Shown: in pieces, positions 1 through 64,000 of the stretch | Numbering within the stretch: the first letter of the stretch is position 1 | How the letters are laid out: every line of letters begins with the position of its first letter | Source: a phage | Reading direction: 5' to 3' (one strand) | Length of the DNA: 64,000 nt | Sequence record: PZ809289.1 | The notes under the pieces: generated by a model | Told to the model about the DNA's origin: nothing | What the model saw: only the letters and a program-made list of their open reading frames with translations | The model's database searches: none | Program-made: the position numbers and the translations under genes

Positions 1-123
1 GTCCCTAGTGATAAGCTTGCTAAATTGACTGGCTCTATCAATGAAAAAGGTGGCAAGGTCACGTTTTCTGCTGGCGGCATAGCCAATCTTAAAAAACTTT
101 TGAAAGCCGCTGGCGCTGAATAA
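1..123 (+). CDS. 3' end of an upstream gene (5'-truncated by window edge)
   Basis: Open frame from position 1 ending TAA at 121-123; directly precedes an internal-protein-like gene. Confidence 0.3.
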   Translation, partial: VPSDKLAKLTGSINEKGGKVTFSAGGIANLKKLLKAAGAE

Positions 124-124
124 A

Positions 125-397
125 ATGAAATCATACCAAGAATTTATCGCTGAATCTATTCTTAATGAGGAAGTAAAAATTAACAAATCTGTTAAGACTA
201 TGATTGATGATATAAATCATCTCTATAACATCGATTTGACTAATCACGTAACTTTAGGCAATAAGCGAAACTTTTTTGTTTTTGATACTTCAGAACTCGA
301 CCAGAATCAAATTAACAATATTGAACGTTTTGCTAATGAAAAAGGGTTGCGTCACGAAACAGCTGGTTATAAAAAGTATGCAATTTATCTAAAATAA
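125..397 (+). CDS. internal-protein-like protein with capsid targeting sequence
   Basis: N-terminus MKSYQEFIAES matches the T4 IP capsid-targeting sequence (MKTYQEFIAE); position upstream of tRNA cluster as for T4 ipI. Confidence 0.65.
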   Translation: MKSYQEFIAESILNEEVKINKSVKTMIDDINHLYNIDLTNHVTLGNKRNFFVFDTSELDQNQINNIERFANEKGLRHETAGYKKYAIYLK

Positions 398-464
398 TTG
401 TTTACAAGGTCTATAGGTGTGATACTATAGACCTATCAAAACAAATGAGTGATTGGAGAATAAA

Positions 465-650
465 ATGAAACGTTGTGAATTAATTAGAAATGTTACTGCA
501 CTGGTCGCCGTTACTGCTTTTGGCTTTAGTATGTTTGCAGGATTCATGCTCGATATGCTTTCAACTTCCGAGAATATAATCTCTTTAGTAGTGGCATTTT
601 TAATTGGTTCAATCTCTTTTGTTATGGATAAAATCTCTAAAGGTGAATAA
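465..650 (+). CDS. small hydrophobic membrane protein
   Basis: ATG 465 six nt after GGAG within promoter-cassette leader; track start 453 is TTG; hydrophobic 61 aa. Confidence 0.5.
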   Translation: MKRCELIRNVTALVAVTAFGFSMFAGFMLDMLSTSENIISLVVAFLIGSISFVMDKISKGE

Positions 651-1057
651 TGAACGTTGAATATTATGTATATGCGGATTATGAAAATAACCCGTCTAAA
701 GATGAAGATAACCGTTTAGGTGTAGATGCTTTTGAATCCCCTTCTGCAGCTTGGCAATGGGTTGAAAGTACTGATATCCCTTATCGTTATATTGAAGTGG
801 TAGACCAAGCAGGAAACAAGTATCCTAAGGAAGCATATGTTCCTTCTGGTAAAGTAAATTTCCTTCTGTTCGCAGGTGACAACTATTACCCACGTGGCGG
901 CTATACCGATTTAATCGCTAAAGCATTTTCTGAAGACGAACTACGTGATATTATTAACGAAAATGAGAAAAAGCCTCGTTACGGTTCTAATCGTTTTGAC
1001 TGTGACTGGTGGCAGATTGTTAATGCTAATACCCATACTATTGTAGACGAGGGTTAA
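650..1057 (+). CDS. hypothetical protein
   Basis: ATGA overlap with preceding gene; 135 aa ORF. Confidence 0.5.
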   Translation: MNVEYYVYADYENNPSKDEDNRLGVDAFESPSAAWQWVESTDIPYRYIEVVDQAGNKYPKEAYVPSGKVNFLLFAGDNYYPRGGYTDLIAKAFSEDELRDIINENEKKPRYGSNRFDCDWWQIVNANTHTIVDEG

Positions 1058-1348
1058 ATGCTATACGTTAAGGTTACTAATCCAGAGAATGGCTATAATT
1101 CAGACCAGGTTGCAGCAGAGCTACTGATTCGCAACTTTGGCAAAGGTGCTGTGCTTGATGTTCAACAGGTTAACATAGGTCGTAGTTCAAGCGATGTTAA
1201 ACTCAAAGTTAACAGCCATCGTTATAATTCTGTTAACTTTACTTTTTATACCGCAACTGAAAACGGATTGGTCGAATATGACATCTTTAAAAATCCTTTG
1301 AAGATTGCTTCTATTAAACTTGATTACATTAATATGTGGCCACAATGA
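1058..1348 (+). CDS. hypothetical protein
   Basis: ATG immediately after preceding stop with GAGGG upstream; 96 aa. Confidence 0.5.
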   Translation: MLYVKVTNPENGYNSDQVAAELLIRNFGKGAVLDVQQVNIGRSSSDVKLKVNSHRYNSVNFTFYTATENGLVEYDIFKNPLKIASIKLDYINMWPQ

Positions 1349-1527
1349 ATCAAATTTGACCAGACTATTCCTAAAAATAGTAATATGCTTTAAGAGTAAT
1401 GTGTTATTATTACTCTAACATTATTAAGTAACCCTCTATTACCAAAGGTTCTTCCCTCAAAGAACCTTTCATAATAGACAAGGTCTATTAATCAAACTTA
1501 CTTTACTTAATTTTATTTGAGGTGTTT

Positions 1528-1794
1528 ATGTTAGTATTAAAATTAGCTTTTTACGACCCAGAAACCAAGACAACAACTACCAAACGTTGTTCTATTTCAT
1601 ATGAATGTCAATTTGGCGAAGTTGAGACTGATGGCGAGCCCTTTATGGCAATTGCCGATAGCACATTCGCTAAACCAAAAATAATTCCACTAGTTAACGC
1701 TGCGGCTTATCTGGTTGCTCCTGAAGAAATGACTTATCATACAATTCAGCACATGGCTAAAGATGATAATGCTCCTGCTGGATTTGTAGTTTGA
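1528..1794 (+). CDS. hypothetical protein
   Basis: ATG 1528 after GAGGTG; ends 5 nt before tRNA; no recognisable motif. Confidence 0.35.
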   Translation: MLVLKLAFYDPETKTTTTKRCSISYECQFGEVETDGEPFMAIADSTFAKPKIIPLVNAAAYLVAPEEMTYHTIQHMAKDDNAPAGFVV

Positions 1795-1799
1795 TTTAA

Positions 1800-1870
1800 G
1801 GCCCTGTAGCTGGACGGTCGAGCGAGCGACTCATAATCGCTGGATGGTGGTTCGATTCCACCCAGGGCCA
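1800..1870 (+). tRNA. tRNA with CAT anticodon (Ile-lysidine type or Met)
   Basis: Cloverleaf by hand folding: acceptor GGCCCTG/CAGGGCC, anticodon stem AGCGA/TCGCT with loop CTCATAA, T-arm GGTGG-TTCGATT-CCACC; CCA not encoded. Confidence 0.75.
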
Positions 1871-1911
1871 TATTTTGAGAACATAAATACTCTTAGAAAT
1901 AGGAGATATTT

Positions 1912-2577
1912 ATGTTCCATTACACTTATAAAATAACAAACAAAATTAATAATAAAATCTATATAGGTGTCCATTCAACCGAAAATTTGAATGATGCATA
2001 TTTTGGTTCCGGTAAACTCTTGAAAAGGGCCCAGGCCAAATACGGTATAGAAAATTTCTCTAAAGAAATATTAGAGTTCTTTGACGATAAAATCTCTATG
2101 TTTGAGTCAGAAAAGAATATTGTGACTGAAGAGTTTTTAAAGCGCCCCGATGTTTATAATTTGAAATTAGGCGGTGAAGGTGGTTGGGACCATTTAAACA
2201 CCGAAGAATATTTAGATAAAAAGAAAGAAGCTTCCTTAAAAGGAGTTGCTGCTTTTAAAACCAGATTTGAGAACGACCCAGACCTTAAAGAAAAATATCG
2301 TAAAATGGGTTCAGAAAGGTTTAAACAACTTTGGGATAATCCTAAGTATAGAGAGAAATTTTCAAATACTAAATCTTTCTTGGGTAAGACCCATTCAGAT
2401 GAAACCAAAAATAAAATTAAAGAATCTCACGCCAGAAATAAACACCAACAAGGTGAAAATAATTCCGGATATGGAAAAATGTGGATTCATTCTTTAGAAG
2501 AAAAAGTTTCTAAACGTATTAACAAAACGGATATTATTCCTGAAGGTTGGAATAAAGGCCGTAAAATAAAATTTTGA
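1912..2577 (+). CDS. segB: GIY-YIG family homing endonuclease (segB-like, within tRNA cluster)
   Basis: N-terminal YTYKITNKINNKIYIGVHST (GIY..YIG), basic C-terminal DNA-binding repeats; sits between two tRNA genes as T4 segB does; SD AGGAG. Confidence 0.75.
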   Translation: MFHYTYKITNKINNKIYIGVHSTENLNDAYFGSGKLLKRAQAKYGIENFSKEILEFFDDKISMFESEKNIVTEEFLKRPDVYNLKLGGEGGWDHLNTEEYLDKKKEASLKGVAAFKTRFENDPDLKEKYRKMGSERFKQLWDNPKYREKFSNTKSFLGKTHSDETKNKIKESHARNKHQQGENNSGYGKMWIHSLEEKVSKRINKTDIIPEGWNKGRKIKF

Positions 2578-2582
2578 ATTAC

Positions 2583-2657
2583 GTCCCGCTGGTGTAATGG
2601 ATAGCATACGATCCTTCTAAGTTTGCGGTCCTGGTTCGATCCCAGGGCGGGATACCA
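2583..2657 (+). tRNA. tRNA-Arg (anticodon TCT)
   Basis: Acceptor GTCCCGC/GCGGGAT with encoded CCA, anticodon loop CTTCTAA, T-arm CCTGG-TTCGATC-CCAGG. Confidence 0.8.
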
Positions 2658-2659
2658 AA

Positions 2660-3036
2660 TGAAGACTATTATATAGTCAAGCCGTCGTATGAAGACTGAT
2701 TACCAGCATTCACCGGCGCAACAAACAAGAAACCGGGTCGCTACCGGTAAGTCGTCGGACTGATGTTCCCTGAGTAAGGACTGGCATTAACAAATCTTTA
2801 CGATCTGTTAACGTCCCCTTACATCACAGCAGAAACGGCGCACCGAATTATCGATTCGAGGAAATATCTTTGCCGTAAGCCGAGTAGCGTTTTTGACGGA
2901 ACGTTCGGATATGGTCGAGATATGGCCTTTTAAAAATATTGAGTGGCGTCAACTACTTAATAACCGGGTTCGAATCCCGGCGTTTCGTACAAACACTTGC
3001 CTAGCAGGTGGAACCCCGACAAGGTTACCCTAGGTT
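2660..3036 (+). ncRNA. ORF-free structured region downstream of tRNA-Arg; candidate stable small RNAs (T4 species 1/2 RNA position)
   Basis: About 380 nt with no ORF in any frame, GC-rich paired segments, a T-arm-like CCGGG-TTCGAAT-CCCGG element, ends at a terminator. Confidence 0.3.
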
Positions 3037-3038
3037 AA

Positions 3039-3068
3039 AGGCCCTTCCGAAAGGTTGGGCCTTTTTTG
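3039..3068 (+). terminator. intrinsic terminator (hairpin plus T-run)
   Basis: GGCCCTTCC-GAAA-GGTTGGGCC followed by TTTTTT. Confidence 0.6.
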
Positions 3069-3076
3069 TATAAATA
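3069..3076 (+). promoter_or_regulatory. T4-type late promoter TATAAATA
   Basis: Exact TATAAATA about 28 nt upstream of ATG 3104. Confidence 0.45.
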
Positions 3077-3103
3077 TGTAGTTAAACTAACCTAGGAAAT
3101 AAT

Positions 3104-3658
3104 ATGAAACTTTTAAAATATTTGAGTTGGGTACTGTTGGTTCCTCTAGATTTTATCTCTATGGTTCTGGCTGTTATCCTTGCACCATTTGTGGTTCCTT
3201 TCCACAATAAAAAGACCGGTAAATTGCCTTATGGCTTTGATTGGATGATGACATACGATAATCCAATTGACGGTGACAAAGGTCATATTAAACGTTGGGC
3301 TAAAATCAGGAAAATGCCAGGTGGTGTTTATCTCCAGAGAGTAGCCTGGTTATGGCGAAATAAAGCTTATAACTTTGCTTATCATAAACTTGGACGCGAT
3401 TGTAGTTCGGAATTCCATTATCGTGGTAATCCTGACGTAGAATCAGGTTCTCCTGATAAAGCTCATCATGGGTGGCTATGGATGTGGAATGACGACGCCT
3501 GGGGTGTATTTGCTTCAGTTCCTTATCTTAAGGTTGGTGGAATCACATTTTACCTTCGAGTGTACTGTGGCTGGAAGCTTAAAAGTCTTTTGTCTCGTAA
3601 AATCCCTAAGGCTATGTTAGCCTTCCACATAAACCCATTCCGGTTCTACAAGAACTGA
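3104..3658 (+). CDS. membrane protein, unknown function
   Basis: SD AGGAAA; N-terminal hydrophobic segment; flanked on both sides by the same terminator sequence. Confidence 0.6.
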   Translation: MKLLKYLSWVLLVPLDFISMVLAVILAPFVVPFHNKKTGKLPYGFDWMMTYDNPIDGDKGHIKRWAKIRKMPGGVYLQRVAWLWRNKAYNFAYHKLGRDCSSEFHYRGNPDVESGSPDKAHHGWLWMWNDDAWGVFASVPYLKVGGITFYLRVYCGWKLKSLLSRKIPKAMLAFHINPFRFYKN

Positions 3659-3663
3659 TTCTA

Positions 3664-3693
3664 GGCCCTTCCGAAAGGTTGGGCCTTTTTTTG
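3664..3693 (+). terminator. intrinsic terminator (repeat of the 3039 terminator)
   Basis: Same GGCCCTTCCGAAAGGTTGGGCC hairpin followed by T7. Confidence 0.6.
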
Positions 3694-3716
3694 TTTCTAA
3701 AAGGTTTAAAAAAGAT

Positions 3717-3745
3717 GTTTACTCTTTCGTAGAACATGATACTAT
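3717..3745 (+). promoter_or_regulatory. early promoter cassette (GTTTAC-N17-TACTAT)
   Basis: GTTTAC 3717-3722, TACTAT 3740-3745, conserved AGACCTATCAA downstream. Confidence 0.6.
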
Positions 3746-3780
3746 AGACCTATCAAAACAACAGAGTGAAGGAGAGTAAA

Positions 3781-4044
3781 ATGGATAATTATGGTGAAGT
3801 GTTTAATTTCTTTATGAAATGCGTTCCTGAAGAATTTGGTGCTACTGTTAACGATATTAAAGTTATCGGCCCTGAACACCCGGTGTATGAAACCTATGCA
3901 GTAATGGGTAATGAAGATGGACAGTGGTATACAATTAAAGTTGTGATTAATATGTTCTCAGCTGAAGGTTACGCCAAATCGTCTACCAAAGTTTACCATG
4001 GTAATGATTTTGATGCAGAAAATTATTTCAATAATATGAAATAA
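3781..4044 (+). CDS. hypothetical protein
   Basis: ATG 3781 after GGAGAG; track start 3766 is GTG. Confidence 0.5.
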   Translation: MDNYGEVFNFFMKCVPEEFGATVNDIKVIGPEHPVYETYAVMGNEDGQWYTIKVVINMFSAEGYAKSSTKVYHGNDFDAENYFNNMK

Positions 4045-4047
4045 AAC

Positions 4048-4077
4048 GTTTACATGGGCTCATGATTAAGATATTAT
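4048..4077 (+). promoter_or_regulatory. early promoter with inverted repeat flanking -10
   Basis: GTTTAC 4048-4053, TATTAT 4072-4077, palindrome ATGGGCTCAT...ATGAGCCCAT. Confidence 0.5.
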
Positions 4078-4102
4078 GAGCCCATAATTTGAGGAGAACA
4101 TA

Positions 4103-4501
4103 ATGAATATCGAAGATAAAGAAATGCAAGAGTTGTATAATTCATTAACACCTGAACAACAAAAATATGCCAAAGAACTAGAGAAAGCTCTTACTTTCAA
4201 CTTGGCAAAAACTGATTGGGCCGCTATGTATGAAGAAAAAACTAGATTAGAACTTGAAGCCGTCGAAAGAAATGAATGGATTGTCGAAACCAAGATTTCT
4301 GATGGTGGTTGCTCTGTTGAGGTGTCAGCTGTAGTTAAAGGTACTCATGGTGAAAAATCATGGGGCTGGCATAATGAAGCAAACAAACATATTGTTCTCT
4401 CAACGTCAAAAACTTATGGCCAAAGGGCTCCTGTATCCAAAGCTATTATTAAGCAAGCTCAATGGGAAGCCAATGAAATTTGCCTCGCAAAAATGAAATA
4501 A
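4103..4501 (+). CDS. hypothetical protein
   Basis: SD GAGGAG 7 nt upstream; 132 aa. Confidence 0.55.
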   Translation: MNIEDKEMQELYNSLTPEQQKYAKELEKALTFNLAKTDWAAMYEEKTRLELEAVERNEWIVETKISDGGCSVEVSAVVKGTHGEKSWGWHNEANKHIVLSTSKTYGQRAPVSKAIIKQAQWEANEICLAKMK

Positions 4502-4504
4502 AAT

Positions 4505-4534
4505 GTTTACAAACCTCAGAGGACAGGGTATAAT
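4505..4534 (+). promoter_or_regulatory. early promoter (GTTTAC / TATAAT)
   Basis: GTTTAC 4505-4510, TATAAT 4529-4534 inside palindrome GAGGACA...TGTCCTC. Confidence 0.5.
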
Positions 4535-4577
4535 GTCCTCATGGATTACAAAACGTTAACCAACTGAAGGAAATACT

Positions 4578-5171
4578 ATGAACACTTTAAAGAAAATCGT
4601 TGAATTCATCCGTTCTAAACTGGGTACTGCAATGGCTCAGAACCTGTCAATCGAAGACCAGTATACTAAAGCTGCTTCTACCCTGATTGATAAAATCACT
4701 GAACTCCAGACTGCTCATGTTAAGTCTGTGAATGAAGAAAAACGTATTCGTGCGTTGGCTAATGAAAAAGACCAACTGGCTGCTTCTAAAGAACGTGAAA
4801 TTCGTAAACTGATTGCCGAAGGCGCTGATGTCCAGGTACATGCTAAACTTGGCCTCCTTTATCGTCGTACAGCTACTCAGCTTCGTAAGAAAGCTGATGA
4901 TTATATCGAAATGCGTAATGAAATTAAACTGAAGGTTAAGGAACTTGATGACTCTCGTCAGGAACTGGCTGTTAAGCTCGAGTACATCCGTGAAACTCGT
5001 AATATGGCTGCCCTTGGTATTGCTACTGCCGATGATGTTGTTGAAATCGCTGCACTGACTAAGATTGATATTGAAGACACCCTACTGCGTGTAGAAACGT
5101 TTAAAGGCCCGCAAGTTGGAATGGATACGACTTCTGCCGATATCGACGACTACATTAATTCACTTAAGTAA
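4578..5171 (+). CDS. coiled-coil protein (PspA/IM30-like architecture, speculative)
   Basis: 197 aa, heptad-rich Lys/Glu/Arg sequence throughout; SD GGAAA. Confidence 0.55.
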
Positions 5172-5178
5172 TGTTATT

Positions 5179-5201
5179 GGGAGACTTCGGTCTCCCTATT
5201 T
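5179..5201 (+). terminator. possible terminator or RNA stability hairpin
   Basis: GGGAGAC-TTCG-GTCTCCC followed by TATTT (weak T-run). Confidence 0.3.
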
Positions 5202-5219
5202 GGAGGAGAGGAGAATATT

Positions 5220-5756
5220 ATGAGTTTATATGATAACCTTATATCAAATATTGATTGGTTTAAAAATAGTGGTCTTTCCCATGAAACCAATGCAGTTCTT
5301 TATAGAATTCGCCAAGACCTAGGCTATTCAAACGATTTCTTAAGCAGAACATCTAGCCGTGGCGATACTACCAAATTACCTTTTATTTTTGCTTTAGCTG
5401 AAGACCTTTCTTTTGAAGATGCTTTGGAAATTATTGACGTAAATCTGGCTATTCAACGAGTGGAATTCGCTGGACTACGTTATTCAGTATATTCTTTAAA
5501 CGAGAGCGCTGATTGTGTGCTTCTTAATATGGCAGACGATGATTACCATTTAGTATGCTATGTAGCTTTAGAAAATGGTGATGTATTTGGAATGGTTGAC
5601 CGTCGCCCATCTTACTCTGATATTAAAAATTACGATAAAGATGAGCTTATTATTTTGGCTAATGAGTACACATTAGAAAGTCGTAAACAACAACGTAAGC
5701 TTAATCGTTTTATTGCTGAATGTCGCGAATACGCTAAAGAGGTTCAAAATGCATAA
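5220..5756 (+). CDS. hypothetical protein
   Basis: Strong SD GGAGGAGAGGAG; 178 aa; C-terminal region contains NRFIAECR motif shared with two other genes. Confidence 0.6.
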   Translation: MSLYDNLISNIDWFKNSGLSHETNAVLYRIRQDLGYSNDFLSRTSSRGDTTKLPFIFALAEDLSFEDALEIIDVNLAIQRVEFAGLRYSVYSLNESADCVLLNMADDDYHLVCYVALENGDVFGMVDRRPSYSDIKNYDKDELIILANEYTLESRKQQRKLNRFIAECREYAKEVQNA

Positions 5757-6102
5757 GCCTAGTAAAACCGACCCTGGTTACGCATTAGCAGATTACGATA
5801 TCTCTATTTCATTATTCCTCGGCATTGCTACTAGTATGACTGCAGGGATAATTGGATTTCTTGTCGGTGGGATTATTAATGGTATGCCTCGCCATCCGTT
5901 TGAAGATATGAGCCTCGCGTGGATTTGGGTTCCGGCTTTAATAGGATTTTTTATCCCATGGGTCTTTGATATTGCCCAAACTAATAAAATAAACAAGCCA
6001 CGTAAAAAGAGATATGCTTTAGCTATGGCTAATTATAATGAGTATGTAAAACAAACTAAACGTAATGACCTTGAAACCTTTATTAAGGAATGTAAATCAT
6101 GA
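5749..6102 (+). CDS. membrane protein
   Basis: ATG 5749 overlapping upstream stop, SD AAAGAGG; two hydrophobic helices; C-terminal ETFIKECKS. Confidence 0.5.
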   Translation: MHKPSKTDPGYALADYDISISLFLGIATSMTAGIIGFLVGGIINGMPRHPFEDMSLAWIWVPALIGFFIPWVFDIAQTNKINKPRKKRYALAMANYNEYVKQTKRNDLETFIKECKS

Positions 6103-6389
6103 ATAAAATTGAAATTGAAATCCCGGAACACAATGACGAGAAATCTGCAGAAAAGGCTATCTATGCTCTTCTGAATAAAGTGAATACCATCGAACATGAA
6201 TGTGAAGCTATTGCCGATAAGTATGGTATCCAATTCGGTACTGGTGATTATGGTTCAGGCCGTACATATTATCCTGTCGGTTATGAATGCTCCCAGTGGT
6301 TTAAAGATGAAATTGAAAACAACGGTGGTGAAGTTGAAAATGGCGTCGTTACAGTTGGTGCTTGGATCTCCTCTTCGGCAATGTGCTAA
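6099..6389 (+). CDS. small acidic protein, member 1 of a tandem paralog array ending in C-terminal Cys
   Basis: ATGA overlap; ends GAWISSSAMC; shares ADKYG core with next gene. Confidence 0.6.
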   Translation: MNKIEIEIPEHNDEKSAEKAIYALLNKVNTIEHECEAIADKYGIQFGTGDYGSGRTYYPVGYECSQWFKDEIENNGGEVENGVVTVGAWISSSAMC

Positions 6390-6398
6390 GGAAATTTT

Positions 6399-6680
6399 AT
6401 GATGAATGATTACCATAAAAATAAAGAGCTGGCTGACGCAGTAAATGATATCCACAAAGCTATTCGTCGTGCTGAGGAAATTGCTGACAAATATGAGACT
6501 CATTTTAATATATACCCTGCTCGCGGTATGGGCGGTGACTATTATTCTCCTGGCGCCTTGAAAGCCGACCTTGCCCACTGGGAAGAATACGGTGAAGCTC
6601 AGTACGCTATTGTAAACCAACATGATTACACTACCAGCCTAGAAAATGGTGGTTGGGTGTCCTCTTCTTCTGAATGTTAA
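6399..6680 (+). CDS. small acidic protein, paralog 2
   Basis: SD AAGGAAA; ends GGWVSSSSEC. Confidence 0.6.
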   Translation: MMNDYHKNKELADAVNDIHKAIRRAEEIADKYETHFNIYPARGMGGDYYSPGALKADLAHWEEYGEAQYAIVNQHDYTTSLENGGWVSSSSEC

Positions 6681-6689
6681 GGAAATAAA

Positions 6690-6902
6690 ATGACTATTGA
6701 TGAAATTGAAAACCAAATCCGTGAATTAGTACGTAAAGGCCAGTCTGTGGCTGACGAAACGGGTGAAGAGTTCCGTGTTTCTGGTCGTGGAGAATACATT
6801 TCTCCAAAGAACCCGGAATATGATGATTACGAATGGGTCCGTGATGACTACGGTATTCCGGAAGGTGAAGGTTTCTGGTTTACATCCTCTATGTCTTGCT
6901 AA
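6690..6902 (+). CDS. small acidic protein, paralog 3
   Basis: SD AAGGAAA; ends GFWFTSSMSC. Confidence 0.6.
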   Translation: MTIDEIENQIRELVRKGQSVADETGEEFRVSGRGEYISPKNPEYDDYEWVRDDYGIPEGEGFWFTSSMSC

Positions 6903-6913
6903 GGTGATAAAAA

Positions 6914-7138
6914 ATGTCTGATATTAATGAATTAGAAAAAGCTGCACTTGAACTGGCTGCACTGTATAAGAAAGTAAAAGATATGGCTTCTGCTCAAAGT
7001 TTTGGTGTTGAGCTCGACGATTATGACGGTGAAGTTCGTCTCGAAGATTGGCTGAATAGCTCGTGTTATGGCGAAGAAGCTGGTCGCACCTTCGTTGCTC
7101 GGGCCGATGGTAAAATCTGGTATCCGAGCTCATGCTAA
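6914..7138 (+). CDS. small acidic protein, paralog 4
   Basis: SD AAGGTGA; ends KIWYPSSC. Confidence 0.6.
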   Translation: MSDINELEKAALELAALYKKVKDMASAQSFGVELDDYDGEVRLEDWLNSSCYGEEAGRTFVARADGKIWYPSSC

Positions 7139-7359
7139 AATTAAAGAAAAGATACATTCGTAAAATAAATGGTCTTCGCGATTATGCCAAAGGTTGGCCG
7201 TTAAGTATTATTATGGCTGATAGACACCCGCGTTATAATACTGAGATGACTTATTACAAAAAGTACGATTCATATTGTCGGTCTAAAGCAGGTCGTTTAG
7301 ATGGTTCTTATGAAGACTATTTCGGTAAAAAACCTACTCGTATTTCGTTAGGAAAATAA
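7132..7359 (+). CDS. hypothetical basic protein
   Basis: ORF overlapping preceding stop; 75 aa. Confidence 0.4.
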   Translation: MLKLKKRYIRKINGLRDYAKGWPLSIIMADRHPRYNTEMTYYKKYDSYCRSKAGRLDGSYEDYFGKKPTRISLGK

Positions 7360-7389
7360 TTTAACCACATGGATGTGGTAGGAGGACTT

Positions 7390-7719
7390 ATGCATAAAGA
7401 TTCAGTATTCAAATATCTTTTGAAAACAAATAAAGAATTCTATATGAATGGACAGGCCTTCTTGTTCGTTCGTGGTAAACGTGAGATGTTTTACAAATGC
7501 GACCTCTCAATGCACCATCATATGTATCACACCCGCGGTGAGCCTATACTGGGGTTCTCTGGTGACGAGACTAGACACATAGCTATGTACTACGACCATT
7601 TTAAGCTCAATGATTGTGGTGACAACGCTTTGGTCTGGAACCCGTCTTGGCGTCGTTGGGATACAGTAGACAATGATAAATTATTTTTAGAATATTGCAG
7701 AAGTGATGTACAACTCTAG
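7390..7719 (+). CDS. hypothetical protein
   Basis: ATG 7390 four nt after GGAGG; His/Cys-rich. Confidence 0.5.
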   Translation: MHKDSVFKYLLKTNKEFYMNGQAFLFVRGKREMFYKCDLSMHHHMYHTRGEPILGFSGDETRHIAMYYDHFKLNDCGDNALVWNPSWRRWDTVDNDKLFLEYCRSDVQL

Positions 7720-7762
7720 AAAATCATGTTACTATTACCCTACACAAACATGAGGAGAACAT

Positions 7763-8002
7763 ATGTGGTATTACGCTCCGATGTCCGATAAGTCTAATGA
7801 ACCGGTACGCATTACTCGCGCCAAGTTTAAAAAGATTTATGGCTTCTCTTATAAGAAGTCTGATTACGGTGTTCGTTTTGAAGATGCCCACTGTATCAAT
7901 GACCCTTATGCTGAAGAAATCTCTAATGAGATAATTCCTATCATTAAGAATAATTCTGATGATATGTGGGAATTGCATAACGATTACGTCGCTGAAATTT
8001 AA
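7763..8002 (+). CDS. hypothetical protein
   Basis: SD GAGGAG; 79 aa. Confidence 0.5.
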   Translation: MWYYAPMSDKSNEPVRITRAKFKKIYGFSYKKSDYGVRFEDAHCINDPYAEEISNEIIPIIKNNSDDMWELHNDYVAEI

Positions 8003-8021
8003 GTTTACTGAGGAAAATATT

Positions 8022-8981
8022 ATGATGTTAGTTATTGGTTCTCGTGCACTGCACCACGCTGGTCTGATTGAAAGTAAGCATATCGAAAATTCTGATTGGG
8101 ATTTCATTGCCGACCAAGGCTCATGGAATCACTTTAAAGCACGTATGTTCGGCGCCCATGTACACGTTGACAATCCTGATGTCCAGGCTTTCAAATGTAT
8201 GCATAATGGTAAAGAAACCTATTTTGAAGCTTATATCGTTCGTGCTCTGACTAACGTACGAGAAATTACCGGTGAGCTTCAAGACGAAGATTTCACTTCA
8301 AGCTATCGTCTCCTGAAATATGCTGAAAATCATATTAAAAAGGACCGTCTTACTGGTTTCTATTGGGCCACCCCTGATATCTGTCTGGCTATCAAAACCT
8401 CTCATCGTTTCCTTAAGAATAATCCGTTCTTCTTGAAAACCATGTCCCACATCAAATACCTTCGTAATAAAGGTATCACCCTTAACGAAGAACTCCAGGA
8501 AATTATGTTGCAACGTCAAAAAGAAACGTTGAGCTATTCCCACCCTAAATTGGATGTAAACAAATCATCGTTCTTTAATGATACCATTTATACGCTGGAC
8601 CATGACTCTATTCATGAAGCAGTGGCATTGGCAGGGCGCCCTGCATATACCTTTTATATGAAGGAAGGTTCTGAAGTCATGACCTCTCGTGAGAAGTTCG
8701 AGGCTTTGCCTGAAGCTATTAAACTGGCTGGTGTATATGAAGAAACTTGTGTCCTGGCACTAGAACGTTCACAGGTTCCTAATGACTTCAATATTTCACC
8801 ATCATTAAGTTTTTATATGGCTCTTGAGAAAGTGTGTACCTCAATCACTTCAGGTTGGTTCCGCGAGTACGCCTGGGAAAACTACCAAGCTGTAGTGAAT
8901 ATGTATAAGACTTTAGGTGAAAACGACTACATTGAACGGTTTAAGCGTAACCAACATTTAATTCGTCCTTTCGAAAAATAA
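8022..8981 (+). CDS. putative nucleotidyltransferase-fold protein
   Basis: ATG 8022 after GAGGAAA; N-terminal IGSRALHHAGLIESKHIENSDWDFI resembles minimal NTase G-S...D-x-D motif, later HVHVD; about 320 aa. Confidence 0.45.
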   Translation: MMLVIGSRALHHAGLIESKHIENSDWDFIADQGSWNHFKARMFGAHVHVDNPDVQAFKCMHNGKETYFEAYIVRALTNVREITGELQDEDFTSSYRLLKYAENHIKKDRLTGFYWATPDICLAIKTSHRFLKNNPFFLKTMSHIKYLRNKGITLNEELQEIMLQRQKETLSYSHPKLDVNKSSFFNDTIYTLDHDSIHEAVALAGRPAYTFYMKEGSEVMTSREKFEALPEAIKLAGVYEETCVLALERSQVPNDFNISPSLSFYMALEKVCTSITSGWFREYAWENYQAVVNMYKTLGENDYIERFKRNQHLIRPFEK

Positions 8982-8993
8982 TTGCACAAAACA

Positions 8994-9022
8994 GTGTACA
9001 AGGTCTATAGGTGTGATACTAT
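8994..9022 (+). promoter_or_regulatory. early promoter cassette (near-identical copy of the 400-428 cassette)
   Basis: GTGTAC 8994-8999, TACTAT 9017-9022, palindrome AGGTCTATAG/CTATAGACCT. Confidence 0.55.
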
Positions 9023-9059
9023 AGACCTATCAAAACAACAGAGTGAAATGGAGAATAAA

Positions 9060-9272
9060 ATGAAACTTTCTAACCAAGCAATCAACATGTTAAACGAAGT
9101 TCGTGCAGCTGGTGCTAAATGCCTGATGGTTAACACTCGTGACGGTGACCTTCGTCAAGCATTTGGTGAATTGAAATCTGCTGACCTGGTTAAATGTTCA
9201 GTTGGTATTGGTAACGCACTTCGTGTATCCTTATCTCCTAAAGGTAAAATGTACTTTTTCAACAAAAAGTAA
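9060..9272 (+). CDS. hypothetical protein
   Basis: ATG 9060 six nt after GGAG; leader identical to the leader of gene 465-650. Confidence 0.5.
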   Translation: MKLSNQAINMLNEVRAAGAKCLMVNTRDGDLRQAFGELKSADLVKCSVGIGNALRVSLSPKGKMYFFNKK

Positions 9273-9286
9273 GTGAGGAAAATATT

Positions 9287-9973
9287 ATGAACGGTCCGAA
9301 AACTTTTAATTCTAAAGCTCGTGCAGTAGGTGGTTTTGCAGGTCATATTTCTAATGATGATATTAAAAACGAGCCTATGTTCTTTAACTGTGATTTGAAT
9401 TTTGCTGCACAAAATGGTGGTCCTATTACTCGTAGCTTTATTACTAATCTCCCTGATGAGTGGAAAGCCGTTGAATGCGTATTTGATTCCCGTGTACACA
9501 TGTTAATGCCCGGCTGGTACCCTGCAATTCCAGGCTTCCACCATGATGATGTACCCCGTCCGGATATTCCGGTTGGTCAACACTTTATTACCGCAGGGCA
9601 ACCTGATTATGATAATCCTCGATACCATTCTGAACATATTCTTGGTCTTGTTAACGCTGATGTGTGTCCTACTCATTTTGCAACCGGAACTGCCCAGTTC
9701 AGTCAGATTCCTGAAGGCGAACTTATCTATCGCCAGTGGCATAAAGAAGTTCTGGAAAAAATTGAGTCTAATGAATTAACTAAGTGGGATGCTCCTGACC
9801 GCACGTTGCTCCAGTTTGATTGGCAGACATGGCATACAGGTTCTCGTGCAGTAAGTAACGGTTGGCGCTGGTTTGGTCGTGTGTCTCGTAATACAGACCG
9901 TGTTAAAAAGATTACAAATGAAATCCGCGTTAATGCTCAAGTATATCTGGAATTTCCTATGGAGGGCTGGTAA
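9287..9973 (+). CDS. putative 2OG-Fe(II) oxygenase-like protein
   Basis: FHHDD (HxD), distal His in WHTGS and RWFGRVS (RxS) in the order expected for the 2-oxoglutarate dioxygenase fold; SD GAGGAAA. Confidence 0.45.
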   Translation: MNGPKTFNSKARAVGGFAGHISNDDIKNEPMFFNCDLNFAAQNGGPITRSFITNLPDEWKAVECVFDSRVHMLMPGWYPAIPGFHHDDVPRPDIPVGQHFITAGQPDYDNPRYHSEHILGLVNADVCPTHFATGTAQFSQIPEGELIYRQWHKEVLEKIESNELTKWDAPDRTLLQFDWQTWHTGSRAVSNGWRWFGRVSRNTDRVKKITNEIRVNAQVYLEFPMEGW

Positions 9974-10566
9974 TGGCCCTTTATGAACCTGGATGTATGG
10001 GTATTGATACAAACTTCATCCGTCGGTCGGAAAATGCCGGAATTATTATCCCAAGTGGTGAACATATGATTATTAAAAAGTCCTGGCGAAATATCGATGA
10101 CGGTGATGAAGGAATTTCAGCCAGTACAATAGATTGGTCAGGTTGTACTGCCGAAATGAAACAGCTTTTAATTGAGGAGTTCAGAATGGGTTATATCGTA
10201 AATGGTTGGCAACCGGTAAAGAAAATCACCCGCACTGACGATAAGTATATTTGTCTCCAAGATGGAAAGGCTAAGCTCATTGATACTGAATGGCTTACGT
10301 TCGGACGATATGTTGTAGCGTATTTTATTACTTTACTTCCAATGATAGTGTTGAGTTCATTTTTAATCGACGCCAATTGGAATGATGCGCTAGAACGAAC
10401 TATTATTGGTGCGGGATTAATGAACCTTTTCACCGCTGGAGCTGCTTTAAGTATTTGGTGCTTGGCTATTGAAATGCCATGGCGTTTACGTCGTCAACAA
10501 CGTCTTTACGACGAAGGTAAAAACAAACATAATTTAAATGAGTTTATTAAGGAATGCCGTAAATGA
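9973..10566 (+). CDS. membrane protein
   Basis: TAATG overlap; hydrophobic helices; C-terminal NLNEFIKECRK. Confidence 0.55.
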   Translation: MALYEPGCMGIDTNFIRRSENAGIIIPSGEHMIIKKSWRNIDDGDEGISASTIDWSGCTAEMKQLLIEEFRMGYIVNGWQPVKKITRTDDKYICLQDGKAKLIDTEWLTFGRYVVAYFITLLPMIVLSSFLIDANWNDALERTIIGAGLMNLFTAGAALSIWCLAIEMPWRLRRQQRLYDEGKNKHNLNEFIKECRK

Positions 10567-10799
10567 GTATTGCAATTTATATTAAATCTGAGTCATGTGA
10601 TTCTTATCTGTATTCCTATGATACCGGAACGTCAGAAGAGAAAATCAAAGAAGATTTAGAAAGCGACTTGGGTATGTTCTGTCCTATTGGTGACTATATG
10701 CTTCAAGTGTCTGATAGTGAAAGTCCATCATCAGAAAATAGACTTCAAATTATTATGCAAGATATTTTTAAACAATCATGGGAACGAGACGATGAGTAA
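10563..10799 (+). CDS. small acidic protein
   Basis: ATGA overlap; 78 aa. Confidence 0.4.
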   Translation: MSIAIYIKSESCDSYLYSYDTGTSEEKIKEDLESDLGMFCPIGDYMLQVSDSESPSSENRLQIIMQDIFKQSWERDDE

Positions 10800-11241
10800 G
10801 AAAGCTAAGGAATTATCGGCAGGTATTTTGTTCATGACCGTTGATAAAGAACTGGTCATGGGTCGTGTAACAGGCTCTCGTAATCCAGAGAACATGCGTC
10901 ATAAATGGGACATTCCTAAAGGCCATGTCGAACCAGGCGAAGAGCCTATTCAAGCGGCAATGCGCGAAACCGAAGAAGAGATTGGATTCACAGCATACGA
11001 TCCTGCATTCCTGAAAGACCTAGGTGAGTTCAAATATTCAAGCAATAAGAATCTACATCTGTTCTTATATACGGTGCCTGTGGAACACGAGCAGTTCAAG
11101 GATTGCAAATGTACGGCTTACCATACGTTCCCTGATGGTCGTACTATTCCTGAATTCGATGCTTTTGCCTTGATTAAACGTCCGCAATGGGAATATGTCA
11201 TGGGCCCGTCGATGTTTAAGGTTTTAGATTCGCTCTTTTGA
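10792..11241 (+). CDS. nudE: Nudix hydrolase NudE
   Basis: Nudix box GHVEPGEEPIQAAMRETEEEIG; immediately upstream of lysozyme e as T4 e.1; ATG 10792 chosen over track start. Confidence 0.8.
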   Translation: MSKKAKELSAGILFMTVDKELVMGRVTGSRNPENMRHKWDIPKGHVEPGEEPIQAAMRETEEEIGFTAYDPAFLKDLGEFKYSSNKNLHLFLYTVPVEHEQFKDCKCTAYHTFPDGRTIPEFDAFALIKRPQWEYVMGPSMFKVLDSLF

Positions 11242-11249
11242 TATAAATA
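11242..11249 (+). promoter_or_regulatory. late promoter TATAAATA upstream of lysozyme gene
   Basis: TATAAATA followed by hairpin ACCTCCT...AGGAGGT that contains the SD of e. Confidence 0.6.
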
Positions 11250-11271
11250 CCTCCTATACTCAGGAGGTATT

Positions 11272-11766
11272 ATGGATATTTTTGATATGTTACGCCTTGA
11301 TGAAGGCTGTAAATTAGACTTATATAAGGATACTGAGGGATACTATACTATTGGTATTGGCCAATTGATTACTAAGAATCCTTCTAAAGATGTTGCTCGG
11401 GCTGAACTTGATAAGCTTATGGGCCGGGTTTGTAACGGACGTATTACTATGGCTGAAGCCGAACAACTTTTTAACAGGTCGGTTGAAAATGCTCGTAGAG
11501 CTATTCTGCGTAATCCTAAATTGAAACCTGTTTATGATGTACTGGACGAAGTTCGTCGTTGTGCTTTAATTAACATGGTATTCCAAATGGGTGAAGCAGG
11601 TGTAGCTGGGTTCACTAACTCTTTACGTATGCTCCAACAGAAACGTTGGAATGATGCGGCAGTTAACCTGGCTCAATCCCGTTGGTATAAACAAACCCCT
11701 AATCGTGCTAAGCGCGTGATTTCTACATTTAAAACAGGTACTTGGAAAGCATATGAAAACTTATAA
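11272..11766 (+). CDS. e: T4-type lysozyme (endolysin) e
   Basis: 164 aa, near-colinear with T4 lysozyme ([22 protein letters not shown]..., catalytic E11/D20/T26 region conserved). Confidence 0.95.
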
Positions 11767-12151
11767 TGAATTTATCGCAGAGAATGTAATTCCTGCATCT
11801 AAAGAACTTTTGGCAATGTTCGAATCTGAAGAGTTCACTGAAGAACTGAATGAGAATCTGACCCAGGCCACTCCTCAGGTTATTCGCGTTCGTAATGCCC
11901 TTCAGACAGGCATGCAGGCTCGCGTCTCTAAGACTATGAAGCTGGCCTTCACCACTTCTAAAAATGAAGACTACGGTGATGGTATTGCAATGAACACTGG
12001 ACAGTATTATGTTGAGTGGAATGGCGAAACCGGTACTGCTAAGATTCGCCAAACCAGAGCAGCGGGTGGTAAAATGTTGGACATTAAACTGAACGTTAAA
12101 GAGAAAGACGTCGCGGCTTTGTTCAAGAATTGGATGAAGACCTATAAATAA
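11753..12151 (+). CDS. internal-protein-like protein with capsid targeting sequence
   Basis: Starts [11 protein letters not shown]; position of T4 ipIII; start overlaps stop of e. Confidence 0.7.
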
Positions 12152-12180
12152 GTTTACATCTCCTAGAATTGTGATAGTAT
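12143..12180 (+). promoter_or_regulatory. tandem late (TATAAATA) and early (GTTTAC...TAGTAT) promoters
   Basis: TATAAATA 12143-12150 immediately followed by GTTTAC 12152-12157 and a -10-like TAGTAT. Confidence 0.5.
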
Positions 12181-12233
12181 ATCTACAGTTACTTGAACAG
12201 ACCAATTAAAATATTTTCCTTTAAGGAACCCGT

Positions 12234-12830
12234 ATGAAAACGTATAAAGAATTTATCGCCGAAGCTTCTGTAGGAAAGGTCCAAGGCATTAATAAAGATG
12301 AGTGGACTTACAAAGGAAACGGCGTTGACAACCCAGGAAACGGTTTTGACGCTAAAACAGCTCCTATTGAACGGTACTTGGCTACAAAAGCTTCCGACTT
12401 TAAAGCTTTCGCCTGGGAAGGACTTCGCTGGCGTAACGACCTAAATATTGAAGCTGATGGACTTAAATTTGCCCATATCCAAGATGTTGTTGCTAGTAAC
12501 TTGGACGCAGCTTTTGTTAAAGCTGACGGTGACCTTCGTCGCTGGAATTTAAAACTGTTCTCTAAACAGAAAGGTCCTGTATTTGTACCTAAAGCAGGTA
12601 AATGGACTATTGATAATAAATTGGCTAAAGCAGTTAACTTCGCTGGTCTTGAATTTGCCAAGCATAAATCCGCATGGAAAGGTCTTGATGCAATGACTTT
12701 CCGTAAAGAATTTGCCGATGTTATGGCTAAAGGCGGCTTTAAGGCAGAAATAGATACCTCTAAAGGTACGTTTAAAGACGCTAATATTCAGTACGCTTAC
12801 GCCGTTGCTAATGCAGCCCGTGGTAATTAA
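12234..12830 (+). CDS. internal-protein-like protein with capsid targeting sequence
   Basis: Starts MKTYKEFIAEAS; 198 aa, Lys/Ala-rich; between e and denV like T4 ipII/ipIII. Confidence 0.7.
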   Translation: MKTYKEFIAEASVGKVQGINKDEWTYKGNGVDNPGNGFDAKTAPIERYLATKASDFKAFAWEGLRWRNDLNIEADGLKFAHIQDVVASNLDAAFVKADGDLRRWNLKLFSKQKGPVFVPKAGKWTIDNKLAKAVNFAGLEFAKHKSAWKGLDAMTFRKEFADVMAKGGFKAEIDTSKGTFKDANIQYAYAVANAARGN

Positions 12831-12854
12831 TAAAGCCGATACTTGATAAAAGTT

Positions 12855-12883
12855 GTTTACATCTCCTGTAGTCATGATACTAT
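12855..12883 (+). promoter_or_regulatory. early promoter cassette with flanking inverted repeat
   Basis: GTTTAC 12855-12860, TACTAT 12878-12883; ATCTCCTGTAG 12861-12871 pairs with CTACAGGAGAT 12895-12905 (contains SD). Confidence 0.6.
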
Positions 12884-12910
12884 AGACCTATCAACTACAG
12901 GAGATTAAAA

Positions 12911-13318
12911 ATGACTCGTATCAACCTTACCTTAGTATCTGAATTGGCTGACCAACACTTAATGGCTGAATATCGTGAATTACCACGTGTTTTCGGTGCA
13001 GTTCGTGAACGTATTGCCAAAGGGCAAGGCTTCTCTGATATCCCTAAAGACTTCCGCCTTGGTTCAGGGCACGTCAAGTTCTTTTATGACAAAATTGGTT
13101 TTTTGTTCTTGCGACAAAATGCAATAATTGAGGAACTTCTGAAGCGTGGTTACCAGATTCAAAATACCCATGTAGACGTAGCGGATATTCCATTACGGCT
13201 TATGAACGATTTCACTCCAACCGAAGCTGATATAGCTTTAAGCCAAGCTCGTCTGGATGAAAAAATTGCACAGCGTCCTACCTGGTACAAACATTATGGC
13301 AAGGCTATTTACGCTTAA
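12911..13318 (+). CDS. denV: endonuclease V (pyrimidine dimer DNA glycosylase) DenV
   Basis: Starts [32 protein letters not shown], essentially the T4 DenV N-terminus; C-terminal [15 protein letters not shown]. Confidence 0.95.
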
Positions 13319-13361
13319 TTAAATCCGTGATAGAATACTTCTATCAACTTAAGGAATAACA

Positions 13362-13661
13362 ATGAAAACTTATCAAGAATTTATCACAGAAGCCAAAGCT
13401 CCTAAAGCATTTCAAATTGGAGTTCAAGGCAATTTAGACCAAGAATATGTTGATGCTATTGTAGCAAGCCTCGGTAAACAGGGCGTACAAGTCGATTTTG
13501 TTGATTTTACCAAAGGTAATACTTTTAATATTGTTACATCTAAAGGTTCTTTAGCTAAAGTTAAAAAGGCCTTTGGCGTAGCACAAGCATATGAAATCGA
13601 CCACTCCGAATTAGAAAATAAAGGTCGCCAGAACACAATTAGAGGTTCTGGTTCTTTCTAA
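13362..13661 (+). CDS. internal-protein-like protein with capsid targeting sequence
   Basis: Starts MKTYQEFITEA; 99 aa. Confidence 0.65.
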   Translation: MKTYQEFITEAKAPKAFQIGVQGNLDQEYVDAIVASLGKQGVQVDFVDFTKGNTFNIVTSKGSLAKVKKAFGVAQAYEIDHSELENKGRQNTIRGSGSF

Positions 13662-13765
13662 TAAAGGCAAGCCGGCCCTCTCCTCATGAACGTCTAGTCC
13701 TCTGGGTGATGAACCCAAGGATGAATTATGTGCCAAGGATTAGTCCATAACTTAAAGAGTCAAAA

Positions 13766-14125
13766 ATGAAAACATATCAGCAATTTATTACTGAATCTAC
13801 CCAACGTATTAACGAAGCTATGTCGCCTGAACAGTTGGCTAAAGCTAAAGAAGGCCTGAACCCATCTGAAGTTTTTAAAGTTACAGGTAAAGACTTTGCT
13901 TCTATGGCCACTAACCAAAGCCTGGCTAAAGAACTTAAATCTAAATCTAACTTCATTCATGCTACATGGAATGGTGATTCTCTTACTTCAATAAGTGTGT
14001 ACAATAAAAAAGGTCTCCTTAAGAGTTCTTATGGCGCGGATGCCATCCGTGTTTCTAAATCAGATTGGCATAAAAACACTACTAAAGCAGAAAAACCTCA
14101 TAACCCGGCACTAGACCATCTTTAA
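13766..14125 (+). CDS. internal-protein-like protein with capsid targeting sequence
   Basis: Starts MKTYQQFITEST; 119 aa. Confidence 0.65.
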   Translation: MKTYQQFITESTQRINEAMSPEQLAKAKEGLNPSEVFKVTGKDFASMATNQSLAKELKSKSNFIHATWNGDSLTSISVYNKKGLLKSSYGADAIRVSKSDWHKNTTKAEKPHNPALDHL

Positions 14126-14133
14126 GGCTTAAT

Positions 14134-14391
14134 ATGAAAACTTACCAAGAATTTATTACAGAATCCACTTTAGTTTCTAAACGTTGGAATATGATTGTAA
14201 ACGTTAAACCTTCCGGCACTGAAGTTTCTATGGCCGACCCTAATGATGACGAACTTGAGCACGCTTTTAGCTCTAAAGAAACTGACGAGAAAGTGGTTAA
14301 GCAACTGGTTGCTGATGCAGATCAACTTCGTAAAGTAGCAGATGTTGTTAAGCTGTTTACTAAGAAAGGTTTTAAACACGAAGAACGTTAA
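14134..14391 (+). CDS. internal-protein-like protein with capsid targeting sequence
   Basis: Starts MKTYQEFITEST; 85 aa. Confidence 0.65.
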   Translation: MKTYQEFITESTLVSKRWNMIVNVKPSGTEVSMADPNDDELEHAFSSKETDEKVVKQLVADADQLRKVADVVKLFTKKGFKHEER

Positions 14392-14540
14392 TTAGCATTT
14401 TAAATGGGAGCAACCTGGACCTCACAATTCTGTGAGGGACTCCCGCCAACCTGTAATAAGGTCGAGCCCAAGTGCGGTAATGGGTAAATGCAGAAAGGGA
14501 CGAATTAATGTGCCAAGGAACGGCCCTCAAAGGAAATACT

Positions 14541-15068
14541 ATGAAATTTTTAACCCCTATTTATCTAACCTTAATGCACGCCTTCGCTGAACGCGCCATT
14601 GAACGTTTAGACTCAGACCAATATACCTGGTATGAACCTACTTCACGAATGCAAGAGTTTGGTACTCTTCGTCTTGATGGCGGTCGACAAACGGGTAAAA
14701 CAAGTGCCATTGCGCAGTTTGCTGCGGATTGGGTTTCCAAAGGTAATGATGTGATTGTTATGTCGAGTTCTTCGCATCGCTCGCGAGAAATTTGTAATAT
14801 AATAAAACAGGTTTCTAAGGCACACCCACATCTCCAAGTCGAAGGTCCCGGTTTTGTTGTCTATGATACCGTGCGCAGTTTCCTTGATGAAGACAATTTC
14901 CATAAGTATCGTGGACTATCTGTTACTCGATTATTGATTATTATCGAAGAGCCAATGCGCCTTCCAACGATGGATAAGTTCTATGAAGCTTACCAGGTAA
15001 TGATTAATAAATTTATGTGCCAAGGCGACAAGCCTTTGCCTCTGTTCTTTGTGATAGGAATGCAATGA
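14541..15068 (+). CDS. small P-loop NTPase
   Basis: Walker A GGRQTGKTS and Walker B-like RLLIIIEEP; start uncertain (ATG 14508 or 14541). Confidence 0.45.
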   Translation: MKFLTPIYLTLMHAFAERAIERLDSDQYTWYEPTSRMQEFGTLRLDGGRQTGKTSAIAQFAADWVSKGNDVIVMSSSSHRSREICNIIKQVSKAHPHLQVEGPGFVVYDTVRSFLDEDNFHKYRGLSVTRLLIIIEEPMRLPTMDKFYEAYQVMINKFMCQGDKPLPLFFVIGMQ

Positions 15069-15361
15069 TGACCGATGAAGAACTTTTTGAGTTCTGTTAT
15101 TTCTCACGTAAGGTCCGAAGAGAGGACCTTACTGCAAATTTCGAATATGCTTATTTCTACCCACTAGAATACGTGTTCATGACAGGGCCCTTTAAGGGCT
15201 CTCGTTTTAGATGTCATGCTCCTAGTATCCGATTAATGAAACAGGTTCCTTACTTCACTCTCGAGTTCATCTCAGGGCCTTGTAAGGGTATTATTACTCG
15301 TAGTCTCTTGACTTATGACCAAGAGATTCATATGATTTCTGACTGGAAAAAATATGTCTAA
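15065..15361 (+). CDS. hypothetical protein
   Basis: ATGA overlap with preceding gene; 98 aa. Confidence 0.4.
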   Translation: MMTDEELFEFCYFSRKVRREDLTANFEYAYFYPLEYVFMTGPFKGSRFRCHAPSIRLMKQVPYFTLEFISGPCKGIITRSLLTYDQEIHMISDWKKYV

Positions 15362-15572
15362 ATTGACAATTGAAGGCTCTGATGAAGCTCTGAAGATGTT
15401 TGTTGACTGGTTCCATGAACAAGGCGAGCATGGCTTTATGGAATGTTGGGATGGCGGACAATGGAATGGTAAAGAAACCGTTTATCCTAGCACATATATC
15501 TCTGTTCGTGGTGGATATGATGGGATTCATTTAGTTGAATATGATATTGCATCTGATGAGGAAGTGAAATGA
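15354..15572 (+). CDS. small acidic protein
   Basis: 72 aa ORF overlapping neighbours. Confidence 0.45.
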   Translation: MSKLTIEGSDEALKMFVDWFHEQGEHGFMECWDGGQWNGKETVYPSTYISVRGGYDGIHLVEYDIASDEEVK

Positions 15573-15847
15573 TTGAAGATATCAAGGGTTATAAACCGCA
15601 TACCGACGATAAAATCGGTAAAGTGAATGCTATCAAAGATGCTGAAGTTCGTCTTGGGTTAATGTTTAAAGCTCTAGAAGAAGAACATGTTACCTATTAT
15701 ATGAACTTAGATACCGAAGAGGTTTCTGAACAAGAACTAGACCAGGCTCATGAACGCATTACCCAGATTCGTAATGCAATTGACCGTCTTAAAGAAGCTA
15801 GTATGTGGGCTTGTCGCTCTGTGTTCCAACCAGAAGAAAAGTACTAA
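15569..15847 (+). CDS. small acidic protein
   Basis: ATGA overlap; 92 aa. Confidence 0.45.
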   Translation: MIEDIKGYKPHTDDKIGKVNAIKDAEVRLGLMFKALEEEHVTYYMNLDTEEVSEQELDQAHERITQIRNAIDRLKEASMWACRSVFQPEEKY

Positions 15848-15851
15848 AGCA

Positions 15852-15880
15852 GTTTACATCTCCTGTAGGTATGATACTAT
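15852..15880 (+). promoter_or_regulatory. early promoter cassette with flanking inverted repeat
   Basis: GTTTAC 15852-15857, TACTAT 15875-15880, arms ATCTCCTGTAG / CTACAGGAGAT. Confidence 0.6.
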
Positions 15881-15908
15881 AAACCTATCAACTACAGGAG
15901 ATTACAAA

Positions 15909-16367
15909 ATGTCAGAAATTAATTCAGAAGTATTCATCCGCCGCAACAAATTACGTCGTCAGTTCGAAACCGAATTCCGTGAACTGAATGCGTCCATCAA
16001 AAAAGCCGCCATTAAGAGCGGAGTCCCAGCCTTCTTTATTAAGTACTCTAATCACTTGTTGGACCGTGCTATCCAACGTGAAATCGACGAAAAATACGTT
16101 TTTGCTTTATTCAAGCAACTCCATAACCATGTTAAAGAAATTCATGAATTTTTAATCCAGGAACCTCTACCTGATGTAGAATCCGAAATTGTCCCTGGTA
16201 AAGTGTATCGTCCATTGCGTCTCGAAATTACCGATAAAACCTTATGGCTAGGTATGACAGTAGACCGTAAACATCCTGATAAAGGATACTCATTAAAATG
16301 TCGTATGGCATTTGTTAACTCTAAACGTTTAGAAGGTAAAACCAGCACGAAAGTAATCTATCTTTAA
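15909..16367 (+). CDS. regB: RegB endoribonuclease
   Basis: 152 aa; EVFIRRNKLRRQFETEFR...HLLDRAIQREIDE...RPLRLEITD matches my recollection of T4 RegB; ATG 15909 after GGAG, far downstream of track start. Confidence 0.8.
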   Translation: MSEINSEVFIRRNKLRRQFETEFRELNASIKKAAIKSGVPAFFIKYSNHLLDRAIQREIDEKYVFALFKQLHNHVKEIHEFLIQEPLPDVESEIVPGKVYRPLRLEITDKTLWLGMTVDRKHPDKGYSLKCRMAFVNSKRLEGKTSTKVIYL

Positions 16368-16379
16368 TAATGAGGTCTC

Positions 16380-16919
16380 ATGAAAAAAGTATTAGCCACT
16401 TTACTATTGACAGTTAGTATGTCTGCCTATAGCGTAGAGCCTACTTTCAACAGTGAGCAACTCGACAATTTGCATTATGCATATGCTTTCGGTGAACAAT
16501 ACCAAAAGTCGGGAAAGTTCAAAGAAACCCCTAATCAAAAAGGATTAGGATATATTATGGCCGGATTACTATGGCAGGAATCATCCGCCGGAATTAATCA
16601 AGGTTTAAATAAAGATAAGCACCATGCTTATGGCATGTTCCAAAATTACTTGCCTACGTTAAGAAGTCGTGTTCAACAGGTAGGTTGGAAGATGTCTGAC
16701 AAAGAAATAATTCGTATGGTCCAAAAACGACAGAACAGTGCCTCTTGGGCCTACATTGAGCTGTCTTATTGGATTGATGTTCACAAAGGTGACCTGAGAA
16801 AAGCGATTGCTTCTTATAATGCGGGCTGGAACGTCAAAGCAGGCAGTAAATATGCTTCTGAAGTTCTAGAAAAGGCCAATTATCTAAAATCTAAAAAGAT
16901 GTTTGAGGCGGTGTATTAA
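16380..16919 (+). CDS. secreted lytic transglycosylase-like protein (T4 vs.1 position)
   Basis: Signal peptide; SLT-type motifs E-S (LWQESSAG), GMFQ, YNAGW. Confidence 0.6.
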   Translation: MKKVLATLLLTVSMSAYSVEPTFNSEQLDNLHYAYAFGEQYQKSGKFKETPNQKGLGYIMAGLLWQESSAGINQGLNKDKHHAYGMFQNYLPTLRSRVQQVGWKMSDKEIIRMVQKRQNSASWAYIELSYWIDVHKGDLRKAIASYNAGWNVKAGSKYASEVLEKANYLKSKKMFEAVY

Positions 16920-17276
16920 ATGATTAAGCAGATGACTATAGCGCTTATGTTGATTGCTCCGGGAGTATTAGCGTCACAAGTTGGTGATAGTAATAATTCA
17001 ATTGTCGAGTATGCTACCCGTACAGCAAAAGATTATTGTCATCCGAGCAATACTGAATGCATTATCGAATTCAGTTCAAAAATCACAGCTGCTTTTAAAG
17101 ATGGCCAGAACGACGTAGAGCATCGCCGAATGAAAGAGAAAACTCTTTCTAAAAGATACGAGCAACGTCTAAACGTTACTGAATGTATTCCATCTGATAA
17201 AAAGTACAAAGAAATGTGCGCGTCTATGGTAGACAGACTCGTTGACTCATACAACCGAGGATTAAACTCTAAATGA
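16920..17276 (+). CDS. secreted/periplasmic protein (T4 vs position)
   Basis: N-terminal signal peptide, Cys-containing mature part. Confidence 0.45.
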   Translation: MIKQMTIALMLIAPGVLASQVGDSNNSIVEYATRTAKDYCHPSNTECIIEFSSKITAAFKDGQNDVEHRRMKEKTLSKRYEQRLNVTECIPSDKKYKEMCASMVDRLVDSYNRGLNSK

Positions 17277-17740
17277 TTATTGATTATATTAAGGGCGATA
17301 TCGTCGCCCTGTTTCTTCAAGGTAATAATGTTGCACACGGGTGCAACTGTTTCCACACAATGGGTTCAGGTGTAGCTGGGCAATTGGCTAAGGCTTATCC
17401 GCCTATTCTCGCTATCGATAAAACTACTTATTTAGGCAATTTGGCAAAACTTGGCACGTTTACTCAAGCTACAGGTAATAATGGCCAAATTTGCTATAAT
17501 TTATATACCCAATACGAACCAGGCCCTAATCTTGATTATGGTGCTTTAGTAAACTGTATGATAGAATTAAATCAACAAGCAAAAGGTCTTTTGTTTAAAC
17601 CAAGAATTTATATCCCTCGCATTGGTTGTGGTATTGCTGGTGGTGATTGGGACAAGGTTTATCAATTGATTAATTTGTTTACTCCTGATATTAATTTAGT
17701 GGTGGTAGATTATGAAAGCCCATTACCCGCATCCGTTTGA
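17273..17740 (+). CDS. macro-domain protein (putative ADP-ribose binding/hydrolase)
   Basis: VAHGCNC...GSGVAGQLA and GCGIAGG resemble macro-domain NAAN...GGGVAGAI and G-x-G motifs; ATGA overlap. Confidence 0.55.
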   Translation: MIIDYIKGDIVALFLQGNNVAHGCNCFHTMGSGVAGQLAKAYPPILAIDKTTYLGNLAKLGTFTQATGNNGQICYNLYTQYEPGPNLDYGALVNCMIELNQQAKGLLFKPRIYIPRIGCGIAGGDWDKVYQLINLFTPDINLVVVDYESPLPASV

Positions 17741-17924
17741 CCCTAAAAACAAAGCGGAAATTATTCGACGCTGGACCGAAACACGAGTAACTAAATGCCC
17801 TATAAAAAGTCAACACAACACCGATAAATGGTATATTGGTGAATATGTTGAATATACTTTTATAGATAAAAATAAACGTAAACAGCATGTAGAAGAATAT
17901 TGCTTAAAGGTGCAATGGTTATGA
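17712..17924 (+). CDS. hypothetical protein
   Basis: SD GGTGG; 70 aa. Confidence 0.4.
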   Translation: MKAHYPHPFDPKNKAEIIRRWTETRVTKCPIKSQHNTDKWYIGEYVEYTFIDKNKRKQHVEEYCLKVQWL

Positions 17925-18106
17925 GTCTGAGTAAAGAACAGAAAGATAAATTGTTTGAGCTTATCCATGAACTTCTAGATGAGCATGCAGAAGCAAATTC
18001 TTTTTATGATGAATATGGCCCGCTATCTCCCGAACATCAGGAAGAATTTGTCAATCGATTTGATGAGAAAGAAAACGAATTAATAGCTTATGTGAATACG
18101 CTTTAA
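17921..18106 (+). CDS. small acidic protein
   Basis: ATGA overlap at 17921; 61 aa. Confidence 0.4.
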   Translation: MSLSKEQKDKLFELIHELLDEHAEANSFYDEYGPLSPEHQEEFVNRFDEKENELIAYVNTL

Positions 18107-18115
18107 GAAGGTAAT

Positions 18116-18853
18116 ATGGCAAAGGAATTCCATTATAATTACTTGACTGTAATAAAAACCCATAAGGCAAATTATTACTATGTAGGTAAACACTCCACTG
18201 ATAATCTTTCAGACGGGTATTATGGAAGTGGTACGGTAGTTAAAAATATTTGTAAAAAGCATCCTTATAAAACTCGTATATTAGAATTCTTCGAATCTGA
18301 AGAAGAGGCGTATGCCGCCGAAATTCCTTTAGTTGAAAAGGCTAAATTAAAATATGGTAAGCATTCTTTAAATTTTGCTGATGGCGGAAGAGGTAAAAAG
18401 AAAGGAACCAAATTATCTAATTTAACTAAACAGAAAATGTCTAGGTCTAGAAAAGGAGTTAAATGGAGCAAAGCCAGAATAGAAGCTTCTAAATTCACCA
18501 CTTCTAATAAAGGTTTAAACCATTATTCCAATAGAATAGGATTTAGTGATGAGCATAAAGCTAAAATAGGATTAGCCTCTAAAAAATTAAAAGGATTTAA
18601 ACATAGCGCTGAAACCATAGAAAATATGAGTAACGCCAAAAAGGGCAAAAAGAATCCCATGTACGGTAAAAAGGGCGCTATGGCAGGAAAACCTTCTCCT
18701 ATAAGAAACGAATCTTGGAAATTTTACGATGAATTAAAACTCTTATGGGAAGAATCCAATAAGCCTTCAGCATATATGTTTAAAAAGATAGCTATAAGCA
18801 AAGGTTATCCTAATTGCTCTTATAGAGGAGTTGTATTTAAATGGCAAGCTTGA
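18116..18853 (+). CDS. GIY-YIG family homing endonuclease
   Basis: N-terminal YNYLTVIKTHKANYYYVGKHST, C-terminal repeated basic K/G-rich DNA-binding modules; overlaps start of tk. Confidence 0.7.
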   Translation: MAKEFHYNYLTVIKTHKANYYYVGKHSTDNLSDGYYGSGTVVKNICKKHPYKTRILEFFESEEEAYAAEIPLVEKAKLKYGKHSLNFADGGRGKKKGTKLSNLTKQKMSRSRKGVKWSKARIEASKFTTSNKGLNHYSNRIGFSDEHKAKIGLASKKLKGFKHSAETIENMSNAKKGKKNPMYGKKGAMAGKPSPIRNESWKFYDELKLLWEESNKPSAYMFKKIAISKGYPNCSYRGVVFKWQA

Positions 18854-19413
18854 TGTTTCACTATGCGGCGATGAATTCCGGGAAAACCGCTTCATTGCTA
18901 ACGGCAGCTCATAACTACAAAGAACGTGGTATGGGCGTACTCCTTTTAAAGCCTGCGATAGACAATAGAGAATCAAGCCATAGCATTTCGTCTCGTATAG
19001 GGATTAGTCAAGAGGCTAATGCCGTGACTCCGGATATGGACCTATACGAGTTCTATCGTTGGGCTGAATCTCAAAAAGATATCCACTGTGTATTTGTGGA
19101 TGAAGCACAGTTCTTAGAACCTGCACAGATAAAACAACTGGCAAAGATAGTAGACAATTATAATGTTCCGGTTATGTGCTATGGACTAAGAACTGATTTT
19201 CAGGGTAAACTGTTTCCTGGCTCTGCTGAATTACTCGCTACAGCAGATAAACTCGTTGAGTACAAAGGTGTGTGCCATTGCGGCCGTAAAGCTACTATGA
19301 CGGCTCGTATCCAGGATGGTATCGCAATTAAGGACGGCGCCCAAGTTTCTATAGGTGGCAACGATTCTTACGTGTCATTGTGCAGGAAGCACTGGATAGA
19401 AATAACGAGTTGA
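18841..19413 (+). CDS. tk: thymidine kinase
   Basis: MASLMFHYAAMNSGKTASLL P-loop, VFVDEAQFL, CHCGRKA zinc motif; colinear with T4 Tk. Confidence 0.95.
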   Translation: MASLMFHYAAMNSGKTASLLTAAHNYKERGMGVLLLKPAIDNRESSHSISSRIGISQEANAVTPDMDLYEFYRWAESQKDIHCVFVDEAQFLEPAQIKQLAKIVDNYNVPVMCYGLRTDFQGKLFPGSAELLATADKLVEYKGVCHCGRKATMTARIQDGIAIKDGAQVSIGGNDSYVSLCRKHWIEITS

Positions 19414-19420
19414 GGGTATT

Positions 19421-19699
19421 ATGGACCTAAATTCAAAGATTTTAATTCTAGCGTTCGCTGTGGCCATTTCTTATATTGTTCTTTCGCCTATCATGGATGA
19501 TGTGGCTTACAAAAGAGAGATAGAGGTTGTAGCAGCGACGTATAATGCTAATAATAAAGAGTGTCCTAATAAAAATGGGATGGATTTAATTAAAGCGCAT
19601 TATATGCTTTCCATTACCTCGCCTATACAGAGGAATTGGGTTGAATATAATTTTAACGACGTGTTCTATTCTTATTGTCGTAAGCTTAAAAAGCTATAA
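19421..19699 (+). CDS. small membrane protein (T4 rI.1 position)
   Basis: N-terminal transmembrane segment; SD GAGGG. Confidence 0.45.
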   Translation: MDLNSKILILAFAVAISYIVLSPIMDDVAYKREIEVVAATYNANNKECPNKNGMDLIKAHYMLSITSPIQRNWVEYNFNDVFYSYCRKLKKL

Positions 19700-19702
19700 A
19701 TA
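19695..19702 (+). promoter_or_regulatory. late promoter TATAAATA
   Basis: Exact TATAAATA in intergenic region upstream of rI-like gene. Confidence 0.4.
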
Positions 19703-19791
19703 ATAATACTAACCGTAGAGCTTTAGCTTTTGGTAATCGCTATCGGTTAAGGCCGAAAGGCAAATAGTATAAAACAACAAAGGACTTTTGT

Positions 19792-20085
19792 ATGGATATT
19801 TTCCGTACAGCGGCTTGTATCCTTATGGCGGGATGTTTAAGCCCTACAGTTTCACTAGCAAATAATACCAATGATAAATTGATGGATGCATTTGCTAGTA
19901 GTGCGATGCCTGTTTATGCGCAAATGAGTAGACCCAGCGTAAAGGCCTCCGAAGACTATTGGGCCTATGTTACGGCTTCCTGGAAGATTTCAAGTTGTCG
20001 GACTATAGAAGCGTGCTCAATTGAAGGTCGGGCCATCGGAGAGCGTTATGTAAAACTAATGAAGGTGGAAGATGAAGTTCAATGA
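19792..20085 (+). CDS. rI: RI-like lysis-inhibition antiholin
   Basis: 97 aa, N-terminal signal-anchor, Cys-containing periplasmic domain; adjacent to tk as in T4. Confidence 0.55.
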   Translation: MDIFRTAACILMAGCLSPTVSLANNTNDKLMDAFASSAMPVYAQMSRPSVKASEDYWAYVTASWKISSCRTIEACSIEGRAIGERYVKLMKVEDEVQ

Positions 20086-20455
20086 TTTCGTACCCGGTCG
20101 AGGGTCTGAAGTGGATTCTTATATTGGTTGGCTACTGGTTTCTTTAGCCTATTTTAAGTCAGCCCATTTAGAAACCAAAAGCTATGCAAGACACAAAGCG
20201 TATGACTTCTATTATGTAGAAGTTCAAGGACCGCTGGACCAATTTAGTGAGCAATATCTTGGGTTCAGTGGCAAAGAATATAAAGCATCATTACCGTCTG
20301 CTTCAGACTTGCCTAAGGACCCGGTAGATTTTCTTGACGAGCTTCTTAAAGCATCTGATAAAATCTATGACACCCTTCCTAAGGCCATCCAGTCGACTTT
20401 GGACGATATCACTGGCGTCTTTTACCAGACTAAGTATTTGCTGACGTTAGAATAA
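20072..20455 (+). CDS. hypothetical protein (T4 rI.-1 position)
   Basis: 127 aa ORF overlapping rI stop. Confidence 0.45.
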   Translation: MKFNDFVPGRGSEVDSYIGWLLVSLAYFKSAHLETKSYARHKAYDFYYVEVQGPLDQFSEQYLGFSGKEYKASLPSASDLPKDPVDFLDELLKASDKIYDTLPKAIQSTLDDITGVFYQTKYLLTLE

Positions 20456-20460
20456 TCAAA

Positions 20461-20487
20461 GGTCTCACTTCGGTGGGACCTTTTTTC
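20461..20487 (+). terminator. intrinsic terminator
   Basis: GGTCTCAC-TTCG-GTGGGACC followed by TTTTTT. Confidence 0.65.
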
Positions 20488-20495
20488 GTTTAGGT

Positions 20496-20524
20496 GTTTA
20501 CATCCTCTAGGAACATGATACTAT
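20496..20524 (+). promoter_or_regulatory. early promoter cassette
   Basis: GTTTAC 20496-20501, TACTAT 20519-20524, AGACCTATCAA. Confidence 0.6.
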
Positions 20525-20552
20525 AGACCTATCAACTAATGAGGAGAACAGT

Positions 20553-20789
20553 ATGAAACTTACAAGTACTACGGTTTCATTAGAATATGAAATCAACGGT
20601 CGTATCCTTGAGATTAAGATATTCGACGACCGAAGTATCTTCGCTGATTATCGAGGATACAGAATTCGTCTAGAAAAGGACGAGCTCAAGGAACCGTGGC
20701 TCCTTAAAGACACATTAAAGGGTTGTGGATGTAAACTGAATACTACTCAAGCCCAAGAATTAATTTCTACTATCAACAAATACTGGTGA
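20553..20789 (+). CDS. hypothetical protein
   Basis: SD GAGGAG; 78 aa. Confidence 0.5.
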   Translation: MKLTSTTVSLEYEINGRILEIKIFDDRSIFADYRGYRIRLEKDELKEPWLLKDTLKGCGCKLNTTQAQELISTINKYW

Positions 20790-20793
20790 TATT

Positions 20794-20976
20794 ATGTTAA
20801 CTACTGAACAGATTGAACAAATCCTTAAACTAGCTACTGCTATTGAACGTGATTCTTATGATAGTGCAGTAGAACATTGCGAAGGCTATTCATATTCCGC
20901 AATAGAGCAGTGTAAACGAGATTTGGATAACTCTAAAGCGGCATTGGTTGAGTATCTTAATGAGTTGAAAGCATAA
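20794..20976 (+). CDS. hypothetical protein
   Basis: 60 aa ORF 4 nt after preceding stop. Confidence 0.4.
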   Translation: MLTTEQIEQILKLATAIERDSYDSAVEHCEGYSYSAIEQCKRDLDNSKAALVEYLNELKA

Positions 20977-20995
20977 TGGCTGATGGCACAGGAAC

Positions 20996-21097
20996 ATGAA
21001 GATGATTTATTACTTAGAACCCTGGGCTTGGTCAACAATGATTATAGGCCCTATTTTAATCGGTTTATTCTTTTCATGGTTAGTGAGGAAATTGTAA
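20996..21097 (+). CDS. small hydrophobic peptide (33 aa)
   Basis: Not in ORF track (under 60 aa); fills gap, single transmembrane helix, stop abuts next start. Confidence 0.3.
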   Translation: MKMIYYLEPWAWSTMIIGPILIGLFFSWLVRKL

Positions 21098-21295
21098 ATG
21101 TTATACGATCCAAATGGTTGTTCTGAAGATGGTGTGATTGCCCTTTTAGCAGATGTTGAAGAATCTGACGATGACGTCTTTGTTAAAGATTGGGAAGAAA
21201 AAGGTGGAATCACGCTCCAACAAGAAAATGATATGATTTGTCTGAATGCAGACCAAGTCGAAGAGCTTTATAGTATTTTAAAACATAACCGTTGA
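21098..21295 (+). CDS. small acidic protein
   Basis: SD GAGGAAA; 65 aa. Confidence 0.45.
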   Translation: MLYDPNGCSEDGVIALLADVEESDDDVFVKDWEEKGGITLQQENDMICLNADQVEELYSILKHNR

Positions 21296-21305
21296 GGAAT
21301 AGAAA

Positions 21306-21866
21306 ATGATTATTGAAACAACTGAATTGTTTGGCGAACTGTCCGCTGAAGTAGTTAATAACGCAATTGAGCTTTCACAAGAAGACGATAAAATCGTACT
21401 GACTATCGCTGATATTAAACCGCTTTATGATTTAATGGTTTTAGATAGACACGATTATCTTAACGGTCGGGCTAGTGCTCCTATCGATATCAATGATGAT
21501 ATGTTTGCCTATATCTATAAAAATGAAACCGGGTTTAATCTGGAAAATGGTATTGAATGTCTGAGCATCAGCGATTCTGATAAATTCTTTGATTGTATTT
21601 TCAAACTGTTCCAGGAAGAATGCAAGCCGGAAGTTGAATGGAAAGTCCCTGGCCAAGATGCCGTGATTCGTTCTAGTGAAACCTTTGAAGGTGATGAAGA
21701 AGAACTGAATTATGATACTGAATTAACCGTGTATCAACATCAGGGCCGTGATTTGTTATCCTTGACCCAAAGACACGATGGTGAAAGTGAAGTGGTATTT
21801 ACTAAAGACGAACTAAAAGTTTTAGTCTCTTATCTGAACTCTGTTATCCCAACTATGAACTCTTAA
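21306..21866 (+). CDS. acidic hypothetical protein
   Basis: 186 aa ORF with upstream GAGGAA. Confidence 0.5.
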   Translation: MIIETTELFGELSAEVVNNAIELSQEDDKIVLTIADIKPLYDLMVLDRHDYLNGRASAPIDINDDMFAYIYKNETGFNLENGIECLSISDSDKFFDCIFKLFQEECKPEVEWKVPGQDAVIRSSETFEGDEEELNYDTELTVYQHQGRDLLSLTQRHDGESEVVFTKDELKVLVSYLNSVIPTMNS

Positions 21867-21876
21867 GGAAAATATT

Positions 21877-22329
21877 ATGATTATCAATGCAAACTCTTGG
21901 CACGCTAAACTTCATGACCGTTTTTATGACAGTCATTCTCGACCGCACTCTTTATGTGCTTACTTCTGGAAAATGGTTTGGGCTTGTTTTGCTTGTGCTG
22001 TTGTTGCAGGTAGTACGCTTTTTGGATTAACTGTTGCAGGTGTTGGTGTATTAGAGCATTTCTTTGTATTAAGTACCCCTGTTCTGTTGAGTCTAGGGTT
22101 TGTTTTAGGATTGGTTGCAATAGCTCTTATTATTGCGCTATCCATTGGTTTGGCATTAGGTGTGATGAATTTACACGCATGGTATGATGCACGTAGAGAA
22201 GAAAAGGAATGGCAACGTATTCAAGCTGAGCGTGAAGGCCGAGAAACTAAAGAAAATATCGTTATTCAATACATTAAAGCTCGTAAATCTAAGGTCTGTC
22301 CGGTAATCCACTTCGAGGACAAAGAATGA
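21877..22329 (+). CDS. membrane protein
   Basis: Several hydrophobic helices; SD AAGGAAA. Confidence 0.5.
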   Translation: MIINANSWHAKLHDRFYDSHSRPHSLCAYFWKMVWACFACAVVAGSTLFGLTVAGVGVLEHFFVLSTPVLLSLGFVLGLVAIALIIALSIGLALGVMNLHAWYDARREEKEWQRIQAEREGRETKENIVIQYIKARKSKVCPVIHFEDKE

Positions 22330-23336
22330 GAACAGTTATGAAAGGCTACTTCGGTAGCCACCTTTATGGAACAAGTACTCCGGAATCTGACGTCGATTTT
22401 AAAGAAATCTTTGTTCCACATCCGCGTGATATTCTGTTAGGTACGGCTATGAACCATACCAACCTGAATACGAATAACACTGCTTCCAAAAACACTAAAG
22501 ATGATGTTGACCATGAGCTTTACAGCCTGAAATATTTCTTTAAACTAGCGGCTGAAGGCGAAACCGTTGCTCTGGACATGATTCATACTCCACCTGAACT
22601 GGTGGTTAAATCTGATTTACCTGATGTATGGAAATTTATCCAAGACAATCGTTCTCGGTTCTATACGACTAACATGAAAGCCTATTTAGGGTACGTCCGT
22701 AAGCAAGCTTCTAAATATGGTGTTAAGGGTTCTCGACTAGCTGCACTGCGTGGTGTACTGGCTATTGTTAACCAGATTCCTGAACAGTGGGTCGATTATC
22801 AAGAAGATGGTTCGACTAAACAACGTCGTACTAAGGTAGAAGATATTAAACATCGACTCCCTGAAAATGAGTTCTGTGAATGGGTATTCCATAACCATGA
22901 GAAAACAGGCCCTCAAACGTTCTATACTGTTCTAGGACGTAAGTACCAAACTACTTTGTCTTTAATCGAGCTCAAGCAATCTCTGAATAAGCTTGATGCT
23001 GAATATGGCGAACGTGCTCGTAAGGCTGAAGCTAATGAAGGTATTGACTGGAAAGCTCTGAGCCATGCTTATCGGGCTGGATATCAATTGTTGGAAATCT
23101 ACCAAACAGGCGACCTGGTATTCCCATTGCGCGAAGCCTCTATCATTAAGCTGATTAAGGCCGGTGAACTTCCATTTAAAGAGGTCCAAGAACTTCTTGA
23201 AGACACTGTTGATTTAGTCGAAGTACTGGCTATCCAGGCTCATAAGAACGGTATGCCTGCTAAGGTAGATATGAAGTTCTGGGACAAGTTTGTTGAAGAG
23301 GTATACCTTGACAACCACAACTCTTATTATCGATAA
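22326..23336 (+). CDS. Pol-beta-superfamily nucleotidyltransferase (cGAS/OAS/PAP-like motif)
   Basis: N-terminal GSHLYGTSTPESDVDF = G-S-x3-G-T-x4-S-D-h-D-h, later DDVDHE; 336 aa; ATGA overlap. Confidence 0.6.
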   Translation: MRTVMKGYFGSHLYGTSTPESDVDFKEIFVPHPRDILLGTAMNHTNLNTNNTASKNTKDDVDHELYSLKYFFKLAAEGETVALDMIHTPPELVVKSDLPDVWKFIQDNRSRFYTTNMKAYLGYVRKQASKYGVKGSRLAALRGVLAIVNQIPEQWVDYQEDGSTKQRRTKVEDIKHRLPENEFCEWVFHNHEKTGPQTFYTVLGRKYQTTLSLIELKQSLNKLDAEYGERARKAEANEGIDWKALSHAYRAGYQLLEIYQTGDLVFPLREASIIKLIKAGELPFKEVQELLEDTVDLVEVLAIQAHKNGMPAKVDMKFWDKFVEEVYLDNHNSYYR

Positions 23337-23343
23337 CGAAGAA

Positions 23344-23532
23344 ATGAAGGTCTTTTTATCATATGGAAGACCCCATAAAACCCGACGTTGGTATCTTGAA
23401 GCTGTCTGTAAAGAAACCGGACGTCGAGTCAATATCAAGTACGTGTGCAAACCTACGCCTAAACAGACAAGACAATTTGTTAACTGGGCTATAAATGATA
23501 TACGCTTCCATAATTTTTGGAGCGCAATTTAG
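23344..23532 (+). CDS. small basic protein
   Basis: ATG 23344 after GAAGAAATG; 62 aa; followed by terminator. Confidence 0.4.
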   Translation: MKVFLSYGRPHKTRRWYLEAVCKETGRRVNIKYVCKPTPKQTRQFVNWAINDIRFHNFWSAI

Positions 23533-23554
23533 GAACCTTCGGGTTCCTTTTTTG
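23531..23554 (+). terminator. intrinsic terminator
   Basis: AGGAACC-TTCG-GGTTCCT followed by T-run; identical hairpin recurs at 58538. Confidence 0.65.
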
Positions 23555-23573
23555 GGTTTAGTGCAAAAAAAGA

Positions 23574-23602
23574 GTTTACACCTTCGTAGAGCATGTTATT
23601 AT
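23574..23602 (+). promoter_or_regulatory. early promoter cassette
   Basis: GTTTAC 23574-23579, TATTAT 23597-23602. Confidence 0.55.
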
Positions 23603-23639
23603 GGACCTATCAAATCTACTGAGTGAAATGGAGAATATA

Positions 23640-24620
23640 ATGTTAACTATCAAAATCAACAAAGGTATCTATCGCGGTAATGTAATCTCCGGTACGTTCA
23701 TGAGTTCAGGTAAAACCTGGTTCCCTAATAAAATTCATGAATCCGAAGCTCACCTCGGTGATGGTAAGGTATTTGTACAGATTGATGGTGTTGAACGTGG
23801 TGTATGGGTGTTCAAATGTGACGTTGAAATGGAAGGTGCTGAAGCTCCTGCAGTTGTTACTGAATCCGCTGAAGAAATGAAACATCGCATTAACAAACGT
23901 TTTAAAGTAATGAACATGATGACTAGTGGAATCATCGATGGTAAAATTCGTTCCCTTATCATCTCTGGTGCCGCAGGTATTGGTAAAACATATTCTTTGG
24001 ATAAAGCATTACAGAATGCCCACGAAAATGAAACTATCGAATATAAATCAATCAACGGAAAGATTAGTGGAATCGGTCTTTACGAGCAGCTTTGGAATAA
24101 CCGCGGCCCTAATAGTGTTCTTCTTATTGATGATGTTGATGTATTCTCTGATATGGATATCCTGAACCTGTTAAAAGCAGCATTGGATACTGGTGAAAAA
24201 CGTAAGGTGTGCTGGAGCACTTCAAGTTCTTATCTTGATGATAAAAATATCGATAAAGAATTTGAGTATGAAGGCACCATCGTGTTCATCACCAACGTTG
24301 ATATTGACCGTGAATTAGAGCGTGGAACTAAACTTGCTCCACACCTCCAGGCTTTAGTATCTCGTTCAGTTTACTTAGACCTCGGAGTTCACTCTAACGA
24401 AGAGATTATGGTTCGTGTTGAAGACGTTATCCTGTCCACTGATATGATGCAAAACCGTGGTCTGACTGATGCCGAGACTTACCAAGCTTTAGCATGGATG
24501 AAGGCTAATGTATCTCGTCTTCGTAACGTATCATTACGTACAGCTCTTTATCTGGCGGACTTCATTGCCACCGATAAAAATGACTGGAGCGAAATCGCTG
24601 AAGTTACACTTCTGAAATAA
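23640..24620 (+). CDS. AAA+-type ATPase
   Basis: Walker A SGAAGIGKTY, Walker B VLLIDDVDVF, sensor-1-like FITNVD; ATG 23640 after GGAGAA. Confidence 0.65.
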   Translation: MLTIKINKGIYRGNVISGTFMSSGKTWFPNKIHESEAHLGDGKVFVQIDGVERGVWVFKCDVEMEGAEAPAVVTESAEEMKHRINKRFKVMNMMTSGIIDGKIRSLIISGAAGIGKTYSLDKALQNAHENETIEYKSINGKISGIGLYEQLWNNRGPNSVLLIDDVDVFSDMDILNLLKAALDTGEKRKVCWSTSSSYLDDKNIDKEFEYEGTIVFITNVDIDRELERGTKLAPHLQALVSRSVYLDLGVHSNEEIMVRVEDVILSTDMMQNRGLTDAETYQALAWMKANVSRLRNVSLRTALYLADFIATDKNDWSEIAEVTLLK

Positions 24621-24629
24621 GGGTGAATT

Positions 24630-24971
24630 ATGTTTGAACAATTTAGTTATGACCTTATAAAAGCAGAGTTGAAGTACTCTAATGCCGTGAAACAGTCCGT
24701 CGAGGACTATGATAAAGAACTTATCGATGGATATACTAATAGAGTTTATAAAACTGATTGTGAAGAAGGAGACTACAAGAGACTGCTCTTGGCCGCGAAG
24801 ACCCAGGCCTTAATAAATCTAGACCGCAAGCAGGTAAAGTTGGCAGGCGACTTCCGAGATGAACTCTGCGCCATCAGGAATGAATATCGCATTCGTATTG
24901 AACACCAACGGAAAGAGAACACCCAATCCGCCTGGTTTAGTGGTCAAGCCGGTGAAAAAAGTTTCTATTAG
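24630..24971 (+). CDS. hypothetical protein
   Basis: SD AAGGGTGA; 113 aa. Confidence 0.5.
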   Translation: MFEQFSYDLIKAELKYSNAVKQSVEDYDKELIDGYTNRVYKTDCEEGDYKRLLLAAKTQALINLDRKQVKLAGDFRDELCAIRNEYRIRIEHQRKENTQSAWFSGQAGEKSFY

Positions 24972-24973
24972 TT

Positions 24974-25002
24974 GTTTACATCTCCAGTAGAAATGATACT
25001 AT
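24974..25002 (+). promoter_or_regulatory. early promoter cassette with flanking inverted repeat
   Basis: GTTTAC 24974-24979, TACTAT 24997-25002, arms ATCTCCAGTAG / CTACTGGAGG. Confidence 0.6.
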
Positions 25003-25028
25003 AGACCTATCAACTACTGGAGGTTAAC

Positions 25029-25553
25029 ATGAACGCTAAAGATATTTTTTCACTCATCAATTATAACAATGGTAATTTCAAATCCGAAAAACAAAGCAAG
25101 TTCTTTAACGACGTTGCTTGTGGTAATGAGATTACTGTATCTGGAGGAGAGATTTACAAAAGCCGTTGGAACTGGATTGTTGTCATCGATTCAGTTGGTA
25201 TTGTAGAGCTCTATAAAAACACTAACAAAAAACGTACTCTTCACTGGAGTCGTGAAACCAATCAAGCTTATCAAGCTGAACGTAACAAACGTTTAATGCC
25301 TACCGAATCTGACCTGGCAAACGTTAAATCTGATATCGCTTATTTCGATAATCTGATTGCTGAACAACAAGCAGTTATTGATAAGTTTGACGAAATCAAA
25401 GCTTGTAAAGAGATTCCTGAATTTATGCGGGAATCAGTAAACGAACAGTACGCCCTCACTTCAGGTCGTATCGAGCAGTACAAATCACAACGAGCTGAAC
25501 GCCAAGCTCTGCTTCATAAATTTGAAGAGCGTTTAAAGACGGTTCTCGCATAA
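25029..25553 (+). CDS. hypothetical protein with C-terminal coiled coil
   Basis: 174 aa ORF; SD GGAGG. Confidence 0.5.
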   Translation: MNAKDIFSLINYNNGNFKSEKQSKFFNDVACGNEITVSGGEIYKSRWNWIVVIDSVGIVELYKNTNKKRTLHWSRETNQAYQAERNKRLMPTESDLANVKSDIAYFDNLIAEQQAVIDKFDEIKACKEIPEFMRESVNEQYALTSGRIEQYKSQRAERQALLHKFEERLKTVLA

Positions 25554-25616
25554 ACGCTTTATACCAAGGATGGTATAATGGTTCTAGGTTCTTAATTACT
25601 TACTGAGGAAATTATT

Positions 25617-26459
25617 ATGTCACAGGCAATTAATCAAATTCGTTCTGAAGTTAAAAAAGTTATTAAATTTGGTCGTATTCCACTGAATAAAGAAGTGGTT
25701 GAAAAGGTTTTGGCCATGATGTGGGAAAAGTTTGAAGTTTGTATTTCTGTAGATGAATTCACTAAAATATTTGACAAGACTAAAGGTTTGTTTACGTTAG
25801 AAGACCGAGTCATGAAATCTCTTCACAGGGCCGGTATGTTGACTCGTGCTAACGCCAGAATTATTCTTAGAAATTATAACAAAGGCTATGACCTCTATGG
25901 TCGTTTAATTCCAGCGATGTCATTTGATGAAGTTGTTAAAGACCTTCGTACTAACCAACGTCGTTTACTAGCACTGGGTGCTCGCCTTGCAAAAGGTCAA
26001 GATAAGCAAATGCCATTTAAGACTAATGGTTCAGGCGATTGGATTATCTTTAATATTGTCAACCAACCAGGTAACGAAAACGAGTATCTTACTTCAACTT
26101 TTAGTGGTTGTCAATATGACAACTGGAAATTCCATCTTCGATTGGCTTTGTCCGAACTCGAACGTAGTGGTATTCTTACCTTCGATAATGTTAATACCAG
26201 TACAGGCTGGCGTATTAAACTTGTTAAGCCAGGTAATGATGTTAAGAGTCATTCAGAAGCTCCTAAACCGGAACCTGTACCAGTGCGCAGCAATGAGAAG
26301 CACCAAGCTCAAATCGAGTATTTTAGCAATTTGCTTACTTGTCTTAATGTTACAATTCAACAACAAGATGATGAGATTTTCCGACTCTCTGGTCTGAATG
26401 CTAAAGCCAAGGCTGAACGTCAAAAATATATCGATATCCTAAATCTTCTTAAGGATTAA
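25617..26459 (+). CDS. hypothetical protein with C-terminal coiled coil
   Basis: SD GAGGAAA; N-terminus MSQAIN shared with gene 32737. Confidence 0.55.
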   Translation: MSQAINQIRSEVKKVIKFGRIPLNKEVVEKVLAMMWEKFEVCISVDEFTKIFDKTKGLFTLEDRVMKSLHRAGMLTRANARIILRNYNKGYDLYGRLIPAMSFDEVVKDLRTNQRRLLALGARLAKGQDKQMPFKTNGSGDWIIFNIVNQPGNENEYLTSTFSGCQYDNWKFHLRLALSELERSGILTFDNVNTSTGWRIKLVKPGNDVKSHSEAPKPEPVPVRSNEKHQAQIEYFSNLLTCLNVTIQQQDDEIFRLSGLNAKAKAERQKYIDILNLLKD

Positions 26460-26461
26460 TT

Positions 26462-26677
26462 ATGGAAATTATTGGTTTTATTCTTGCTTATCTTGTGATA
26501 GGATTTATTACTGCTTTGATTGCGCATAAAACAGGCGCGTGGAACCCGGTTAAAATTGAATCAAGCTATGATGCGGTATTCATTACATTTGTATGGCCAG
26601 TATTTTGCTTTGCCTGGTTATGTATGCTAATTCTGTGGCCTATCGCTAAACTCTATGAAAAATTATTTGGACTCTGA
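26462..26677 (+). CDS. small membrane protein
   Basis: Two hydrophobic helices; 71 aa. Confidence 0.5.
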   Translation: MEIIGFILAYLVIGFITALIAHKTGAWNPVKIESSYDAVFITFVWPVFCFAWLCMLILWPIAKLYEKLFGL

Positions 26678-26678
26678 T

Positions 26679-27548
26679 ATGAACATTAAAACACGTAAAG
26701 AATATTCCATCTATGACCATGACACGACTCGTCGTATCGCTATCGATCGGCTGGCAGACTTTGGCCATATTTGTAATGGTAATTATACTTATGGTGTAGG
26801 TCGTAAAGGGACTTATATTAGTTCTTTGAACGATTATTGCCGTTGCCCTGCTCATTTATTTGGTGCAACACTGCGAGCTAATATCAAAGACCTCTTGGCT
26901 ACCGCAGGACGTATTTCTACGGTTCCTGTCAATATCAAGAATATTAATTTTACGGCTCGTAACCTAGTCATTAATATTCTGCCTGACGGTATTCAAGTTC
27001 GTTTCCGTCCTACCTCAAAAGGTAATAAGGCCCTTCGTGAAGCATTCGAAACCTTATTCAGAGAGGCAATGACCCGTATTAAGGCAGTAGAATCATATAA
27101 AGTTACAACCGATGAATATGCTGATTGTTTTGAGCGGGCTGATGCAGTGTATTTTAATGTTAAACTAACTCGTGAATATCTTTTGTCTTATGCCCCTTAT
27201 CAATCCCAACAAAAGGACCCACAAATGGAACGTCGTATCTCTACCGCATCATATGGGCCCGTAGGCCAGTATGCAGCCTATGACAAATTCAAAACCACTG
27301 CTGTACCAAGCCCATTCAATTCCGAACCGTATCATTGGAAAATTAAACCCGAGAATTCTTTGGTGGTTACTAACCCTACGATGAAACCTATCGAGAAGTA
27401 TCATGAGGACCACCTCCAGGAATCAATCCACCGTTTAAACGGTCAGATCGAAGATGAGAAAAAGAGTATCCAAGACGTATTGATTCGCATCAAGAACATG
27501 GAACTCCAGCGTGACAAGCTCCGCGCGGCAGTATTAGCTCTAAAATAA
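26679..27548 (+). CDS. hypothetical protein with C-terminal coiled coil
   Basis: Start uncertain (26655 or 26679); about 290 aa. Confidence 0.5.
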   Translation: MNIKTRKEYSIYDHDTTRRIAIDRLADFGHICNGNYTYGVGRKGTYISSLNDYCRCPAHLFGATLRANIKDLLATAGRISTVPVNIKNINFTARNLVINILPDGIQVRFRPTSKGNKALREAFETLFREAMTRIKAVESYKVTTDEYADCFERADAVYFNVKLTREYLLSYAPYQSQQKDPQMERRISTASYGPVGQYAAYDKFKTTAVPSPFNSEPYHWKIKPENSLVVTNPTMKPIEKYHEDHLQESIHRLNGQIEDEKKSIQDVLIRIKNMELQRDKLRAAVLALK

Positions 27549-27605
27549 TGTTTACATCCAAGGATGGATGGAGTATAATCTTTTAAATCTACTGAGGAGA
27601 ATATC

Positions 27606-28616
27606 ATGACTCGTACTGAATACATCAATGCCTTTACTACGTATATCACTACCAACACCCCTCCGTTAACCCCATACGAGGTAATAGTTTCTAATATCAA
27701 TAAATGGGTCGACCAAATTGATGATGCATTATCGCGCTGTTTCAAAGCTGAAATCGAAAAGATTGCAGGCCGTTTGTGCATTCATGATATCATTAAAACA
27801 TTTAAAGGTTCTCGACTGCTTTCGCGCCTGGTCAATAAGGACATCCTTTCTGAGTTCGGTAAAGAGAAATATCCAGGTTCCAACCGTGTTGTTAACTACA
27901 AATGGTTTGGTGATACCATAAAAGGTTATATCAAAATTAAAGGTATGGACCCTAATAGTTTATTTCCGCAACGTTGGGTTAGCGAATTCAAGGCTAACTC
28001 TGCATTAATTCTCAAAGCGGCCTCTAAAACTATAGTTTCCGGTGATTGTCGTACTATTCACCCGATGGCTAATTGCATGATTAAAACAAATAGTTATAAA
28101 GGAAAAGCTATTATTTCTGTTATTTGGTCACCTAATAGGAAACCTAAAGATGATGTGGAAGTTGTAAAGTATCAAGATATTGCTTACGATACCTTGAATA
28201 CTATCGAACAAGCTTTAGCTCTGATGGATACCGTAGAGAAATATGAGACCCAAGAAGTTAAACACCACTTAGGCTGGAAAGGATATGAAGTCTTAGTAAC
28301 AGTCCGTGAAATCAAATGTACCGTTCCAAAAACTGATGCTGAAATTTACAAAGAAAAATGTGAGGAAATTGTGAACACTGATAAAGAGCCTGCTACATTA
28401 GAAGATTTGATTAACGACTTGAACAGCCCTATCATGGCCCCTACACCAATTACTAAATCCAAGTTACCGGAAGTCGTTGCCTTGGAAAAAGCGTATAAAG
28501 ACGCCCTTGCTATCAACAAAAAACTGGCCGGGCAATATACTGCTGCCAAGAAACTTTGGGAAGAGTCTACCAATCGTTTAGACCGTCTTGAACAAGCTCT
28601 GGAGCTGTTGAAATGA
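27606..28616 (+). CDS. hypothetical protein with C-terminal coiled coil
   Basis: SD GAGGAGAA; 336 aa. Confidence 0.55.
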   Translation: MTRTEYINAFTTYITTNTPPLTPYEVIVSNINKWVDQIDDALSRCFKAEIEKIAGRLCIHDIIKTFKGSRLLSRLVNKDILSEFGKEKYPGSNRVVNYKWFGDTIKGYIKIKGMDPNSLFPQRWVSEFKANSALILKAASKTIVSGDCRTIHPMANCMIKTNSYKGKAIISVIWSPNRKPKDDVEVVKYQDIAYDTLNTIEQALALMDTVEKYETQEVKHHLGWKGYEVLVTVREIKCTVPKTDAEIYKEKCEEIVNTDKEPATLEDLINDLNSPIMAPTPITKSKLPEVVALEKAYKDALAINKKLAGQYTAAKKLWEESTNRLDRLEQALELLK

Positions 28617-28834
28617 AATACCAATTAGCTGAAGATATTGACCAAACTATTCCTGATTGGAATGCCATTATTAAAATTGTCGAACGTCGTGAAAAAGCTT
28701 CTAAGAACGTTCCGAACTGTCCGGAATGTGGAACTGAACAGGTTCAATTGGTCCATTGGCAGACTAGTAATCTTCGTTACAAATGCCGCCATTGTAAACA
28801 TAAATTTGAGCGAGAAGAAAATGGCAAAGCGTAA
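28613..28834 (+). CDS. zinc-ribbon protein
   Basis: CPEC...CRHC four-Cys motif; ATGA overlap. Confidence 0.5.
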
Positions 28835-29057
28835 AGAATATGTAGAGGCTGCCGATAAGGCAGTCCGCGAACTTACTCTAGCTTATTATAAAGAGCACGG
28901 TAAATTTCCGGACAGTTATTCAGTATTGAAATCTGCTTTAACTCGCTCGTATAATAATATACTATCTGATGTGTATAATTTAAAATATGAGCACATGGAA
29001 AAATATGGAACAGAACTTGACCGTTCTGAAGCATTCAAACAAATATTAGGAATTTAA
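28821..29057 (+). CDS. hypothetical protein
   Basis: ATG 28821 after GAGAAGAAA; 78 aa. Confidence 0.45.
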
Positions 29058-29058
29058 A

Positions 29059-29322
29059 ATGTTTAAAGTTTATGGTTATGATTCAAATATTCACCGTTGT
29101 GTTTTCTGTGATAATGCCAAACGACTGCTTGATGTTAAGAAACAACCTTACGAATTCATTAACGTGATGCCGGAAAAAGGTGTATTTGATGATGAGAAGA
29201 TTGCTCAACTCCTGGCTGCGCTTGGTCGCGAATCTCAAATCGGTTTGACCATGCCGCAAGTATTTGCTCCGGACGGAACTTCTATTGGTGGCTTTGACCA
29301 ACTGCGAGCGTATTTCAAATGA
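29059..29322 (+). CDS. nrdC: glutaredoxin/thioredoxin NrdC
   Basis: MFKVYGYDSNIHRCVFCDNAKRLL...GLTMPQVFAPDG, near-identical in pattern to T4 NrdC. Confidence 0.9.
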   Translation: MFKVYGYDSNIHRCVFCDNAKRLLDVKKQPYEFINVMPEKGVFDDEKIAQLLAALGRESQIGLTMPQVFAPDGTSIGGFDQLRAYFK

Positions 29323-29480
29323 TTGAATTAATGTTGGTTGTTTTGTATCTTATCATCGGTATTGGTTATGCTAAGACCCTAGCTAAATTAGATGATTCAG
29401 GTGACTTTTGTTGGTGGTTGACGTCTATGATTTGTTGGCCTTTATTTCTGGTTGGTGCTTCATTCTGGAACTTCAAATGA
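29319..29480 (+). CDS. small membrane peptide (53 aa)
   Basis: ATGA overlap with nrdC stop; hydrophobic; shares ATGATTGAATTAA start with next gene. Confidence 0.35.
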   Translation: MIELMLVVLYLIIGIGYAKTLAKLDDSGDFCWWLTSMICWPLFLVGASFWNFK

Positions 29481-29785
29481 TTGAATTAAACGAACAAACC
29501 ATTTTTCTAGGTGATGGTACCGAAGATGACCTGGAATATAAACTATACGAATATATGGTTTGGTTGGCTAAAGCAGAAGGTATAGACTTTGCTGTAGCCC
29601 ATCCATATGGCGAGAACACTGTTGTAATCGGCGGCACCGCTTACGAAGTCCAATGGCAATACGTTGGCCTTGAATCTGAAGAATTTGAAGAAGATGAACA
29701 CGGTGATTGGCATCCAGTCGGTCCTTGGTACTGGGAACACGGTGAACCTGATTTTGAAGTAAGTAGTTGGTGGTGTGACCGTTAA
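29477..29785 (+). CDS. acidic Trp-rich hypothetical protein
   Basis: ATGA overlap; 102 aa. Confidence 0.45.
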   Translation: MIELNEQTIFLGDGTEDDLEYKLYEYMVWLAKAEGIDFAVAHPYGENTVVIGGTAYEVQWQYVGLESEEFEEDEHGDWHPVGPWYWEHGEPDFEVSSWWCDR

Positions 29786-29916
29786 GCCATGGTATGTCGC
29801 TCGGTGGGATACGATAGAACCTACCGAGCCAGAGGAACCCGTTTACAACGATTCCGAAATAGAGTATAATGAACCTTCAAACAATGATTTAATTGATATG
29901 GAATATGGGTTTTACT

Positions 29917-30102
29917 ATGAAAACTGAACTGATTTATACTGAAAAGTTAAATGGCGGTAAAGTCTGGAAACTTCTTATTAAAGGAAGTCCTACTGATCAG
30001 TTTATGGCCACTTGTGTAGGGTTATACACCCGTCCTACTAAAAAGATGATTCGTCAATTTAAACGGTTGCATCGCTCGTTTTATAGTACATTTGAAAAAT
30101 AA
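29917..30102 (+). CDS. hypothetical basic protein
   Basis: Start ambiguous (29905 or 29917). Confidence 0.35.
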   Translation: MKTELIYTEKLNGGKVWKLLIKGSPTDQFMATCVGLYTRPTKKMIRQFKRLHRSFYSTFEK

Positions 30103-30137
30103 TAAATACCCTTATCTAATAATGGTAAGGGTTTATT

Positions 30138-30611
30138 ATGTTGTTGACCGGCAAATTATACAAAGAAGAAAAACAAAAACTTTATGATGCACAATGTGGT
30201 AAGTGTTTGATTTGTAAACGTGAATTAAACCCTGATGTTCAAAGTAACCACCTTGACCACGACCATGAATTGAACGGGCCAAAAGCCGGTAAGGTTCGTG
30301 GTTTACTATGTAACCTGTGCAATGCTGCAGAAGGACAAATGAAGCATAAGTTCAACCGTTCTGGTCTTAAAGGTCAAAACGTTGACTACCTCGAATGGTT
30401 AGAGAATTTGCTGGTCTATCTGAAAGCTGATTATACTGAAAACAATATTCATCCTAATTTCGTTCCTGATAAAACCAAAGAGTTCAGCAGGTTGGGTAAG
30501 GAAGAAATGATTGCTGAAATGCTTTCACACGGAATGACTTATAATGAATCTGCCACTAAGAAACAAATGGTGGATTCATTCAAAAAACAACTGAGGAAAT
30601 CGCTTAAATGA
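30138..30611 (+). CDS. 49: endonuclease VII (Holliday junction resolvase), gene 49
   Basis: MLLTGKLYKEEKQK...HLDHDHELNGPKAGKVRGLLCNLCNAAEG, matches T4 endo VII zinc/H-N-H core. Confidence 0.95.
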   Translation: MLLTGKLYKEEKQKLYDAQCGKCLICKRELNPDVQSNHLDHDHELNGPKAGKVRGLLCNLCNAAEGQMKHKFNRSGLKGQNVDYLEWLENLLVYLKADYTENNIHPNFVPDKTKEFSRLGKEEMIAEMLSHGMTYNESATKKQMVDSFKKQLRKSLK

Positions 30612-30733
30612 TTAATTTTTATGGCTACACATTTTATGCTTTAGCCGAATCTCTGAATGATGCGGTGCGTATTATGGGTGTTGAGTATCCTGCTCAATGG
30701 TTATTTGTTGTAACTAACATGTGGGTTCTTTAA
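30608..30733 (+). CDS. small peptide (41 aa)
   Basis: ATGA overlap with gene 49 stop; stop overlaps next start. Confidence 0.3.
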   Translation: MINFYGYTFYALAESLNDAVRIMGVEYPAQWLFVVTNMWVL

Positions 30734-30948
30734 TGAATAAATTTCGTAATGCTGTTTCTGATATCCTGGCTAATATAACATTGGTTCTGTTTATCGTATG
30801 CCTTTTAATCCTGGCTATTCCGTTTGGATTGCTGTTCATGATTATTGGTGCTCTGAGTACTGAAAAAGGTCTTGAAGGGTCCGAGTTCGACAAACGAATC
30901 CAGGCTGTTCATAGTGTTATTGCAAAAATGATGAAGGTGAAAGAATGA
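30733..30948 (+). CDS. small membrane protein
   Basis: TAATG overlap; hydrophobic helix. Confidence 0.45.
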   Translation: MNKFRNAVSDILANITLVLFIVCLLILAIPFGLLFMIIGALSTEKGLEGSEFDKRIQAVHSVIAKMMKVKE

Positions 30949-31241
30949 AACGTTTTGAAGAATATGTAGCTTTGAATTGGACCGCTTGGGACAAGTTTGG
31001 TGATGATTGGTACTTCCATGACTGTGACCTGAACCCTGAATTCTTTAAAGGTAAGGAAGACGACCTCAAGGACATCTATGCTCTGTCAGAGATTCATGGT
31101 ATTAAACCTACTGTCTATTTCTCTTTTGATGATACCGGGTTCCTTATCCAGATTTACGTCCCATACGGAACTAATGAAGACGAAGTTCTAAAAACTTGGG
31201 ACTACCAAGGAGTTATTTCCTGTGGACCAAAAGTTAACTAA
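30945..31241 (+). CDS. hypothetical protein
   Basis: ATGA overlap; 98 aa. Confidence 0.5.
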   Translation: MKRFEEYVALNWTAWDKFGDDWYFHDCDLNPEFFKGKEDDLKDIYALSEIHGIKPTVYFSFDDTGFLIQIYVPYGTNEDEVLKTWDYQGVISCGPKVN

Positions 31242-31539
31242 AATTGAGATTTACGGTATCCCTGAGACAGTCATGCGCTGTCCAGGGTGCATTGCTGTTC
31301 TATCGCTCCTAAATTCCCTTTCTATCCCACATACTTTCTATCCTGTGATTAATCAGACGCCGTCAGGCGCAGTATATGACAAGCCTCTTATAGTATCATT
31401 GGCCAAACGTGCAGGCTTCAAGAGCTTAGCGATACGCTATCCTGTCATATTTGTCGATAATAAGAAAATAGAAAATATTCCTGCCTTCAAATCGCTTTTG
31501 ATTGAACTTGGTTATGACCAAGATTTAATTGAAGATTAG
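31222..31539 (+). CDS. thioredoxin-fold CxxC protein (NrdH/glutaredoxin-like)
   Basis: CPGC motif near N-terminus; only GTG start (31222) available. Confidence 0.5.
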   Translation: MDQKLTKIEIYGIPETVMRCPGCIAVLSLLNSLSIPHTFYPVINQTPSGAVYDKPLIVSLAKRAGFKSLAIRYPVIFVDNKKIENIPAFKSLLIELGYDQDLIED

Positions 31540-31598
31540 TATTTACTTCCTCTCCTCACGTGTTATAGTCTATCCTATCAACACATGAGGAGAACATT

Positions 31599-31781
31599 AT
31601 GACTATCCAAGATAAAGAAATTAAAGCCGACCAGTATTATTCAGTAAATGGCTACCCTGTTCAAGTAACAAAGGTAACAAATCTCGATGTATGGTATCAA
31701 CCTTTGACTCACCCTGATGCTCCATTGATGGTGTGTGACCGTTCTTTATTTTGTTCAGTAGCTAAGGAAATTAAATCATGA
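31599..31781 (+). CDS. hypothetical protein
   Basis: SD GAGGAGAA; 60 aa. Confidence 0.45.
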   Translation: MTIQDKEIKADQYYSVNGYPVQVTKVTNLDVWYQPLTHPDAPLMVCDRSLFCSVAKEIKS

Positions 31782-32032
31782 GTCTGAAATTACATTCAAT
31801 GAAAAATATCATTACCCTTAATCTGGATGATGAGCGCCTGATTTTTCTCACCGTCACTGATAAGAATATTGAAATTGCAAATGGTCCTAAGACTTATTGT
31901 TGCCCGGTGAAGAATTGGAAACATGTAACCTTTTTGACCCTGTGCGACCGTCTGAAAGATATTAAGTTAGATTTGGATGTCAAAGATGTCCAATACATTA
32001 AAAATCTTATTGGATACAAACTGCTGAGGTAA
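31778..32032 (+). CDS. hypothetical protein
   Basis: ATGA overlap; 84 aa. Confidence 0.45.
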   Translation: MSLKLHSMKNIITLNLDDERLIFLTVTDKNIEIANGPKTYCCPVKNWKHVTFLTLCDRLKDIKLDLDVKDVQYIKNLIGYKLLR

Positions 32033-32034
32033 CT

Positions 32035-32328
32035 ATGGGTAAAACTATTCGTCGTAAAGAATTGTCTGTAAAAGATTTTTATTATTCCGGACGTCGTAAA
32101 GCACCGGACGGCGTAAGTCAGGAACTGGTTGAAGAAAATATCTTCCGTTCCGACAAGTGGAAACGTATGCGCGGTGTTGATTCTGAAGTTAAGAACGAAA
32201 TGAACCGCCAGCTTCGTAAAGAAGTGAGAAAGCTGAAAAAAGATGTTTACAATGACGATGAACCTGATTACAATACTTCTCATCGAGTTGCAAAACGTAA
32301 ATCAAACGAATGTTATCGTTATAGCTGA
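32035..32328 (+). CDS. basic hypothetical protein
   Basis: Highly basic 97 aa. Confidence 0.45.
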   Translation: MGKTIRRKELSVKDFYYSGRRKAPDGVSQELVEENIFRSDKWKRMRGVDSEVKNEMNRQLRKEVRKLKKDVYNDDEPDYNTSHRVAKRKSNECYRYS

Positions 32329-32336
32329 GGAAAATA

Positions 32337-32467
32337 TGAATATCAAACGAATGCTTTTTAAGCAAGGACTATACACTTTAAATGTTAGTCCAAAGGGCGA
32401 TACAACCACGTGGTCAGTAAATGACTGGATTAAATTCATTGATAAACACGGAAACTGGAAAATTTAA
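32337..32467 (+). CDS. small protein (43 aa)
   Basis: ATG 32337 after GAGGAAAAT; track start far upstream. Confidence 0.35.
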
Positions 32468-32668
32468 ATGAATCCTGAATCTAAATTATCACAGCGAATT
32501 GCTGAAGCTCGTCGTCAGTTCTTTGAAAATATGATAGCCCAAGGTATTGATGACGAAGTTTTTCTGAACTGGTTTTGGAACCACAAATATTCAAGTTGTT
32601 CAGGCGCTTTATTAATTTCAGCTGCATCTATGTACGAAGGCTGGAAAGGTGCAATGAGTCAAAAATAG
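32468..32668 (+). CDS. hypothetical protein
   Basis: 66 aa ORF overlapping preceding stop. Confidence 0.4.
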   Translation: MNPESKLSQRIAEARRQFFENMIAQGIDDEVFLNWFWNHKYSSCSGALLISAASMYEGWKGAMSQK

Positions 32669-32736
32669 TTTACAAACTCTTGGGACCAGAGTATAATGGT
32701 CCTACGGATTATAACTTTAAAACTGAGGAAATTATT

Positions 32737-33066
32737 ATGTCACAAGCTATTAAAAACGTACTGAACTCTTTCGCTTTCGATAAAGTAAACGAACTGATGA
32801 AAACAGGTTTTGTAACTCCTCAGGTTCTTGACCAATGGGTTGCTGAACTGTTACCTATCATGCACTCTAAAGACCAGAAAATTGGTAAGAACGGTATTCG
32901 TGAAATCCTGGTTCAATATATCCTCGATGAATTCGATGTCGCTGCCTTTGGTGTAGAATCTAAAGCTTGGTGCCCTGGTGAAATCACGGATAAAACTATC
33001 CGTCGTATGAAAAACCAACGTAAGAAAAAATTCGTCGACCTGAAAATTGTTAAGGCAGCTAAATGA
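32737..33066 (+). CDS. hypothetical protein
   Basis: ATG 32737 after GAGGAAA behind GTTTAC/TATAAT promoter; N-terminus MSQAIK paralogous to gene 25617. Confidence 0.5.
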   Translation: MSQAIKNVLNSFAFDKVNELMKTGFVTPQVLDQWVAELLPIMHSKDQKIGKNGIREILVQYILDEFDVAAFGVESKAWCPGEITDKTIRRMKNQRKKKFVDLKIVKAAK

Positions 33067-33311
33067 ATAATTTGCCTGAGGGTGTATCGGTTATAATAGT
33101 CCTTAAAGCTTTAGCCGGGTTCCAACGTACACCCATGATGAATAATATTGAAACTATTATAAAAGCGGCTAAGATGCTAAGTGGAAGTCATCGTGATTTC
33201 AGGATATTTCCTATAAGCTCTAAAACCACTTATATGAAAATGCCTGACCCAAAAATAGCTTGGGATGAAGGCATGACATTAAATGAATTTGAGGATTATT
33301 TGAATGATTAA
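33063..33311 (+). CDS. hypothetical protein
   Basis: ATGA overlap. Confidence 0.45.
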   Translation: MNNLPEGVSVIIVLKALAGFQRTPMMNNIETIIKAAKMLSGSHRDFRIFPISSKTTYMKMPDPKIAWDEGMTLNEFEDYLND

Positions 33312-33570
33312 AATAAAACTCTCTAATTACGATAAAAACTTGGAAATGATTGCTATGAAAGAAGAACTCTTGAATGATGTCCGCTTTACCGGTTATGCAG
33401 TTCAATTTAATGGTGATGGGACTCTCCAGATTGAGGGTGACCACTTTATCATCGAATACGAATTTAAACAGTACTGGCTTTATGCGAAGGATGAAGTTGG
33501 CGGTGTTGATTACGTCGACGAGTTCGATAACCTAGATGACGCATTGGAAGGAGCTCGATTCCTACAATGA
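33304..33570 (+). CDS. hypothetical acidic protein
   Basis: 88 aa ORF overlapping neighbours. Confidence 0.45.
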   Translation: MIKIKLSNYDKNLEMIAMKEELLNDVRFTGYAVQFNGDGTLQIEGDHFIIEYEFKQYWLYAKDEVGGVDYVDEFDNLDDALEGARFLQ

Positions 33571-33830
33571 AACCCATATCCACCACCCTCGCCTACGAAG
33601 GTCTCGGATTTTTCTTAATAGATAACTGTATGGATGTTGAGTTTGTTTGTGGTGAGACTTCTTTAGTATGGAAGTCTCATATTTCCAAATACAACCATCG
33701 CGAATATCCAGGTCTTTTTAAAGAATTTTGTGGATATATGTCTGAACATGGATGTACTGATACAATTTCTTATTCCGAGTTCACACAAATCCTTGAAACC
33801 GTATTTCAGGCTTATTGCTTACTCCGTTGA
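33567..33830 (+). CDS. hypothetical protein
   Basis: ATGA overlap. Confidence 0.45.
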   Translation: MKPISTTLAYEGLGFFLIDNCMDVEFVCGETSLVWKSHISKYNHREYPGLFKEFCGYMSEHGCTDTISYSEFTQILETVFQAYCLLR

Positions 33831-33896
33831 TGCTTTAAAAGGGTCTTCAAATACTATGATATAATAGACCTATGATTTGAGTTATCTGAGGTAACA

Positions 33897-34454
33897 ATGA
33901 CCGAAATTAAACTGACTAAAAATAACTATGTAAATAATAAGGAGCTTCTGAAAGCTATCACCCAATGGAAAACAGAACTCAGAGAAAATACCGATCCTAA
34001 TAAAATAGTTCGCCAGAACGACGTTATCGGCTTGGCTATTATGCTCATTGCTGAAGGACTAAGTAAACGTTTCAACTTCTCAGGATATACCCAATCTTGG
34101 AAGCAAGAAATGATTGCTGATGGAATCGAAGCTTCGATTAAAGGTCTTCACAACTTCGACGAAACAAAATACGACAACCCACATGCATATATCACTATGG
34201 CTTGTTTTAATGCCTTCGTTCAGCGTATCAAAAAAGAACGTAAAGAAATGGCAAAGAAATATAGCTACTTCGTCCATAATGTCTATGACAGTAATGATGA
34301 CGACATGGTAGGTATTGCAGATGAAACCTTTATCCAAGATATCTACGACAAAATGACTCAGTATGAAACCTCTTTAACTAAAGCACCAGGGTCTGATAAG
34401 AGTGCCGAACCTAAAGTTGGTGAACTGGATTTTTTATATGGAACATCAGATTAA
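33897..34454 (+). CDS. 55: late-transcription sigma factor gp55
   Basis: 185 aa; [13 protein letters not shown]...[49 protein letters not shown] matches T4 gp55. Confidence 0.9.
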
Positions 34455-34668
34455 TATCACTCCACTTTTAGATGGAATGGAAGACTTCGAAGCACTCCCT
34501 TATTTTATTAAATTGATATTACGGGATGTTAAAGGTCTTCCTATTGATATTGACCCACTTAACGTCAGGAATATTGAATTCACTTCTCCTGACAATAACG
34601 TAGATTACCGTTATCATGTTGAGAACGCTAATTTCTACTTCACTATTGAATTGACTCCAAAGGATTAA
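34441..34668 (+). CDS. hypothetical protein
   Basis: ATG 34441 overlapping gp55 stop. Confidence 0.4.
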
Positions 34669-34669
34669 T

Positions 34670-34981
34670 ATGCAAAGCCATGACATTTCTCAATTGACTG
34701 ATGAGCAAATTGAAGAAGCCCAGCAACGTTTAGAAGAGCACAATATTAAAGAAGCTAATTCTCAAGCGGCTAAGATTCTTAAGAAGAATGCTCGTGAAAT
34801 CCGTCGTTTAAATCTCCATGCCCAAGGCGCTGTACTTGAAAACAACTTTGAAGCATATAAGTACGCTTTAATTAAATTACGTGGTATTTACCGTCAACCT
34901 GTTACTGATGAACTTGTTCAATTGATGTGGGAATCTACCCGCAAACAAATTTGGGAAATCGTCAATGGCCCTAGTAAATAA
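34670..34981 (+). CDS. hypothetical protein
   Basis: 103 aa ORF immediately after preceding stop. Confidence 0.5.
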   Translation: MQSHDISQLTDEQIEEAQQRLEEHNIKEANSQAAKILKKNAREIRRLNLHAQGAVLENNFEAYKYALIKLRGIYRQPVTDELVQLMWESTRKQIWEIVNGPSK

Positions 34982-35223
34982 ACCCTTTAAACGGCTTCTT
35001 ATTGGAGCCGCCTTTAGACTTCGCTCATACGGTAATATCTGTATTAAGCAGTCCGAAACCGAATATAAAATGGTCGGCCAGTATTCCGATGGAATTTTTC
35101 GGATTGAGCCCGTAGCCAAGGTTTGGGTAGATTCTCATCAACTTAAGAAATGGTGGCAACGATGATAACGTGGACAGGCGGCTAATGAAAGACGAATACG
35201 AAAAAGTTTAAGAGGTTGTATGA

Positions 35224-35397
35224 ATGACGAATTCGATGGATTTTGATAAGATTAAATCTGACAAAAATGAGATGATACTTCAATTTGAAGCCGCTCGTAT
35301 TAAAGCAGAAAATGAAGGTACTATTACCTATAAGCCTATCAAGTTCAGGTCTAATCACGAACCTCTGTACGGTGTATTAGTTGGTAAAGGAGCTTAG
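35224..35397 (+). CDS. small protein (57 aa)
   Basis: Not in track; SD AAGAGG 8 nt upstream; ends in terminator stem. Confidence 0.3.
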   Translation: MTNSMDFDKIKSDKNEMILQFEAARIKAENEGTITYKPIKFRSNHEPLYGVLVGKGA

Positions 35398-35409
35398 GCT
35401 CCTTTTTTG
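35388..35409 (+). terminator. intrinsic terminator
   Basis: AAGGAGC-TTA-GGCTCCTT followed by TTTTTT. Confidence 0.6.
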
Positions 35410-35437
35410 CTTTATATTCGGATGATAAAATAAATCT

Positions 35438-36055
35438 ATGAAATACATCACATACCTGACAATATATTCCGGGACTAAGCTTCCACCGTTTTATATAGGG
35501 TCTACCACTTTAGAGAAGCATTCAAAAGGATATCACGGGAGTGTCCTTTCTAAAGCATATAAAGAAATCTATAAAAATGAGCTTTTAGAGCATCCAGAAT
35601 TATTTGACTCATGTATTGTAAGTGAACACCCTACAAGAGAAGAGGCTTTAGAAGCTGAAAGAATGTACCAGTTAAGAACGGATGCGGCCCAAAATCCTCT
35701 ATTCTTTAATAGGGCTGTCGCAGCTCCTAAAGGATTCTTTGGGCTTTCGCTACCTAAAGAGCAACACCCTCTTTACGGCTCTCATAATGCTAAAGGGTAT
35801 ATTCATTCCTATAATCCTATTACATTAGAACAAACCTTTGCACCTACAGTCCCCGAAGGATATGTAGAAGGTCGTTCACCTAATTATAAAGCATCTAGTC
35901 ATAATAAGGGCAGGAAGTGGTATAATAACGGAATAGAACATAAACTGATTAACCCATCTAATATTCCTGATGGGTGGGTCAAAGGTAAACTTCCTGGCTC
36001 TGCTTCTAAAGCAGCCTCCAAAATGTGGGAACGGATACGTAATGAAAATTCTTAA
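35438..36055 (+). CDS. GIY-YIG family homing endonuclease
   Basis: N-terminal YITYLTIYSGTKLPPFYIGST; freestanding, 3' end overlaps start of gene 47. Confidence 0.65.
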   Translation: MKYITYLTIYSGTKLPPFYIGSTTLEKHSKGYHGSVLSKAYKEIYKNELLEHPELFDSCIVSEHPTREEALEAERMYQLRTDAAQNPLFFNRAVAAPKGFFGLSLPKEQHPLYGSHNAKGYIHSYNPITLEQTFAPTVPEGYVEGRSPNYKASSHNKGRKWYNNGIEHKLINPSNIPDGWVKGKLPGSASKAASKMWERIRNENS

Positions 36056-37064
36056 TACGGGTGACTGGCACCTTGGAGTGAAGAACGACGACCCTTGGGT
36101 GCAAAATATTCAATTGGCAGGCATTAAAGACGCCATCAATTATTCTAAAGCAAATGGTATCACTGTCTGGATTCAGTATGGTGATATTTTTGATGTTCGT
36201 AAAGCAATTACTCATAAGTGCATGGAATTTGCCAGACATATTTCAGATTTGCTTAAAGAAAATGGCATTACCATGTATACTGTTGTTGGTAACCATGATG
36301 CACACTACAAAAATACCTTGACACCGAACGCTGCTTCTGAAGTTCTGGGTAAATACGACCATATCAAGGTTATTGAGAAACCTACTACGGTTAATTTTGA
36401 TGGTACAGAAATTGATTTGATTCCATGGATGTGTGAAGAAAACACGACCGATATCATGGACCATATCAAAAATACTACTGCCGATTTCTGTATTGGCCAC
36501 TGGGAATTAAATGGTTTCTATTTCTATAAAGGAATGAAATCACATGGTTTAGAACCTGATTTCCTTAAGAAGTATAAGCAAGTATGGTCTGGTCACTTCC
36601 ACACCATTTCTGATGCAGCAAACGTCAAGTATATTGGTACGCCATGGACCCTGACTGCAGGTGATGAGAACGACCCTCGTGGCTTCTGGATTTTCGATAC
36701 AGAAACCCATAAAATGGATTTCATCATCAATGAAACTTGTTGGCATCGTAAGATTCATTATCCGAATGCGACTATCGATTACAAAGATTTTACAAATATT
36801 GCGGTTCGTGTTATAGTCGATAAAATTGATGACGGGCTTACCAAGTTCGAATCTGAACTTGAAAAGGTTGTTCACTCTTTACGTATTGTGTCTAAGGTAG
36901 ATAACAGTGTTGATATCGATGATTCTGAAGAGGAAGATGAAGTTAAGTCCCTCTTGGATATGATGTATGATTATATCGATGCCCTTCCTGATGGCCACAC
37001 TGAAGACGATGTTAAAGCCCTTAAGACTATGGCCGCACAACTTTATAATGAGGTTACACGATGA
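36042..37064 (+). CDS. 47: recombination nuclease subunit gp47 (Mre11-like)
   Basis: MKILNTGDWHLGV..., GNHD, GHWE, GHFH phosphoesterase motifs; ATG 36042 rather than track start. Confidence 0.9.
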   Translation: MKILNTGDWHLGVKNDDPWVQNIQLAGIKDAINYSKANGITVWIQYGDIFDVRKAITHKCMEFARHISDLLKENGITMYTVVGNHDAHYKNTLTPNAASEVLGKYDHIKVIEKPTTVNFDGTEIDLIPWMCEENTTDIMDHIKNTTADFCIGHWELNGFYFYKGMKSHGLEPDFLKKYKQVWSGHFHTISDAANVKYIGTPWTLTAGDENDPRGFWIFDTETHKMDFIINETCWHRKIHYPNATIDYKDFTNIAVRVIVDKIDDGLTKFESELEKVVHSLRIVSKVDNSVDIDDSEEEDEVKSLLDMMYDYIDALPDGHTEDDVKALKTMAAQLYNEVTR

Positions 37065-37324
37065 CTTTAGATGAATTCAAAAAATCAGGCCTTGAACTAG
37101 AACACGACTGCATCGTTATTGATGACGATAACCAAACGAATATCATTAAGTTCTGGTTTGAAGCCGTGAGCACTCGCGATACCAACGAGCTTATTAAAGT
37201 TTATGTTGCTACTGATTGGGCTGTGGAATTTAGCTTTAATGTAATGGTAGATGATACTCCAGAAACATTAATTCATATGGCTGAATCATGCATCAAGGAT
37301 GCTTATAATGATGAAAATGTATAA
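37061..37324 (+). CDS. hypothetical acidic protein
   Basis: ATGA overlap with gene 47. Confidence 0.5.
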   Translation: MTLDEFKKSGLELEHDCIVIDDDNQTNIIKFWFEAVSTRDTNELIKVYVATDWAVEFSFNVMVDDTPETLIHMAESCIKDAYNDENV

Positions 37325-37523
37325 ACATGATTTTCATATTGGCGATGGCTGGTTCGGTAATGTAGAATGGGACGTGGATGGTTCTTGGTATACCGGAACT
37401 ATGTATGTCACTTCTGAATATTCTGAAGGTGTTTCATGGGCCATGGAACTTGACGACGTGTTTGCTTCTTCCGAAGAAATGCTAGAATATGCTGAACAAA
37501 CAATTCGTGAGAACAATACATGA
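37317..37523 (+). CDS. hypothetical acidic protein
   Basis: Start ambiguous among ATGs 37299-37317. Confidence 0.4.
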   Translation: MYKHDFHIGDGWFGNVEWDVDGSWYTGTMYVTSEYSEGVSWAMELDDVFASSEEMLEYAEQTIRENNT

Positions 37524-39202
37524 AAACGTTTAAGTTAAAGAAAGTAACGTATAAAAATATTATGTCGGTAGGCCAGCAACCTATTACAATCCAACTTGAT
37601 AAGGTCCAAAAGACCTTAGTCACCGGTAAAAACGGCGCTGGTAAATCTACGTTCCTTGAAGCCGTTACATTTGCTCTGTTCGGTAAGCCTTTTCGTGATG
37701 TTAAGAAAGGGCAGTTGATTAACTCAAGTAATAAGAAAGACCTTTTGGTCGAACTGTGGATGGAATATGATGGCAAAGAATACTATATCAAGCGCGGGCA
37801 AAAACCCAATATTTTTGAAATCTCTTGTGGCGGTGAACGTCTTGATGAATCTGCCAGCAGTAAAGACTTCCAAGCAGAATTTGAACAGCTTATCGGAATG
37901 TCATATACCAGTTTCAAACAGATTGTCGTACTTGGTACAGCAGGGTATACCCCTTTCATGGGTTTGTCGACCCCTGCGCGCCGAAAGCTTGTGGAAGACC
38001 TCTTAGAGGTTTCTGTATTAGCGGATATGGACAAGTTGAACAAATCTTTGATTCGTGAGACTAATAGCCAAATCCAAGTAATCGACGTTAAACAGGATTC
38101 TATTATCCAGCAAATTAAAATTTATAATGACAACGAAGAACGTCAGCGTAAATTATCAGGTGAGAACGCAGCACGTCTACAAACAATGTACGATGAGCTC
38201 GTTAAAGAAGCCAGGACTGCGAAGGGCAATATAGAAAAACTGACTGATGAATTACTCAATGTCATCGTCGATGATGACCCTAGCAACTCTATGAGTGACC
38301 TGAGCAATAAAGGATTTGCAATCAAGAATGATATGGCAACCTTTACTAAGGTCGTGAAATTATACGAAACCGGTGGTAGTTGTCCTACATGTATGCAAGG
38401 ACTGGAAGAGCATGGAAATATCCTTACTAAAATTAAGGATAAGAACTTTGAGCTTCAAAAATCTTTGGATAAGATTAACGAACAGTACCAAGAACTCAAG
38501 CTCATTAAGGACCAAGTAACCGAACAACGTAATAAAGCTCTGGCTATTAAATCTCAGATAGCTACTCATAAGCAACAAGCCATTACTGCCGTAGAGAAAG
38601 CTAAAAAAGTTAAAGTATTAATCGACCAAGCAGCTGCTGAGTTCGTAAGTAATGCCGAAGAGATTGCCGCGCTTCAAGCAGAGCTTGATAAAATCGTCTC
38701 TACCAAATCGTCCTTGGTAATGGAAAAATACCATCGTGGAATTCTGACAGAAATGTTGAAGGATACTGGTATTAAAGGTTCCATTATTAAGAAATACATT
38801 CCTATCTTTAATAAGCAGATAAATTCTTATTTGAAGATTATGGAAGCGGACTACGTCTTTACACTAGACGAAGAGTTCAATGAGACGATTAAATCACGTG
38901 GACGTGAAGACTTTAGTTATGCTTCATTTTCACAGGGTGAGAAAGCACGTATTGATATCGCACTACTTTTTACATGGCGCGATATTGCTTCTAAGGTATC
39001 AGGTGTTAATATCAGCACGTTAATTCTTGATGAGGTATTTGACAGTGCTACTGACGCTGAAGGCGTTAAGACCATTGCAACCATCTTGAATAGCCTTGAG
39101 GATACGAACGTGTTCATTATCTCTCACCGAGACCATGACCCACAAGCTTATGGCCAACATCTTCAAATGAAGAAAGTTGGACGATTCACGGTGATGGAAT
39201 GA
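37520..39202 (+). CDS. 46: recombination ATPase gp46 (Rad50/SbcC-like)
   Basis: Walker A GKNGAGKST, long coiled coil, signature/Walker B LILDEVFDSA, H-loop IISHRD. Confidence 0.9.
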   Translation: MKTFKLKKVTYKNIMSVGQQPITIQLDKVQKTLVTGKNGAGKSTFLEAVTFALFGKPFRDVKKGQLINSSNKKDLLVELWMEYDGKEYYIKRGQKPNIFEISCGGERLDESASSKDFQAEFEQLIGMSYTSFKQIVVLGTAGYTPFMGLSTPARRKLVEDLLEVSVLADMDKLNKSLIRETNSQIQVIDVKQDSIIQQIKIYNDNEERQRKLSGENAARLQTMYDELVKEARTAKGNIEKLTDELLNVIVDDDPSNSMSDLSNKGFAIKNDMATFTKVVKLYETGGSCPTCMQGLEEHGNILTKIKDKNFELQKSLDKINEQYQELKLIKDQVTEQRNKALAIKSQIATHKQQAITAVEKAKKVKVLIDQAAAEFVSNAEEIAALQAELDKIVSTKSSLVMEKYHRGILTEMLKDTGIKGSIIKKYIPIFNKQINSYLKIMEADYVFTLDEEFNETIKSRGREDFSYASFSQGEKARIDIALLFTWRDIASKVSGVNISTLILDEVFDSATDAEGVKTIATILNSLEDTNVFIISHRDHDPQAYGQHLQMKKVGRFTVME

Positions 39203-39390
39203 GTGATTTTATAACAGGCCAGCATTTGTTGGCCGTTCCTGAACTAAAGCGGTATGTTTTAGTTAATAACTTCTCTGGAGACGAACATCTTGTTACTGAA
39301 GATTATCTCCGAAATGCTTTTAAGTCAGAGTATGATAGAATCATGTCGAACAGGAATCCTGCCTGGTTCGTTTATGAATACTTTGATTAA
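39199..39390 (+). CDS. hypothetical protein (T4 45.2 position)
   Basis: ATGA overlap; 63 aa. Confidence 0.45.
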   Translation: MSDFITGQHLLAVPELKRYVLVNNFSGDEHLVTEDYLRNAFKSEYDRIMSNRNPAWFVYEYFD

Positions 39391-39450
39391 ATTAAGTGCT
39401 TTAAAATATTGATTTATAATACATCTACCAACCAAATGAGAGAAAATATT

Positions 39451-39864
39451 ATGTTTGCTAACGCTATTACTGTTAAAGATATCCAAGTTAAAACCATTCG
39501 TACTGATTCCAACCCACATAATCAAAACCGTATCCGTAAATCATGGGTACTGAATATTGATACCGACTCTGCACGTCGTCTGCAGTCTCTTCCACAAGAA
39601 ACTAAGTTCATGCTCTACGGTATCATTGATAACGACGTATCCGATAAGTGGGTAGAAATTATGCGTCGCCACTATAATGATTCACTGGCCGCAGGTGCTA
39701 AACTGGTTATCGACCGTGATGGTTCTGAACGTCTCGAAGATGATTATTGCGTAGATTTTGACGAACAACTGCTTGAAGCCGGTGCTATTGTTGCTTCCCA
39801 GATTCCAGAGTATATTGAATCTCTGCCTGAATCCATTCGTAAACAAATGATCGTTATTGCTTAA
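39451..39864 (+). CDS. hypothetical protein at rpbA position
   Basis: ATG 39451 after GAGAAAAT; assigned only by position upstream of gene 45. Confidence 0.4.
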   Translation: MFANAITVKDIQVKTIRTDSNPHNQNRIRKSWVLNIDTDSARRLQSLPQETKFMLYGIIDNDVSDKWVEIMRRHYNDSLAAGAKLVIDRDGSERLEDDYCVDFDEQLLEAGAIVASQIPEYIESLPESIRKQMIVIA

Positions 39865-39888
39865 TTTTTGACTTGATAAGGAAACATT

Positions 39889-40587
39889 ATGAAATTCTCT
39901 AAAGAAACTCTGAACATTCTGAAAAACTTCTCCAGTATTAACCCAGGTATCATGCTTAAGCCTGGTAACACTATTCTAACTCGTTCAGTAACGGGTGCAA
40001 GTTATGGTGAAGCTACTGTAAGCGATACCTTTGATATCGAAGCCGCAATCTATGATTTGAACGGCTTCTTAAGTATTCTGTCATTGGTATCTGATAGTGC
40101 TGAAGTTTCGGTAAGTGAAGACCAAACCACCTTAATTATTAAAGACCAACGTTCAACTATTAAATGGCCTATTGCCGACCCAAGTACAATTGCATTCCCA
40201 AGCAAAGCTATTCCATTCCCGGTGGCTGAAGTTATTTTTGACCTTAAAGCCGAAGATTACCAACAGTTGATGCGTGTGTCCTCTGGATTGAGTATTGATA
40301 CATTTGCTATCACTGTAGACAACGGTAAAATTGTAATCAATGGCTACAAACAAGTTGATGATAAGGACCTGGCACGTCCATTGTATTCCTTAGTGGTTGC
40401 AGACCATGATGGTCCTGAATTCAAATTCATTATCAACAAAACTAATATGAAAATGATGCCTGCCGATTACCATGTATTGTTATGGGCTCGTGGTGAAGGT
40501 CAGGACGCTCGTTTCGCAGCCAAGTTTGAAGGTTCACAAGCTTCTTATGTATTGGCTATGGAAGCAGGCTCAAGCCACTCGTTCTAA
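39889..40587 (+). CDS. 45: sliding clamp gp45
   Basis: MKFSKETLNILKNFSSINPGIMLKPGN...; colinear with T4 gp45 including PIADPSTIAFPSK and FEG...YVLAMEA. Confidence 0.95.
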   Translation: MKFSKETLNILKNFSSINPGIMLKPGNTILTRSVTGASYGEATVSDTFDIEAAIYDLNGFLSILSLVSDSAEVSVSEDQTTLIIKDQRSTIKWPIADPSTIAFPSKAIPFPVAEVIFDLKAEDYQQLMRVSSGLSIDTFAITVDNGKIVINGYKQVDDKDLARPLYSLVVADHDGPEFKFIINKTNMKMMPADYHVLLWARGEGQDARFAAKFEGSQASYVLAMEAGSSHSF

Positions 40588-41165
40588 TGTATATATGTTA
40601 TCATAATACGATAACCAACACTAAAACCAAGTGTGTCTATCATTATTTTGGTAGACACCGTGTTACTGCTGAAGAATACTACGGTACAGGTAAGTTTGTT
40701 AAGAAATGCAAACGAGAAAATGCTATTACTCCAGGTCTTTGGGAGTTTTGTGTTGAAGTTATCCATACAGTGGATACGTTTAAAGAAGCCAAGATTATTG
40801 AAGAAGAGCTTGTTAAAGAAGGCATATCAAAATATGGTATCCTTTGTGTTAATAAGAATCCTGGTGGTGATGGCGGTGTGGATTACCACACCGAAGAATC
40901 TAAACGTAAAATGTCAGAAACTAGAACAGGAAAATCAAGAATATTTTCCGAAAGTCATAAAGAAAATTTAAGTAAACGAGCCAGAAAATACTCTGATGTT
41001 TGGTCCGAACCTGTATATTCAAATCTTAAAACCATTTGGCTGGAAACAGGTATGTTAAAACGCGGACGGTTTAGTACGCTTTTACAAAAATATGGGTATA
41101 ATTATTCTGCGAATGAATTGAATAAAATTGTTAAACATTTTAATGAGGAAAATAATAATGAGTAA
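40587..41165 (+). CDS. GIY-YIG-like homing endonuclease inserted between genes 45 and 44
   Basis: N-terminal YICYHNTITNTKTKCVYHYFGRH, YYGTGKF and GGDGG motifs shared with the segB-like protein; T4 has no gene here. Confidence 0.6.
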   Translation: MYICYHNTITNTKTKCVYHYFGRHRVTAEEYYGTGKFVKKCKRENAITPGLWEFCVEVIHTVDTFKEAKIIEEELVKEGISKYGILCVNKNPGGDGGVDYHTEESKRKMSETRTGKSRIFSESHKENLSKRARKYSDVWSEPVYSNLKTIWLETGMLKRGRFSTLLQKYGYNYSANELNKIVKHFNEENNNE

Positions 41166-42135
41166 AGTAGTAAATGGTTTAACTATTAATGAAAACGACT
41201 TCATGTGGGAACAGAAATATCGTCCAGGTACTTTATCTGAGTGTATTCTGCCTGCTCATGATAAAGAAACCCTCCAAGCCATTGTTAATAAGGGCCTAAT
41301 CCCTAACATTATCCTAGTCTCTGCTTCACCAGGCACAGGTAAAACTACCGTAGCTAAAGCATTGTGTGCTGATACAAATTCAGATATGCTTTTTGTTAAC
41401 GGTTCCGACTGCCGTATTGATTTCGTTCGTAATGAACTTACTCGTTTTGCATCTTCCAAATCTATCGAAGGTAAACGTAAGGTAATTGTTATCGACGAAT
41501 TCGACCGTGCTGGTGTTGCTGAAGCTCAACGTCACCTTCGTTCGTTCTTAGAAGCCTATTCCTCAAACTGTTCTGTAATTATTACAGCAAACAATATTGA
41601 TGGTATTATCGGCCCACTTCAATCCCGTTGTCGCGTTATTAAATTTGGTGAAGCCACTCCAGCTGACCAAACATCCATGATGAAAGAAATGATTCATCGT
41701 GCTGTAGCGATCTGTAAAAACGAAAATATCGAAGTCGAAGACCTTAAAGTTATTGCTGCTTTAGTTAAACAAAACTTTCCTGATTTCCGTAAAACAGTTA
41801 ACCAACTGGACCGTTACTCATCCAGTGGTAAAATCGATACAGGCATTTTGAGTATTGTAATGAATACCAATTCGCCTATCGATGAAGTAGTGGCTGCACT
41901 TAAAGATAAAAACTTTAAAGAACTCCGTGCATTAGCTCCACGCCATGTCAATGACTATTCCAACTTTATTATGACGCTGGCTAACGAACTCTATGGTAAA
42001 TTGCCTGGGCCAAGCATTGTTAGAATGTATGAAATTGTCGGTGAAAATAACCAATACCACGGTATTGCGGCTAACCCAGAAATTCACATGACTTATCTGT
42101 TCATCCAACTTGCTCTGGAGCTCCAATGGCTATAA
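41158..42135 (+). CDS. 44: clamp loader large subunit gp44
   Basis: WEQKYRPGTL, Walker A SPGTGKTT, DEFDR, SRC motif; ATG 41158. Confidence 0.95.
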   Translation: MSKVVNGLTINENDFMWEQKYRPGTLSECILPAHDKETLQAIVNKGLIPNIILVSASPGTGKTTVAKALCADTNSDMLFVNGSDCRIDFVRNELTRFASSKSIEGKRKVIVIDEFDRAGVAEAQRHLRSFLEAYSSNCSVIITANNIDGIIGPLQSRCRVIKFGEATPADQTSMMKEMIHRAVAICKNENIEVEDLKVIAALVKQNFPDFRKTVNQLDRYSSSGKIDTGILSIVMNTNSPIDEVVAALKDKNFKELRALAPRHVNDYSNFIMTLANELYGKLPGPSIVRMYEIVGENNQYHGIAANPEIHMTYLFIQLALELQWL

Positions 42136-42698
42136 GTCTTTTTGATGATGACGTTGAACTGAACGAACATGAAGTTGCTTGGAAATCACGTAACGACGCT
42201 GCAATTCAAGCCTTGGCCGATTCATTTAAAGAAAAGGCTGAAAACGAACTGTTCGCCATTATGAACGATATCACATATGGTAAGAACCAACGTAACTTGG
42301 CTCAGTCGGAAAACTACAATCAATTTTGGCTCGATAATAGTTTGAGCCAACATGTGGATTGTATTATGCAGGCTGCAATGGTTAACTGTCTGAAACTTGA
42401 TGACCAAAGTCATTTCAACTATCTTTTACACGCTGTTCCTAAGGGTAAGAGGTTTGGTAAATGGGCTAAGGCCCATGATGATGAAGTTAGTGTAGTTTTT
42501 ATTACTCGTTTATTGATGAAATACCATTCAATTAATAATGATGACGCTTATCGTTATCTCGAGACTTATAAAATTAAAGGCCATCTTCCTGCAGTGCTTA
42601 AGAAGATGAAAGGGTTGGTTACGGACGAATTCCTGAAATCCGTAACTAAAAATGTTAAAGAACAAAAAGACTTGAAAAAGAAAGCATTGGAATGGTAA
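42126..42698 (+). CDS. 62: clamp loader small subunit gp62
   Basis: 187-190 aa, colinear with T4 gp62 (KEQKDLKKKALEW C-terminus). Confidence 0.85.
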   Translation: MAISLFDDDVELNEHEVAWKSRNDAAIQALADSFKEKAENELFAIMNDITYGKNQRNLAQSENYNQFWLDNSLSQHVDCIMQAAMVNCLKLDDQSHFNYLLHAVPKGKRFGKWAKAHDDEVSVVFITRLLMKYHSINNDDAYRYLETYKIKGHLPAVLKKMKGLVTDEFLKSVTKNVKEQKDLKKKALEW

Positions 42699-42704
42699 AT
42701 TAAA

Positions 42705-43067
42705 ATGATTGAAATTACTCTGAAACAACCTGAAGACTTCTTGAAAGTTAAAGAGACCCTAACTCGTATGGGTATCGCTAATAATAAAGAAAAGAAACTA
42801 TATCAATCCTGCCACATTCTGCAAAAGCAAGGGCTGTATTATATCGTCCACTTTAAAGAGATGTTACGTATGGATGGCCGCCAAGTTGATATCGATGGTG
42901 AAGACTACCAACGTCGTGATTCAATTGCCCAGCTTCTTAAGGAGTGGGGACTGATTGATATAGTAGACGACTCTGAGCTGTTCGAAATCACTAATAATTT
43001 CCGTGTCATTTCCTTTAAGCAGAAAAATGACTGGGAACTACTGTCTAAGTATACCATTGGTAATTAA
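42705..43067 (+). CDS. regA: translational repressor RegA
   Basis: MIEITLKQPEDFLKVKETLTRMGIANNK...NNFRVISFKQK, near-identical pattern to T4 RegA. Confidence 0.95.
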   Translation: MIEITLKQPEDFLKVKETLTRMGIANNKEKKLYQSCHILQKQGLYYIVHFKEMLRMDGRQVDIDGEDYQRRDSIAQLLKEWGLIDIVDDSELFEITNNFRVISFKQKNDWELLSKYTIGN

Positions 43068-43068
43068 T

Positions 43069-43284
43069 ATGATTCTTGAAATTGAAACGTGTGAACGTCT
43101 TAAAGAGGTATACGGACTTTCTCCAACTCAAACGATTTTTGACCTTTCCGAAGAGCTCCAAATAGAATTTCAAAAGGACCTCCAAAAGTTACTACATCCT
43201 GGCCAGCAAGTCTTCCAGGCTATGATTAAAACTAAAGACGAAGATGGTAATTCAACTATTAAACGTCAGACAATAGAAATTTAA
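43069..43284 (+). CDS. hypothetical protein
   Basis: ATG 43069 right after regA stop; 71 aa. Confidence 0.45.
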   Translation: MILEIETCERLKEVYGLSPTQTIFDLSEELQIEFQKDLQKLLHPGQQVFQAMIKTKDEDGNSTIKRQTIEI

Positions 43285-43287
43285 GCA

Positions 43288-43309
43288 AAGGGACTTCGGT
43301 CCCTTTTGG
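43288..43309 (+). terminator. terminator/attenuator hairpin
   Basis: AAGGGAC-TTCG-GTCCCTT followed by TTTT. Confidence 0.5.
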
Positions 43310-43365
43310 AGTATAATGATTCATCAACAAACAAAAGACAATCACTCGTCTATAAAGGAAATGAA

Positions 43366-46077
43366 ATGCAAGAATTCTATTTGACAGTCGAACAAATCGG
43401 TGATAATATTCTCGAACGTTACATCGATAAAAATGGTAACGAACGTAGTCGTGAAGTTCCTTACAAGCCTACAATGTTTATGCATGCTAATCCAGAGCAA
43501 GCCGTAAAATACATTGATATCTATGGTAAGGGTTGTGTTAAGAAAGAATTCGATTCTATGCGTGATGCATCCCAATGGATGAAACGTATGGATGATATGG
43601 GTCTCGAAGCCCTGGGTATGGACGACTATAAATTAGCCTATTTGTCTGATACCTATCGTAAAGAAATCAGATATGATTCTTCTAAGATTCGTATTGCTAA
43701 CTTCGACATCGAGGTAACATCTCCTGATGGATTCCCTGAACCAGCTCAGGCTAAACATCCTATCGATGCCATTACCCACTACGACTCGATTGACGATAAA
43801 TTCTATGTATTCGACCTTTTAGTTTCGCCTTATGGTACTGTCGAAGAGTGGTCGATTAAAATCGCTGAGAAACTCCAAGACGAAGGCGGTGACGAAGTTC
43901 CACAAGAAATCATTGACAAAATCGTTTATCTTCCGTTTAATTCTGAAGAAGAAATGATGCTTGAGTACTTGAATTTCTGGCAACAGAAAACTCCTGTGAT
44001 TTTGACTGGATGGAACGTTGAGTCGTTTGACGTACCATACGTTTATAACCGTCTGAAAAATCTGTTCGGTGAGAACACTGCTAAGCGATTAAGCCCACAT
44101 CGTAAAACTCGTGTTAAAGTTATCGAGAACATGTACGGTGCTCGTGAAATCATTACATTGTTCGGTATCTCTGTTCTGGATTATATCGACCTGTATAAAA
44201 AATTCAGCTTTACCAACCAGCCTTCTTATTCTCTGGATTATGTTTCTGAATATGAATTGAAAGTAGGTAAGTTGAAATATGATGGCCCAATCTCCAAGTT
44301 ACGTGAGACGAACCACCAACGATATATTTCCTATAACATTATCGACGTATATCGTGTAGTGCAGATTGATATGAAGCGTCAGTTCATTCTTCTGAGTTTG
44401 GACATGGGTTATTATGCCAAGATGCAGATTCAGTCGGTGTTCAGCCCAATTAAGACTTGGGACGCTATTATCTTTAATAGCCTTAAAGAACAAGGCAAGG
44501 TAATTCCACAAGCTCGTTCGCACGTGGTCCAACCTTATCCTGGTGCTTTCGTTAAGGAACCGATTCCTAACGCTTACAAATATGTAATGAGTTTCGACCT
44601 TACATCTCTGTACCCGAGTATCATTAGACAAGTGAATATAAGCCCAGAGACCATCGCAGGGACATTCGCTAACGCACCGATACATGAATATATTGCCGGA
44701 ACAGCTCCGCGTCCTAGCGACACCTACAGTTGCTCTCCTAACGGCATGATGTATTATAAAGACCGTGAAGGTGTGATTCCGACAGAAATCACAAAGGTAT
44801 TCTTGCAGCGTAAAGAACATAAAGGTTACATGCTTGCAGCTCAACGTAATGGCGAGTTAATTAAAGAAGCATTGGAAAATCCTAATCTCTCAGTTGATAG
44901 TCCACTGGATATCGATTATCGTTTTGACTTCTCTGACGAAATCAAAGCCCAGATTAAAGCACTGTCAGCGCCTTCTTTAAGAGAAATGTTGAAGAAAGCC
45001 GAGCTCACTGAAGTTGCAGGTAACACTGCTCAGATTAACCGTAAGTTGCTTATCAACTCCCTTTATGGTGCACTTGGTAACGTATGGTTCCGTTACTATG
45101 ACCTCAGGAACGCAACTGCAATCACATTGTTTGGTCAAATGGCCCTCCAATGGATTGAACGTAAGGTTAACGAATATCTGAATAGCGTGTGTAAGACTGA
45201 AAACCAGAAGTTCGTGCTCTACGGTGATACTGACTCCATTTATGTTAAGGCAGATGCAATCATCAATAAAGTAGGCGAAGATAAATTCCGTGATACTAAC
45301 CACTGGGTCGACTTCTTAGATAAATTTGCACGTGAACGTATGGAACCAGCTATTGATGCAGGCTTCCGTGAGATGTGTGAGTACATGAACAACAAACAGC
45401 ACTTGATGTTCATGGACCGAGAAGCTATCGCAGGTCCTCCACTTGGTTCTAAAGGCCTTGGTGGATTCTGGACAGGCAAGAAACGTTATGCACTTAACGT
45501 TTGGGACATGGAAGGTACTCGTTATGCTGAACCACACTTGAAAATCATGGGTCTCGAAACTCAGAAATCAAGTACACCTAAAGCAGTTCAGAAAGCTCTG
45601 AAGGAATGTATCCGTCGTATGCTTCAGGAAGGCGAGGCATCTTTGCAAGAATATTTCAAACAGTTTAATAAGGAATTTAACGAACTCGATTATGTAAGCA
45701 TTGCAGCAGTATCCAGTGCTAACAACATCGAGAAATATAATGAAGGTGGATTCCCGGGTTCTAAATGTCCATACCACATCAAAGGTTGCTTAGCTTACAT
45801 GCGTGCTTCTGCAGGTGATTTGACTATGCCTCGCATCGTTGATGGTGAAAAGGTATATGTACTGCCACTTAAAGAAGGCAACCCGTTTGGTGAAGCTTGT
45901 ATGGCATGGCCGTCAGGTATTGAACTTCCGGTTCAGATTCGTGACCAAGTCCTCCGTTGGATGGACTACAACGTACTGTTCCAAAAGACCTTTATCAAAC
46001 CTCTGACCGGTTTTACTGAGTCTGCTAAAATCGACTACGAGAAAAAAGCAACATTATTTGATATGTTCGACTTTTAA
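43366..46077 (+). CDS. 43: DNA polymerase gp43 (family B, T4/RB69-type)
   Basis: Exo motifs FDIEV..., YGDTDS polymerase motif, KKRY; N-terminus MQEFYLTVEQIGD; ATG 43366 after AAGGAA. Confidence 0.97.
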   Translation: MQEFYLTVEQIGDNILERYIDKNGNERSREVPYKPTMFMHANPEQAVKYIDIYGKGCVKKEFDSMRDASQWMKRMDDMGLEALGMDDYKLAYLSDTYRKEIRYDSSKIRIANFDIEVTSPDGFPEPAQAKHPIDAITHYDSIDDKFYVFDLLVSPYGTVEEWSIKIAEKLQDEGGDEVPQEIIDKIVYLPFNSEEEMMLEYLNFWQQKTPVILTGWNVESFDVPYVYNRLKNLFGENTAKRLSPHRKTRVKVIENMYGAREIITLFGISVLDYIDLYKKFSFTNQPSYSLDYVSEYELKVGKLKYDGPISKLRETNHQRYISYNIIDVYRVVQIDMKRQFILLSLDMGYYAKMQIQSVFSPIKTWDAIIFNSLKEQGKVIPQARSHVVQPYPGAFVKEPIPNAYKYVMSFDLTSLYPSIIRQVNISPETIAGTFANAPIHEYIAGTAPRPSDTYSCSPNGMMYYKDREGVIPTEITKVFLQRKEHKGYMLAAQRNGELIKEALENPNLSVDSPLDIDYRFDFSDEIKAQIKALSAPSLREMLKKAELTEVAGNTAQINRKLLINSLYGALGNVWFRYYDLRNATAITLFGQMALQWIERKVNEYLNSVCKTENQKFVLYGDTDSIYVKADAIINKVGEDKFRDTNHWVDFLDKFARERMEPAIDAGFREMCEYMNNKQHLMFMDREAIAGPPLGSKGLGGFWTGKKRYALNVWDMEGTRYAEPHLKIMGLETQKSSTPKAVQKALKECIRRMLQEGEASLQEYFKQFNKEFNELDYVSIAAVSSANNIEKYNEGGFPGSKCPYHIKGCLAYMRASAGDLTMPRIVDGEKVYVLPLKEGNPFGEACMAWPSGIELPVQIRDQVLRWMDYNVLFQKTFIKPLTGFTESAKIDYEKKATLFDMFDF

Positions 46078-46139
46078 GTGTTTACATACCACAAGGAACG
46101 TGGTAGTATCCTTCCTATCAACTACATGAGGAAATTACA

Positions 46140-46376
46140 ATGGAAGCTTTAATCGTTAGTGCTGGTGTTTTAGGATTCGGTTCTCTGGTTATTATGTTCA
46201 TCGGTTACTTTTTACCATGGATTCTGGCTCTTCTGCGAGGCACTCGTAGTAATGTAGGAATTTTCTTCCTTAATCTCCTGTTAGGCTGGACGATGATTGG
46301 TTGGGTAGTGGCTTTAATCTGGGCTATCGTCGCTGAACGTAAATCAAACGCACAAATCATTATTGTTAAACAATGA
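46140..46376 (+). CDS. imm: superinfection immunity protein Imm-like
   Basis: 78 aa, two transmembrane helices, GWTMIGWVVALIWA motif; directly downstream of gene 43. Confidence 0.7.
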   Translation: MEALIVSAGVLGFGSLVIMFIGYFLPWILALLRGTRSNVGIFFLNLLLGWTMIGWVVALIWAIVAERKSNAQIIIVKQ

Positions 46377-46399
46377 AAATAATTGTTTTATTTCTTATA

Positions 46400-46510
46400 A
46401 TGGCTGCCTTTACCGTTTATTGGGCAGTGGCAATTCCGCCAATGATTCCGACACTCATCATTGGATGGATTATTCTTATAGCACAAATTAAGTATAACTG
46501 TTTTAATTGA
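46400..46510 (+). CDS. small hydrophobic peptide (36 aa)
   Basis: Not in track; single transmembrane helix; weak SD. Confidence 0.25.
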   Translation: MAAFTVYWAVAIPPMIPTLIIGWIILIAQIKYNCFN

Positions 46511-46517
46511 GGATATT

Positions 46518-47018
46518 ATGAAAAAGTTAATTATCGCAATGAGTATGCTCCTATCAGGTTGCGCGGTCCAATATGGTGATACAGTTTCGGCCGATGAAGT
46601 TGGTAAAGCTCGTATCGCAGCTGAACAGAAACAATTCGATGGCGAAATGAAATTCCGTGCAGGTTCTGGACTTGTGTACACCCGAGCTAATAATCAATGC
46701 GGTAATAACTGTGCAAAATATGCTCAACAAGAAATCGAATTCCAACGTGAACAAGAGTCCAAGCGTGAAGCGGTACTAGCCAAACACCAGGCAGAAATGA
46801 AGCGTCAAGATGATTTGTACAAAAAGCAGAAACTGTATGCGATGTGCGTAAACCATATCAATCTACAGATTTCCATCCACGAGGCTCGTTATTACGAAAT
46901 GCTCGAAACCGAGAGCTTCGGTAAAGCTCGTGATTATAAGAAACAAATCGATAAGCTCAAGACCAAAGTACCGGCGGCAATAGAACAGTGTATTGAAATC
47001 GGTAAAGATAAGATTTAA
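46518..47018 (+). CDS. lipoprotein
   Basis: Signal peptide with lipobox LLSGC; charged coiled-coil mature region. Confidence 0.6.
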   Translation: MKKLIIAMSMLLSGCAVQYGDTVSADEVGKARIAAEQKQFDGEMKFRAGSGLVYTRANNQCGNNCAKYAQQEIEFQREQESKREAVLAKHQAEMKRQDDLYKKQKLYAMCVNHINLQISIHEARYYEMLETESFGKARDYKKQIDKLKTKVPAAIEQCIEIGKDKI

Positions 47019-47078
47019 GCAATACCAATTTATTAAAAATAGTGTATAATGTACCTACATTCACTTGAGGAACAGATA

Positions 47079-48752
47079 ATGAAAAAGGTTGTTATTTTAG
47101 GCGCGGGTCTTGGCTCACGGTTGTATCCAATTACCAACGAAATCCCGAAGGTACTGGTTAACTACAAACAACATACTGTATTAAAACATTTGTATGATTT
47201 GTATAGTAATCAATCAGATGAAATTATTCTGGTTATTCACAGCAAATTTAACGACCTCGTTAAAGGCTATATTAAATCCATTAACATGATTAATAGTGAT
47301 AAGCCTAAATTCACTATTCGTAACGTTGATGTTGCCAATGGTTCGGCTCATGCTATCGATTGCATTGCTGAAGATATCATTGGGCACAATGTCTTGTTTA
47401 ACTGGTGTGATATTATTCCTGAAGGTCATAAAGTTGAGTGGGATACCGACTACTGTTATACCTATGGGACCGACTGTCGTTTTACATTTGAAGAACCGTA
47501 CTTGCGTGAAATTGGTACCGGTGGTGGCGTAGTTGGCTTGTATCAGGTGGCTAATTGGACAGGTTTCGACCGTTCTAATTATGGTGAAGACCTTGCTGAC
47601 AACCTGGATTCAATGGTCCATTTGACTGAACGTAAGTTAGACTTTGTAGTTGATGTTGGTGACAAACTGAAACTGGCTAAGGCCCATGAAGATTCTGAAA
47701 TTAACCGTGAATTTAATAAATTAGAGTTCACTGAGAATCTAGCTATTAAAGTACCTACAAACGAATTAGGTAAAGAAATCCAATCTAAAGAAATCAATTG
47801 GTACAATTCTATTGATTCTGAATTCGTTCCTAGCATTGTAGACTTTGCTCCAGGTGAATTCATTAAAATGGAACGTATCTTTGGTCGAACCATGGCAGAT
47901 GCCTACCGGTTTATGTCTAAAGAAACTAAAGTCCTAATGGTTTATAAGGTTATTAGTGCATTACGTTCGTTCGGTGGAACTATCGATAATCCGTCCGATG
48001 AGCAATGGTATTCTGATGTTAAGAAAGAAGTATTGGACAAGGTCCTTATTCGTAATGCTTCTATTGCCGGATTGATTGAAGGCTTTGCTCCACAGGGTAT
48101 TACCCATGTTAACGACTTCAAGGTAGGCGACCCAGAAAAACTTCTTCGTCACGCCTTAGAAATTCTGTCTGAACATAAAGAACCGTACCAACTTATTCAT
48201 GGCGACCCGCACTACAGTAATATTATGTTGTCGGACGAAGGTAATATTAAAATCATCGACCCACGTGGTTATTTTGGTAATAGTTCTAAAGGCCCTGCGA
48301 TTTATGATGAAGCTAAGGTGCTTTATTCTATCGATGGTTATGACAAATTTAACTCTGACCCTCTATGGGGTGGCTTAACTCGTAACGGAACTCGTGTATT
48401 CGTTGATATTGAAAAGGTTATGCCTTTAGATGATATTCCGATGTGTACATTTAAGCACAAGCTCTGGATTGCTGTTATCTGGATGGCATTGGCAGGTTAC
48501 TTTAAAAATAACCCTCTGAAAGCTCTGGGCGCTTATTACAATGGGCTATATCAACTGAGTGTGCTGCTGAAGCGGCATCCTCGTAAGCGTAAGCTTATCA
48601 CAGGTGAATTCGTTGATGAAGTTCGCGACCCTATCACGGCTCAAATTATCACTCGTTGTCCTGATAAGTGGGTTTTGCTTGACCAGGAAACTGGTGTAAA
48701 ATATAAACCTACAGGTTCTACCGAACTCCACAAACAATGGAAGAAAATTTAA
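47079..48752 (+). CDS. bifunctional sugar-1-phosphate nucleotidyltransferase / APH-fold kinase
   Basis: N-terminal ILGAGLGSRLYPITNEIPKVLV (RmlA/GlmU-type); C-terminal LIHGDPHYSNIML and IKIIDPRG (Brenner motif); ATG 47079 after GAGGAACAG. Confidence 0.7.
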   Translation: MKKVVILGAGLGSRLYPITNEIPKVLVNYKQHTVLKHLYDLYSNQSDEIILVIHSKFNDLVKGYIKSINMINSDKPKFTIRNVDVANGSAHAIDCIAEDIIGHNVLFNWCDIIPEGHKVEWDTDYCYTYGTDCRFTFEEPYLREIGTGGGVVGLYQVANWTGFDRSNYGEDLADNLDSMVHLTERKLDFVVDVGDKLKLAKAHEDSEINREFNKLEFTENLAIKVPTNELGKEIQSKEINWYNSIDSEFVPSIVDFAPGEFIKMERIFGRTMADAYRFMSKETKVLMVYKVISALRSFGGTIDNPSDEQWYSDVKKEVLDKVLIRNASIAGLIEGFAPQGITHVNDFKVGDPEKLLRHALEILSEHKEPYQLIHGDPHYSNIMLSDEGNIKIIDPRGYFGNSSKGPAIYDEAKVLYSIDGYDKFNSDPLWGGLTRNGTRVFVDIEKVMPLDDIPMCTFKHKLWIAVIWMALAGYFKNNPLKALGAYYNGLYQLSVLLKRHPRKRKLITGEFVDEVRDPITAQIITRCPDKWVLLDQETGVKYKPTGSTELHKQWKKI

Positions 48753-49111
48753 TGCATCTGTGTTTTGATATCGATAATACCATTACTCACTGGCAAGATG
48801 ACCGTGATTACGAAAACTTTAAACCGGACACCGAAATGGTGTCCATGATTAATAAGCTTTATGATGAAGGGTACGAGATTACCTTGTTCACTGCCCGTGG
48901 TATGACTTCATGCGGCCCGGGTCGAATCTTGGTTGAAGTAGTTCCTGCATTAGTTAAGAACCTTGAAAAGATTGGATTGAAATATCACAATCTGCTTACA
49001 CATAAGCCGAGTTATACTTTTATCATCGATGACCGAGCAATCCGTCCTGACCACTTTAAAGAAATGGTTCGTGAAGGAACTCTTGAAACCTATAAGGCAT
49101 ATCATCCGTGA
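48752..49111 (+). CDS. HAD-superfamily phosphatase
   Basis: Motif I FDIDNTIT (DxDxT) at N-terminus, downstream TARG and IIDD; TAATG overlap. Confidence 0.65.
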   Translation: MHLCFDIDNTITHWQDDRDYENFKPDTEMVSMINKLYDEGYEITLFTARGMTSCGPGRILVEVVPALVKNLEKIGLKYHNLLTHKPSYTFIIDDRAIRPDHFKEMVREGTLETYKAYHP

Positions 49112-49644
49112 AACCAAAAATCATTGTTATCGACGGCCCGGATAATTCCGGGAAGTCTACTTTAATTGAATCACTTTTATCTGATAAGAAATATCGTCTT
49201 ATTGATTTCCCTAAAAAGATTAATGGCAAATGCATTTCATTAGGGACTGATAATGACAAGGCTTTAGTCGAGACGTTGTATAAGTTTTTAGACCCTAATT
49301 TTGTCTACATCTTAGACCGTGGGTATCCTAGTAATATTGTTTACTCTGGATTCCTTCGTGGTGAAATGGACCCTTATGTAGAACTGGAAGATTGGAAAGG
49401 GTTTAAATCTGAATTCAATATTATTGAGGTTATTTTAACCCGTAATCCACTGGATAAAGACTTTGAAGATGACCTTATTAAATTAACCAAAGACGAGTTC
49501 AACCTAACTATCCGGCAATATGAAACATGTTTTGAAAACGTGTTTAAAATCTTAAATCACGACGGCCATAATAACTTGCTTAACGTCGATATGGTAGAAT
49601 TAAAACGTCTGAATGAATATATTGAAAATAAGGTGAATAAATGA
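49108..49644 (+). CDS. P-loop nucleotide kinase (dNMP/thymidylate-kinase-like)
   Basis: Walker A IVIDGPDNSGKST, DRG-Y motif; ATGA overlap. Confidence 0.6.
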   Translation: MKPKIIVIDGPDNSGKSTLIESLLSDKKYRLIDFPKKINGKCISLGTDNDKALVETLYKFLDPNFVYILDRGYPSNIVYSGFLRGEMDPYVELEDWKGFKSEFNIIEVILTRNPLDKDFEDDLIKLTKDEFNLTIRQYETCFENVFKILNHDGHNNLLNVDMVELKRLNEYIENKVNK

Positions 49645-50339
49645 AACACATTACCGCTGTTAGTTTTGAAAACGCGTTTAAGCAAATGAACGAAGAAATC
49701 CTGGAAGCCCCACAGTTTGCAGTTGATTCTCGTATCGGCCGTTGTTATGAAATTGGTTCTGCTTCGGTAGAAGTACTGGATGCAAGCACCTATAAATTCA
49801 CCGACCCTCGTATTAATCGTATCAACTATGATTATGCCGAATCTTTCTGGAAGTTTATGATTTCTGGTGGTACTGACGCCGCCGAAGCATTTAAGGAATA
49901 CCCTAATGTTGCTAAGTTCATTGATAAGCCGAAAAGTGACGTATTGCCTGCAAACTTCAACACTTTCTATGGACCTAGAATTGTGGCCCAACTCCCAGCC
50001 TTACTTAAAGAGCTTAAAGAGAAGCCTAACTCAAGACGAGTTGTGTTCCAAATTCTCCAAGAACAAGACCAAGCCCTCCTTGATTCTGACGAATCCTTAG
50101 AATATCCATGTACTGATTCAGTGACATATTATATTCGTGATGGACGTCTTTATGCACATACCCATATGCGTTCACAGAACTGTGCTATTGTTATGCAGCT
50201 GGATTTCTATCTGCAGGGTAAACTGATGGCCTTTATTGCTGAACAGTGTGGTGTTGGTCTGGGTACGTATTCCCATACTATGGTTAGTGCACACGTATTT
50301 GAACGTGATTTTGACTACGTTCGAGGATTCCTGAAATGA
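49641..50339 (+). CDS. 42: pyrimidine hydroxymethylase of thymidylate-synthase family (gp42-like)
   Basis: CTDSVTYYIRDGRLYAHTHMRSQNCAIVMQLDFY aligns with the T4 gp42 active-site region; ATGA overlap. Confidence 0.75.
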   Translation: MKHITAVSFENAFKQMNEEILEAPQFAVDSRIGRCYEIGSASVEVLDASTYKFTDPRINRINYDYAESFWKFMISGGTDAAEAFKEYPNVAKFIDKPKSDVLPANFNTFYGPRIVAQLPALLKELKEKPNSRRVVFQILQEQDQALLDSDESLEYPCTDSVTYYIRDGRLYAHTHMRSQNCAIVMQLDFYLQGKLMAFIAEQCGVGLGTYSHTMVSAHVFERDFDYVRGFLK

Positions 50340-51229
50340 GTTTGTTTATCGTTCCTATTTTCAGTATGCGTAGTTACGAAACAGGTGAATATGCCGTCCT
50401 TAAGGACGGCAATTTTCAACTCCATTTAAACCGTGCTTGCCCAGGTGATTATCTGGCTTATCCTAGAAATTCGAGCGATATCAAAGAATGCATTGAATTA
50501 TTTCCTGAACTGAATTTTGTACCTCTTTGGTATAAAGAAAATGCTTATGAAACTCGTAAACATTTTTGGTCTGAAAATGAGTTCGTTGTTGATTCGTTAA
50601 TCGAATACTATGACTGCTCAGGATTGGTAACCGATATCACAGGTTATGATGGTGCTCATACCGTACAATTCAACTTTAACATTACAATGGACCCTGAAGT
50701 TCCTCGTTATTACATCGATGAGTTTATTGATACCGACGTGGGTTCAGTTGAACGTTCGATTTATACTACAGTCTTGAATCAATGTCAGAAAGACGTCCTG
50801 GTGTCACGAGGTGCGTCCTCTGATAAGATTTTTGTAGACCAAAAGGTAATTAATCCGGCAGTAATTGAGCGTTACTCTGAAGGTCTAGCGCCTATTAAAA
50901 TTGATGGTATTTTCCATCCATTCCGTATCTCTGATAAATGTTATCAATTCGAAAGAGTTGTAGACCAAGCTGCGGCTGAAGGTTCTCGCCTTTATATCAC
51001 CGATCCGAATGATTCATTTAAGCGTGAAGACTATCGTCCTGATGTAGAGATTATTAAATTCAAACCGAGTAAGGTTGAATATTATCAGATTCTGAAATCA
51101 AGACCTCATATCATTTATCATGAGAATCCCGGTTTAGTATTCCATCCTGGTCTGGCTGAATTCATTTATTTCGGTGCCCACATCCATTCTGAGCACGAAA
51201 TGCCAAGTTATGAGGACGTGGTCCTTTAA
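50336..51229 (+). CDS. putative DNA glycosyltransferase (occupies beta-gt position, not beta-gt-like)
   Basis: 297 aa ORF between gp42-like gene and uvsX, ATGA coupled to gene 42; no motif recognised by eye. Confidence 0.4.
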   Translation: MSLFIVPIFSMRSYETGEYAVLKDGNFQLHLNRACPGDYLAYPRNSSDIKECIELFPELNFVPLWYKENAYETRKHFWSENEFVVDSLIEYYDCSGLVTDITGYDGAHTVQFNFNITMDPEVPRYYIDEFIDTDVGSVERSIYTTVLNQCQKDVLVSRGASSDKIFVDQKVINPAVIERYSEGLAPIKIDGIFHPFRISDKCYQFERVVDQAAAEGSRLYITDPNDSFKREDYRPDVEIIKFKPSKVEYYQILKSRPHIIYHENPGLVFHPGLAEFIYFGAHIHSEHEMPSYEDVVL

Positions 51230-51306
51230 CGCTGTAAATGTGAAGTGATATAATTACCCTATCTTAAAACGTGAGTAAAATATAATGATGCCTATGGAAA
51301 AATATA

Positions 51307-52479
51307 ATGTCTGATTTAAAATCCCGTTTGATTAAAGCTTCTACTTCTAAAATGACCGCCGACCTGACCAAATCTAAATTGTTTAATGGTCGTGACGAAG
51401 TTCCTACTCGTATCCCTATGCTGAATATTGCATTGGGCGGTGCGTTGAATGCAGGCTTACAATCAGGTTTGACAATCTTTGCTGCTCCATCTAAACACTT
51501 TAAAACGTTGTTTGGACTTACCATGGTTGCGGCATATATGAAGAAATATCCAGACGCAATTTGTTTGTTCTATGACTCTGAGTTTGGTGCTTCAGAATCT
51601 TATTTCCGTTCGATGGGTGTTGATTTGGAACGTGTGGTTCATACACCAATCCAGTCAGTCGAACAGCTTAAAGTTGATATGACCAACCAGTTAGAAGAAA
51701 TTACTCGTGGCGAAAAGGTTATTATCTTTATCGACTCCATTGGTAACACTGCTTCTAAGAAAGAAACCGAAGATGCTTTGAACGAGAAAGTTGTAGGTGA
51801 TATGACCCGTGCTAAGTCACTGAAATCTCTGTTCCGTATCGTAACACCTTATCTGACTATCAAAGATATCCCTTGTGTAGCAATCAACCACACGGCTATG
51901 GAAATTGGTGGAATGTACCCTAAAGAGATTATGGGTGGTGGTACTGGTATTCTGTACTCTGCTTCTACCGTGTTCTTTATCTCTAAACGTCAGGTTAAAG
52001 ATGGTACTGAGCTCACTGGTTATGACTTCACACTGAAGGCCGAGAAATCTCGTACGGTTAAAGAGAAATCAACGTTCCCGATTACAGTGAACTTCGAAGG
52101 TGGTATCGACCCATTCAGTGGATTGCTTGAAATGGCTACTGATATTGGCTTTGTCGTGAAACCTAAAGCTGGCTGGTATAATCGTGCATTCCTTGACGAA
52201 ACCACAGGCGAAATGGTTCAAGAAGAAAAAGCATGGCGTGCTAAAGCTACCGATTGTGTCGAGTTCTGGGGACCGCTGTTTAAACATGCCCCGTTCCGTG
52301 AAGCAATCGAGAATAAGTATAAGCTCGGTGCAATTAATTCTATTAAAGAAGTTGACGATGCAGTGAACGACCTTATTAACTCTCGTGTCTCTAAGAACGT
52401 TGCTGTTAAATTAGGTGGTAATGCCCAAAGCGCCGCTGATATCGAAAACGATTTGGAAGAGATGAATTTAGATGACTGA
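51307..52479 (+). CDS. uvsX: recombinase UvsX (RecA-like)
   Basis: MSDLKSRLIKASTSK..., Walker A region, FIDSIGN..., colinear with T4 UvsX. Confidence 0.95.
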   Translation: MSDLKSRLIKASTSKMTADLTKSKLFNGRDEVPTRIPMLNIALGGALNAGLQSGLTIFAAPSKHFKTLFGLTMVAAYMKKYPDAICLFYDSEFGASESYFRSMGVDLERVVHTPIQSVEQLKVDMTNQLEEITRGEKVIIFIDSIGNTASKKETEDALNEKVVGDMTRAKSLKSLFRIVTPYLTIKDIPCVAINHTAMEIGGMYPKEIMGGGTGILYSASTVFFISKRQVKDGTELTGYDFTLKAEKSRTVKEKSTFPITVNFEGGIDPFSGLLEMATDIGFVVKPKAGWYNRAFLDETTGEMVQEEKAWRAKATDCVEFWGPLFKHAPFREAIENKYKLGAINSIKEVDDAVNDLINSRVSKNVAVKLGGNAQSAADIENDLEEMNLDD

Positions 52480-52801
52480 TTTATCTGATTTAGATAATTT
52501 CGTTAAAGATACCGAAGAGGGTCCTAGTGACCCTCGTTATTATGAGAAATCATTAGATATAATCCGTAAGTCAATGGGTTCTGTTAAGCAGGAAATTATG
52601 CTTACTTTACCCGATGGCACTGCTCACATCGTTTATGTGATGAATATTGTTATTGAGAAAGATGGAAAAGTGTCGGTTGATTTCGGAACACCTTCCGAAG
52701 ACCGAAAAGAAGAGCTGGCGCTTCATGTAGAAAAATGTGTTACAATGCAAATACAAGAAGAACTGGATAAAATTAAATCTAAGAGGTGGTGGAAGTGGTA
52801 G
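52472..52801 (+). CDS. hypothetical protein at gene 40 position
   Basis: 109 aa ORF between uvsX and 41; assigned by synteny only. Confidence 0.45.
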   Translation: MTDLSDLDNFVKDTEEGPSDPRYYEKSLDIIRKSMGSVKQEIMLTLPDGTAHIVYVMNIVIEKDGKVSVDFGTPSEDRKEELALHVEKCVTMQIQEELDKIKSKRWWKW

Positions 52802-54225
52802 AAACTATTTTGGCTCAACTGCTAGGCAATAGTGATTATTTCACTAAGGTCTGGCCTTATATGAATGATTCTTATTTTGACCAGGGTCCTGCAAAGACCC
52901 TTTTCAAAGAAATTAAAAAACATGTCAATGAATATAATGCAGTGCCTTCTAAGAACGCATTGAGCATTGCATTAGATAACAGTACGCTTTCAGAAGTTGA
53001 ACACCAAGGCGCTAAAGAGCTTTTAAGTTCGCTGAATGCCGGACCTGAAGACCAAGAATGGTTGGTTAAAGAGACGGAGAAATACGTTCAGAAAGCAGCG
53101 ATGTATAATGCAACTTCAAAAATCATTGAAATCCAAACTAATGCCGACCTTCCGGTTGAGCAACAAAATAGAAAACTTCCAGGTATTGGTGCTATTCCAG
53201 ATATCATGCGTGATGCATTATCGATTTGTTTCGATTCTGAATTAGGTCATGACTGGATGGATGACTATGAAGAACGATTCAAAAGTTATTCTGATAAAGC
53301 ACGTAAGGTTCCATTCCGTCTTAATATTCTGAATAAGATTACCAAGGGTGGTGCTGAGTTTGGTACTGAAAACGTATTGTTGGCAGGAACAAACGTAGGT
53401 AAGTCTCTTGGTCTTTGTTCATTGGCTGCTGATTACCTTCAATCTGGTTACGATGTTCTTTATATCTCCATGGAGATGGCAGAGGAAGTATGTGCTAAGC
53501 GTATCGATGCCAACCTTCTGGACGTGTCGCTGGATGATATCGATGATGGTCACGTCTCGTGGCCTGAATATAAAGCTAAGATGGATAAATGGCGTTCAAC
53601 TGCTACTTTAGGTCGTTTAAAGATTAAACAGTATCCTACTGGCGGTGCTAATGCCGATACATTCCGTGCATTATTAAACGAATACAAGCTCAAACAAAAC
53701 TTTGTCCCTCAGGTTGTTATCGTTGACTACTTGGCTATCTGTGCATCGTCTCGTACGAAAGTTTTCTCTGAAAACAGTTACGGATTGATTAAGATGGTCG
53801 CCGAAGAACTACGTGGACTTGCAGTAGAGAAGAAATTATTGCTGTGGACAGCAGCCCAGACTACTCGTGGTGCGAACGTTGCAGCCGAAATCGATATGGC
53901 CGATATTGCTGAATCCTTTGGTATTGCACATACTGCAGACTTCATGTTAGGTGTGGTCGAGACAGAAGAATTTGCTCAAATGGGTATGCAGATGGTTAAG
54001 CAGCTTAAATCTCGTTATGGTGATAAGAGCTACTACAACAAATTTAAGATTGGTGTTAAGAAAGGAAATCAACGTTGGTATGAAGTTGAAGACGATTCCA
54101 ACCCAGGTCCAGTGAACACGGTACGTGAGGCTACAGGTGAGATGAATCGCCAAGCCGAGGTCAATCGACAGACGCGTGTTAATAGAAGTGATTTGGACGA
54201 TTTAGCAGCATCTATCAAATTTTAA
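52795..54225 (+). CDS. 41: replicative helicase gp41 (DnaB-like)
   Basis: GTNVGKSLGLCSLAADYLQSGYDVLYISMEMAEE, IVDYL, WTAAQ; GTG start 52795 (MVETIL) inferred from alignment to T4 MVEIIL, alternative GTG 52786. Confidence 0.9.
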   Translation: MVETILAQLLGNSDYFTKVWPYMNDSYFDQGPAKTLFKEIKKHVNEYNAVPSKNALSIALDNSTLSEVEHQGAKELLSSLNAGPEDQEWLVKETEKYVQKAAMYNATSKIIEIQTNADLPVEQQNRKLPGIGAIPDIMRDALSICFDSELGHDWMDDYEERFKSYSDKARKVPFRLNILNKITKGGAEFGTENVLLAGTNVGKSLGLCSLAADYLQSGYDVLYISMEMAEEVCAKRIDANLLDVSLDDIDDGHVSWPEYKAKMDKWRSTATLGRLKIKQYPTGGANADTFRALLNEYKLKQNFVPQVVIVDYLAICASSRTKVFSENSYGLIKMVAEELRGLAVEKKLLLWTAAQTTRGANVAAEIDMADIAESFGIAHTADFMLGVVETEEFAQMGMQMVKQLKSRYGDKSYYNKFKIGVKKGNQRWYEVEDDSNPGPVNTVREATGEMNRQAEVNRQTRVNRSDLDDLAASIKF

Positions 54226-54247
54226 GGAGCTTCGGCTCCTTTTTTGT
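54225..54247 (+). terminator. intrinsic terminator
   Basis: AGGAGC-TTCG-GCTCCT followed by TTTTTT. Confidence 0.65.
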
Positions 54248-54255
54248 TTTTAAGG

Positions 54256-54284
54256 GTTTACATCTCCTGTAGGTGTGATACTAT
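54256..54284 (+). promoter_or_regulatory. early promoter cassette
   Basis: GTTTAC 54256-54261, TACTAT 54279-54284, AGACCTATCAA. Confidence 0.6.
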
Positions 54285-54308
54285 AGACCTATCAACTTGG
54301 AGAACAAA

Positions 54309-54626
54309 ATGAAAACCATCGACTGTAAAGCAGAATATAAAGTGTATTATCACGGAAGTTGTAGTGTTGCTAATATCGGTAATATGCTTTGTCCTCCTGA
54401 GGAGACAGGAGTTCTGTCTGAAACTGGTCGTAAGAAAAACCTAAATCGTGTGTTCTTTACTGAAGATATTGGTTTGGCTAAGATTTATGCTGGACGTGCA
54501 GCTCGTTCAGTGGGAGGAGAACCCCGTCTTTATCGTGTAATTGCTCCGGTAGATGTGGTTTGTTTAAATGATACTAAAGGCGCTACGGTTTATCATGCTG
54601 AATGGGCCTTCTGTGAGGAAATCTAA
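54309..54626 (+). CDS. hypothetical protein
   Basis: ATG 54309 after GGAGAACAAA; 105 aa. Confidence 0.5.
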   Translation: MKTIDCKAEYKVYYHGSCSVANIGNMLCPPEETGVLSETGRKKNLNRVFFTEDIGLAKIYAGRAARSVGGEPRLYRVIAPVDVVCLNDTKGATVYHAEWAFCEEI

Positions 54627-54821
54627 ATGTCCAAATTGACTACGGTAAAATTTGTATGCTGTTTTAATAATGATGATACCACTACCAAAGAAGCTTCAGT
54701 ACCTGAAAATGATATTGTGTGGGTGGCTACTCAATTCGCTGAAGTCAATAACATTCTAGTCAAGGCCTATGTTGATGGCGTAGAAGTTTATGAACATGAT
54801 GCACGTATTAAGGAAATCTAA
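54627..54821 (+). CDS. Dmd-like protein (tandem paralog of dmd)
   Basis: 64 aa; V.F..CF.N......KE......DIVWVATQFAEVNNILVKAYVD pattern parallels adjacent dmd. Confidence 0.6.
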   Translation: MSKLTTVKFVCCFNNDDTTTKEASVPENDIVWVATQFAEVNNILVKAYVDGVEVYEHDARIKEI

Positions 54822-55025
54822 ATGCCTAAATTAGAGAAAGTAGTGTTTATTGGTTGGTTTGAAAATGGTAATATGTTTACCAAAGAAACCGTTCTAGATG
54901 TTAGTGACCAAAATATGATTGAATGGGTTACAGTGCAGTATGCAGAAGTGAATAATGCGCTGGTGAAAGCCTTTGTTGATGACAATAAAGTTTTTGAGTG
55001 TGATTATCGTTCTAACGAAAAATAA
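54822..55025 (+). CDS. dmd: Dmd antitoxin (inhibitor of RnlA/LsoA-type toxins)
   Basis: KVVFIGWFENGNMFTKETV...VQYAEVNNALVKAFVDDNKVFECDYR matches my recollection of T4 Dmd. Confidence 0.75.
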   Translation: MPKLEKVVFIGWFENGNMFTKETVLDVSDQNMIEWVTVQYAEVNNALVKAFVDDNKVFECDYRSNEK

Positions 55026-55085
55026 CAGTTTACATCAAAGGGGTAATGTAGTATATTACCCCTATCAACTACCGAGGAGAACATT

Positions 55086-55379
55086 ATGAAAAAGTTATTA
55101 ATCGCAGCAATCCTTACAGTAGCATCATGTGGCACAGCTCCAGTTACGGCTGGATTGGATAAAGACCTTTGTGAATGGTCTATGACTGCAGACCAAGAAT
55201 CGGTTGAACATCAGATTTATGCCGATATCATGAACATCACTAAACGCGACCGCCCTGATATGGCTAAAGAAGTGTCAGACCAATTAGCTTCAGGTGGTGT
55301 TATGCAATATAACCGGAATTTGTATTGTGATGCCAATTTCGATAACAAAAATATCGTTAAAGAGGTGACAGGTGAATAA
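55086..55379 (+). CDS. secreted lipoprotein-like protein (spackle position)
   Basis: 97 aa; signal peptide with ASCG lipobox-like motif; synteny with T4 sp, not confirmed by sequence. Confidence 0.5.
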   Translation: MKKLLIAAILTVASCGTAPVTAGLDKDLCEWSMTADQESVEHQIYADIMNITKRDRPDMAKEVSDQLASGGVMQYNRNLYCDANFDNKNIVKEVTGE

Positions 55380-55812
55380 GATTAACAGAAATTTAGTTAT
55401 CAAAAAACTTCGTTGTAAAAATCCAAATGCACAAGCATACAGGATGTTTTGGAGCGACGACCACCAATACCTGGGTTATTTTCTTGTTGATAGCGATGAT
55501 CGAATTACAATGGCTCATAAACTTCTTAACAGAGAATTAAACCATTGGCAAGAACTTATCGCGGTGAGGTCTAAATTATTTTCGTGCAATACAATGCACC
55601 AATTGGTTTATTTTTTCGCTGAAGGTATTCCTGACAAGGTTGAGTTTGATGGATTCGAATTTAAAGACATCCTCCCAGACAACGAATTGAACGACCGCGT
55701 TAATATGGACATCCCTAGCAAGTATATCAAAAACAGTCTGTTGAAAATTCTGGAAGCTCCGGTTTATTCAATAGATGACCAGATTTTTAATGCCTTTATG
55801 AATCGAGGTTAA
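55372..55812 (+). CDS. hypothetical protein
   Basis: GTG start 55372 overlapping preceding stop; 146 aa. Confidence 0.45.
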   Translation: MNKINRNLVIKKLRCKNPNAQAYRMFWSDDHQYLGYFLVDSDDRITMAHKLLNRELNHWQELIAVRSKLFSCNTMHQLVYFFAEGIPDKVEFDGFEFKDILPDNELNDRVNMDIPSKYIKNSLLKILEAPVYSIDDQIFNAFMNRG

Positions 55813-55813
55813 T

Positions 55814-56035
55814 ATGTTTGTCTTAACTCAATTCTCTAAAGCGGTGTATAGTTACTCTTGTCAGTGGGAAGTCTTTATCGATTCTCCTTCACCTAAGTAT
55901 GGTGTTTTTGGACGAGTAACTACTCAAGCTTATGTCGCACGGCCGACTAAGCGCCAGCTTCGTAAACTTAAAAAGGCCCATCGCCAACTGATTGAGAGAA
56001 GGGAACAATATGAGTGCAATGTGTACGGGCTCTAA
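55814..56035 (+). CDS. hypothetical basic protein
   Basis: SD GAGG; 73 aa. Confidence 0.45.
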   Translation: MFVLTQFSKAVYSYSCQWEVFIDSPSPKYGVFGRVTTQAYVARPTKRQLRKLKKAHRQLIERREQYECNVYGL

Positions 56036-56201
56036 GATTTCTGTATTCGAATTATTCGAAGAGTATGAAATCGTATCAAAGGACCAAGAAGCTATCCATA
56101 TTATTGCCGGTGATGGTGTGACTTGGATTATTCCACTTTACCACGAAGATACGTACGAAGTCACTGATGCAAATGGTGATAAAGCTATTTTCGTAATATA
56201 A
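56010..56201 (+). CDS. hypothetical protein
   Basis: ATG 56010 after GAAGGGAA; overlaps preceding ORF in another frame. Confidence 0.4.
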   Translation: MSAMCTGSKISVFELFEEYEIVSKDQEAIHIIAGDGVTWIIPLYHEDTYEVTDANGDKAIFVI

Positions 56202-56204
56202 ATA
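56197..56204 (+). promoter_or_regulatory. late promoter TATAAATA
   Basis: Exact TATAAATA 14 nt upstream of a 54-codon ORF. Confidence 0.5.
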
Positions 56205-56217
56205 AGGCCAGGAGCCT

Positions 56218-56382
56218 ATGAAATCTTTTAAAGAAGTTATGAACGAAGATATGGTCGCAGGCGATGCAGGTGGAAACCCATCTAATATTGCCTCCGGAAC
56301 TACCTCAGGCGCAGTCGTCAACAAAGGGCCTGAACAAATCCCATCTAAAAAGCGTAAAGAAAAATCCGAAAACGAATGATAT
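56218..56382 (+). CDS. small late protein (54 aa), Gly/Ser-rich
   Basis: Not in track; late promoter plus SD GGAGCC; MKSFKEVMNEDMVAGDAGGNP... Confidence 0.4.
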
Positions 56383-56417
56383 AATGGCTCTATTAATTTA
56401 GAGCCCAAGGAAAAATA

Positions 56418-57446
56418 ATGTCATATGTCGATAGAGAATTTGCTGTACGTGCCTTGAATTATCAACCTAAATTCAGACAAGTAACTGGTAGTGATTTTAA
56501 ATTAAACTGTCGTTGTCGTGTATGTGGCGACTCCCTAAAAGATGAGAACAAAGCTCGTTTTTGGGCCTATCCGGCCAATGACGGCTCCGTAATGCTGCAC
56601 TGTTTTAACTGTGACTATTCAGCAGGAATTAAGAAGTATCTATACGAATATGAGCCTGATTTATATCGAGAATATATTCTTGAGAAACATAAAGAGCAAT
56701 CGTTCGGGAGACAAGCTGCACCTAAGGTGGAGATATCAGAAAAGATTAAAGCCAAGATGCCTGTCATCGAAAAGCTTAATTTCTGTGAACGTCTGGATAG
56801 AATGCCAAAGGACCATCCTATTATCAAATATGTGACGTTACGCTGCATTCCTGAAAACAAATGGAACCGGCTGTGGTTTACTAAAGAATGGCCGGCATTG
56901 GTGAACTCTGTCAATCCAGGGACCTATTCTAAAGAAATGCCTGAGCCTCGTTTGGTTATTCCAATTTTCAATAAGAATAAACAAATTGAAAGTTTTCAGG
57001 GTCGAGCCTTACGTAAAGATGCTCCACAAAAATATATTACAATAAAAGCTCATGACCAAGCTACAAAAATATATGGAATGGATACAGTTGACGAACGTCA
57101 GTTGGTGTGGGTAATGGAAGGCCCTATTGACTCTTTGTTTGTTCCGAATGCAATAGCAATTACTGGCGGGTCGTTGGACTTGGCTATGGTTCCATGTAAA
57201 GAAACTCGTGCCTGGGTAATGGACAATGAACCCCGCCATCCTGACACAATTAAGCGTATGCAACGATTAGTTGATGCTGGCGAAAGGGTTCTATTCTGGG
57301 ACAAGGCTCCATGGCCTTCTAAAGATATAAATGATATGATTATGAAAGATAAAGCTGATATAAATGATGTACTGGCATATATGAAAGCTAATATAGCCCA
57401 AGGTTTAATGGCAAAAATGAGACTTTCAAAATATTCTAAAATTTAG
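56418..57446 (+). CDS. 61: DNA primase gp61
   Basis: Zinc ribbon CRCRVCGDS...HCFNC, TOPRIM-like EGPIDS, DNEPRHPD; colinear with T4 gp61. Confidence 0.95.
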   Translation: MSYVDREFAVRALNYQPKFRQVTGSDFKLNCRCRVCGDSLKDENKARFWAYPANDGSVMLHCFNCDYSAGIKKYLYEYEPDLYREYILEKHKEQSFGRQAAPKVEISEKIKAKMPVIEKLNFCERLDRMPKDHPIIKYVTLRCIPENKWNRLWFTKEWPALVNSVNPGTYSKEMPEPRLVIPIFNKNKQIESFQGRALRKDAPQKYITIKAHDQATKIYGMDTVDERQLVWVMEGPIDSLFVPNAIAITGGSLDLAMVPCKETRAWVMDNEPRHPDTIKRMQRLVDAGERVLFWDKAPWPSKDINDMIMKDKADINDVLAYMKANIAQGLMAKMRLSKYSKI

Positions 57447-57643
57447 GCAGGAACTCCGCTAAAGAATCCAATTATGCTTAATACGTGTTCCATTGTAACC
57501 GCTGGTAAAATTATCCCTTGGCTAGCGGCTACAGGGACTACTAGAAGATTCCAAAGGAATACGTCTAGCGCAAGAAAACCTAACATCATTTTCTTGTCTT
57601 TCTTTTCAGCCAATTTCCAGATTTGGTAAAAAATACTGCCCAT
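57443..57643 (-). CDS. small membrane protein on the opposite strand
   Basis: Minus-strand ATG preceded by AGGAGG at 5 nt spacing; 66 aa with hydrophobic helices; convergent with gene 61. Confidence 0.5.
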   Translation of the reverse strand: MGSIFYQIWKLAEKKDKKMMLGFLALDVFLWNLLVVPVAASQGIILPAVTMEHVLSIIGFFSGVPA

Positions 57644-57734
57644 GTTATCCTCCTGTTAAAATAATATTTATTCGCTTTAATCTAACAGTTTATAATTATC
57701 TAACTTACTAATGAATTGAAAAGGAAAAAATATA

Positions 57735-58256
57735 ATGGCACACTTTAACGAATGCTCACAACTTATTGCTGGTGTTGATAAAGCTGAGGAAGCTTATTTT
57801 AATGCTCTGATTCACGAAGATAAAGACCCTCTGCAGGTTATGCTTGATATGCAGAAATCATTACAAGTCCGTTTGGCTAAAGATAAACCTGAATATAACC
57901 GTCATCCTGATGACTTGGCTACTGCAGGTGAAGTTGTTGATTGGTTGCGCAATCAGAAAGATTATATTGATGATGAATTCCGCGAACTTCTGACTTCTCT
58001 TGGTGGCATGAGCAATGGCGAAAAAGATGCGAGCGCTGTATGGAAGCCTTGGAAAGCTCAACATGCTGAACGTCGTGAAACCCTGATTAACGATTTGTCT
58101 CCTGAAGACCAGCTCGAAATTAAATTCGAAATGATTGATATTCTGCACTTTGTTCTGAATATGTTCCAAGGTCTTGGACTGACTGCTGAAGAAATCTTTA
58201 AACTGTATTACCTGAAAAATGCCGAGAACTTTGCTCGCCAGGACCGAGGTTATTAA
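57735..58256 (+). CDS. 56: dCTPase gp56-like (all-alpha NTP pyrophosphatase)
   Basis: 173 aa; synteny between 61 and soc; acidic helical sequence as expected for the MazG-like fold. Confidence 0.6.
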   Translation: MAHFNECSQLIAGVDKAEEAYFNALIHEDKDPLQVMLDMQKSLQVRLAKDKPEYNRHPDDLATAGEVVDWLRNQKDYIDDEFRELLTSLGGMSNGEKDASAVWKPWKAQHAERRETLINDLSPEDQLEIKFEMIDILHFVLNMFQGLGLTAEEIFKLYYLKNAENFARQDRGY

Positions 58257-58258
58257 GT

Positions 58259-58266
58259 TATAAATA
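58259..58266 (+). promoter_or_regulatory. late promoter TATAAATA upstream of soc
   Basis: Exact TATAAATA about 30 nt upstream of soc ATG. Confidence 0.6.
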
Positions 58267-58297
58267 CACCTGTAATTAAACAACAAAGGAGTTAATT

Positions 58298-58531
58298 ATG
58301 GGTGGTTTCGTTAATATCAAAACCTTTACGCATCCGGCTGGTGAAGGTAAAGAAGTTAAAGGTGTTGAAGTATCTGTCCCGTTTGAAATCTATTCAAACG
58401 AGCATCGTATTGCGAATGCACACTATCAGACATTTCCTTCTGAAAAGGCGGCATACACTACTGTAGTAACTGATGCAGCCGATTGGCGAACTAAGAACGC
58501 GGCGATGTTTACGCCTACCCCAGTAGTTTAA
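58298..58531 (+). CDS. soc: small outer capsid protein Soc
   Basis: VNIKTF...HYQTFPSEKAAYTTV matches T4 Soc; late promoter upstream. Confidence 0.85.
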   Translation: MGGFVNIKTFTHPAGEGKEVKGVEVSVPFEIYSNEHRIANAHYQTFPSEKAAYTTVVTDAADWRTKNAAMFTPTPVV

Positions 58532-58537
58532 TTATAA

Positions 58538-58561
58538 GGAACCTTCGGGTTCCTTTTTTGG
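58538..58561 (+). terminator. intrinsic terminator (same hairpin as 23531)
   Basis: AGGAACC-TTCG-GGTTCCT followed by TTTTTT. Confidence 0.65.
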
Positions 58562-58625
58562 TTTTAAGGGTTTACTTTCTAAGAAGGTTATGTTAAGATG
58601 GTCTTATCTTATAGAGGAGAATGCT

Positions 58626-58835
58626 ATGTTAAATCGTTGGATTAAACCAAATAAAACTTTAGATGAAATTATCGCTAACCACGTATTGAAAAAGTACTTT
58701 TATACGCCTTGGTATACCGAAGTTATTGTCCATTCATTTATGATGCATGAAGACGGTTCTATCGAATTTAATGCCGAAATCCGTCACGAGACTGATGATA
58801 TTGATAAAGTTGAATTTAAACGAGGTTTCCTATGA
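58626..58835 (+). CDS. hypothetical protein
   Basis: ATG 58626 after GGAGAATGCT. Confidence 0.45.
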   Translation: MLNRWIKPNKTLDEIIANHVLKKYFYTPWYTEVIVHSFMMHEDGSIEFNAEIRHETDDIDKVEFKRGFL

Positions 58836-59155
58836 TTCGTTGGCTTAAGAATTTTTTCAAGACCAAACCTGGTGAAGGGGTGGTTCCTATCTCAGGTCTG
58901 AAGGAATATGTTTATGTGGGCGATGGTATGATGGAAGAAGTTATCCGTCAACCTGAAAAAGCCGGTAATGTAGGCCCGGGTGCCCTTCCTTTGAATTCTA
59001 AAAAGTTTAAAGAGCATCTAGAAGCTCGTCGCACAAGCCATATTGATACTACTCCTATTATGGTTGCGGCTGCTGTCAGTTCTTGGACTGGTGATTCTTC
59101 TTATTCGTCTTATGACTCAGGAAGCTGTGACTCATCGTCCGGCTCGTGTGATTAA
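58832..59155 (+). CDS. hypothetical protein with Ser/Cys-rich C-terminal tail
   Basis: ATGA overlap; tail SSWTGDSSYSSYDSGSCDSSSGSCD. Confidence 0.5.
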   Translation: MIRWLKNFFKTKPGEGVVPISGLKEYVYVGDGMMEEVIRQPEKAGNVGPGALPLNSKKFKEHLEARRTSHIDTTPIMVAAAVSSWTGDSSYSSYDSGSCDSSSGSCD

Positions 59156-59355
59156 TGAAACCTTTATCATGGCTTAAAGATTGGCTGGACCGTCCTGGTG
59201 ATTATCTTGATGACGGGTGGTTGGACCAAGCTAATGCAGAAATGAAACGCGAGTCCGAAGAATGGATTCTTAAAGGTATCCGTGAAGAACGCGAAAAGAA
59301 ATTAGAACGCGAAGCTCTTAGAATTATGCGTGACATCTATGGGGATAAATCATGA
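59155..59355 (+). CDS. hypothetical protein
   Basis: TAATG overlap; 66 aa. Confidence 0.45.
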
Positions 59356-59519
59356 CTACTGAAGAGGCCGAAAAACAAGCTAAAGAGGCACTGGATTTGC
59401 TTCTTAAAATTGGTAGTAAAATGATGGAAGAAAACGAGAAATACATCCAAGAAAATAAAATTCCGGATGGTCCTTTAGTAGGTAAACTAAAAAGAGGAAA
59501 ACATAATGAAAGTCTATGA
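59352..59519 (+). CDS. small protein (55 aa)
   Basis: Not in track; ATGA overlap with preceding stop. Confidence 0.3.
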
Positions 59520-59994
59520 ACTCGAATTCTTTGTTCGTGATTCTGCCGGACAAACGCGACCTTATGATGCTACAGTGGGTCTTATCTTTGTCGACAATGG
59601 TACGAATTCTATAACCCAGCTAGAAACACGATTAAAAGATATTAAGCCACCAGAAAATATTCTAATGAAGGCATATCATAATAAAAATGTTGATGTTGCT
59701 GAGGGTTGTCCTTTTAGCCTGGCTGAAGCATTACATATCAAGGGTTATCGCCATCCGGACCCGTATGGCGAAGGAACAATGGACATTTTCTATAAAGATA
59801 CCGATAGAATGTCCAACGAACGTCTTAAAGGTCGTACTTATCTGATTTCCGCTACCGAAGGCCTTATTGAAGTTGAACGTCAGATTTGGAAGCACTTTGA
59901 TATTGGATTGCGCTTTACCATGACTGAAGACGCTATTCGTGATGCTAAGGCGAGAGCTCGTATGTATGGCTATGGTCCTATCGGTGGTTACTAA
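59506..59994 (+). CDS. hypothetical protein
   Basis: SD AAGAGGAAA; 162 aa. Confidence 0.55.
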
Positions 59995-60182
59995 TGGACT
60001 TGTTTGATATGTTTGTCATTCCGGACCCTGAGCCTGAAACAACTCAGGAGCCGCCTGTTGACCTTGTCAACGAACTTGATATGATTATACAGAAGCACGG
60101 TTTTAAGTTGCCTAAAGAGGTCCTTAGTGACCTTGCTTCTTATTACTTAGACCCTCCACCTTGGGCTCCTTGGGTAAAATAA
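59994..60182 (+). CDS. small acidic protein
   Basis: TAATG overlap. Confidence 0.4.
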   Translation: MDLFDMFVIPDPEPETTQEPPVDLVNELDMIIQKHGFKLPKEVLSDLASYYLDPPPWAPWVK

Positions 60183-60415
60183 TGAATTGGCTAACTAATA
60201 TACCTACATCGGCGTTGGATATCGACCGTAAACAGGCTCGTAATGAAATCGAGCAAAAAAATATTCAGGCGAAAGCCCCTAAGATTGAAGCTGAGAAGCC
60301 AGAAACAAAAAGCTCGTATGAATCAAAAAGCTCCTATACTTCATATACCCAATCCTCATTAGGCATGGCTGCTGACATTGCAGTGTTTGGCGTCCCACTT
60401 GGTGTGTTTAAGTAG
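60181..60415 (+). CDS. hypothetical protein
   Basis: ATG 60181 overlapping preceding stop; C-terminal hydrophobic segment. Confidence 0.4.
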
Positions 60416-60467
60416 TTTACACCTCCTCCCTTCATGTTATAATGACCTCTAAATCGCTGGAGGTCAT

Positions 60468-61037
60468 ATGAACATCGAACAAAAATGTCTTTATCAAGAC
60501 CGAATCAATTCCAAATTTTCAAAATCTGAACAAGCCTTGTTAGAGAAATGTCTGGATGCCAAAAAAGACCCTAACTTCCATTACGACCTTGACAAACTGG
60601 TTCGTAAGCATGTTACTTCGGCCGTTCCTGTAGAGCTTTATCGCGGGATTACCGCCAGAGAACTTGAGCAATTAGAGCTCCTTTCAGTAGGATGTCAATG
60701 GTCTCCTGGTCGAGTTACTTCTTTTAGTACACAATACTCTCAGGCTCGTCAGTTTGCAGGGGCATGGGAATATGGAACCAAAACCATTTTAAGTCTCAGG
60801 AATGCACCGTTCATTTTCGACTACTACAATCATGCTATCGACCTTGTTCTTGCTGGGAATGTAGACGCCCTTGAAATTGATGAAACTCGTATTGATCTCT
60901 ATGATATGGTCGAAACTGAATGTGAGTTCATGGTCTCTAGCCAATCGCGATTTGAGATTGTTGCAATCGAAACCGTCAAAAGAGACCCATATGAAATCGA
61001 GTACAAAACAATTCATTTAAAAATGTTGGATTTTTAG
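60468..61037 (+). CDS. ADP-ribosyltransferase (ModA/ModB family)
   Basis: R-S-EXE triad: LYRG, SFSTQ, ECEF; 189 aa; SD GGAGG. Confidence 0.75.
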   Translation: MNIEQKCLYQDRINSKFSKSEQALLEKCLDAKKDPNFHYDLDKLVRKHVTSAVPVELYRGITARELEQLELLSVGCQWSPGRVTSFSTQYSQARQFAGAWEYGTKTILSLRNAPFIFDYYNHAIDLVLAGNVDALEIDETRIDLYDMVETECEFMVSSQSRFEIVAIETVKRDPYEIEYKTIHLKMLDF

Positions 61038-61091
61038 TTTACAGGCAAGGAAGCTTGTGGTACTATCTTTCTATCAACTGAGGAGAATAAT

Positions 61092-61706
61092 ATGTTATAT
61101 CCGAGCCATAAATTAGCAGAATTTATCAACAATGCCAAATGCGATGATTTCCGTGAGAATACTCAGATAGAAATTGATGAAGTGTATTCTGATTTAGAAC
61201 AGAGTACCCTCTGGCAGTGCATGGAAAATAAACCAGATTGTATCCAGGAAACTCTGAACAAAATCATCCGTAAGAACCTGACTTCTGTAGTGCCTGATAA
61301 GCTCTATCGCGGCATATCTAAAAAGACTATGAAGTATCTAGAGTCCACAATGTGTGTAGGTGCGGTAATTGAATTCGACCGCGTGATGAGCTTCTCTAAA
61401 GACTTCAACGTGGCAAGGAATTTCGCATCTTATAACTTCTACGGCACATTTAATATCTTTTGTATTAATGATGCACCATTTGTGTACAATTATCAGGAAG
61501 AAATCTTTAAAATGTTATGTGCTGCGCCCCCTGAAGAGTTCCCAGGAGCATTTCCTGAATCTACCCGTGTAGCAAACTTACAATTAATCAATGATGAAGA
61601 TGAGATGATGTTCCCTGCGGGAACTACGCTGCGCGTAGACTCTATTGAGAGAAATCCTAAATGGAATAATTACACCATTTGGAATCTTTCCGTTCTTTCT
61701 TACTGA
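61092..61706 (+). CDS. ADP-ribosyltransferase (ModA/ModB family), second copy
   Basis: LYRG, SFSKDF, EDEMMF; 204 aa; SD GAGGAG. Confidence 0.75.
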   Translation: MLYPSHKLAEFINNAKCDDFRENTQIEIDEVYSDLEQSTLWQCMENKPDCIQETLNKIIRKNLTSVVPDKLYRGISKKTMKYLESTMCVGAVIEFDRVMSFSKDFNVARNFASYNFYGTFNIFCINDAPFVYNYQEEIFKMLCAAPPEEFPGAFPESTRVANLQLINDEDEMMFPAGTTLRVDSIERNPKWNNYTIWNLSVLSY

Positions 61707-61774
61707 ACCACCCGGTTTAATTGAAAGGCAAAGTCCTTGATTCATTATACCGTCGAAAATTTAAAGCAAAAAGT

Positions 61775-61803
61775 GTTTACTTTACCGAGCAACATGATAC
61801 TAT
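61775..61803 (+). promoter_or_regulatory. early promoter cassette
   Basis: GTTTAC 61775-61780, TACTAT 61798-61803, AGACCTATCAG. Confidence 0.6.
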
Positions 61804-61843
61804 AGACCTATCAGCTAATCGTCCGTAAGATGAGAAAAATATT

Positions 61844-62593
61844 ATGCCTACTATTAAAACTAACGATGAATTTGAGTTAAAGGTTTACAAACGTCGCGAA
61901 CACACTAAAGCCTCTGCCAAAAAACGTGGTAAGGACTTTAACCTGTCTAGTAAGTACGTTCGTAGACTTCTTGAACAAAAAGTGTGTGCATATTCAGGCG
62001 AGCGCTTTGATGAGAATTCAGATAAAGATAAGATTTCGTTTGAACGCTTTAACAACGATATAGGTTATATCGAAGGTAATGTAATCCCGGTTAAAGTTAA
62101 GTACAACGGGTTGCGAGCTGATTTGTCTTTAGATGAATTGAAACGTGCACAGACTCGTTTAGCGTCCCGTATTTCAGGTGGTTCTAAAATGCCTAATAGT
62201 TTTAAAGTTACCCCAGATAATTATTATAAAATTCGTAAAATAGTTAAAAATATTAAAGATACCCAAAGAGGTCTTAAAAAGCGTGAAAAACGTCTTAAGG
62301 ACCTTATTAAATCAGGAGCCACTGATAATACCCCTTCTGTCATCGCGGTTAAGGCCCGTATCCATGGTTCTAACGCTTCAATAGGTACTATGGAAAAGGG
62401 TCTTAAATCTTTAATTGGTGGGCCTGATTGGCGTGTCAAGTTTAAATTGTCTGAAGCAGAAACGCGTTACGATATGTATGATAAAATTATTCAAGGTCTG
62501 GAGCGTTTAGAACACCTTTCTTTTATTGACAAAATGAAGTTGAAAAAAGGTCTTCCGCTGAATGCTTCAATTTTTTCACTGATTAGAGGTTAA
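61844..62593 (+). CDS. HNH-like (Mob-type) homing endonuclease-related protein
   Basis: CAYSG...ISFERFNNDIGYIEGNV resembles the HNH core with His positions substituted; basic C-terminus. Confidence 0.4.
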   Translation: MPTIKTNDEFELKVYKRREHTKASAKKRGKDFNLSSKYVRRLLEQKVCAYSGERFDENSDKDKISFERFNNDIGYIEGNVIPVKVKYNGLRADLSLDELKRAQTRLASRISGGSKMPNSFKVTPDNYYKIRKIVKNIKDTQRGLKKREKRLKDLIKSGATDNTPSVIAVKARIHGSNASIGTMEKGLKSLIGGPDWRVKFKLSEAETRYDMYDKIIQGLERLEHLSFIDKMKLKKGLPLNASIFSLIRG

Positions 62594-62597
62594 CGTG

Positions 62598-62894
62598 ATG
62601 TACTATGCATACGTATTAGTTCACAAGGACAAAGACGGGTACGAAATTCCATTAGAAGAGGCCGGTGAAGTGACTTTGTATTCGACAAAGATTGGAGCCG
62701 ATACCGCTCTATCCGTTTATGAAATGTCAACAAAAAGATATCTTCGGCTTGGACGCCTTGAAACGGTGTGCACACCTAGAAAATGGTGGTTTGATAAGTG
62801 GGAAACTAAAACAGTATATCCTACCGAAGAACGAGCCCGAGAACTTAAATTAGTTTTAGACACTTTATATGTTAAGCGAGTAAAATTGGCATGA
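62598..62894 (+). CDS. hypothetical protein (dda.1 position)
   Basis: ATG 62598; 98 aa. Confidence 0.45.
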   Translation: MYYAYVLVHKDKDGYEIPLEEAGEVTLYSTKIGADTALSVYEMSTKRYLRLGRLETVCTPRKWWFDKWETKTVYPTEERARELKLVLDTLYVKRVKLA

Positions 62895-64000
62895 TTACAT
62901 TTGAAGACTTGAACATCGGCCAGAGGACGGCCTTTAAAGAAATCATTGAAGCTATTAAACGACGTAAGGGCGAATGGATTACATTGAACGGCCCTGCTGG
63001 TACGGGTAAAACAACCCTTACCAAATTTATTCTTGACCATCTAGTCAAGAATGGTGAACTCGGAGTTATTTTGACTGCACCTACCCATGCGGCCAAAAAG
63101 GTGCTGTCGAAACTCGCAGGTCAAGAAGCATCAACAATTCATAGAATTCTAAAAATTAACCCTACTACGTACGAAGACCAGGACATCTTTGAACAACGCG
63201 AAGCTCCTGACTTGAGCAAATGCAATGTGTTAGTTGTTGATGAAGGCTCGATGATTGACGGTAAGCTGTTTAAGATTATTGAATCCTCCGTGCCACCATG
63301 GTGTACTGTATTAGGGATTGGCGACAGAGCTCAGCTACAGCCAGTGGAACCTGGAAGTGATGGTAGCCCTCAGTTGTCTCCATTCTTTACACATCCAAAA
63401 ATCAAACAATTACATTTGACTGAAGTGATGCGTAGTAATGCTCCTATCATTGAGGTGGCTACTGAAATCCGTAATGGTGGGTGGTTTAGAGATTGTGTAT
63501 TCGAAGGACATGGTGTCCATGGTTTTAAATCCCAAACAGCATTAAAAGATTTTATGATGAATTATTTTTCCATTGTAAAAGATGCTGATGCCCTGTTTGA
63601 GAATAGGATGTTTGCTTATACCAATAAATCGGTTGAAAAGCTGAATAGCATTATTCGTAAAAAGCTTTATGAAACCGATGCACCTTATATCAAGGGCGAA
63701 ATCCTGGTGATGCAAGAGCCTTTTATGAAGGAACTTGAATACGACGGTAAGAAATTCTCTGAAACTATTTTTAATAACGGACAAATGGTTCGTATTCTGG
63801 ATGTGAACCACACCTCATTGTTCTTGTCTGCCAAGGATGTAGGCACTCGACAAATGATTAATTACTGGGACCTGCAAGTAGAATCTATCGATGAAGACGA
63901 TGAGTATTACGTAGAGCATTTAAAGGTTATTGATGAGGCTTCAGTCGAGAAGTTCCATTATTTCTTGGCTAAGGTTGCTACCGAGTACAAAGCCATGCGT
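62891..64000 (+). CDS. dda: Dda helicase (SF1), 3'-truncated by window edge
   Basis: TLNGPAGTGKTTLTKFI, APTHAAKK, VVDEGSM, colinear with T4 Dda; ORF runs to position 64000. Confidence 0.9.
   Translation, partial: MITFEDLNIGQRTAFKEIIEAIKRRKGEWITLNGPAGTGKTTLTKFILDHLVKNGELGVILTAPTHAAKKVLSKLAGQEASTIHRILKINPTTYEDQDIFEQREAPDLSKCNVLVVDEGSMIDGKLFKIIESSVPPWCTVLGIGDRAQLQPVEPGSDGSPQLSPFFTHPKIKQLHLTEVMRSNAPIIEVATEIRNGGWFRDCVFEGHGVHGFKSQTALKDFMMNYFSIVKDADALFENRMFAYTNKSVEKLNSIIRKKLYETDAPYIKGEILVMQEPFMKELEYDGKKFSETIFNNGQMVRILDVNHTSLFLSAKDVGTRQMINYWDLQVESIDEDDEYYVEHLKVIDEASVEKFHYFLAKVATEYKAMR

Follow-up and report, generated by a model that had tools for sequence, protein, structure and literature searches.

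The locus between gene 43 and the DNA-modification operon of a Dhakavirus raises the question of whether a lipoprotein gene that lies beside imm is part of superinfection exclusion, and whether its product belongs to a known protein family. In T4, superinfection exclusion has long been explained by two proteins: Imm, an inner-membrane exclusion protein that prevents secondary-phage DNA from reaching the cytoplasm, and Spackle, which inhibits the tail lysozyme gp5. The locus was analyzed within a 64,000-nucleotide stretch of record PZ809289.1 (here, the window), which is the genome of a T4-like phage of the genus Dhakavirus. An earlier interpretation of this DNA from its letters and open reading frames (the sequence-only reading) had proposed that an Imm-like membrane protein, a hydrophobic peptide and a lipoprotein form a candidate exclusion module, with the lipoprotein possibly blocking receptors or DNA entry.

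Results

Gene order, promoter and coding capacity of the locus

The + strand was found to carry, in order, gene 43, an early promoter, imm, a homologue of T4 gp42.1, the lipoprotein gene and the DNA-modification operon (Table 1). Gene 43 and imm are separated by 62 nt, within which the promoter lies; it was also picked up by a sigma-70 scan. Matches to the T4 early-promoter consensus numbered 2 in the window compared to 0.02 expected by chance, and an equivalent site was located just 3' of gene 43, ahead of the module, in all of the related loci examined (12/12). No terminators were predicted between the genes of the module or between the lipoprotein gene and the modification operon. From the promoter consensus and the 12 related loci, we infer that the module is probably expressed early.

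Table 1. Features of the imm-lipoprotein locus, in window coordinates.
Feature	Coordinates	Strand	Basis and remarks
T4-type early promoter (GTTTAC-N14-GTGG-TAGTAT)	46080..46109	+	Exact match to T4 early-promoter consensus
imm, 78-aa inner-membrane superinfection-immunity protein, two hydrophobic segments	46140..46376	+	PF14373, phrog_1039
45-aa hydrophobic peptide, T4 gp42.1 homologue	46373..46510	+	phrog_3610; start overlaps imm stop (ATGA)
166-aa lipoprotein gene	46518..47018	+	ORF with lipobox; stop codon 47016-47018
Lipoprotein signal peptide and lipobox (MKKLIIAMSMLLSG-C15)	46518..46562	+	Direct sequence reading; Cys15 codon 46560-46562
Conserved N-terminal module of mature lipoprotein, aa 16-62	46563..46703	+	Alignments, family conservation, AlphaFold2
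Charged helical stalk, aa 63-99	46704..46814	+	41% D/E/K/R; first half of helix 63-131 in both models
C-terminal helical head, aa 100-166	46815..47018	+	pLDDT 95-98; Cys110 and Cys158

The Imm-like membrane protein of the sequence-only reading was borne out by profile searches, in which the imm product passed the curated cut-off of Pfam PF14373 (Imm_superinfect) with E 5e-18 and matched phrog_1039 ('immunity to superinfection') at E 3e-32. This protein shares 43% identity with T4 Imm, and its gene is preceded by GAGGA 7 nt 5' of the start codon.

A hydrophobic peptide was likewise confirmed to be encoded 3' of imm, but not in the form first proposed (36 aa, starting at 46400). That start was rejected because it has no Shine-Dalgarno sequence and because the N-terminal MK... 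start, which overlaps with the stop codon of imm, is conserved in homologues; the conserved ORF is thus 45 aa in length, and its 138-nt version is annotated in related phages. The peptide matched phrog_3610 at E 1.7e-21, compared to 1.2e-25 for T4 ORF 42.1 (49 aa). The window peptide and T4 gp42.1 are of the same length class, share the ATGA overlap with the imm stop, and have a hydrophobic segment followed by P-x-M-I-P-T-L-I-x-G-W...K-Y-x-C-F/I-N. By tblastn, the peptide was found in Gapriver-, Kanagawa-, Winkler- and Mosugukvirus loci, and it was absent around imm in the examined Gelderland-, Jiaoda- and Mosigvirus loci. We suggest 'gp42.1-like membrane peptide' as the annotation for this small ORF.

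The genes 3' of the lipoprotein gene encode a nucleotidyltransferase and kinase fusion, a HAD-like protein, a dNMP-kinase-like protein and a thymidylate-synthase homologue. These four genes constitute the cytosine arabinosylation cluster described in PMC13326640, in agreement with the earlier placement of the lipoprotein gene directly upstream of a DNA-modification operon.

All three small genes are under purifying selection, as determined by dN/dS ratios of 0 to 0.12 for imm, 0.17 to 0.34 for the 45-aa peptide and 0.10 to 0.21 for the N-terminal part of the lipoprotein. Minus-strand ORFs in the region (e.g., 46388-46681, 97 aa) were dismissed because conservation and dN/dS follow the frames of the + strand.

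Signal peptide and predicted architecture of the lipoprotein

Bacterial lipoproteins were recognized by a positively charged n-region, a hydrophobic core of 7-22 residues and a lipobox of the form [LVI][ASTVI][GAS]C. All three features were found in the product of the 166-aa ORF, which has the n-region MKK, the core LIIAMSMLL and the lipobox L-S-G-C15 with Ala at position +2, and which is preceded by a GAGGA Shine-Dalgarno sequence at 46509-46513. The lipobox is unlikely to be a product of chance, as it is kept in 43/45 family members with none of the 45 carrying Asp at +2. By the E. coli rule for Lol avoidance (no Asp at +2), a sequence rule only, the outer membrane is the predicted destination. 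The two exceptions among the 45 carry an ordinary signal peptide and no lipid anchor.

The mature protein was found to be charged (32% of residues) and was mainly helical in the AlphaFold2 model, with helices at residues 63-131, 134-149 and 151-162 and a pLDDT above 90 for about residues 80-160. Thus, the clear lipobox and the charged helical mature domain that had been noted from the sequence were both upheld. The N-terminal module was modeled with moderate confidence (pLDDT 53-71) and is laid out as a tether, the motif G-D-x-V-x-A-x-E-V-G-K-x-R, a helix (residues 25-39), a beta-hairpin (residues 42-56, with the invariant Tyr54) and then NQCGxNC. Taken together, the model predicts a tether, a small conserved alpha/beta module, a charged helical stalk and a three-helix head.

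Gly14, Tyr54, Cys110 and Cys158 are invariant in 45/45 sequences, and Cys15 is present in 43/45. Cysteines besides the lipid-modified one come in pairs (two or four) across the family. The paired cysteines, the lack of Asp at +2 and the two members with ordinary signal peptides support a periplasmic site of action; action inside the periplasm is suggested in particular by these two members, because an ordinary signal peptide is all that they carry in place of a lipoprotein signal.

A lead to peptidoglycan-binding LysM domains, in which 25 residues matched a plant LysM receptor kinase (PDB 5ls2, E 0.004), was not reproduced. Alignment of the N-terminal module by hhalign to a LysM alignment compiled by hand gave a probability of 0.2%, and no Pfam LysM match was detected.

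The lipoprotein is a predicted member of the T4 Imm.1 family

The lipoprotein of the window and T4 Imm.1 were both found to match phrog_1754 over their full length, at E 3.5e-52 (residues 1-163) and E 6e-43 (residues 1-124), respectively. By contrast, Pfam PF17578 (DUF5481), against which T4 Imm.1 scores 5e-72, had no match to the window lipoprotein at E up to 0.1; therefore, the latter is placed in a sister subfamily outside the Pfam model. Pairwise BLASTP between the two proteins was not significant. When mature sequences only were compared by hhalign, the long subfamily represented by the window protein and the DUF5481 subfamily were related at a probability of 87% and E 4e-6, with confidence over the first 17 residues only and full length reached only at low stringency. 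The hhalign match to T4 Imm.1 falls in the N-terminal module (aa 16-62). With an HMM of the long subfamily, two intermediate sequences (P0032 and P0033) were recovered at about 1e-7, and T4 Imm.1 itself at 1e-4 in a single-sequence search space.

The two proteins, although only about 22% identical, share a series of features. Common to both are a signal peptide with lipobox and an upstream early promoter, the sequence C-x-x-Q-G-x-V-V-x-x-S/D-E/D-V-G-K straight after the lipid-modified Cys, an aromatic beta-hairpin motif in which a Tyr is invariant, a C-terminal helical head with two invariant Cys residues, and a slot between gene 43 and gene 42 that adjoins imm. They differ in length (166 aa in the window compared to 125 aa in T4), with the helix and charged stalk about 40 aa longer in the window, and in gene order, which is imm, 42.1, lipoprotein in the window and imm.1, imm, 42.1 in T4. 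Based on profiles, intermediate sequences, invariant residues and genomic slot, the window lipoprotein is a predicted remote homologue of T4 Imm.1. We estimate a probability of about 90% that it is an early outer-membrane lipoprotein of the Imm.1 family, and suggest that its gene be annotated as 'Imm.1-like lipoprotein'. All three small genes of the module thus have named counterparts already, and the lipoprotein is an added member of a known family.

An exclusion role of T4 Imm.1 has been presumed in the literature and is said there to need proof (PMC5885020). This was the single passing mention of imm.1 or DUF5481 found in the literature, and no experiment on any family member was found.

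Distribution and synteny among T4-like phages

The lipoprotein gene adjoins imm or gene 43 in nine genera of Tevenvirinae. Its direct neighbour is imm in Tequatro-, Mosig-, Gelderland-, Jiaoda-, Dhaka- and Gaprivervirus; the Mosigvirus imm.1-imm pair has been relocated as a unit and now abuts sp (spackle). A homologue occupies the exact slot of T4 imm.1 in Salmonella phage Melville and Klebsiella phage phiKp_22, where the order is gene 43, lipoprotein, imm, gene 42. In Kanagawa-, Winkler- and Mosugukvirus, the arabinose-5-phosphate isomerase gene begins within the lipoprotein gene. VR7 has the lipoprotein, and gene 42 and the modification cassette are absent from its gene 43-uvsX interval.

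The lipoprotein is the most widely retained of the three small genes. Enterobacter phage CIP9 encodes the lipoprotein and a homologue of gp42.1 as well as spackle, but no Imm was detectable in the whole CIP9 genome (best HMM E 0.09, compared to 1.7e-39 for the positive control), and a 79-aa ORF before gene 42 was ruled out as a displaced Imm by its sequence. The presence of the lipoprotein in a genome that lacks Imm therefore suggests that it has a role independent of Imm. Lu and Henning reportedly found in 1989 that T4 is excluded by imm expressed on its own from a plasmid; in that case, Imm would not require Imm.1.

The family does not extend beyond T4-like phages, with about 780 records, and in a set of 1.84 billion proteins it accounted for just 30 clusters at 50% identity, whereas the Imm family spans 1665 phage records that include sipho- and mycobacteriophages. 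Within Tequatrovirus, Imm.1 is at least 95% identical in 502/657 records. Three giant proteins with cadherin/Ig repeats that surfaced in the exhaustive search (P0035, P0039 and P0040) were judged to be repeat or bias artefacts and not relatives.

The C-terminal head is an exchangeable cassette

Comparison of the window to the metagenomic Dhakavirus L011 revealed 44-47% nucleotide identity in the 46800-47000 interval and 94-100% on both flanks. At the protein level, the head is 24% identical, while residues 1-99 are 92-100% identical. The C-terminal head is thus an exchangeable cassette, of which about 200 bp were swapped in the otherwise near-identical L011; this swap is one new detail of the present analysis. 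Within one head type dN/dS was 0.05, and divergence between head types was saturated. Replacement of the head as a cassette, together with purifying selection within a type, would fit a specificity-type evolution of the head. Alternatively, head variability could arise from relaxed constraint and recombination instead of partner specificity.

Discussion

The family assignment leaves the question of what an Imm.1-type lipoprotein does. We tentatively propose, at somewhat less than even odds and with gene association and timing as the only basis, that it acts in exclusion or envelope protection. The lipoprotein would be synthesized in the first minutes after infection and exported through Sec; after lipidation, the Lol pathway would deliver it to the outer membrane. 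Anchored there in the inner leaflet, it would reach into the periplasm, its head locked by a Cys110-Cys158 disulfide, and would serve as a periplasmic accessory of an early envelope-protection or superinfection-exclusion programme alongside Imm and Spackle. The conserved N-terminal module may dock to an invariant envelope component, and the variable, swapped head may interact with a partner that varies as well, the most plausible candidates being tail-tip or ejection proteins of related phages that enter later.

The candidate exclusion module of the sequence-only reading is strengthened in part by the linkage to imm or gene 43 in nine genera, by the early promoter and by the joint relocation with imm beside spackle in Mosigvirus; an obligatory link to imm did not hold, as CIP9 illustrates. 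In comparison to the established determinants, T4 Imm and the window lipoprotein are both located at the envelope (the latter by prediction) and encoded in one early transcription unit, but they are unrelated in sequence and topology, Imm being an inner-membrane protein of two segments and the lipoprotein a soluble, helical protein with a predicted lipid anchor. Spackle (Sp, gp61.3), of which the structure and the mode of gp5 inhibition are described in PMC7677548, resembles the lipoprotein as an early, exported, periplasmic, small helical phage protein that is involved in exclusion. It has, however, no sequence or fold match to the window lipoprotein and is not lipidated, and the stalk and swappable head are found only in the lipoprotein. 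A bolder version, in which Imm.1-type lipoproteins are a third exclusion determinant of T-even phages and the head sets self/non-self specificity in the manner of immunity types by recognizing tail-tip or ejection proteins of relatives, is speculative and on balance unlikely.

Among other explanations, the best supported is that the lipoprotein is a general envelope stabilizer or lysis-timing accessory, which would reinforce or monitor the outer membrane, peptidoglycan or periplasm without specifically recognizing incoming phage, and which might confer resistance to lysis from without, support lysis inhibition or reduce vesiculation. A predicted lipid anchor joined to a long charged helix and a small head would suit such a role, as would the early expression suggested by the promoter, the presence of the gene in CIP9 without Imm, and its wider retention in comparison to the other two small genes. 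Cassette replacement of the head with purifying selection within a type is, however, unexpected of a purely structural tether; no similarity was detected to Lpp, Pal, OmpA-like or LysM peptidoglycan-binding domains; and these phages have separate spanin and lysis-inhibition genes. We regard this explanation, including the effects listed, as unlikely. An o-spanin of the Rz1 or PseT.2 type, i.e., a small proline-rich lipoprotein that is expressed late and is paired with or embedded in an i-spanin gene, was ruled out for this helical protein of 166 aa, encoded behind an early promoter next to imm. In CIP9, Rz-like spanin genes are separate and lie elsewhere in the genome.

A variable head on a conserved scaffold would also fit an arms race in which the head neutralizes a variable host envelope factor instead of components of incoming phage. 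The proposed targets of such a periplasmic counter-defence or competition factor include a periplasmic nuclease or protease, the entry route of a bacteriocin or toxin, and an envelope-located defence system. Probable early expression from the upstream promoter and independence of Imm in CIP9 are consistent with this idea, and the signal-peptide region has a weak sub-threshold match (E 0.09) to a model named 'T6SS immunity periplasmic lipoprotein', which is essentially weightless. Searches of NCBIfam and PADLOC gave no meaningful match for the lipoprotein, and models of known inhibitors in PADLOC, NCBIfam or Pfam were not matched. Moreover, the persistent linkage to imm and the joint relocation beside sp point to exclusion, and Imm.1 is near-invariant in about 500 Tequatrovirus genomes from diverse hosts. 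A role in counter-defence is distinctly unlikely.

Receptor blocking, as suggested by the sequence-only reading, is disfavored. In this explanation the lipoprotein would bind the outer-membrane receptor of its own phage, block further adsorption and shield progeny from debris, similarly to Llp of T5 or Cor of T1 and phi80, which are phage outer-membrane lipoproteins that are expressed early or from a prophage and cause exclusion (PMC9586334). The lipoprotein resembles them as an early phage lipoprotein with a predicted outer-membrane destination, and variability of the head could track variability of receptors. Receptors of Tequatrovirus, however, include OmpC, Tsx, FadL/OmpF or OmpA, and Imm.1 is nearly invariant in this genus despite these differences. 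In addition, two family members are wholly without a lipid anchor; the window lipoprotein resembles neither Llp nor Cor in sequence or fold (a Foldseek search of the PDB gave no Llp structure among its matches, the presence of an Llp entry in the searched copy being unconfirmed); and classical work has T4 exclusion acting at the DNA-entry step, not at adsorption. We consider receptor masking to be very improbable.

Functional membership in the downstream cytosine arabinosylation operon, to which the upstream position of the gene with no intervening predicted terminator and its overlap with the isomerase gene start in Kanagawa-, Winkler- and Mosugukvirus might point, is already effectively refuted by the distribution of the family. 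The lipoprotein is independent of DNA modification because VR7 has it without gene 42 or the cassette in that interval and T4 modifies its DNA in another way (glucosyl-hmC); homologues also occur in Melville and phiKp_22 without the cassette. In addition, an exported lipoprotein would be unable to act on cytoplasmic nucleotide metabolism, and the word 'lipoprotein' is absent from the paper on the cluster (PMC13326640).

The present comparison connects the Dhakavirus gene with T4 imm.1 and provides a signature for the family. If the lipoprotein plays no part in exclusion, it would be an ordinary conserved accessory gene of T4-like phages. If it does contribute to exclusion, the finding would be relevant to cocktails that mix related T-even phages, and to the block of DNA entry.

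Organization and expression of the imm region

Across 46080-47048 the sequence matches Shigella phage PSD9 and Escherichia phage vB_EcoM-E33 at 100% identity and many Dhakavirus genomes (e.g., JS98, JS10, Bp7, QL01 and WG01) at 95-99%, and the window is therefore derived from a T4-like Dhakavirus phage (Straboviridae, Tevenvirinae). The sequence-only reading of this region as an Imm-like gene, a hydrophobic peptide and a lipoprotein gene beside a DNA-modification operon was correct as a whole, with the Imm-like gene recognized by both Pfam and PHROG profiles. The hydrophobic peptide exists but is not the 36-aa product starting at 46400 that had been proposed; its ORF encodes 45 aa, with an ATG that shares bases with the stop codon of imm (ATGA). 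T4 gp42.1 (49 aa) is similarly located directly 3' of imm with the same ATGA overlap and matches the same family (phrog_3610, E 1.2e-25). ORF 42.1 of T4 is absent from the RefSeq feature table as displayed. All three genes (imm, peptide and lipoprotein) are under purifying selection.

Features of the imm region in the window
Feature	Coordinates	Strand	Evidence or remark
DNA polymerase gene 43	ends 46077	+	62-nt gap before imm
Early promoter	46080-46109		GTTTAC-N14-GTGG-TAGTAT
imm	46140-46376	+	PF14373 E 5e-18; phrog_1039 E 3e-32
gp42.1-type peptide, 45 aa	46373-46510	+	phrog_3610 E 1.7e-21
Lipoprotein, 166 aa	46518-47018	+	phrog_1754 E 3.5e-52
Nucleotidyltransferase+kinase fusion (phrog_4098), HAD-like, dNMP-kinase-like and 232-aa thymidylate-synthase homologue genes	47079-50339	+	modification cluster

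The promoter in the gap after gene 43 agrees perfectly with the T4 early-promoter consensus, for which 0.02 matches are expected by chance in the window. A second perfect match (GTTTAC-N14-GTGG-TACTAT) is present at 61037-61066. A relaxed form of the pattern was detected once per locus, at the equivalent position, in 12 of 12 related loci, where it precedes imm or the lipoprotein gene, whichever stands first. No terminator was predicted within the imm - 42.1 - lipoprotein unit. The modification genes follow the lipoprotein gene, as had been described. They match the genes of the cytosine arabinosylation / 5-hydroxycytosine cluster, which has recently been characterized in RB69 and DLP3 and whose presence in Dhakaviruses was inferred (PMC13326640). 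Mechanical ORF calling placed the first start at 47049, which is probably incorrect, as the ATG equivalent to 47079 is the start in relatives.

Predicted location and structure of the lipoprotein

The lipoprotein ORF is preceded by a GAGGA ribosome-binding site and encodes a textbook signal (MKK, LIIAMSMLL and L-S-G-C15, with Cys15 the lipid Cys) followed by Ala at +2, in agreement with the clear lipobox first noticed. The charged helical mature domain was likewise borne out (32% charged residues). AlphaFold2 gave two models, with mean pLDDT values of 71 and 79, that concurred on a largely helical layout, in which a flexible tether would be followed by a helix (residues 25-39), a beta-hairpin (42-56) and a long helix (63-131), onto which helices 134-149 and 151-162 are predicted to fold back (pLDDT 95-98 there). 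A lipobox was present in 43 of 45 family members and Asp at +2 in none. Apart from the lipid Cys, cysteines are seen only as pairs, with C110/C158 found in every member and a CxxxC pair present or missing as a pair. Two proteins identified by exhaustive search, P0017 and P0026, have lost the lipobox Cys and carry instead an ordinary cleavable signal peptide of the signal-peptidase-I type; these may be soluble periplasmic versions. Taken together, the lipobox, lack of Asp at +2, paired cysteines and signal-peptide variants point to an oxidized protein that faces the periplasm and in most cases is anchored in the outer membrane's inner leaflet, based on predicted lipidation and sorting.

The lipoprotein belongs to the T4 Imm.1 family

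By tblastn, homologues of the lipoprotein were detected in 127 phage records, every one T4-like (including Dhakavirus, Gaprivervirus, Mosugukvirus, Kanagawavirus, Winklervirus and Gelderlandvirus) and always near map position 25 kb, directly after gene 43. The matching profile, phrog_1754, is labelled 'unknown function' and also matches T4 Imm.1 (125 aa, lipobox LAGC), the founder of Pfam DUF5481, over its full length (E 6e-43). In Salmonella phage Melville (43 - lipoprotein - imm - 42) the gene occupies exactly the T4 imm.1 slot, an arrangement shared by Klebsiella phage phiKp_22 (Jiaodavirus). Pairwise BLASTP of the window protein with T4 Imm.1 gave no significant match, and the window protein did not reach the DUF5481 model in a Pfam scan; the relation was therefore checked independently with signal peptides removed. 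By this approach, hhalign of the long (window-type) subfamily with the DUF5481 (T4 Imm.1-type) subfamily gave a probability of 87% (E 4e-6). An HMM built from the long subfamily alone matched T4 Imm.1 at 1e-4 and, at ~1e-7, P0032 and P0033, two proteins with an N-terminus of the long-subfamily type and a T4-like C-terminus. Gly14, Tyr54, Cys110 and Cys158 are invariant in the alignment (n=45 sequences). When 1.84 billion representative proteins were scanned exhaustively with HMMER, only 30 clusters were returned, 3 of them repeat artefacts. The family is small and confined to T4-like phages, and the gene is a new member, in a sister subfamily, of an already known, uncharacterized family and so not a new kind of element.

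No study dealing with Imm.1 or DUF5481 emerged from a literature search. Database product names for the family are unreliable. Some are clearly wrong or arbitrary (T4 RefSeq NC_000866 and records MT682711, OM386655 and PP693301): imm.1 of T4 RefSeq (locus L002, 2637-3014) is labelled 'iduronate sulfatase', and other members 'DNA endonuclease IV' or 'capsid and scaffold protein'. The label 'immunity protein' also occurs.

Association with exclusion genes

Gene order differs among genera: 43 - imm.1 - imm - 42.1 - 42 in Tequatrovirus; 43 - lipoprotein - imm - 42 in Gelderlandvirus and Jiaodavirus; 43 - imm - 42.1 - lipoprotein in Dhakavirus and Gaprivervirus; and 43 - lipoprotein - arabinose-5-P isomerase - 42.1 - other cassette genes in Kanagawavirus, Winklervirus and Mosugukvirus. 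In Mosigvirus (RB69-like) the pair is gone from the gene 43 locus, and an early promoter is followed by imm.1 - imm - spackle. In Escherichia phage SA35RD of this genus (locus L009, 2937-3707) these three genes are contiguous, each with an early-promoter-like site ahead of it, in the dmd-to-primase region and not between genes 43 and 42, so that all exclusion-associated genes lie together at one locus. Of the associative evidence for a shared role, this joint move with imm to a site beside the second exclusion gene is the strongest.

Findings in two other phages cut the other way. In VR7 (Gaprivervirus; locus L005, 3610-5924), uvsX comes immediately after the imm - 42.1 - lipoprotein module, and the interval from gene 43 to uvsX has neither a gene 42 (dCMP-hydroxymethylase) homologue nor a modification cassette; the lipoprotein therefore lies outside the DNA-modification pathway. 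Enterobacter phage vB_EclM_CIP9 (NC_048849.1, Kanagawavirus; L013-L016, whole genome; L004, 7135-7275) encodes an Imm.1-like lipoprotein and spackle, together with a gp42.1 homologue that lacks annotation, and no Imm homologue was detected in its complete 175-kb genome (best HMM E 0.09; window control, 1.7e-39). A strict dependence of the lipoprotein on Imm is therefore excluded.

An exchangeable C-terminal head

Over residues 1-99 the metagenomic homologue P0004 and the window protein are 92-100% identical, but only 24% identical over the C-terminal helical head (residues 100-166). The Dhakavirus contig of P0004 (L011; Logan SRR25011185) has the gene order of the window, with nucleotide identity of 44-47% in 46800-47000 and 94-100% on both flanks. 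This 200-bp patch replaces exactly the head and preserves length, reading frame and both cysteines. No close relative of the P0004 head was found among the collected sequences. Within one head type dN/dS was 0.05, and divergence between head types was saturated. Such a pattern is that of alternative alleles, each under its own constraint, that are swapped by recombination, as for specificity determinants, although recombination in a helical bundle whose sequence is only loosely constrained could also generate it.

Possible function

Fold and profile searches found no functional analogue of the lipoprotein, and a LysM lead did not survive testing. The proposed exclusion module is reasonable but unproven. 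In the best-supported reading, which we put forward tentatively (probability of about 0.4) from gene association, timing and the pattern of evolution, the lipoprotein would be an early outer-membrane-tethered periplasmic protein of the exclusion and envelope-protection programme, alongside Imm and Spackle. The conserved N-terminal module would dock to an invariant component and the swappable head would contact a variable partner. A generic envelope-stabilizing role and a counter-defence role are less probable alternatives. Receptor masking of the Llp/Cor type, the receptor-blocking version of the initial proposal, is unlikely because Imm.1 is near-constant (identity of 95% or more in 502 of 657 records, virtually all of them from Tequatroviruses) across phages that use differing receptors, and some family members are predicted to lack a membrane anchor. 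The value of the observation is in drawing attention to a universally conserved neighbour of imm, to which this analysis adds the new detail of a cassette-like head.

Follow-up and report, generated by a model that had tools for sequence, protein, structure and literature searches.

A five-gene Dhakavirus cluster predicted to make arabinosyl-5-hydroxycytosine DNA

Five adjacent genes, here called W1 to W5, of a Dhakavirus, a T4-like coliphage, very probably form the version of the arabinosyl-5-hydroxycytosine (ara-5hoC) DNA hypermodification pathway found in that genus, judging by their sequences. They lie in the window analysed here, 64,000 nucleotides of phage record PZ809289.1, from a genome with 99.4% identity to phage QL01. 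The cassette would be a DNA-protection kit, in which cytosine is replaced by sugar-coated 5-hydroxycytosine.

A sequence-only reading of this DNA had proposed a self-contained cassette for sugar activation and DNA glycosylation. This holds up: the genes are orthologues of the RB69 cluster, both W1 domains are intact, W2 is a HAD protein and W5 has a GT-B fold. The cassette is real but no longer new, as papers of 2025-2026 established the pathway in related phages. The same reading doubted that the precursor route had been worked out. That is outdated: the pathway is now published for RB69, HY126 and DLP3 (Lee et al., NAR 2026, PMC13326640; He et al., Nat Chem Biol 2026, as far as cited in the former), and with the route in print the hoped-for novelty is gone. 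Lee et al. already name Dhakaviruses as carriers of a syntenic cluster (PMC13326640).

The locus and its conservation

All five overlapping plus-strand ORFs were found at the coordinates first given for them, spanning 47079-51229 (Table 1), and every motif quoted for them is present in the translations. The interval indeed lies between imm (46140-46376; Pfam Imm_superinfect, E = 5e-18) and uvsX (51307-52479). Two more ORFs separate imm from W1, one for a peptide of 45 aa (46373-46510), the other for a putative lipoprotein of 166 aa (46518-47018). The initial ATG of W1 has a GAGGA ribosome-binding site 8 nt upstream. For W2, an alternative start at 48737 is possible, and its N-terminus differs from that in phage dhabil.

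The junctions had all been described as ATGA or TAATG. Read directly, this is true of W1/W2 (TAATG, 1-nt overlap), W3/W4 and W4/W5 (both ATGA), but W2/W3 is a 4-nt GTGA overlap, and W3 starts with GTG, not ATG.

Table 1. Genes of the cluster and a predicted accessory gene outside the five-gene interval
Gene	Coordinates	Strand	Length	Assignment
W1	47079..48752	+	557 aa	predicted bifunctional sugar kinase / sugar-1-phosphate nucleotidyltransferase, AfhE-type
W2	48752..49111	+	119 aa	predicted small HAD-superfamily sugar phosphatase, AfhF-type
W3	49108..49644	+	178 aa	predicted thymidylate-kinase-fold P-loop nucleotide kinase; orthologue of RB69 gp45
W4	49641..50339	+	232 aa	predicted 5-hydroxy-dCMP synthase, thymidylate-synthase-superfamily dCMP 5-hydroxylase
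W5	50336..51229	+	297 aa	predicted first (base-proximal) arabinosyltransferase, compact GT-B fold
gp56-type dCTPase	57735..58256	+		predicted accessory gene; 100% identity over 173 aa to QL01 protein annotated gp56 dCTPase

Compared with phage dhabil, four of the five genes have a dN/dS of 0.025-0.055 (0.025 for W1) at a dS of 0.29-0.56, and homologues of the fusion protein W1 are found in 368 phage records. The five genes are real, and purifying selection acts on them; like the orthology, diagnostic residues, folds and gene content described below, this is seen directly.

The W1 proteins of Dhakavirus, Marfavirus and the Proteus and Providencia phages form one group of 81 records with at least 71% identity. 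The remaining matching records are below 60% (41-46% among the matches listed), and this lower set holds all phages in the sampled listings that carry an arabinose-5-phosphate isomerase (API). The W1 of the window phage is in a different subclade from that of RB69.

The enzymes and the predicted pathway

All five genes have orthologues in RB69. Identity is 79% for W4 (gp48), 64-70% for W5 (gp47+gp46, and also DLP3 gp79), 62% for W2 (gp51), 41-44% across the full length for W1 (gp53/gp52) and 37% for W3 (gp45).

W1 had been read as a fusion of a nucleotidyltransferase and an APH-fold domain, and profile searches agree. The N-terminal domain (about aa 1-205) scores 34.3 bits with Pfam NTP_transferase (E = 2.4e-8; cut-off 21.2). 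The C-terminal domain (about aa 206-557), an APH/choline-kinase-fold kinase, scores 26.1 bits with APH (E = 8.8e-6; cut-off 23.2). The whole protein is covered by phrog_4098 (E = 5.5e-269). Its motifs GAGLGSRLYPIT..IPK, IHGDPHYSN and IDPRGYFG are kept in the RB69, Marfavirus and Providencia homologues.

W2 is a HAD phosphatase, as had been claimed, with FDIDNT as its DxDxT motif and matches to PDB 9iqw_A (E = 1.6e-51) and 1xpj (E = 3.5e-12). The code 9iqw is in the same run as the HY126-labelled 9iqz. NCBIfam TIGR01689 (capsule biosynthesis phosphatase) matches with E = 1.9e-14, under the family cut-off. The database label 'phosphoheptose isomerase' for this protein is a misnomer.

W3 has the TMK fold, in line with its description as a thymidylate-kinase-like P-loop protein. 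W5 has a GT-B fold, keeps 21 of 21 family-invariant residues, and has the DNA-acting T4 alpha-gt among its closest structural neighbours. It sits in the beta-gt slot and had been called unlike T4 beta-gt; tblastn found no homologue of alpha-gt or beta-gt, either in the window or across the complete genome of QL01, its near-identical relative. The alpha-gt gene is also missing between genes 55 and 47, as noted earlier; that interval (34451-36042) has no room for it.

From these comparisons we infer the enzymatic activities, the sugar and the number of sugars per base. Phage dCTPase would yield dCMP; by analogy with T4 and with RB69 gp28 (PMC13326640 Table 1), the gp56-type gene would provide this supply and also keep dCTP out of phage DNA. 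W4, with its thymidylate-synthase fold, would turn dCMP into 5-hydroxy-dCMP. 5-hydroxy-dCTP would then be made by the gene 1 dNMP kinase, encoded just beyond the window, by the TMK-like W3 or by both, with host NDK for the last step, and the phage polymerase would put it into DNA instead of dCTP.

For the sugar, D-arabinose-5-phosphate (A5P) would be drawn from host KdsD/GutQ, since the phage itself encodes no isomerase. The W1 kinase domain would phosphorylate it at C1, W2 would take off the 5-phosphate, and the W1 nucleotidyltransferase domain would make UDP-arabinofuranose. W5 would add a single arabinose to the 5-OH of 5hoC. The sequence-only reading had placed the phosphatase first. The order reported for HY126 is different: A5P to Ara-1,5-bisphosphate (kinase), to Ara-1-P (phosphatase), to UDP-Araf (uridylyltransferase), with AfhE as A5P kinase and UDP-Ara pyrophosphorylase and AfhF as Ara-1,5-bisphosphate phosphatase (He et al., as cited in PMC13326640).

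The window has no counterpart of four RB69 genes: API (gp55), the U32 'peptidase' (gp50), gp49 and gp3, the second transferase; tblastn found no gene of these four types in the window or the whole QL01 genome. This is a minimal version of the pathway. Across phages, the number of sugars tracks the copies of gp3-type transferase: Mosigvirus has one copy (di-arabinose), the Acinetobacter phages two (tri-arabinose). One arabinose is reported for phage LC53 of Prodigiosinella (Serratia sp. ATCC 39006), and no Serratia-named phage record has a gp3-type transferase, LC53's own record being outside this check. Thanatos, with a single transferase, is described as mono-arabinosylated. As no second transferase is encoded, the DNA of the window phage is predicted to carry one arabinose per cytosine, from host arabinose-5-phosphate.

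Base, sugar and timing of transfer

The sequence-only reading took W4 for a gp42-like hydroxymethylase, with the sugar transferred onto hmC. The result would be arabinosyl-hmC, with phosphatase, anomeric kinase and nucleotidyltransferase acting in that order. W4 is indeed in the thymidylate synthase superfamily (Pfam PF00303) and in the gene-42 slot, the original RB69 report has arabinosyl-hmC (PMC6024577), and Table 1 of PMC13326640 still has phosphatase-first wording. However, W4 has only 25% identity to T4 gp42, against 79% to RB69 gp48, experimentally shown to be a 5-hydroxy-dCMP synthase that uses O2 (PMC13326640). It matches PDB 9iqu/9iqc/9ir2 (E = 1.5e-125). In an alignment with E. coli ThyA, its residues include C146, L143E, N177D and D169N; all four serve as criteria in PMC13326640, where D169N is the diagnostic residue. 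It equals gp48 at 13 of 13 active-site positions checked, whereas T4 gp42 retains D169. The identity to gp48 and D169N point to 5-hydroxycytosine as the acceptor, and to a predicted ether bond. The flavin and O2 dependence of dCMP 5-hydroxylation comes from work on the orthologues of RB69 and HY126 only. Later work calls the RB69 hmC assignment erroneous. The proposed link to RB69 survives for arabinosylation and for all five genes, but not for the base. As the cited roles of AfhE and AfhF also go against a phosphatase-first order, hydroxymethylation in this form is scarcely credible.

With 5hoC as the base, the sugar could still differ, since W1 is much more diverged from RB69 than its neighbours and the isomerase is missing; in the same architecture, W1 would use another host pentose-5-phosphate, such as ribose-5-P or xylulose-5-P. 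Besides the window and QL01, phage records of Klebsiella and some 52 of Escherichia type lack API, and Proteus falls outside the top ten genera listed for it, the smallest of which has 3 records. The W1 subclade is apart from the API-carrying phages in the sampled listings, and one study calls the Thanatos 5hoC sugar a deoxypentose. Against this, W5 (68% to RB69, 53% to Providencia) and W2 (62% and 65%) break the split, and W5 has all its family-invariant residues. API and W1 are neighbours in the cluster, at its end nearest the polymerase, so their correlation could come from genetic linkage by itself. Kdo synthesis in Gram-negative hosts passes through A5P. Lee et al. count the genera concerned among the arabinosylation clusters (PMC13326640), and another pentose is unlikely. 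The timing is a separate matter: W5 might act on 5-hydroxy-dCMP before replication, with W3 as a kinase dedicated to arabinosyl-5hodCMP, too bulky for the general dNMP kinase. The thymidylate synthase homologue, first transferase and TMK-like kinase form a conserved, contiguous trio in RB69, in DLP3 and also in Rhizobium phage RL38J1, which is unrelated, independent of the sugar (PMC13326640). In RB69 the gp1-type kinase can phosphorylate 5hodCMP (PMC13326640), so that no task is evident for W3. W3, W4 and W5 are joined through ATGA overlaps. Purified single transferases did not reconstitute the first transfer on 5hoC DNA, and Lee et al. state that their data leave DNA or nucleotide as its site undecided (PMC13326640). 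The DNA-acting alpha-gt among the neighbours of W5 argues the other way. To our knowledge, every phage DNA glycosylation characterised so far follows replication, as in T4 and in the gp76/gp77 step. Transfer before replication is unlikely.

Related systems

The ara-5hoC clusters of RB69 (gp45-gp55) and HY126 (Afh) occupy the same slot as W1-W5, from DNA polymerase to uvsX, and gp48 shares the diagnostic residues of W4. The window differs from RB69 in that its kinase gene is upstream of the thymidylate synthase homologue and not at the uvsX end, and in that imm and the lipoprotein gene intervene between polymerase gene and cluster. The RB69/HY126-type (Mosigvirus) pathway is reportedly also described by Mahler et al. 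in Cell Host Microbe in 2025.

Marfavirus (Klebsiella phages F48 / VAC36) shares the window gene order of bifunctional enzyme (80% identity), HAD protein (84%), kinase (76%), thymidylate synthase homologue (87%) and transferase (68%), and also lacks the isomerase. A U32 gene and a small ORF between kinase and thymidylate synthase homologue set it apart from the window, which looks like this arrangement after deletion of both.

In Shewanella phage Thanatos, of a distant genus, 5hodC is made by a thymidylate synthase homologue with D169N. The phage also encodes a homologue of the bifunctional enzyme and a single transferase, which is syntenic, and each of its cytosines bears one pentose. The study that called this sugar a deoxypentose found a separate UDP-xylose pyrophosphorylase activity.

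T4 gene 42 with alpha-gt/beta-gt shares slot and logic: a thymidylate synthase homologue acting at C5 of dCMP, kinase and polymerase, then a GT-B enzyme using a UDP-sugar. T4 however adds a hydroxymethyl, where a hydroxyl is predicted for the window, and uses folate, where orthologues of the window enzyme use flavin/O2 according to the literature. Its sugar comes from host UDP-glucose, as opposed to the arabinofuranose predicted to be activated by phage enzymes, and its transferases have no sequence counterpart here.

Gram-negative bacteria make ADP-heptose using HldE, a bifunctional kinase/adenylyltransferase, and the HAD phosphatase GmhB. The three-step logic is the same: C1 is phosphorylated, a HAD enzyme removes the distal phosphate, and the sugar-1-phosphate is nucleotidylated. 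Both HldE and W1 fuse kinase and nucleotidyltransferase, but sugar, nucleotide and domain folds differ, HldE having ribokinase-type and cytidylyltransferase-type domains and W1 an APH-fold kinase and an RmlA/GlmU-type domain. GmhB is a structural match of the phage phosphatase (PMC13326640).

Layout of the cluster

The five genes W1 to W5, between imm and uvsX, are a cluster for the arabinosyl-5-hydroxycytosine (ara-5hoC) pathway, a system that was published in 2025-2026. The phage is a Dhakavirus. Its cluster interval is 99.4% identical to that of phage QL01, and at least 80% of the interval is present in 52 phage records. Dhakaviruses are also listed among the genera with a syntenic cluster (Lee et al., PMC13326640).

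An earlier sequence-only reading of this DNA proposed a sugar-activation-plus-glycosylation architecture, linked to arabinose and RB69. Both ideas are borne out, as all five genes have orthologues in the RB69 cluster. It also supposed, with some doubt, that the precursor route had not been worked out; this pathway has since been published (Lee et al., PMC13326640; He et al., Nat Chem Biol 2026).

Features around the cluster and in the replication genes; lengths are those of the predicted proteins.
Feature	Position	Strand	Length
Homing-endonuclease-like ORF, between genes 45 and 44	40587-41165	+	192 aa
imm, upstream of cluster	46140-46376
gp54-like peptide, between imm and W1	46373-46510	+	45 aa
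Lipoprotein-type ORF, between imm and W1	46518-47018	+	166 aa
W1, bifunctional enzyme	47079-48752	+	557 aa
W2, HAD phosphatase	48752-49111	+	119 aa
W3, TMK-like kinase (GTG start)	49108-49644	+	178 aa
W4, thymidylate synthase homologue	49641-50339	+	232 aa
W5, transferase 1	50336-51229	+	297 aa
uvsX, downstream of cluster	51307-52479

The five ORFs are all where the sequence-only reading had them, on the plus strand. It named the flanking genes correctly (the Pfam match of imm has E = 5e-18) but did not mention two small ORFs between imm and W1. One encodes a hydrophobic peptide that is a homologue of RB69 gp54 (phrog_3610). The product of the other has a lipoprotein-type signal, MKKLIIAMSMLLSGC, and belongs to phrog_1754, of unknown function. 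Both appear to lie outside the modification pathway.

Read from the sequence, the W1/W2, W2/W3, W3/W4 and W4/W5 junctions are TAATG, GTGA, ATGA and ATGA. For W1 the start at 47079 is preferred over 47049 because a GAGGA ribosome-binding site precedes its ATG by 8 nt. The start of W2 (48737 or 48752, within 48737-48760), and hence its exact overlap with W1, is uncertain because the N-terminus differs among Dhakaviruses: that of Dhakavirus dhabil (L012:4674-4700) has 8 more residues and is unrelated. W1, W3, W4 and W5 are considered functional genes because their dN/dS is 0.025-0.055 against dhabil, at 90-94% DNA identity.

Scans for sigma-70 promoters (18 sites, 17.1 expected) and terminators (2 against 3.3 expected) gave no enrichment and so do not set the operon boundaries. 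Visual inspection shows a TATAAT ahead of W1, at 47045-47050, and a promoter-like site before uvsX, at 51226-51254; both are hints only. None of W1 to W5 has a specific NCBIfam model, and every match is far under cut-off.

Predicted base hydroxylation and sugar activation

W4 is a putative 5-hydroxy-dCMP synthase, which is to say a hydroxylase and not a hydroxymethylase. Its RB69 and DLP3 counterparts, gp48 and gp80, hydroxylate dCMP to 5-hydroxy-dCMP; O2 supplies the oxygen, and a flavin is bound to the enzyme (Lee et al., NAR 2026, PMC13326640). In the same paper D169N (numbered as in E. coli ThyA) is put forward as diagnostic, together with N177D, for dCMP specificity, and L143D/E.

W4 is homologous to thymidylate synthase (Pfam PF00303, E = 4.8e-14) and has a cysteine aligned to ThyA C146. 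In an alignment of W4, E. coli ThyA, T4 gp42, RB69 gp48 and the phage's own td, it has C146, E143, D177 and N169, and agrees with RB69 gp48 at 13 of the 13 positions examined, whereas T4 gp42 retains D169. The ThyA sequence in this alignment agreed at 12 of the 12 residues named in PMC13326640. W4 is 79% identical to RB69 gp48, against 25% over 159 residues for T4 gp42. In the PDB, its matches include 9iqu, 9iqc and 9ir2 (E = 1e-125). Homology to thymidylate synthase, Cys146, the diagnostic residues and a close verified relative together place it among the 5-hydroxy-dCMP synthases.

Because W4 carries D169N and its companion residues and resembles RB69 gp48, the acceptor base is predicted to be 5-hydroxycytosine, with the sugar in an ether bond. 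The sequence-only reading had a gp42-like hydroxymethylase here, and hydroxymethylcytosine as the base; the asparagine at 169 and the low identity to gp42 speak against this. The first assignment of RB69 DNA as 'arabinosyl-hmC' has itself since come to be regarded as mistaken.

W1 was expected to be a fusion of a nucleotidyltransferase and an APH-fold kinase, and Pfam finds both, NTP_transferase at the N-terminus and an APH-type kinase domain at the C-terminus, each above its gathering score. Having nucleotidyltransferase motifs (GxGxR...PK) and APH-fold kinase motifs (HxDxxxxN and D-x-x-G) in one polypeptide makes it AfhE-type. An alignment of four phages shows that the RB69, Marfavirus and Providencia homologues keep GAGLGSRLYPIT..IPK, the motif of the nucleotidyltransferase, as well as IHGDPHYSN and IDPRGYFG of the kinase. 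Homology to RB69 gp53 and gp52 is full-length, covering both halves with 44% and 41% identity (E = 1e-111). W1 would thus be an AfhE-type arabinose-5-phosphate (A5P) 1-kinase and UDP-arabinose pyrophosphorylase, like RB69 gp52:53 and DLP3 gp82, with A5P and UTP as putative substrates. Uncertainty about the substrate is raised because a phage isomerase is missing.

W2 carries HAD motif I, DxDxT (as FDIDNT), and is AfhF-type, like RB69 gp51 (62% identity) and DLP3 gp81. In the PDB it matches 9iqw_A (E = 1.6e-51) and, less strongly, 1xpj (E = 3.5e-12). RefSeq and PHROGs mislabel this HAD phosphatase as 'phosphoheptose isomerase', and the database label 'polynucleotide kinase' is likewise rejected.

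ADP-heptose synthesis by HldE and GmhB goes from kinase to phosphatase to nucleotidyltransferase, a step logic that the W1/W2 route would share. AfhF is a Mg-dependent phosphatase that converts arabinose-1,5-bisphosphate to arabinose-1-phosphate (He et al. 2026, as summarised by Lee et al., PMC13326640). Given the activities of AfhE and AfhF in that summary, sugar activation would proceed in the order kinase, phosphatase, nucleotidyltransferase. The phosphatase-first order of the sequence-only reading is regarded as wrong.

Putative sugar transfer, the W3 kinase and the predicted number of sugars

W5 is a putative transferase of arabinofuranose from UDP-Araf to 5-hydroxycytosine. Sequence homology and a GT-B fold put it in the arabinosyltransferase 1 family of RB69 gp46:47 and DLP3 gp79, and it retains 21 of the 21 residues that are invariant in this family. 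It is 70% identical to RB69 gp47 and 64% to gp46, the two parts of a single gene that a sequencing error has divided. In PMC13326640, this transfer by transferase 1 was not reconstituted. Searches of the window and of the entire QL01 genome by tblastn found no homologue of the T4 alpha- or beta-glucosyltransferase, and W5 itself has no detectable sequence homology to either. The label 'RNA polymerase binding protein' on W5 homologues was rejected.

W3 is a P-loop protein with a thymidylate-kinase fold, adjoining the thymidylate synthase homologue and transferase 1. This places it in the cluster-associated TMK-like kinase family, defined as RB69 gp45, DLP3 gp78 and RL38J1 gp214. It is 37% identical to RB69 gp45, and its predicted structure has a pLDDT of 86.8, on a shallow alignment (the homologue search gave 9 proteins). 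Providencia phage PSTCR6 has two tandem TMK-like kinase genes (L011:7021-7581 and 7666-8265), 40% and 36% identical to W3. The gene 1 dNMP kinase, expected inside the window, was not found there.

The role of W3 could be to act on a nucleotide that already carries a sugar, the first sugar then being added before replication. The kinase, the thymidylate synthase homologue and the first transferase are kept together in three phage families whatever the sugar. Single transferases were inactive on 5-hydroxycytosine DNA, and the data of Lee et al. do not settle whether DNA or a nucleotide is the first acceptor. RB69's gp1-type kinase already phosphorylates 5hodCMP (PMC13326640), which also speaks for such a role for W3. 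Even so, this explanation is thought improbable.

The phage is predicted to carry one arabinose per cytosine, because the reported number of sugars fits the copy number of the gp3-type (second) arabinosyltransferase. One arabinose is reported for Prodigiosinella (Serratia sp. ATCC 39006) phage LC53, two for Bas46, one or two for RB69 and three for DLP3. Thanatos has a single transferase and one arabinose. In the phage collection there are two gp3-type copies in Acinetobacter phages, and none in Serratia, Klebsiella and Dhakavirus phages.

Gene content and the proposed source of the sugar

The full RB69-type (Mosigvirus) gene set is not there. RB69 has gp55 (the A5P isomerase), gp50 (a U32 protein), gp49 and gp3; unlike RB69, this phage lacks all four, as tblastn of the window and the complete QL01 genome found no homologue of any of them. 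In QL01 the slot between rIIA and gp39, the gp3 site in RB69, has two small ORFs only. Marfavirus VAC36 shares the window's gene order, except that a U32 gene and a small ORF separate the kinase from the thymidylate synthase homologue; like the window it is without the isomerase. Over the phage collection, 368 records have the bifunctional enzyme, 276 the isomerase and 212 a gp3-type transferase. Among Escherichia-named records, the isomerase and gp3 are each in 137, which are taken to be Mosigvirus.

The U32-family gene lies within the clusters of both relatives, as gp50 in RB69 (L002:6493-7662) and at L010:7675-8835 in Marfavirus VAC36. It is missing from the window's W3/W4 junction (49644 / 49641). 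Lee et al. term the protein a 'sugar or heterocycle reductase' (PMC13326640). Other members of the U32 family are RlhA, which makes 5-hydroxycytidine in 23S rRNA (PMC5727448), TrhP, responsible for 5-hydroxyuridine in tRNA (PMC6599085), and UbiU/V, which hydroxylate independently of O2 with prephenate (PMC10990095). The U32 protein might provide 5-hydroxycytosine anaerobically. This is a lead only, its sole sequence support being a marginal NCBIfam match of RB69 gp50 and the Marfavirus protein to UbiU (E about 1e-3). If it is such a route, the U32-less window phage would depend on O2.

Identity of three cluster proteins to their homologues in other phages.
Protein	RB69	Marfavirus	Providencia phage
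W1	41-44%	80%	71.5%
W2	62%	84%	65%
W5	64-70%	68%	53%

With identities of at least 71%, the W1 proteins of Dhakavirus, Marfavirus and Proteus/Providencia phages make up a group of 81 records, and every other match falls below 60%. The split is not seen in W2 or W5. The W1 group coincides with the absence of the isomerase, judging by genus-level counts and, directly, by QL01. No discussion of the two W1 lineages was found. The isomerase and W1 genes lie side by side at the cluster's polymerase end and may simply be inherited or exchanged as a unit, or the W1 lineage may have adapted to a different or scarcer substrate.

Taken to its conclusion, the latter would mean that this lineage uses a different host pentose phosphate, and that Dhakavirus, Marfavirus and Proteus/Providencia phages put a single non-arabinose pentose on 5-hydroxycytosine. 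The list of natural DNA bases would then gain one more; the chance of this is rated as slim. The same sugar, made from host A5P, is favoured instead, because the split does not extend to W2 and W5 and no family-invariant residue is lost in W5. Arabinose drawn from host arabinose-5-phosphate is therefore the preferred proposal for this phage. In a weaker form of the novel reading, these phages would strictly need host KdsD/GutQ for A5P, which, if true, is an exploitable host dependency.

What novelty is left is limited to the predicted single arabinose, the dependence on host A5P and the role of the TMK-like kinase, and is incremental, not new biology. Sugar-coated cytosines let T4-like phages evade restriction enzymes and CRISPR-Cas, yet leave them exposed to modification-dependent nucleases. 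Because of this, it is useful to know the modification of a phage that is a target for therapy or engineering.

Elsewhere in the window, the ORF that separates genes 45 and 44 has a match in phrog_314, a homing endonuclease family (E = 9e-17), and looks like an isolate-specific insertion since the stretch does not align to QL01. By blastn, 1811-2580, 13006-13250, 13715-14449 and 17974-18845 also have no QL01 alignment; these early-region stretches are probably small indels or mobile ORFs. The mechanical ORF of the DNA polymerase opens with a TTG at 43306, but homology to the QL01 polymerase runs from 43366 on, and the likely gene is the shorter form.

Follow-up and report, generated by a model that had tools for sequence, protein, structure and literature searches.

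A tandem pair of Dmd-family genes in a Dhakavirus that appears to combine two old alleles

Why would a phage carry two genes for the antitoxin-like protein Dmd directly next to each other? Dmd is a protein of about 60 amino acids with a beta-beta-alpha-beta-beta fold. T4 Dmd binds RnlA/LsoA-type HEPN endoribonuclease toxins of the host, in a groove beside the active site, and it keeps these toxins from destroying the middle and late mRNAs of the phage after the labile host antitoxin has decayed; it is the textbook example of an antitoxin substitute made by a phage. To our knowledge, T4 Dmd is the only Dmd whose specificity has been studied, and this was done with two toxins. The initial annotation of the locus described here proposed that two differentiated copies could target different toxin variants, and so we investigated what the two genes are, how they came to lie side by side, and what they may inhibit.

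The DNA that we analyzed (the window) is a stretch of 64,000 nucleotides from phage record PZ809289.1. Positions 54200–55500 are most similar to Escherichia phage KIT01 (96.4% nucleotide identity) and are 92–96% identical to other Dhakaviruses; judged by its sequence, the source phage is a Dhakavirus, a JS98-like T-even coliphage. The gene order on the plus strand is uvsX, gene 40, gene 41, an ORF of 105 amino acids, an upstream Dmd-like gene (dmd-a), a downstream Dmd-like gene (dmd-b), sp, four small ORFs, and gene 61 (Table 1). The two Dmd-like ORFs are intact and adjacent, exactly at the coordinates first assigned to them, and synteny with KIT01, JS98, WG01, and MX01 agrees with the original placement of the locus between the helicase gene 41 and the primase gene 61, an early-gene site of T-even phages.

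Table 1. Features in and around the dmd-a/dmd-b locus, in coordinates of the window
Feature	Position	Strand	Basis or description
Gene 41	52786–54225	+	Synteny with annotated KIT01 and JS98
Terminator-like hairpin and T-run	54224–54250	+	7-bp GC-rich stem AAGGAGCTTCGGCTCCTT, then TTTTGTTTTT; directly 3' of gene 41
Early (sigma-70-type) promoter-like site	54257–54284	+	TTTACA-16-TACTAT, with TG upstream
ART-like orf, 105 aa; first gene of the unit, not a Dmd	54309–54626	+	PHROG 2110; predicted ART fold
Gene-boundary repeat AGGAAATCTAAATG, copy 1	54616–54629	+	Shine-Dalgarno, stop of ART-like orf, start of dmd-a
dmd-a, type-A Dmd homolog, 64 aa, "CCF" subtype	54627–54821	+	Family match, AF2/Foldseek, dN/dS
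Gene-boundary repeat AGGAAATCTAAATG, copy 2	54811–54824	+	Shine-Dalgarno, stop of dmd-a, start of dmd-b; inferred recombination joint
dmd-b, type-B Dmd, 67 aa, nearer to T4/RB69 Dmd	54822–55025	+	PDB, Pfam, and PHROG matches
Early-promoter-like site overlapping an 11-bp hairpin	55029–55063	+	TTTACA-17-TATATT; inverted repeat I3; -14.5 kcal/mol, z = -2.3
sp (spackle)	55086–55379	+	Gene order in the window
Gene 61	56418–57446	+	Synteny with annotated KIT01 and JS98

The terminator-like hairpin behind gene 41 marks the upstream edge of the dmd transcription unit, and the promoter-like site that follows it would drive the ART-like orf, dmd-a, and dmd-b. The promoter-like element (55029–55057) and the overlapping hairpin downstream of dmd-b end this unit and start that of sp. 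The cassette around the first promoter-like site, GTTTACATC ... CCTATCAACT ... GGAGAACAnnATGAAAA, is repeated before sp (at 55023–55092), with these three blocks common to both places. A Shine-Dalgarno sequence lies 8 nt before the ATG of each gene, and the ART-like orf, dmd-a, and dmd-b are joined to one another by TAA-ATG junctions. With a terminator-like hairpin and promoter-like sites around them, these three genes look like a single early, translationally coupled unit.

Both Dmd-like ORFs scored above the gathering cut-off (27 bits) of the Pfam Dmd family, PF17587 (48.3 bits for dmd-a and 78.5 bits for dmd-b), and both matched the PHROG 2102 family, "Dmd" (E = 4e-25 and 6e-34, respectively); NCBIfam, which we also checked, contains no Dmd model. 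Among proteins of solved structure, dmd-b matched RB69 Dmd (5i8j_A, E = 3.6e-23) and T4 Dmd (5hy3_B, E = 4e-18) and could be aligned end to end with both chains, which bears out its original identification as Dmd. The corresponding values for dmd-a were 1.7e-10 (5hy3_B) and 1.5e-09 (5i8j_A). The alignment with T4 Dmd that the initial annotation had proposed as a check showed that both copies match, dmd-b more closely (59% identity by tblastn) than dmd-a (44%). The two products are 47% identical to each other over their full length (BLASTP E = 5e-16). The assignment of both ORFs to the Dmd family is sound on these profile and sequence matches. The family itself is tiny: a profile search of 1.84 billion representatives found about seven clusters of small proteins, together with three matches in very long, repetitive proteins that look spurious and were set aside.

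The fold of the upstream copy had been named as one point on which the first reading could fail. An AF2 model of dmd-a, built from an alignment of 26 sequences, had a pLDDT of 92.3 and contained strands at residues 4–12, 18–26, 44–49, and 52–58 and a helix at residues 27–41, in the beta-beta-alpha-beta-beta order. Foldseek superimposed this model on LsoA-bound T4 Dmd (5hy3_B) with an rmsd of 0.7 Å and TM scores of 0.86/0.96, and on 5i8j with an rmsd of 1.7–1.8 Å; Dmd chains were its only significant neighbors in the PDB. The dmd-a product is thus predicted to fold like Dmd, with a match to the known structures that is partly built in, because the alignment consists of Dmd homologs and solved Dmd structures are part of the AF2 training data.

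If the pair had arisen by a recent duplication in situ, near-identical repeats would be expected. The two genes share 62% nucleotide identity, their third codon positions are near saturation (51% identity), and the longest run of identical nucleotides is 10 nt, which rules out such an event. The initial annotation had described the upstream copy as a diverged paralog of the same length. It is indeed a Dmd homolog with the conserved helix core, but it is not an in situ duplicate, and the lengths differ (64 and 67 amino acids, with a three-residue gap before the helix).

We therefore examined how the two forms are distributed among phages. A tblastn search with dmd-a found Dmd in 741 phage records. 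Sequences that are 77–91% identical to dmd-a (type A) were present in 23 records, a number that includes RefSeq duplicates, and type A was the sole dmd in about 19 of these. It is the single dmd at this locus in WG01, Bp7, QL01, IME08, and LQ5, and the dmd-b form (type B) is the single dmd at the same position in JS98, MX01, and AnYang. Because the two genes have diverged so far in nucleotide sequence, and because each type occurs as the only dmd at the locus in other Dhakaviruses, we regard the pair as two stacked alleles. A word-indexed protein search with dmd-a returned four clusters, all of them from Dhakaviruses, which indicates that type A is rare.

Two dmd copies were found in 5 of the 741 records. 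One of these, DCP80, is a scrambled record that contains three rIIA genes and other duplicated genes and has one dmd at the locus, and it was discarded as a double-copy genome. The other four (KIT01, fDHCT2, 04086, and Salmonella phage ABTNLsp5) are genuine, and type A lies upstream of type B in all of them. The tandem genomes come from Viet Nam, India, China, and elsewhere. A scan of IMG/VR with a Dmd alignment yielded 14 loci and no additional tandem pair. In KIT01 both genes are annotated as "discriminator of mRNA degradation", and in fDHCT2 they are called dmd_2 and dmd_1; the pair is thus already part of the public annotation. A literature search for double dmd copies and for Dhakavirus dmd turned up no discussion of it. 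As the family is well known and the pair is annotated in close relatives, the novelty lies only in viewing the pair as stacked alleles and in the unusual hairpin of type A.

The gene boundaries suggest how the alleles could have been joined. The 14-mer AGGAAATCTAAATG occurs in perfect form exactly twice in the 64 kb, once at the start of dmd-a and once at that of dmd-b. Genes of the unit end in (G/A)AGGAAATCTAA followed by ATG, so that a boundary of 14–15 nt holds the Shine-Dalgarno sequence, the stop codon, and the next start codon; it also encodes the C-terminal (E/K)EI that the 105-aa ORF, type A, and JS98-type B have in common. In all related loci, this boundary is also found at the 3' end of the ART-like orf, of type A, and of JS98-type B. 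The gene order is ART-like orf, A, orf46, 61.4 in WG01, which has type A only, and ART-like orf, B, orf46, 61.4 in JS98, which has type B only (orf46 denotes an ORF of 46 amino acids behind dmd in these two phages). If a crossover joined the boundary that follows A to the one that precedes B, the expected order would be ART-like orf, A, B, orf46, 61.4. This is the order found in fDHCT2 and ABTNLsp5, and 04086 agrees with it as far as it is annotated. The type-B genes of the window and KIT01 have an MX01-type 3' end (...CDYRSNEK), which is followed by the promoter/hairpin cassette and sp, without orf46 and 61.4. Over their final 30 nt, the type-A gene of WG01 and the type-B gene of JS98 agree at 28 positions, compared with 62% identity overall for the A and B genes of the window, which fits repeated exchange at this edge.

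In a neighbor-joining tree, the type-A copies of the tandem genomes formed one clade, as would fit one stacking event followed by spread. Types A and B are best read as old allelic lineages that normally replace each other at the locus. From the patterns of gene order, junctions, and clades, we infer that the stacked pair would have been generated when a phage with A and a phage with B recombined unequally at the conserved 14–15-nt (G/A)AGGAAATCTAA–ATG boundary. Laboratory-evolved T4 is known to rearrange the same locus by microhomology (Srikant, Guegler, and Laub, 2022; PMC9391042).

To judge whether the two copies could act on the same toxins, we compared their residues with those of other Dmd proteins. 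The helix (motif W-V-x-x-Q-F/Y-A-E-V-N) is the most conserved element and is nearly unchanged between type A and type B, which argues that both have the same class of target and perhaps the same targets. The columns of T4 W31 and N40, residues that are reportedly needed for LsoA binding, are invariant in both of our alignments (A1 and A2), the two window copies included; the equivalents in dmd-a are W32 and N41. The differences lie in the first two strands and in front of the helix. The GWF of strand 1 and the MFTKE of strand 2 are present in dmd-b, T4, RB69, and the type-B sequences. GWF is replaced by CCF in type A of the tandem genomes and by GHF in single-copy type A, and MFTKE is replaced by TTTKE in dmd-a and by TATKE in WG01-type A; both motifs are otherwise invariant in A1 and A2. 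They are also missing from a few distant family members (P0152 and P0154) and do not constitute a formal family-defining feature. Type A has, in addition, a three-residue deletion before the helix relative to the other Dmd proteins in the two alignments, and the C-terminal extension reads (K/E)EI in dmd-a and NEK in dmd-b.

The dmd-a product has lost W11 and M17-F18 (T4 numbering), residues that all other aligned Dmd proteins keep, and the gene might be taken for a decaying, nonfunctional remnant. We find this hardly credible, as the ORF is intact and has a Shine-Dalgarno sequence in five tandem loci (the four database phages and the window), the predicted fold is confident, type A serves about 19 phage records as their sole dmd, and dN/dS is below 1 across the type-A clade. 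Pairwise values within type A are mostly 0.04–0.5, which indicates purifying selection.

In the comparison of the window with KIT01, dmd-a shows eight nonsynonymous changes and one synonymous change, and dmd-b shows no nucleotide difference at all; the amino acid sequence of dmd-b is identical to those of the Dmd proteins of MX01 and KIT01. The terminal branches leading to the dmd-a genes of the window, KIT01, and 04086 carry 12 nonsynonymous changes and one synonymous change. Counted by parsimony on the neighbor-joining tree, type A as a whole accumulated 28 nonsynonymous and 22 synonymous changes in tandem genomes, compared with 11 and 19 in single-copy genomes, a difference that is not significant (Fisher p = 0.11) and that is drawn from small counts in which recombination confounds the assignment to branches. 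At most, these numbers hint at relaxed or diversifying change in type A after stacking.

Such a hint, together with the confinement of the CCF subtype to tandem genomes (single-copy type A has GHF), could mean that type B covers RnlA and LsoA and that the CCF subtype has been retargeted to another defense nuclease or to a host factor. We consider this improbable: the counts behind it are small, not significant, and confounded by recombination, neither the core helix nor the predicted fold has changed, and no candidate for an alternative target is known. A related proposal is that the gene boundary works as a joint at which counter-defense alleles are swapped or stacked, and that the CCF form of type A, once freed by the presence of type B, specializes on a toxin that resists canonical Dmd. 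Such a toxin could be a distant variant of the RnlA family or some other nuclease. This sequence of stacking followed by divergence is speculative, and we hold it to be unlikely, although it would be a natural case of an anti-toxin repertoire that was widened by combining alleles and not by duplication.

The gene in front of dmd-a raises a different possibility. The 105-aa ORF matched PHROG 2110 at 1.7e-60 and gave a weak match to the Pfam Arr-ms family (E = 0.029). Its AF2 model had a pLDDT of 85, and the top Foldseek matches of the model were Arr, KptA/Tpt1, and PARP; the predictions confirm an ADP-ribosyltransferase (ART) fold. In a passage on such genes, Iyer et al. (2022; PMC9503650) predicted that an ART-like gene and Dmd form a phage toxin-antitoxin pair, and the same passage places Dmd beside a second ART family in Klebsiella phages. 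Applied to the window, the ART-like protein would be the toxin and the adjacent, translationally coupled dmd-a (TAA-ATG) its antitoxin, with dmd-b left to deal with host toxins.

If the ART-like protein and Dmd were partners of this kind, they might be expected to vary together. The ART-like protein is 99–100% identical across Dhakavirus loci, whether it stands before type A, type B, or both, and its gene differs among them by 0–2 nonsynonymous and 5–16 synonymous changes, whereas types A and B are only 47% identical in amino acid sequence. The two genes also occur apart. No Dmd lies within 2 kb of the ART homologs (about 70–75% identity) of Acinetobacter, Proteus, and Pantoea phages, and T4-type loci have Dmd but no ART-like gene within 3 kb. 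The tight TAA-ATG packing is typical of T-even early genes. As the variation of Dmd does not track its ART-like neighbor, it points to an external target in the host. We do not favor the toxin-antitoxin reading of these sequences and judge it to be quite improbable.

Targets of this kind are diverse. Of 5426 complete E. coli genomes, 363 contain a canonical rnlA (at least 99% nucleotide identity), and a further 72 contain a chromosomal variant of the RnlA family with 72% nucleotide identity. LsoA and another variant are encoded on small mobilizable plasmids in E. coli and Salmonella, and the plasmid-borne LsoA-type toxins have only about 20% protein identity to RnlA over about 77% of its length (tblastn). 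Several deeply diverged RnlA-family targets, at least three in E. coli and Salmonella, thus circulate in the hosts of these phages. Dmd is of consequence for the phage, as T4 dmd is conditionally essential on RnlAB-positive K-12 (bioRxiv 10.1101/2025.11.20.689424).

The need for a second copy is nevertheless not obvious. T4 Dmd, which reportedly sits in the active-site groove of the toxin (PMC5086642, PMC8266594), alone neutralizes both RnlA and LsoA (PMC5086642), in spite of the low identity between them. The two genes of the window could accordingly be redundant: both would inhibit the same toxins, and the tandem arrangement would be a by-product of recombination that is either neutral or raises dosage, with no division of labor. 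Types A and B both conserve the helix that carries the counterparts of W31 and N40. Most Dhakaviruses have one copy, and the tandem state is rare (4 of 741 records); stacking could be a neutral by-product of recombination. Laboratory T4 readily amplifies the locus for dosage (PMC9391042). A gain in dosage, however, normally proceeds through identical repeats, and dmd-a and dmd-b are only 62% identical; both copies are under purifying selection in five tandem genomes from several countries; and identical binding is unlikely for a type A that has lost otherwise invariant residues. We take redundancy seriously as an explanation, but we think that it is probably not the correct one.

The reading that we prefer, with a probability of roughly 0.55, is that the locus is one early unit with two working genes of the Dmd family, and that these are old alleles that were stacked by recombination at a gene boundary and together give a wider or more robust neutralization of RnlA-family toxins. 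Both genes would encode working Dmd proteins, each of which is inferred to bind toxin: type B would retain the canonical surface, and the beta1-beta2 hairpin would be altered in type A. Both copies probably act as inhibitors of RnlA/LsoA-type toxins, and the benefit to the phage would most likely be a wider, or a more robust, range of RnlA-family variants that can be neutralized. That the two copies have complementary toxin specificities, as was first proposed for them, is plausible from the residues that type A lacks and from the several RnlA-family toxins of the hosts. The pair itself is real and probably benefits the phage.

Phages that carry A, B, or both provide a natural comparison set for the residues that set the toxin range of Dmd. 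The same set could show whether phages with stacked alleles have a wider host range among strains that differ in their RnlA-family systems. Through the conserved gene boundary, T-even phages may have a simple way to shuffle small anti-defense genes. There is also some practical relevance, because most of these Dhakaviruses were obtained from poultry, and LQ5, which is closely related, has been evaluated as a treatment for APEC infection in chickens. Current understanding is unchanged unless dmd-a and dmd-b differ in function.

How does the locus compare with known systems? T4 Dmd (gp61.5; 5HY3 chain B) belongs to the same family, has the same size and predicted fold, and is likewise encoded between genes 41 and 61, downstream of an early promoter, and the equivalents of its W31 and N40 are kept in both copies of the window. 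T4, in contrast, has a single dmd with no ART-like gene upstream; its Dmd contains the GWF and MF residues that dmd-a lacks, and it lacks the C-terminal extensions of both window copies. RB69 Dmd (PDB 5I8J) is the closest solved relative of dmd-b. The annotation of JS98 orf34 indicates that RB69, too, has a homolog of the ART-like ORF (orf040c), but RB69 Dmd is a single copy of 64 amino acids with a different loop before the helix.

The nearest counterparts are the other tandem genomes. The annotated pairs of KIT01 (BBI57383/BBI57382) and fDHCT2 (dmd_2/dmd_1) have the same order and junction as the pair in the window, and 04086 and Salmonella phage ABTNLsp5 have the same arrangement, partly annotated as dmd. 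KIT01 dmd-b is identical to that of the window, and its dmd-a is 91% identical, with 6 of 64 residues different. In contrast to the window, orf46 and 61.4 are retained downstream of the pair in fDHCT2, 04086, and ABTNLsp5, whose type B has the JS98-type C terminus. The ART-Dmd pair of Iyer et al. (2022; PMC9503650) shows the same adjacency in Escherichia, Shigella, and Salmonella phages; in the Dhakavirus loci, contrary to that prediction, the ART-like gene and Dmd show neither co-variation nor obligate co-occurrence. Double Dmd copies are not mentioned in the passage of that paper on ART and Dmd. The amplification of dmd-tifA in laboratory T4 (PMC9391042) is likewise a tandem arrangement at the same counter-defense locus that arises by microhomology recombination. 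The repeats in that case are identical and were selected for tifA dosage, whereas the window appears to hold two alleles, 47% identical in their products, that were joined once and have been stably inherited.

Some Gapriverviruses carry, directly after dmd, an ORF that was found in phage VR20 and in 15 other phage records and is annotated as hypothetical. In VR20, its N-terminal half weakly resembles Dmd, with a score under the Pfam cut-off and 21.9 bits against the Dmd profile that we built in the present analysis, and it is followed by a C-terminal extension of approximately 45 aa. The ORF could represent a third Dmd-type gene that has diverged further. An apparent second dmd copy in Escherichia phage DCP80 was rejected as an assembly artefact. 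The public record (PQ671644.1), which is labelled a complete genome, is scrambled: rIIA occurs three times, there are two nucleoid-disruption genes, and the terminase is in split pieces.

Features around the dmd genes of the window and in related phages
Feature	Location	Strand	Remarks
Early-promoter cassette, first of two	window 54248-54315	+	sequence blocks common to both
105-aa ORF	window 54309-54626	+	minimal ADP-ribosyltransferase fold (predicted)
Early-promoter cassette, second of two	window 55023-55092	+	sequence blocks common to both
146-aa ORF	window 55372-55812	+	PHROG 8539
73-aa ORF	window 55814-56035	+	Pfam DUF7279, 68.6 bits
66-aa ORF	window 57443-57643	-	between gene 61 and gene 56
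46-aa cysteine-rich ORF	directly 3' of dmd in JS98, WG01, fDHCT2, ABTNLsp5 (loci L003, L005, L002, L007)		motif MEEFECVVCGCS...CLDC...
113-aa ORF	3214-3555 of locus L016 (Escherichia phage vB_EcoM_VR20), directly 3' of dmd		Pfam Dmd 19.1 bits

The nearest solved folds to the 105-aa ORF upstream of dmd-a are those of Arr and the RNA 2'-phosphotransferase KptA/Tpt1. Among Dhakaviruses this ORF is extremely conserved: synonymous changes number 5–16, whereas amino-acid changes are absent or nearly so. T4-like phages of Escherichia, Pantoea, Serratia, Erwinia, Acinetobacter and Proteus have homologues with 62–99% identity. The two early-promoter cassettes have three blocks in common (GTTTACATC, CCTATCAACT and GGAGAACAnnATGAAAA), and the second overlaps an 11-bp hairpin (55039-55063). 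Both are similar to the mobile promoter/stem-loop cassettes known from T4-type phages.

In many Dhakaviruses, dmd and 61.4 are separated by the cysteine-rich ORF, which probably encodes a small zinc-binding protein; the window lacks this ORF. The opposite-strand ORF near gene 61 contains hydrophobic stretches; the KIT01, fDHCT2 and MX01 annotations list it as hypothetical.

The window does not have 61.4 in its normal position behind dmd, so the 73-aa ORF may be a distant relative of the TifA family. The TifA-like gp61.4 of WG01 also falls in DUF7279, and the only part that it has in common with the 73-aa ORF is the basic PTKRQxR core. The final 15 residues of the 146-aa ORF weakly resemble the C terminus of the anti-DarT factor AdfA (E 0.007, under the Pfam cut-off), and the position of this ORF is roughly that of 61.2 (adfA) in T4.
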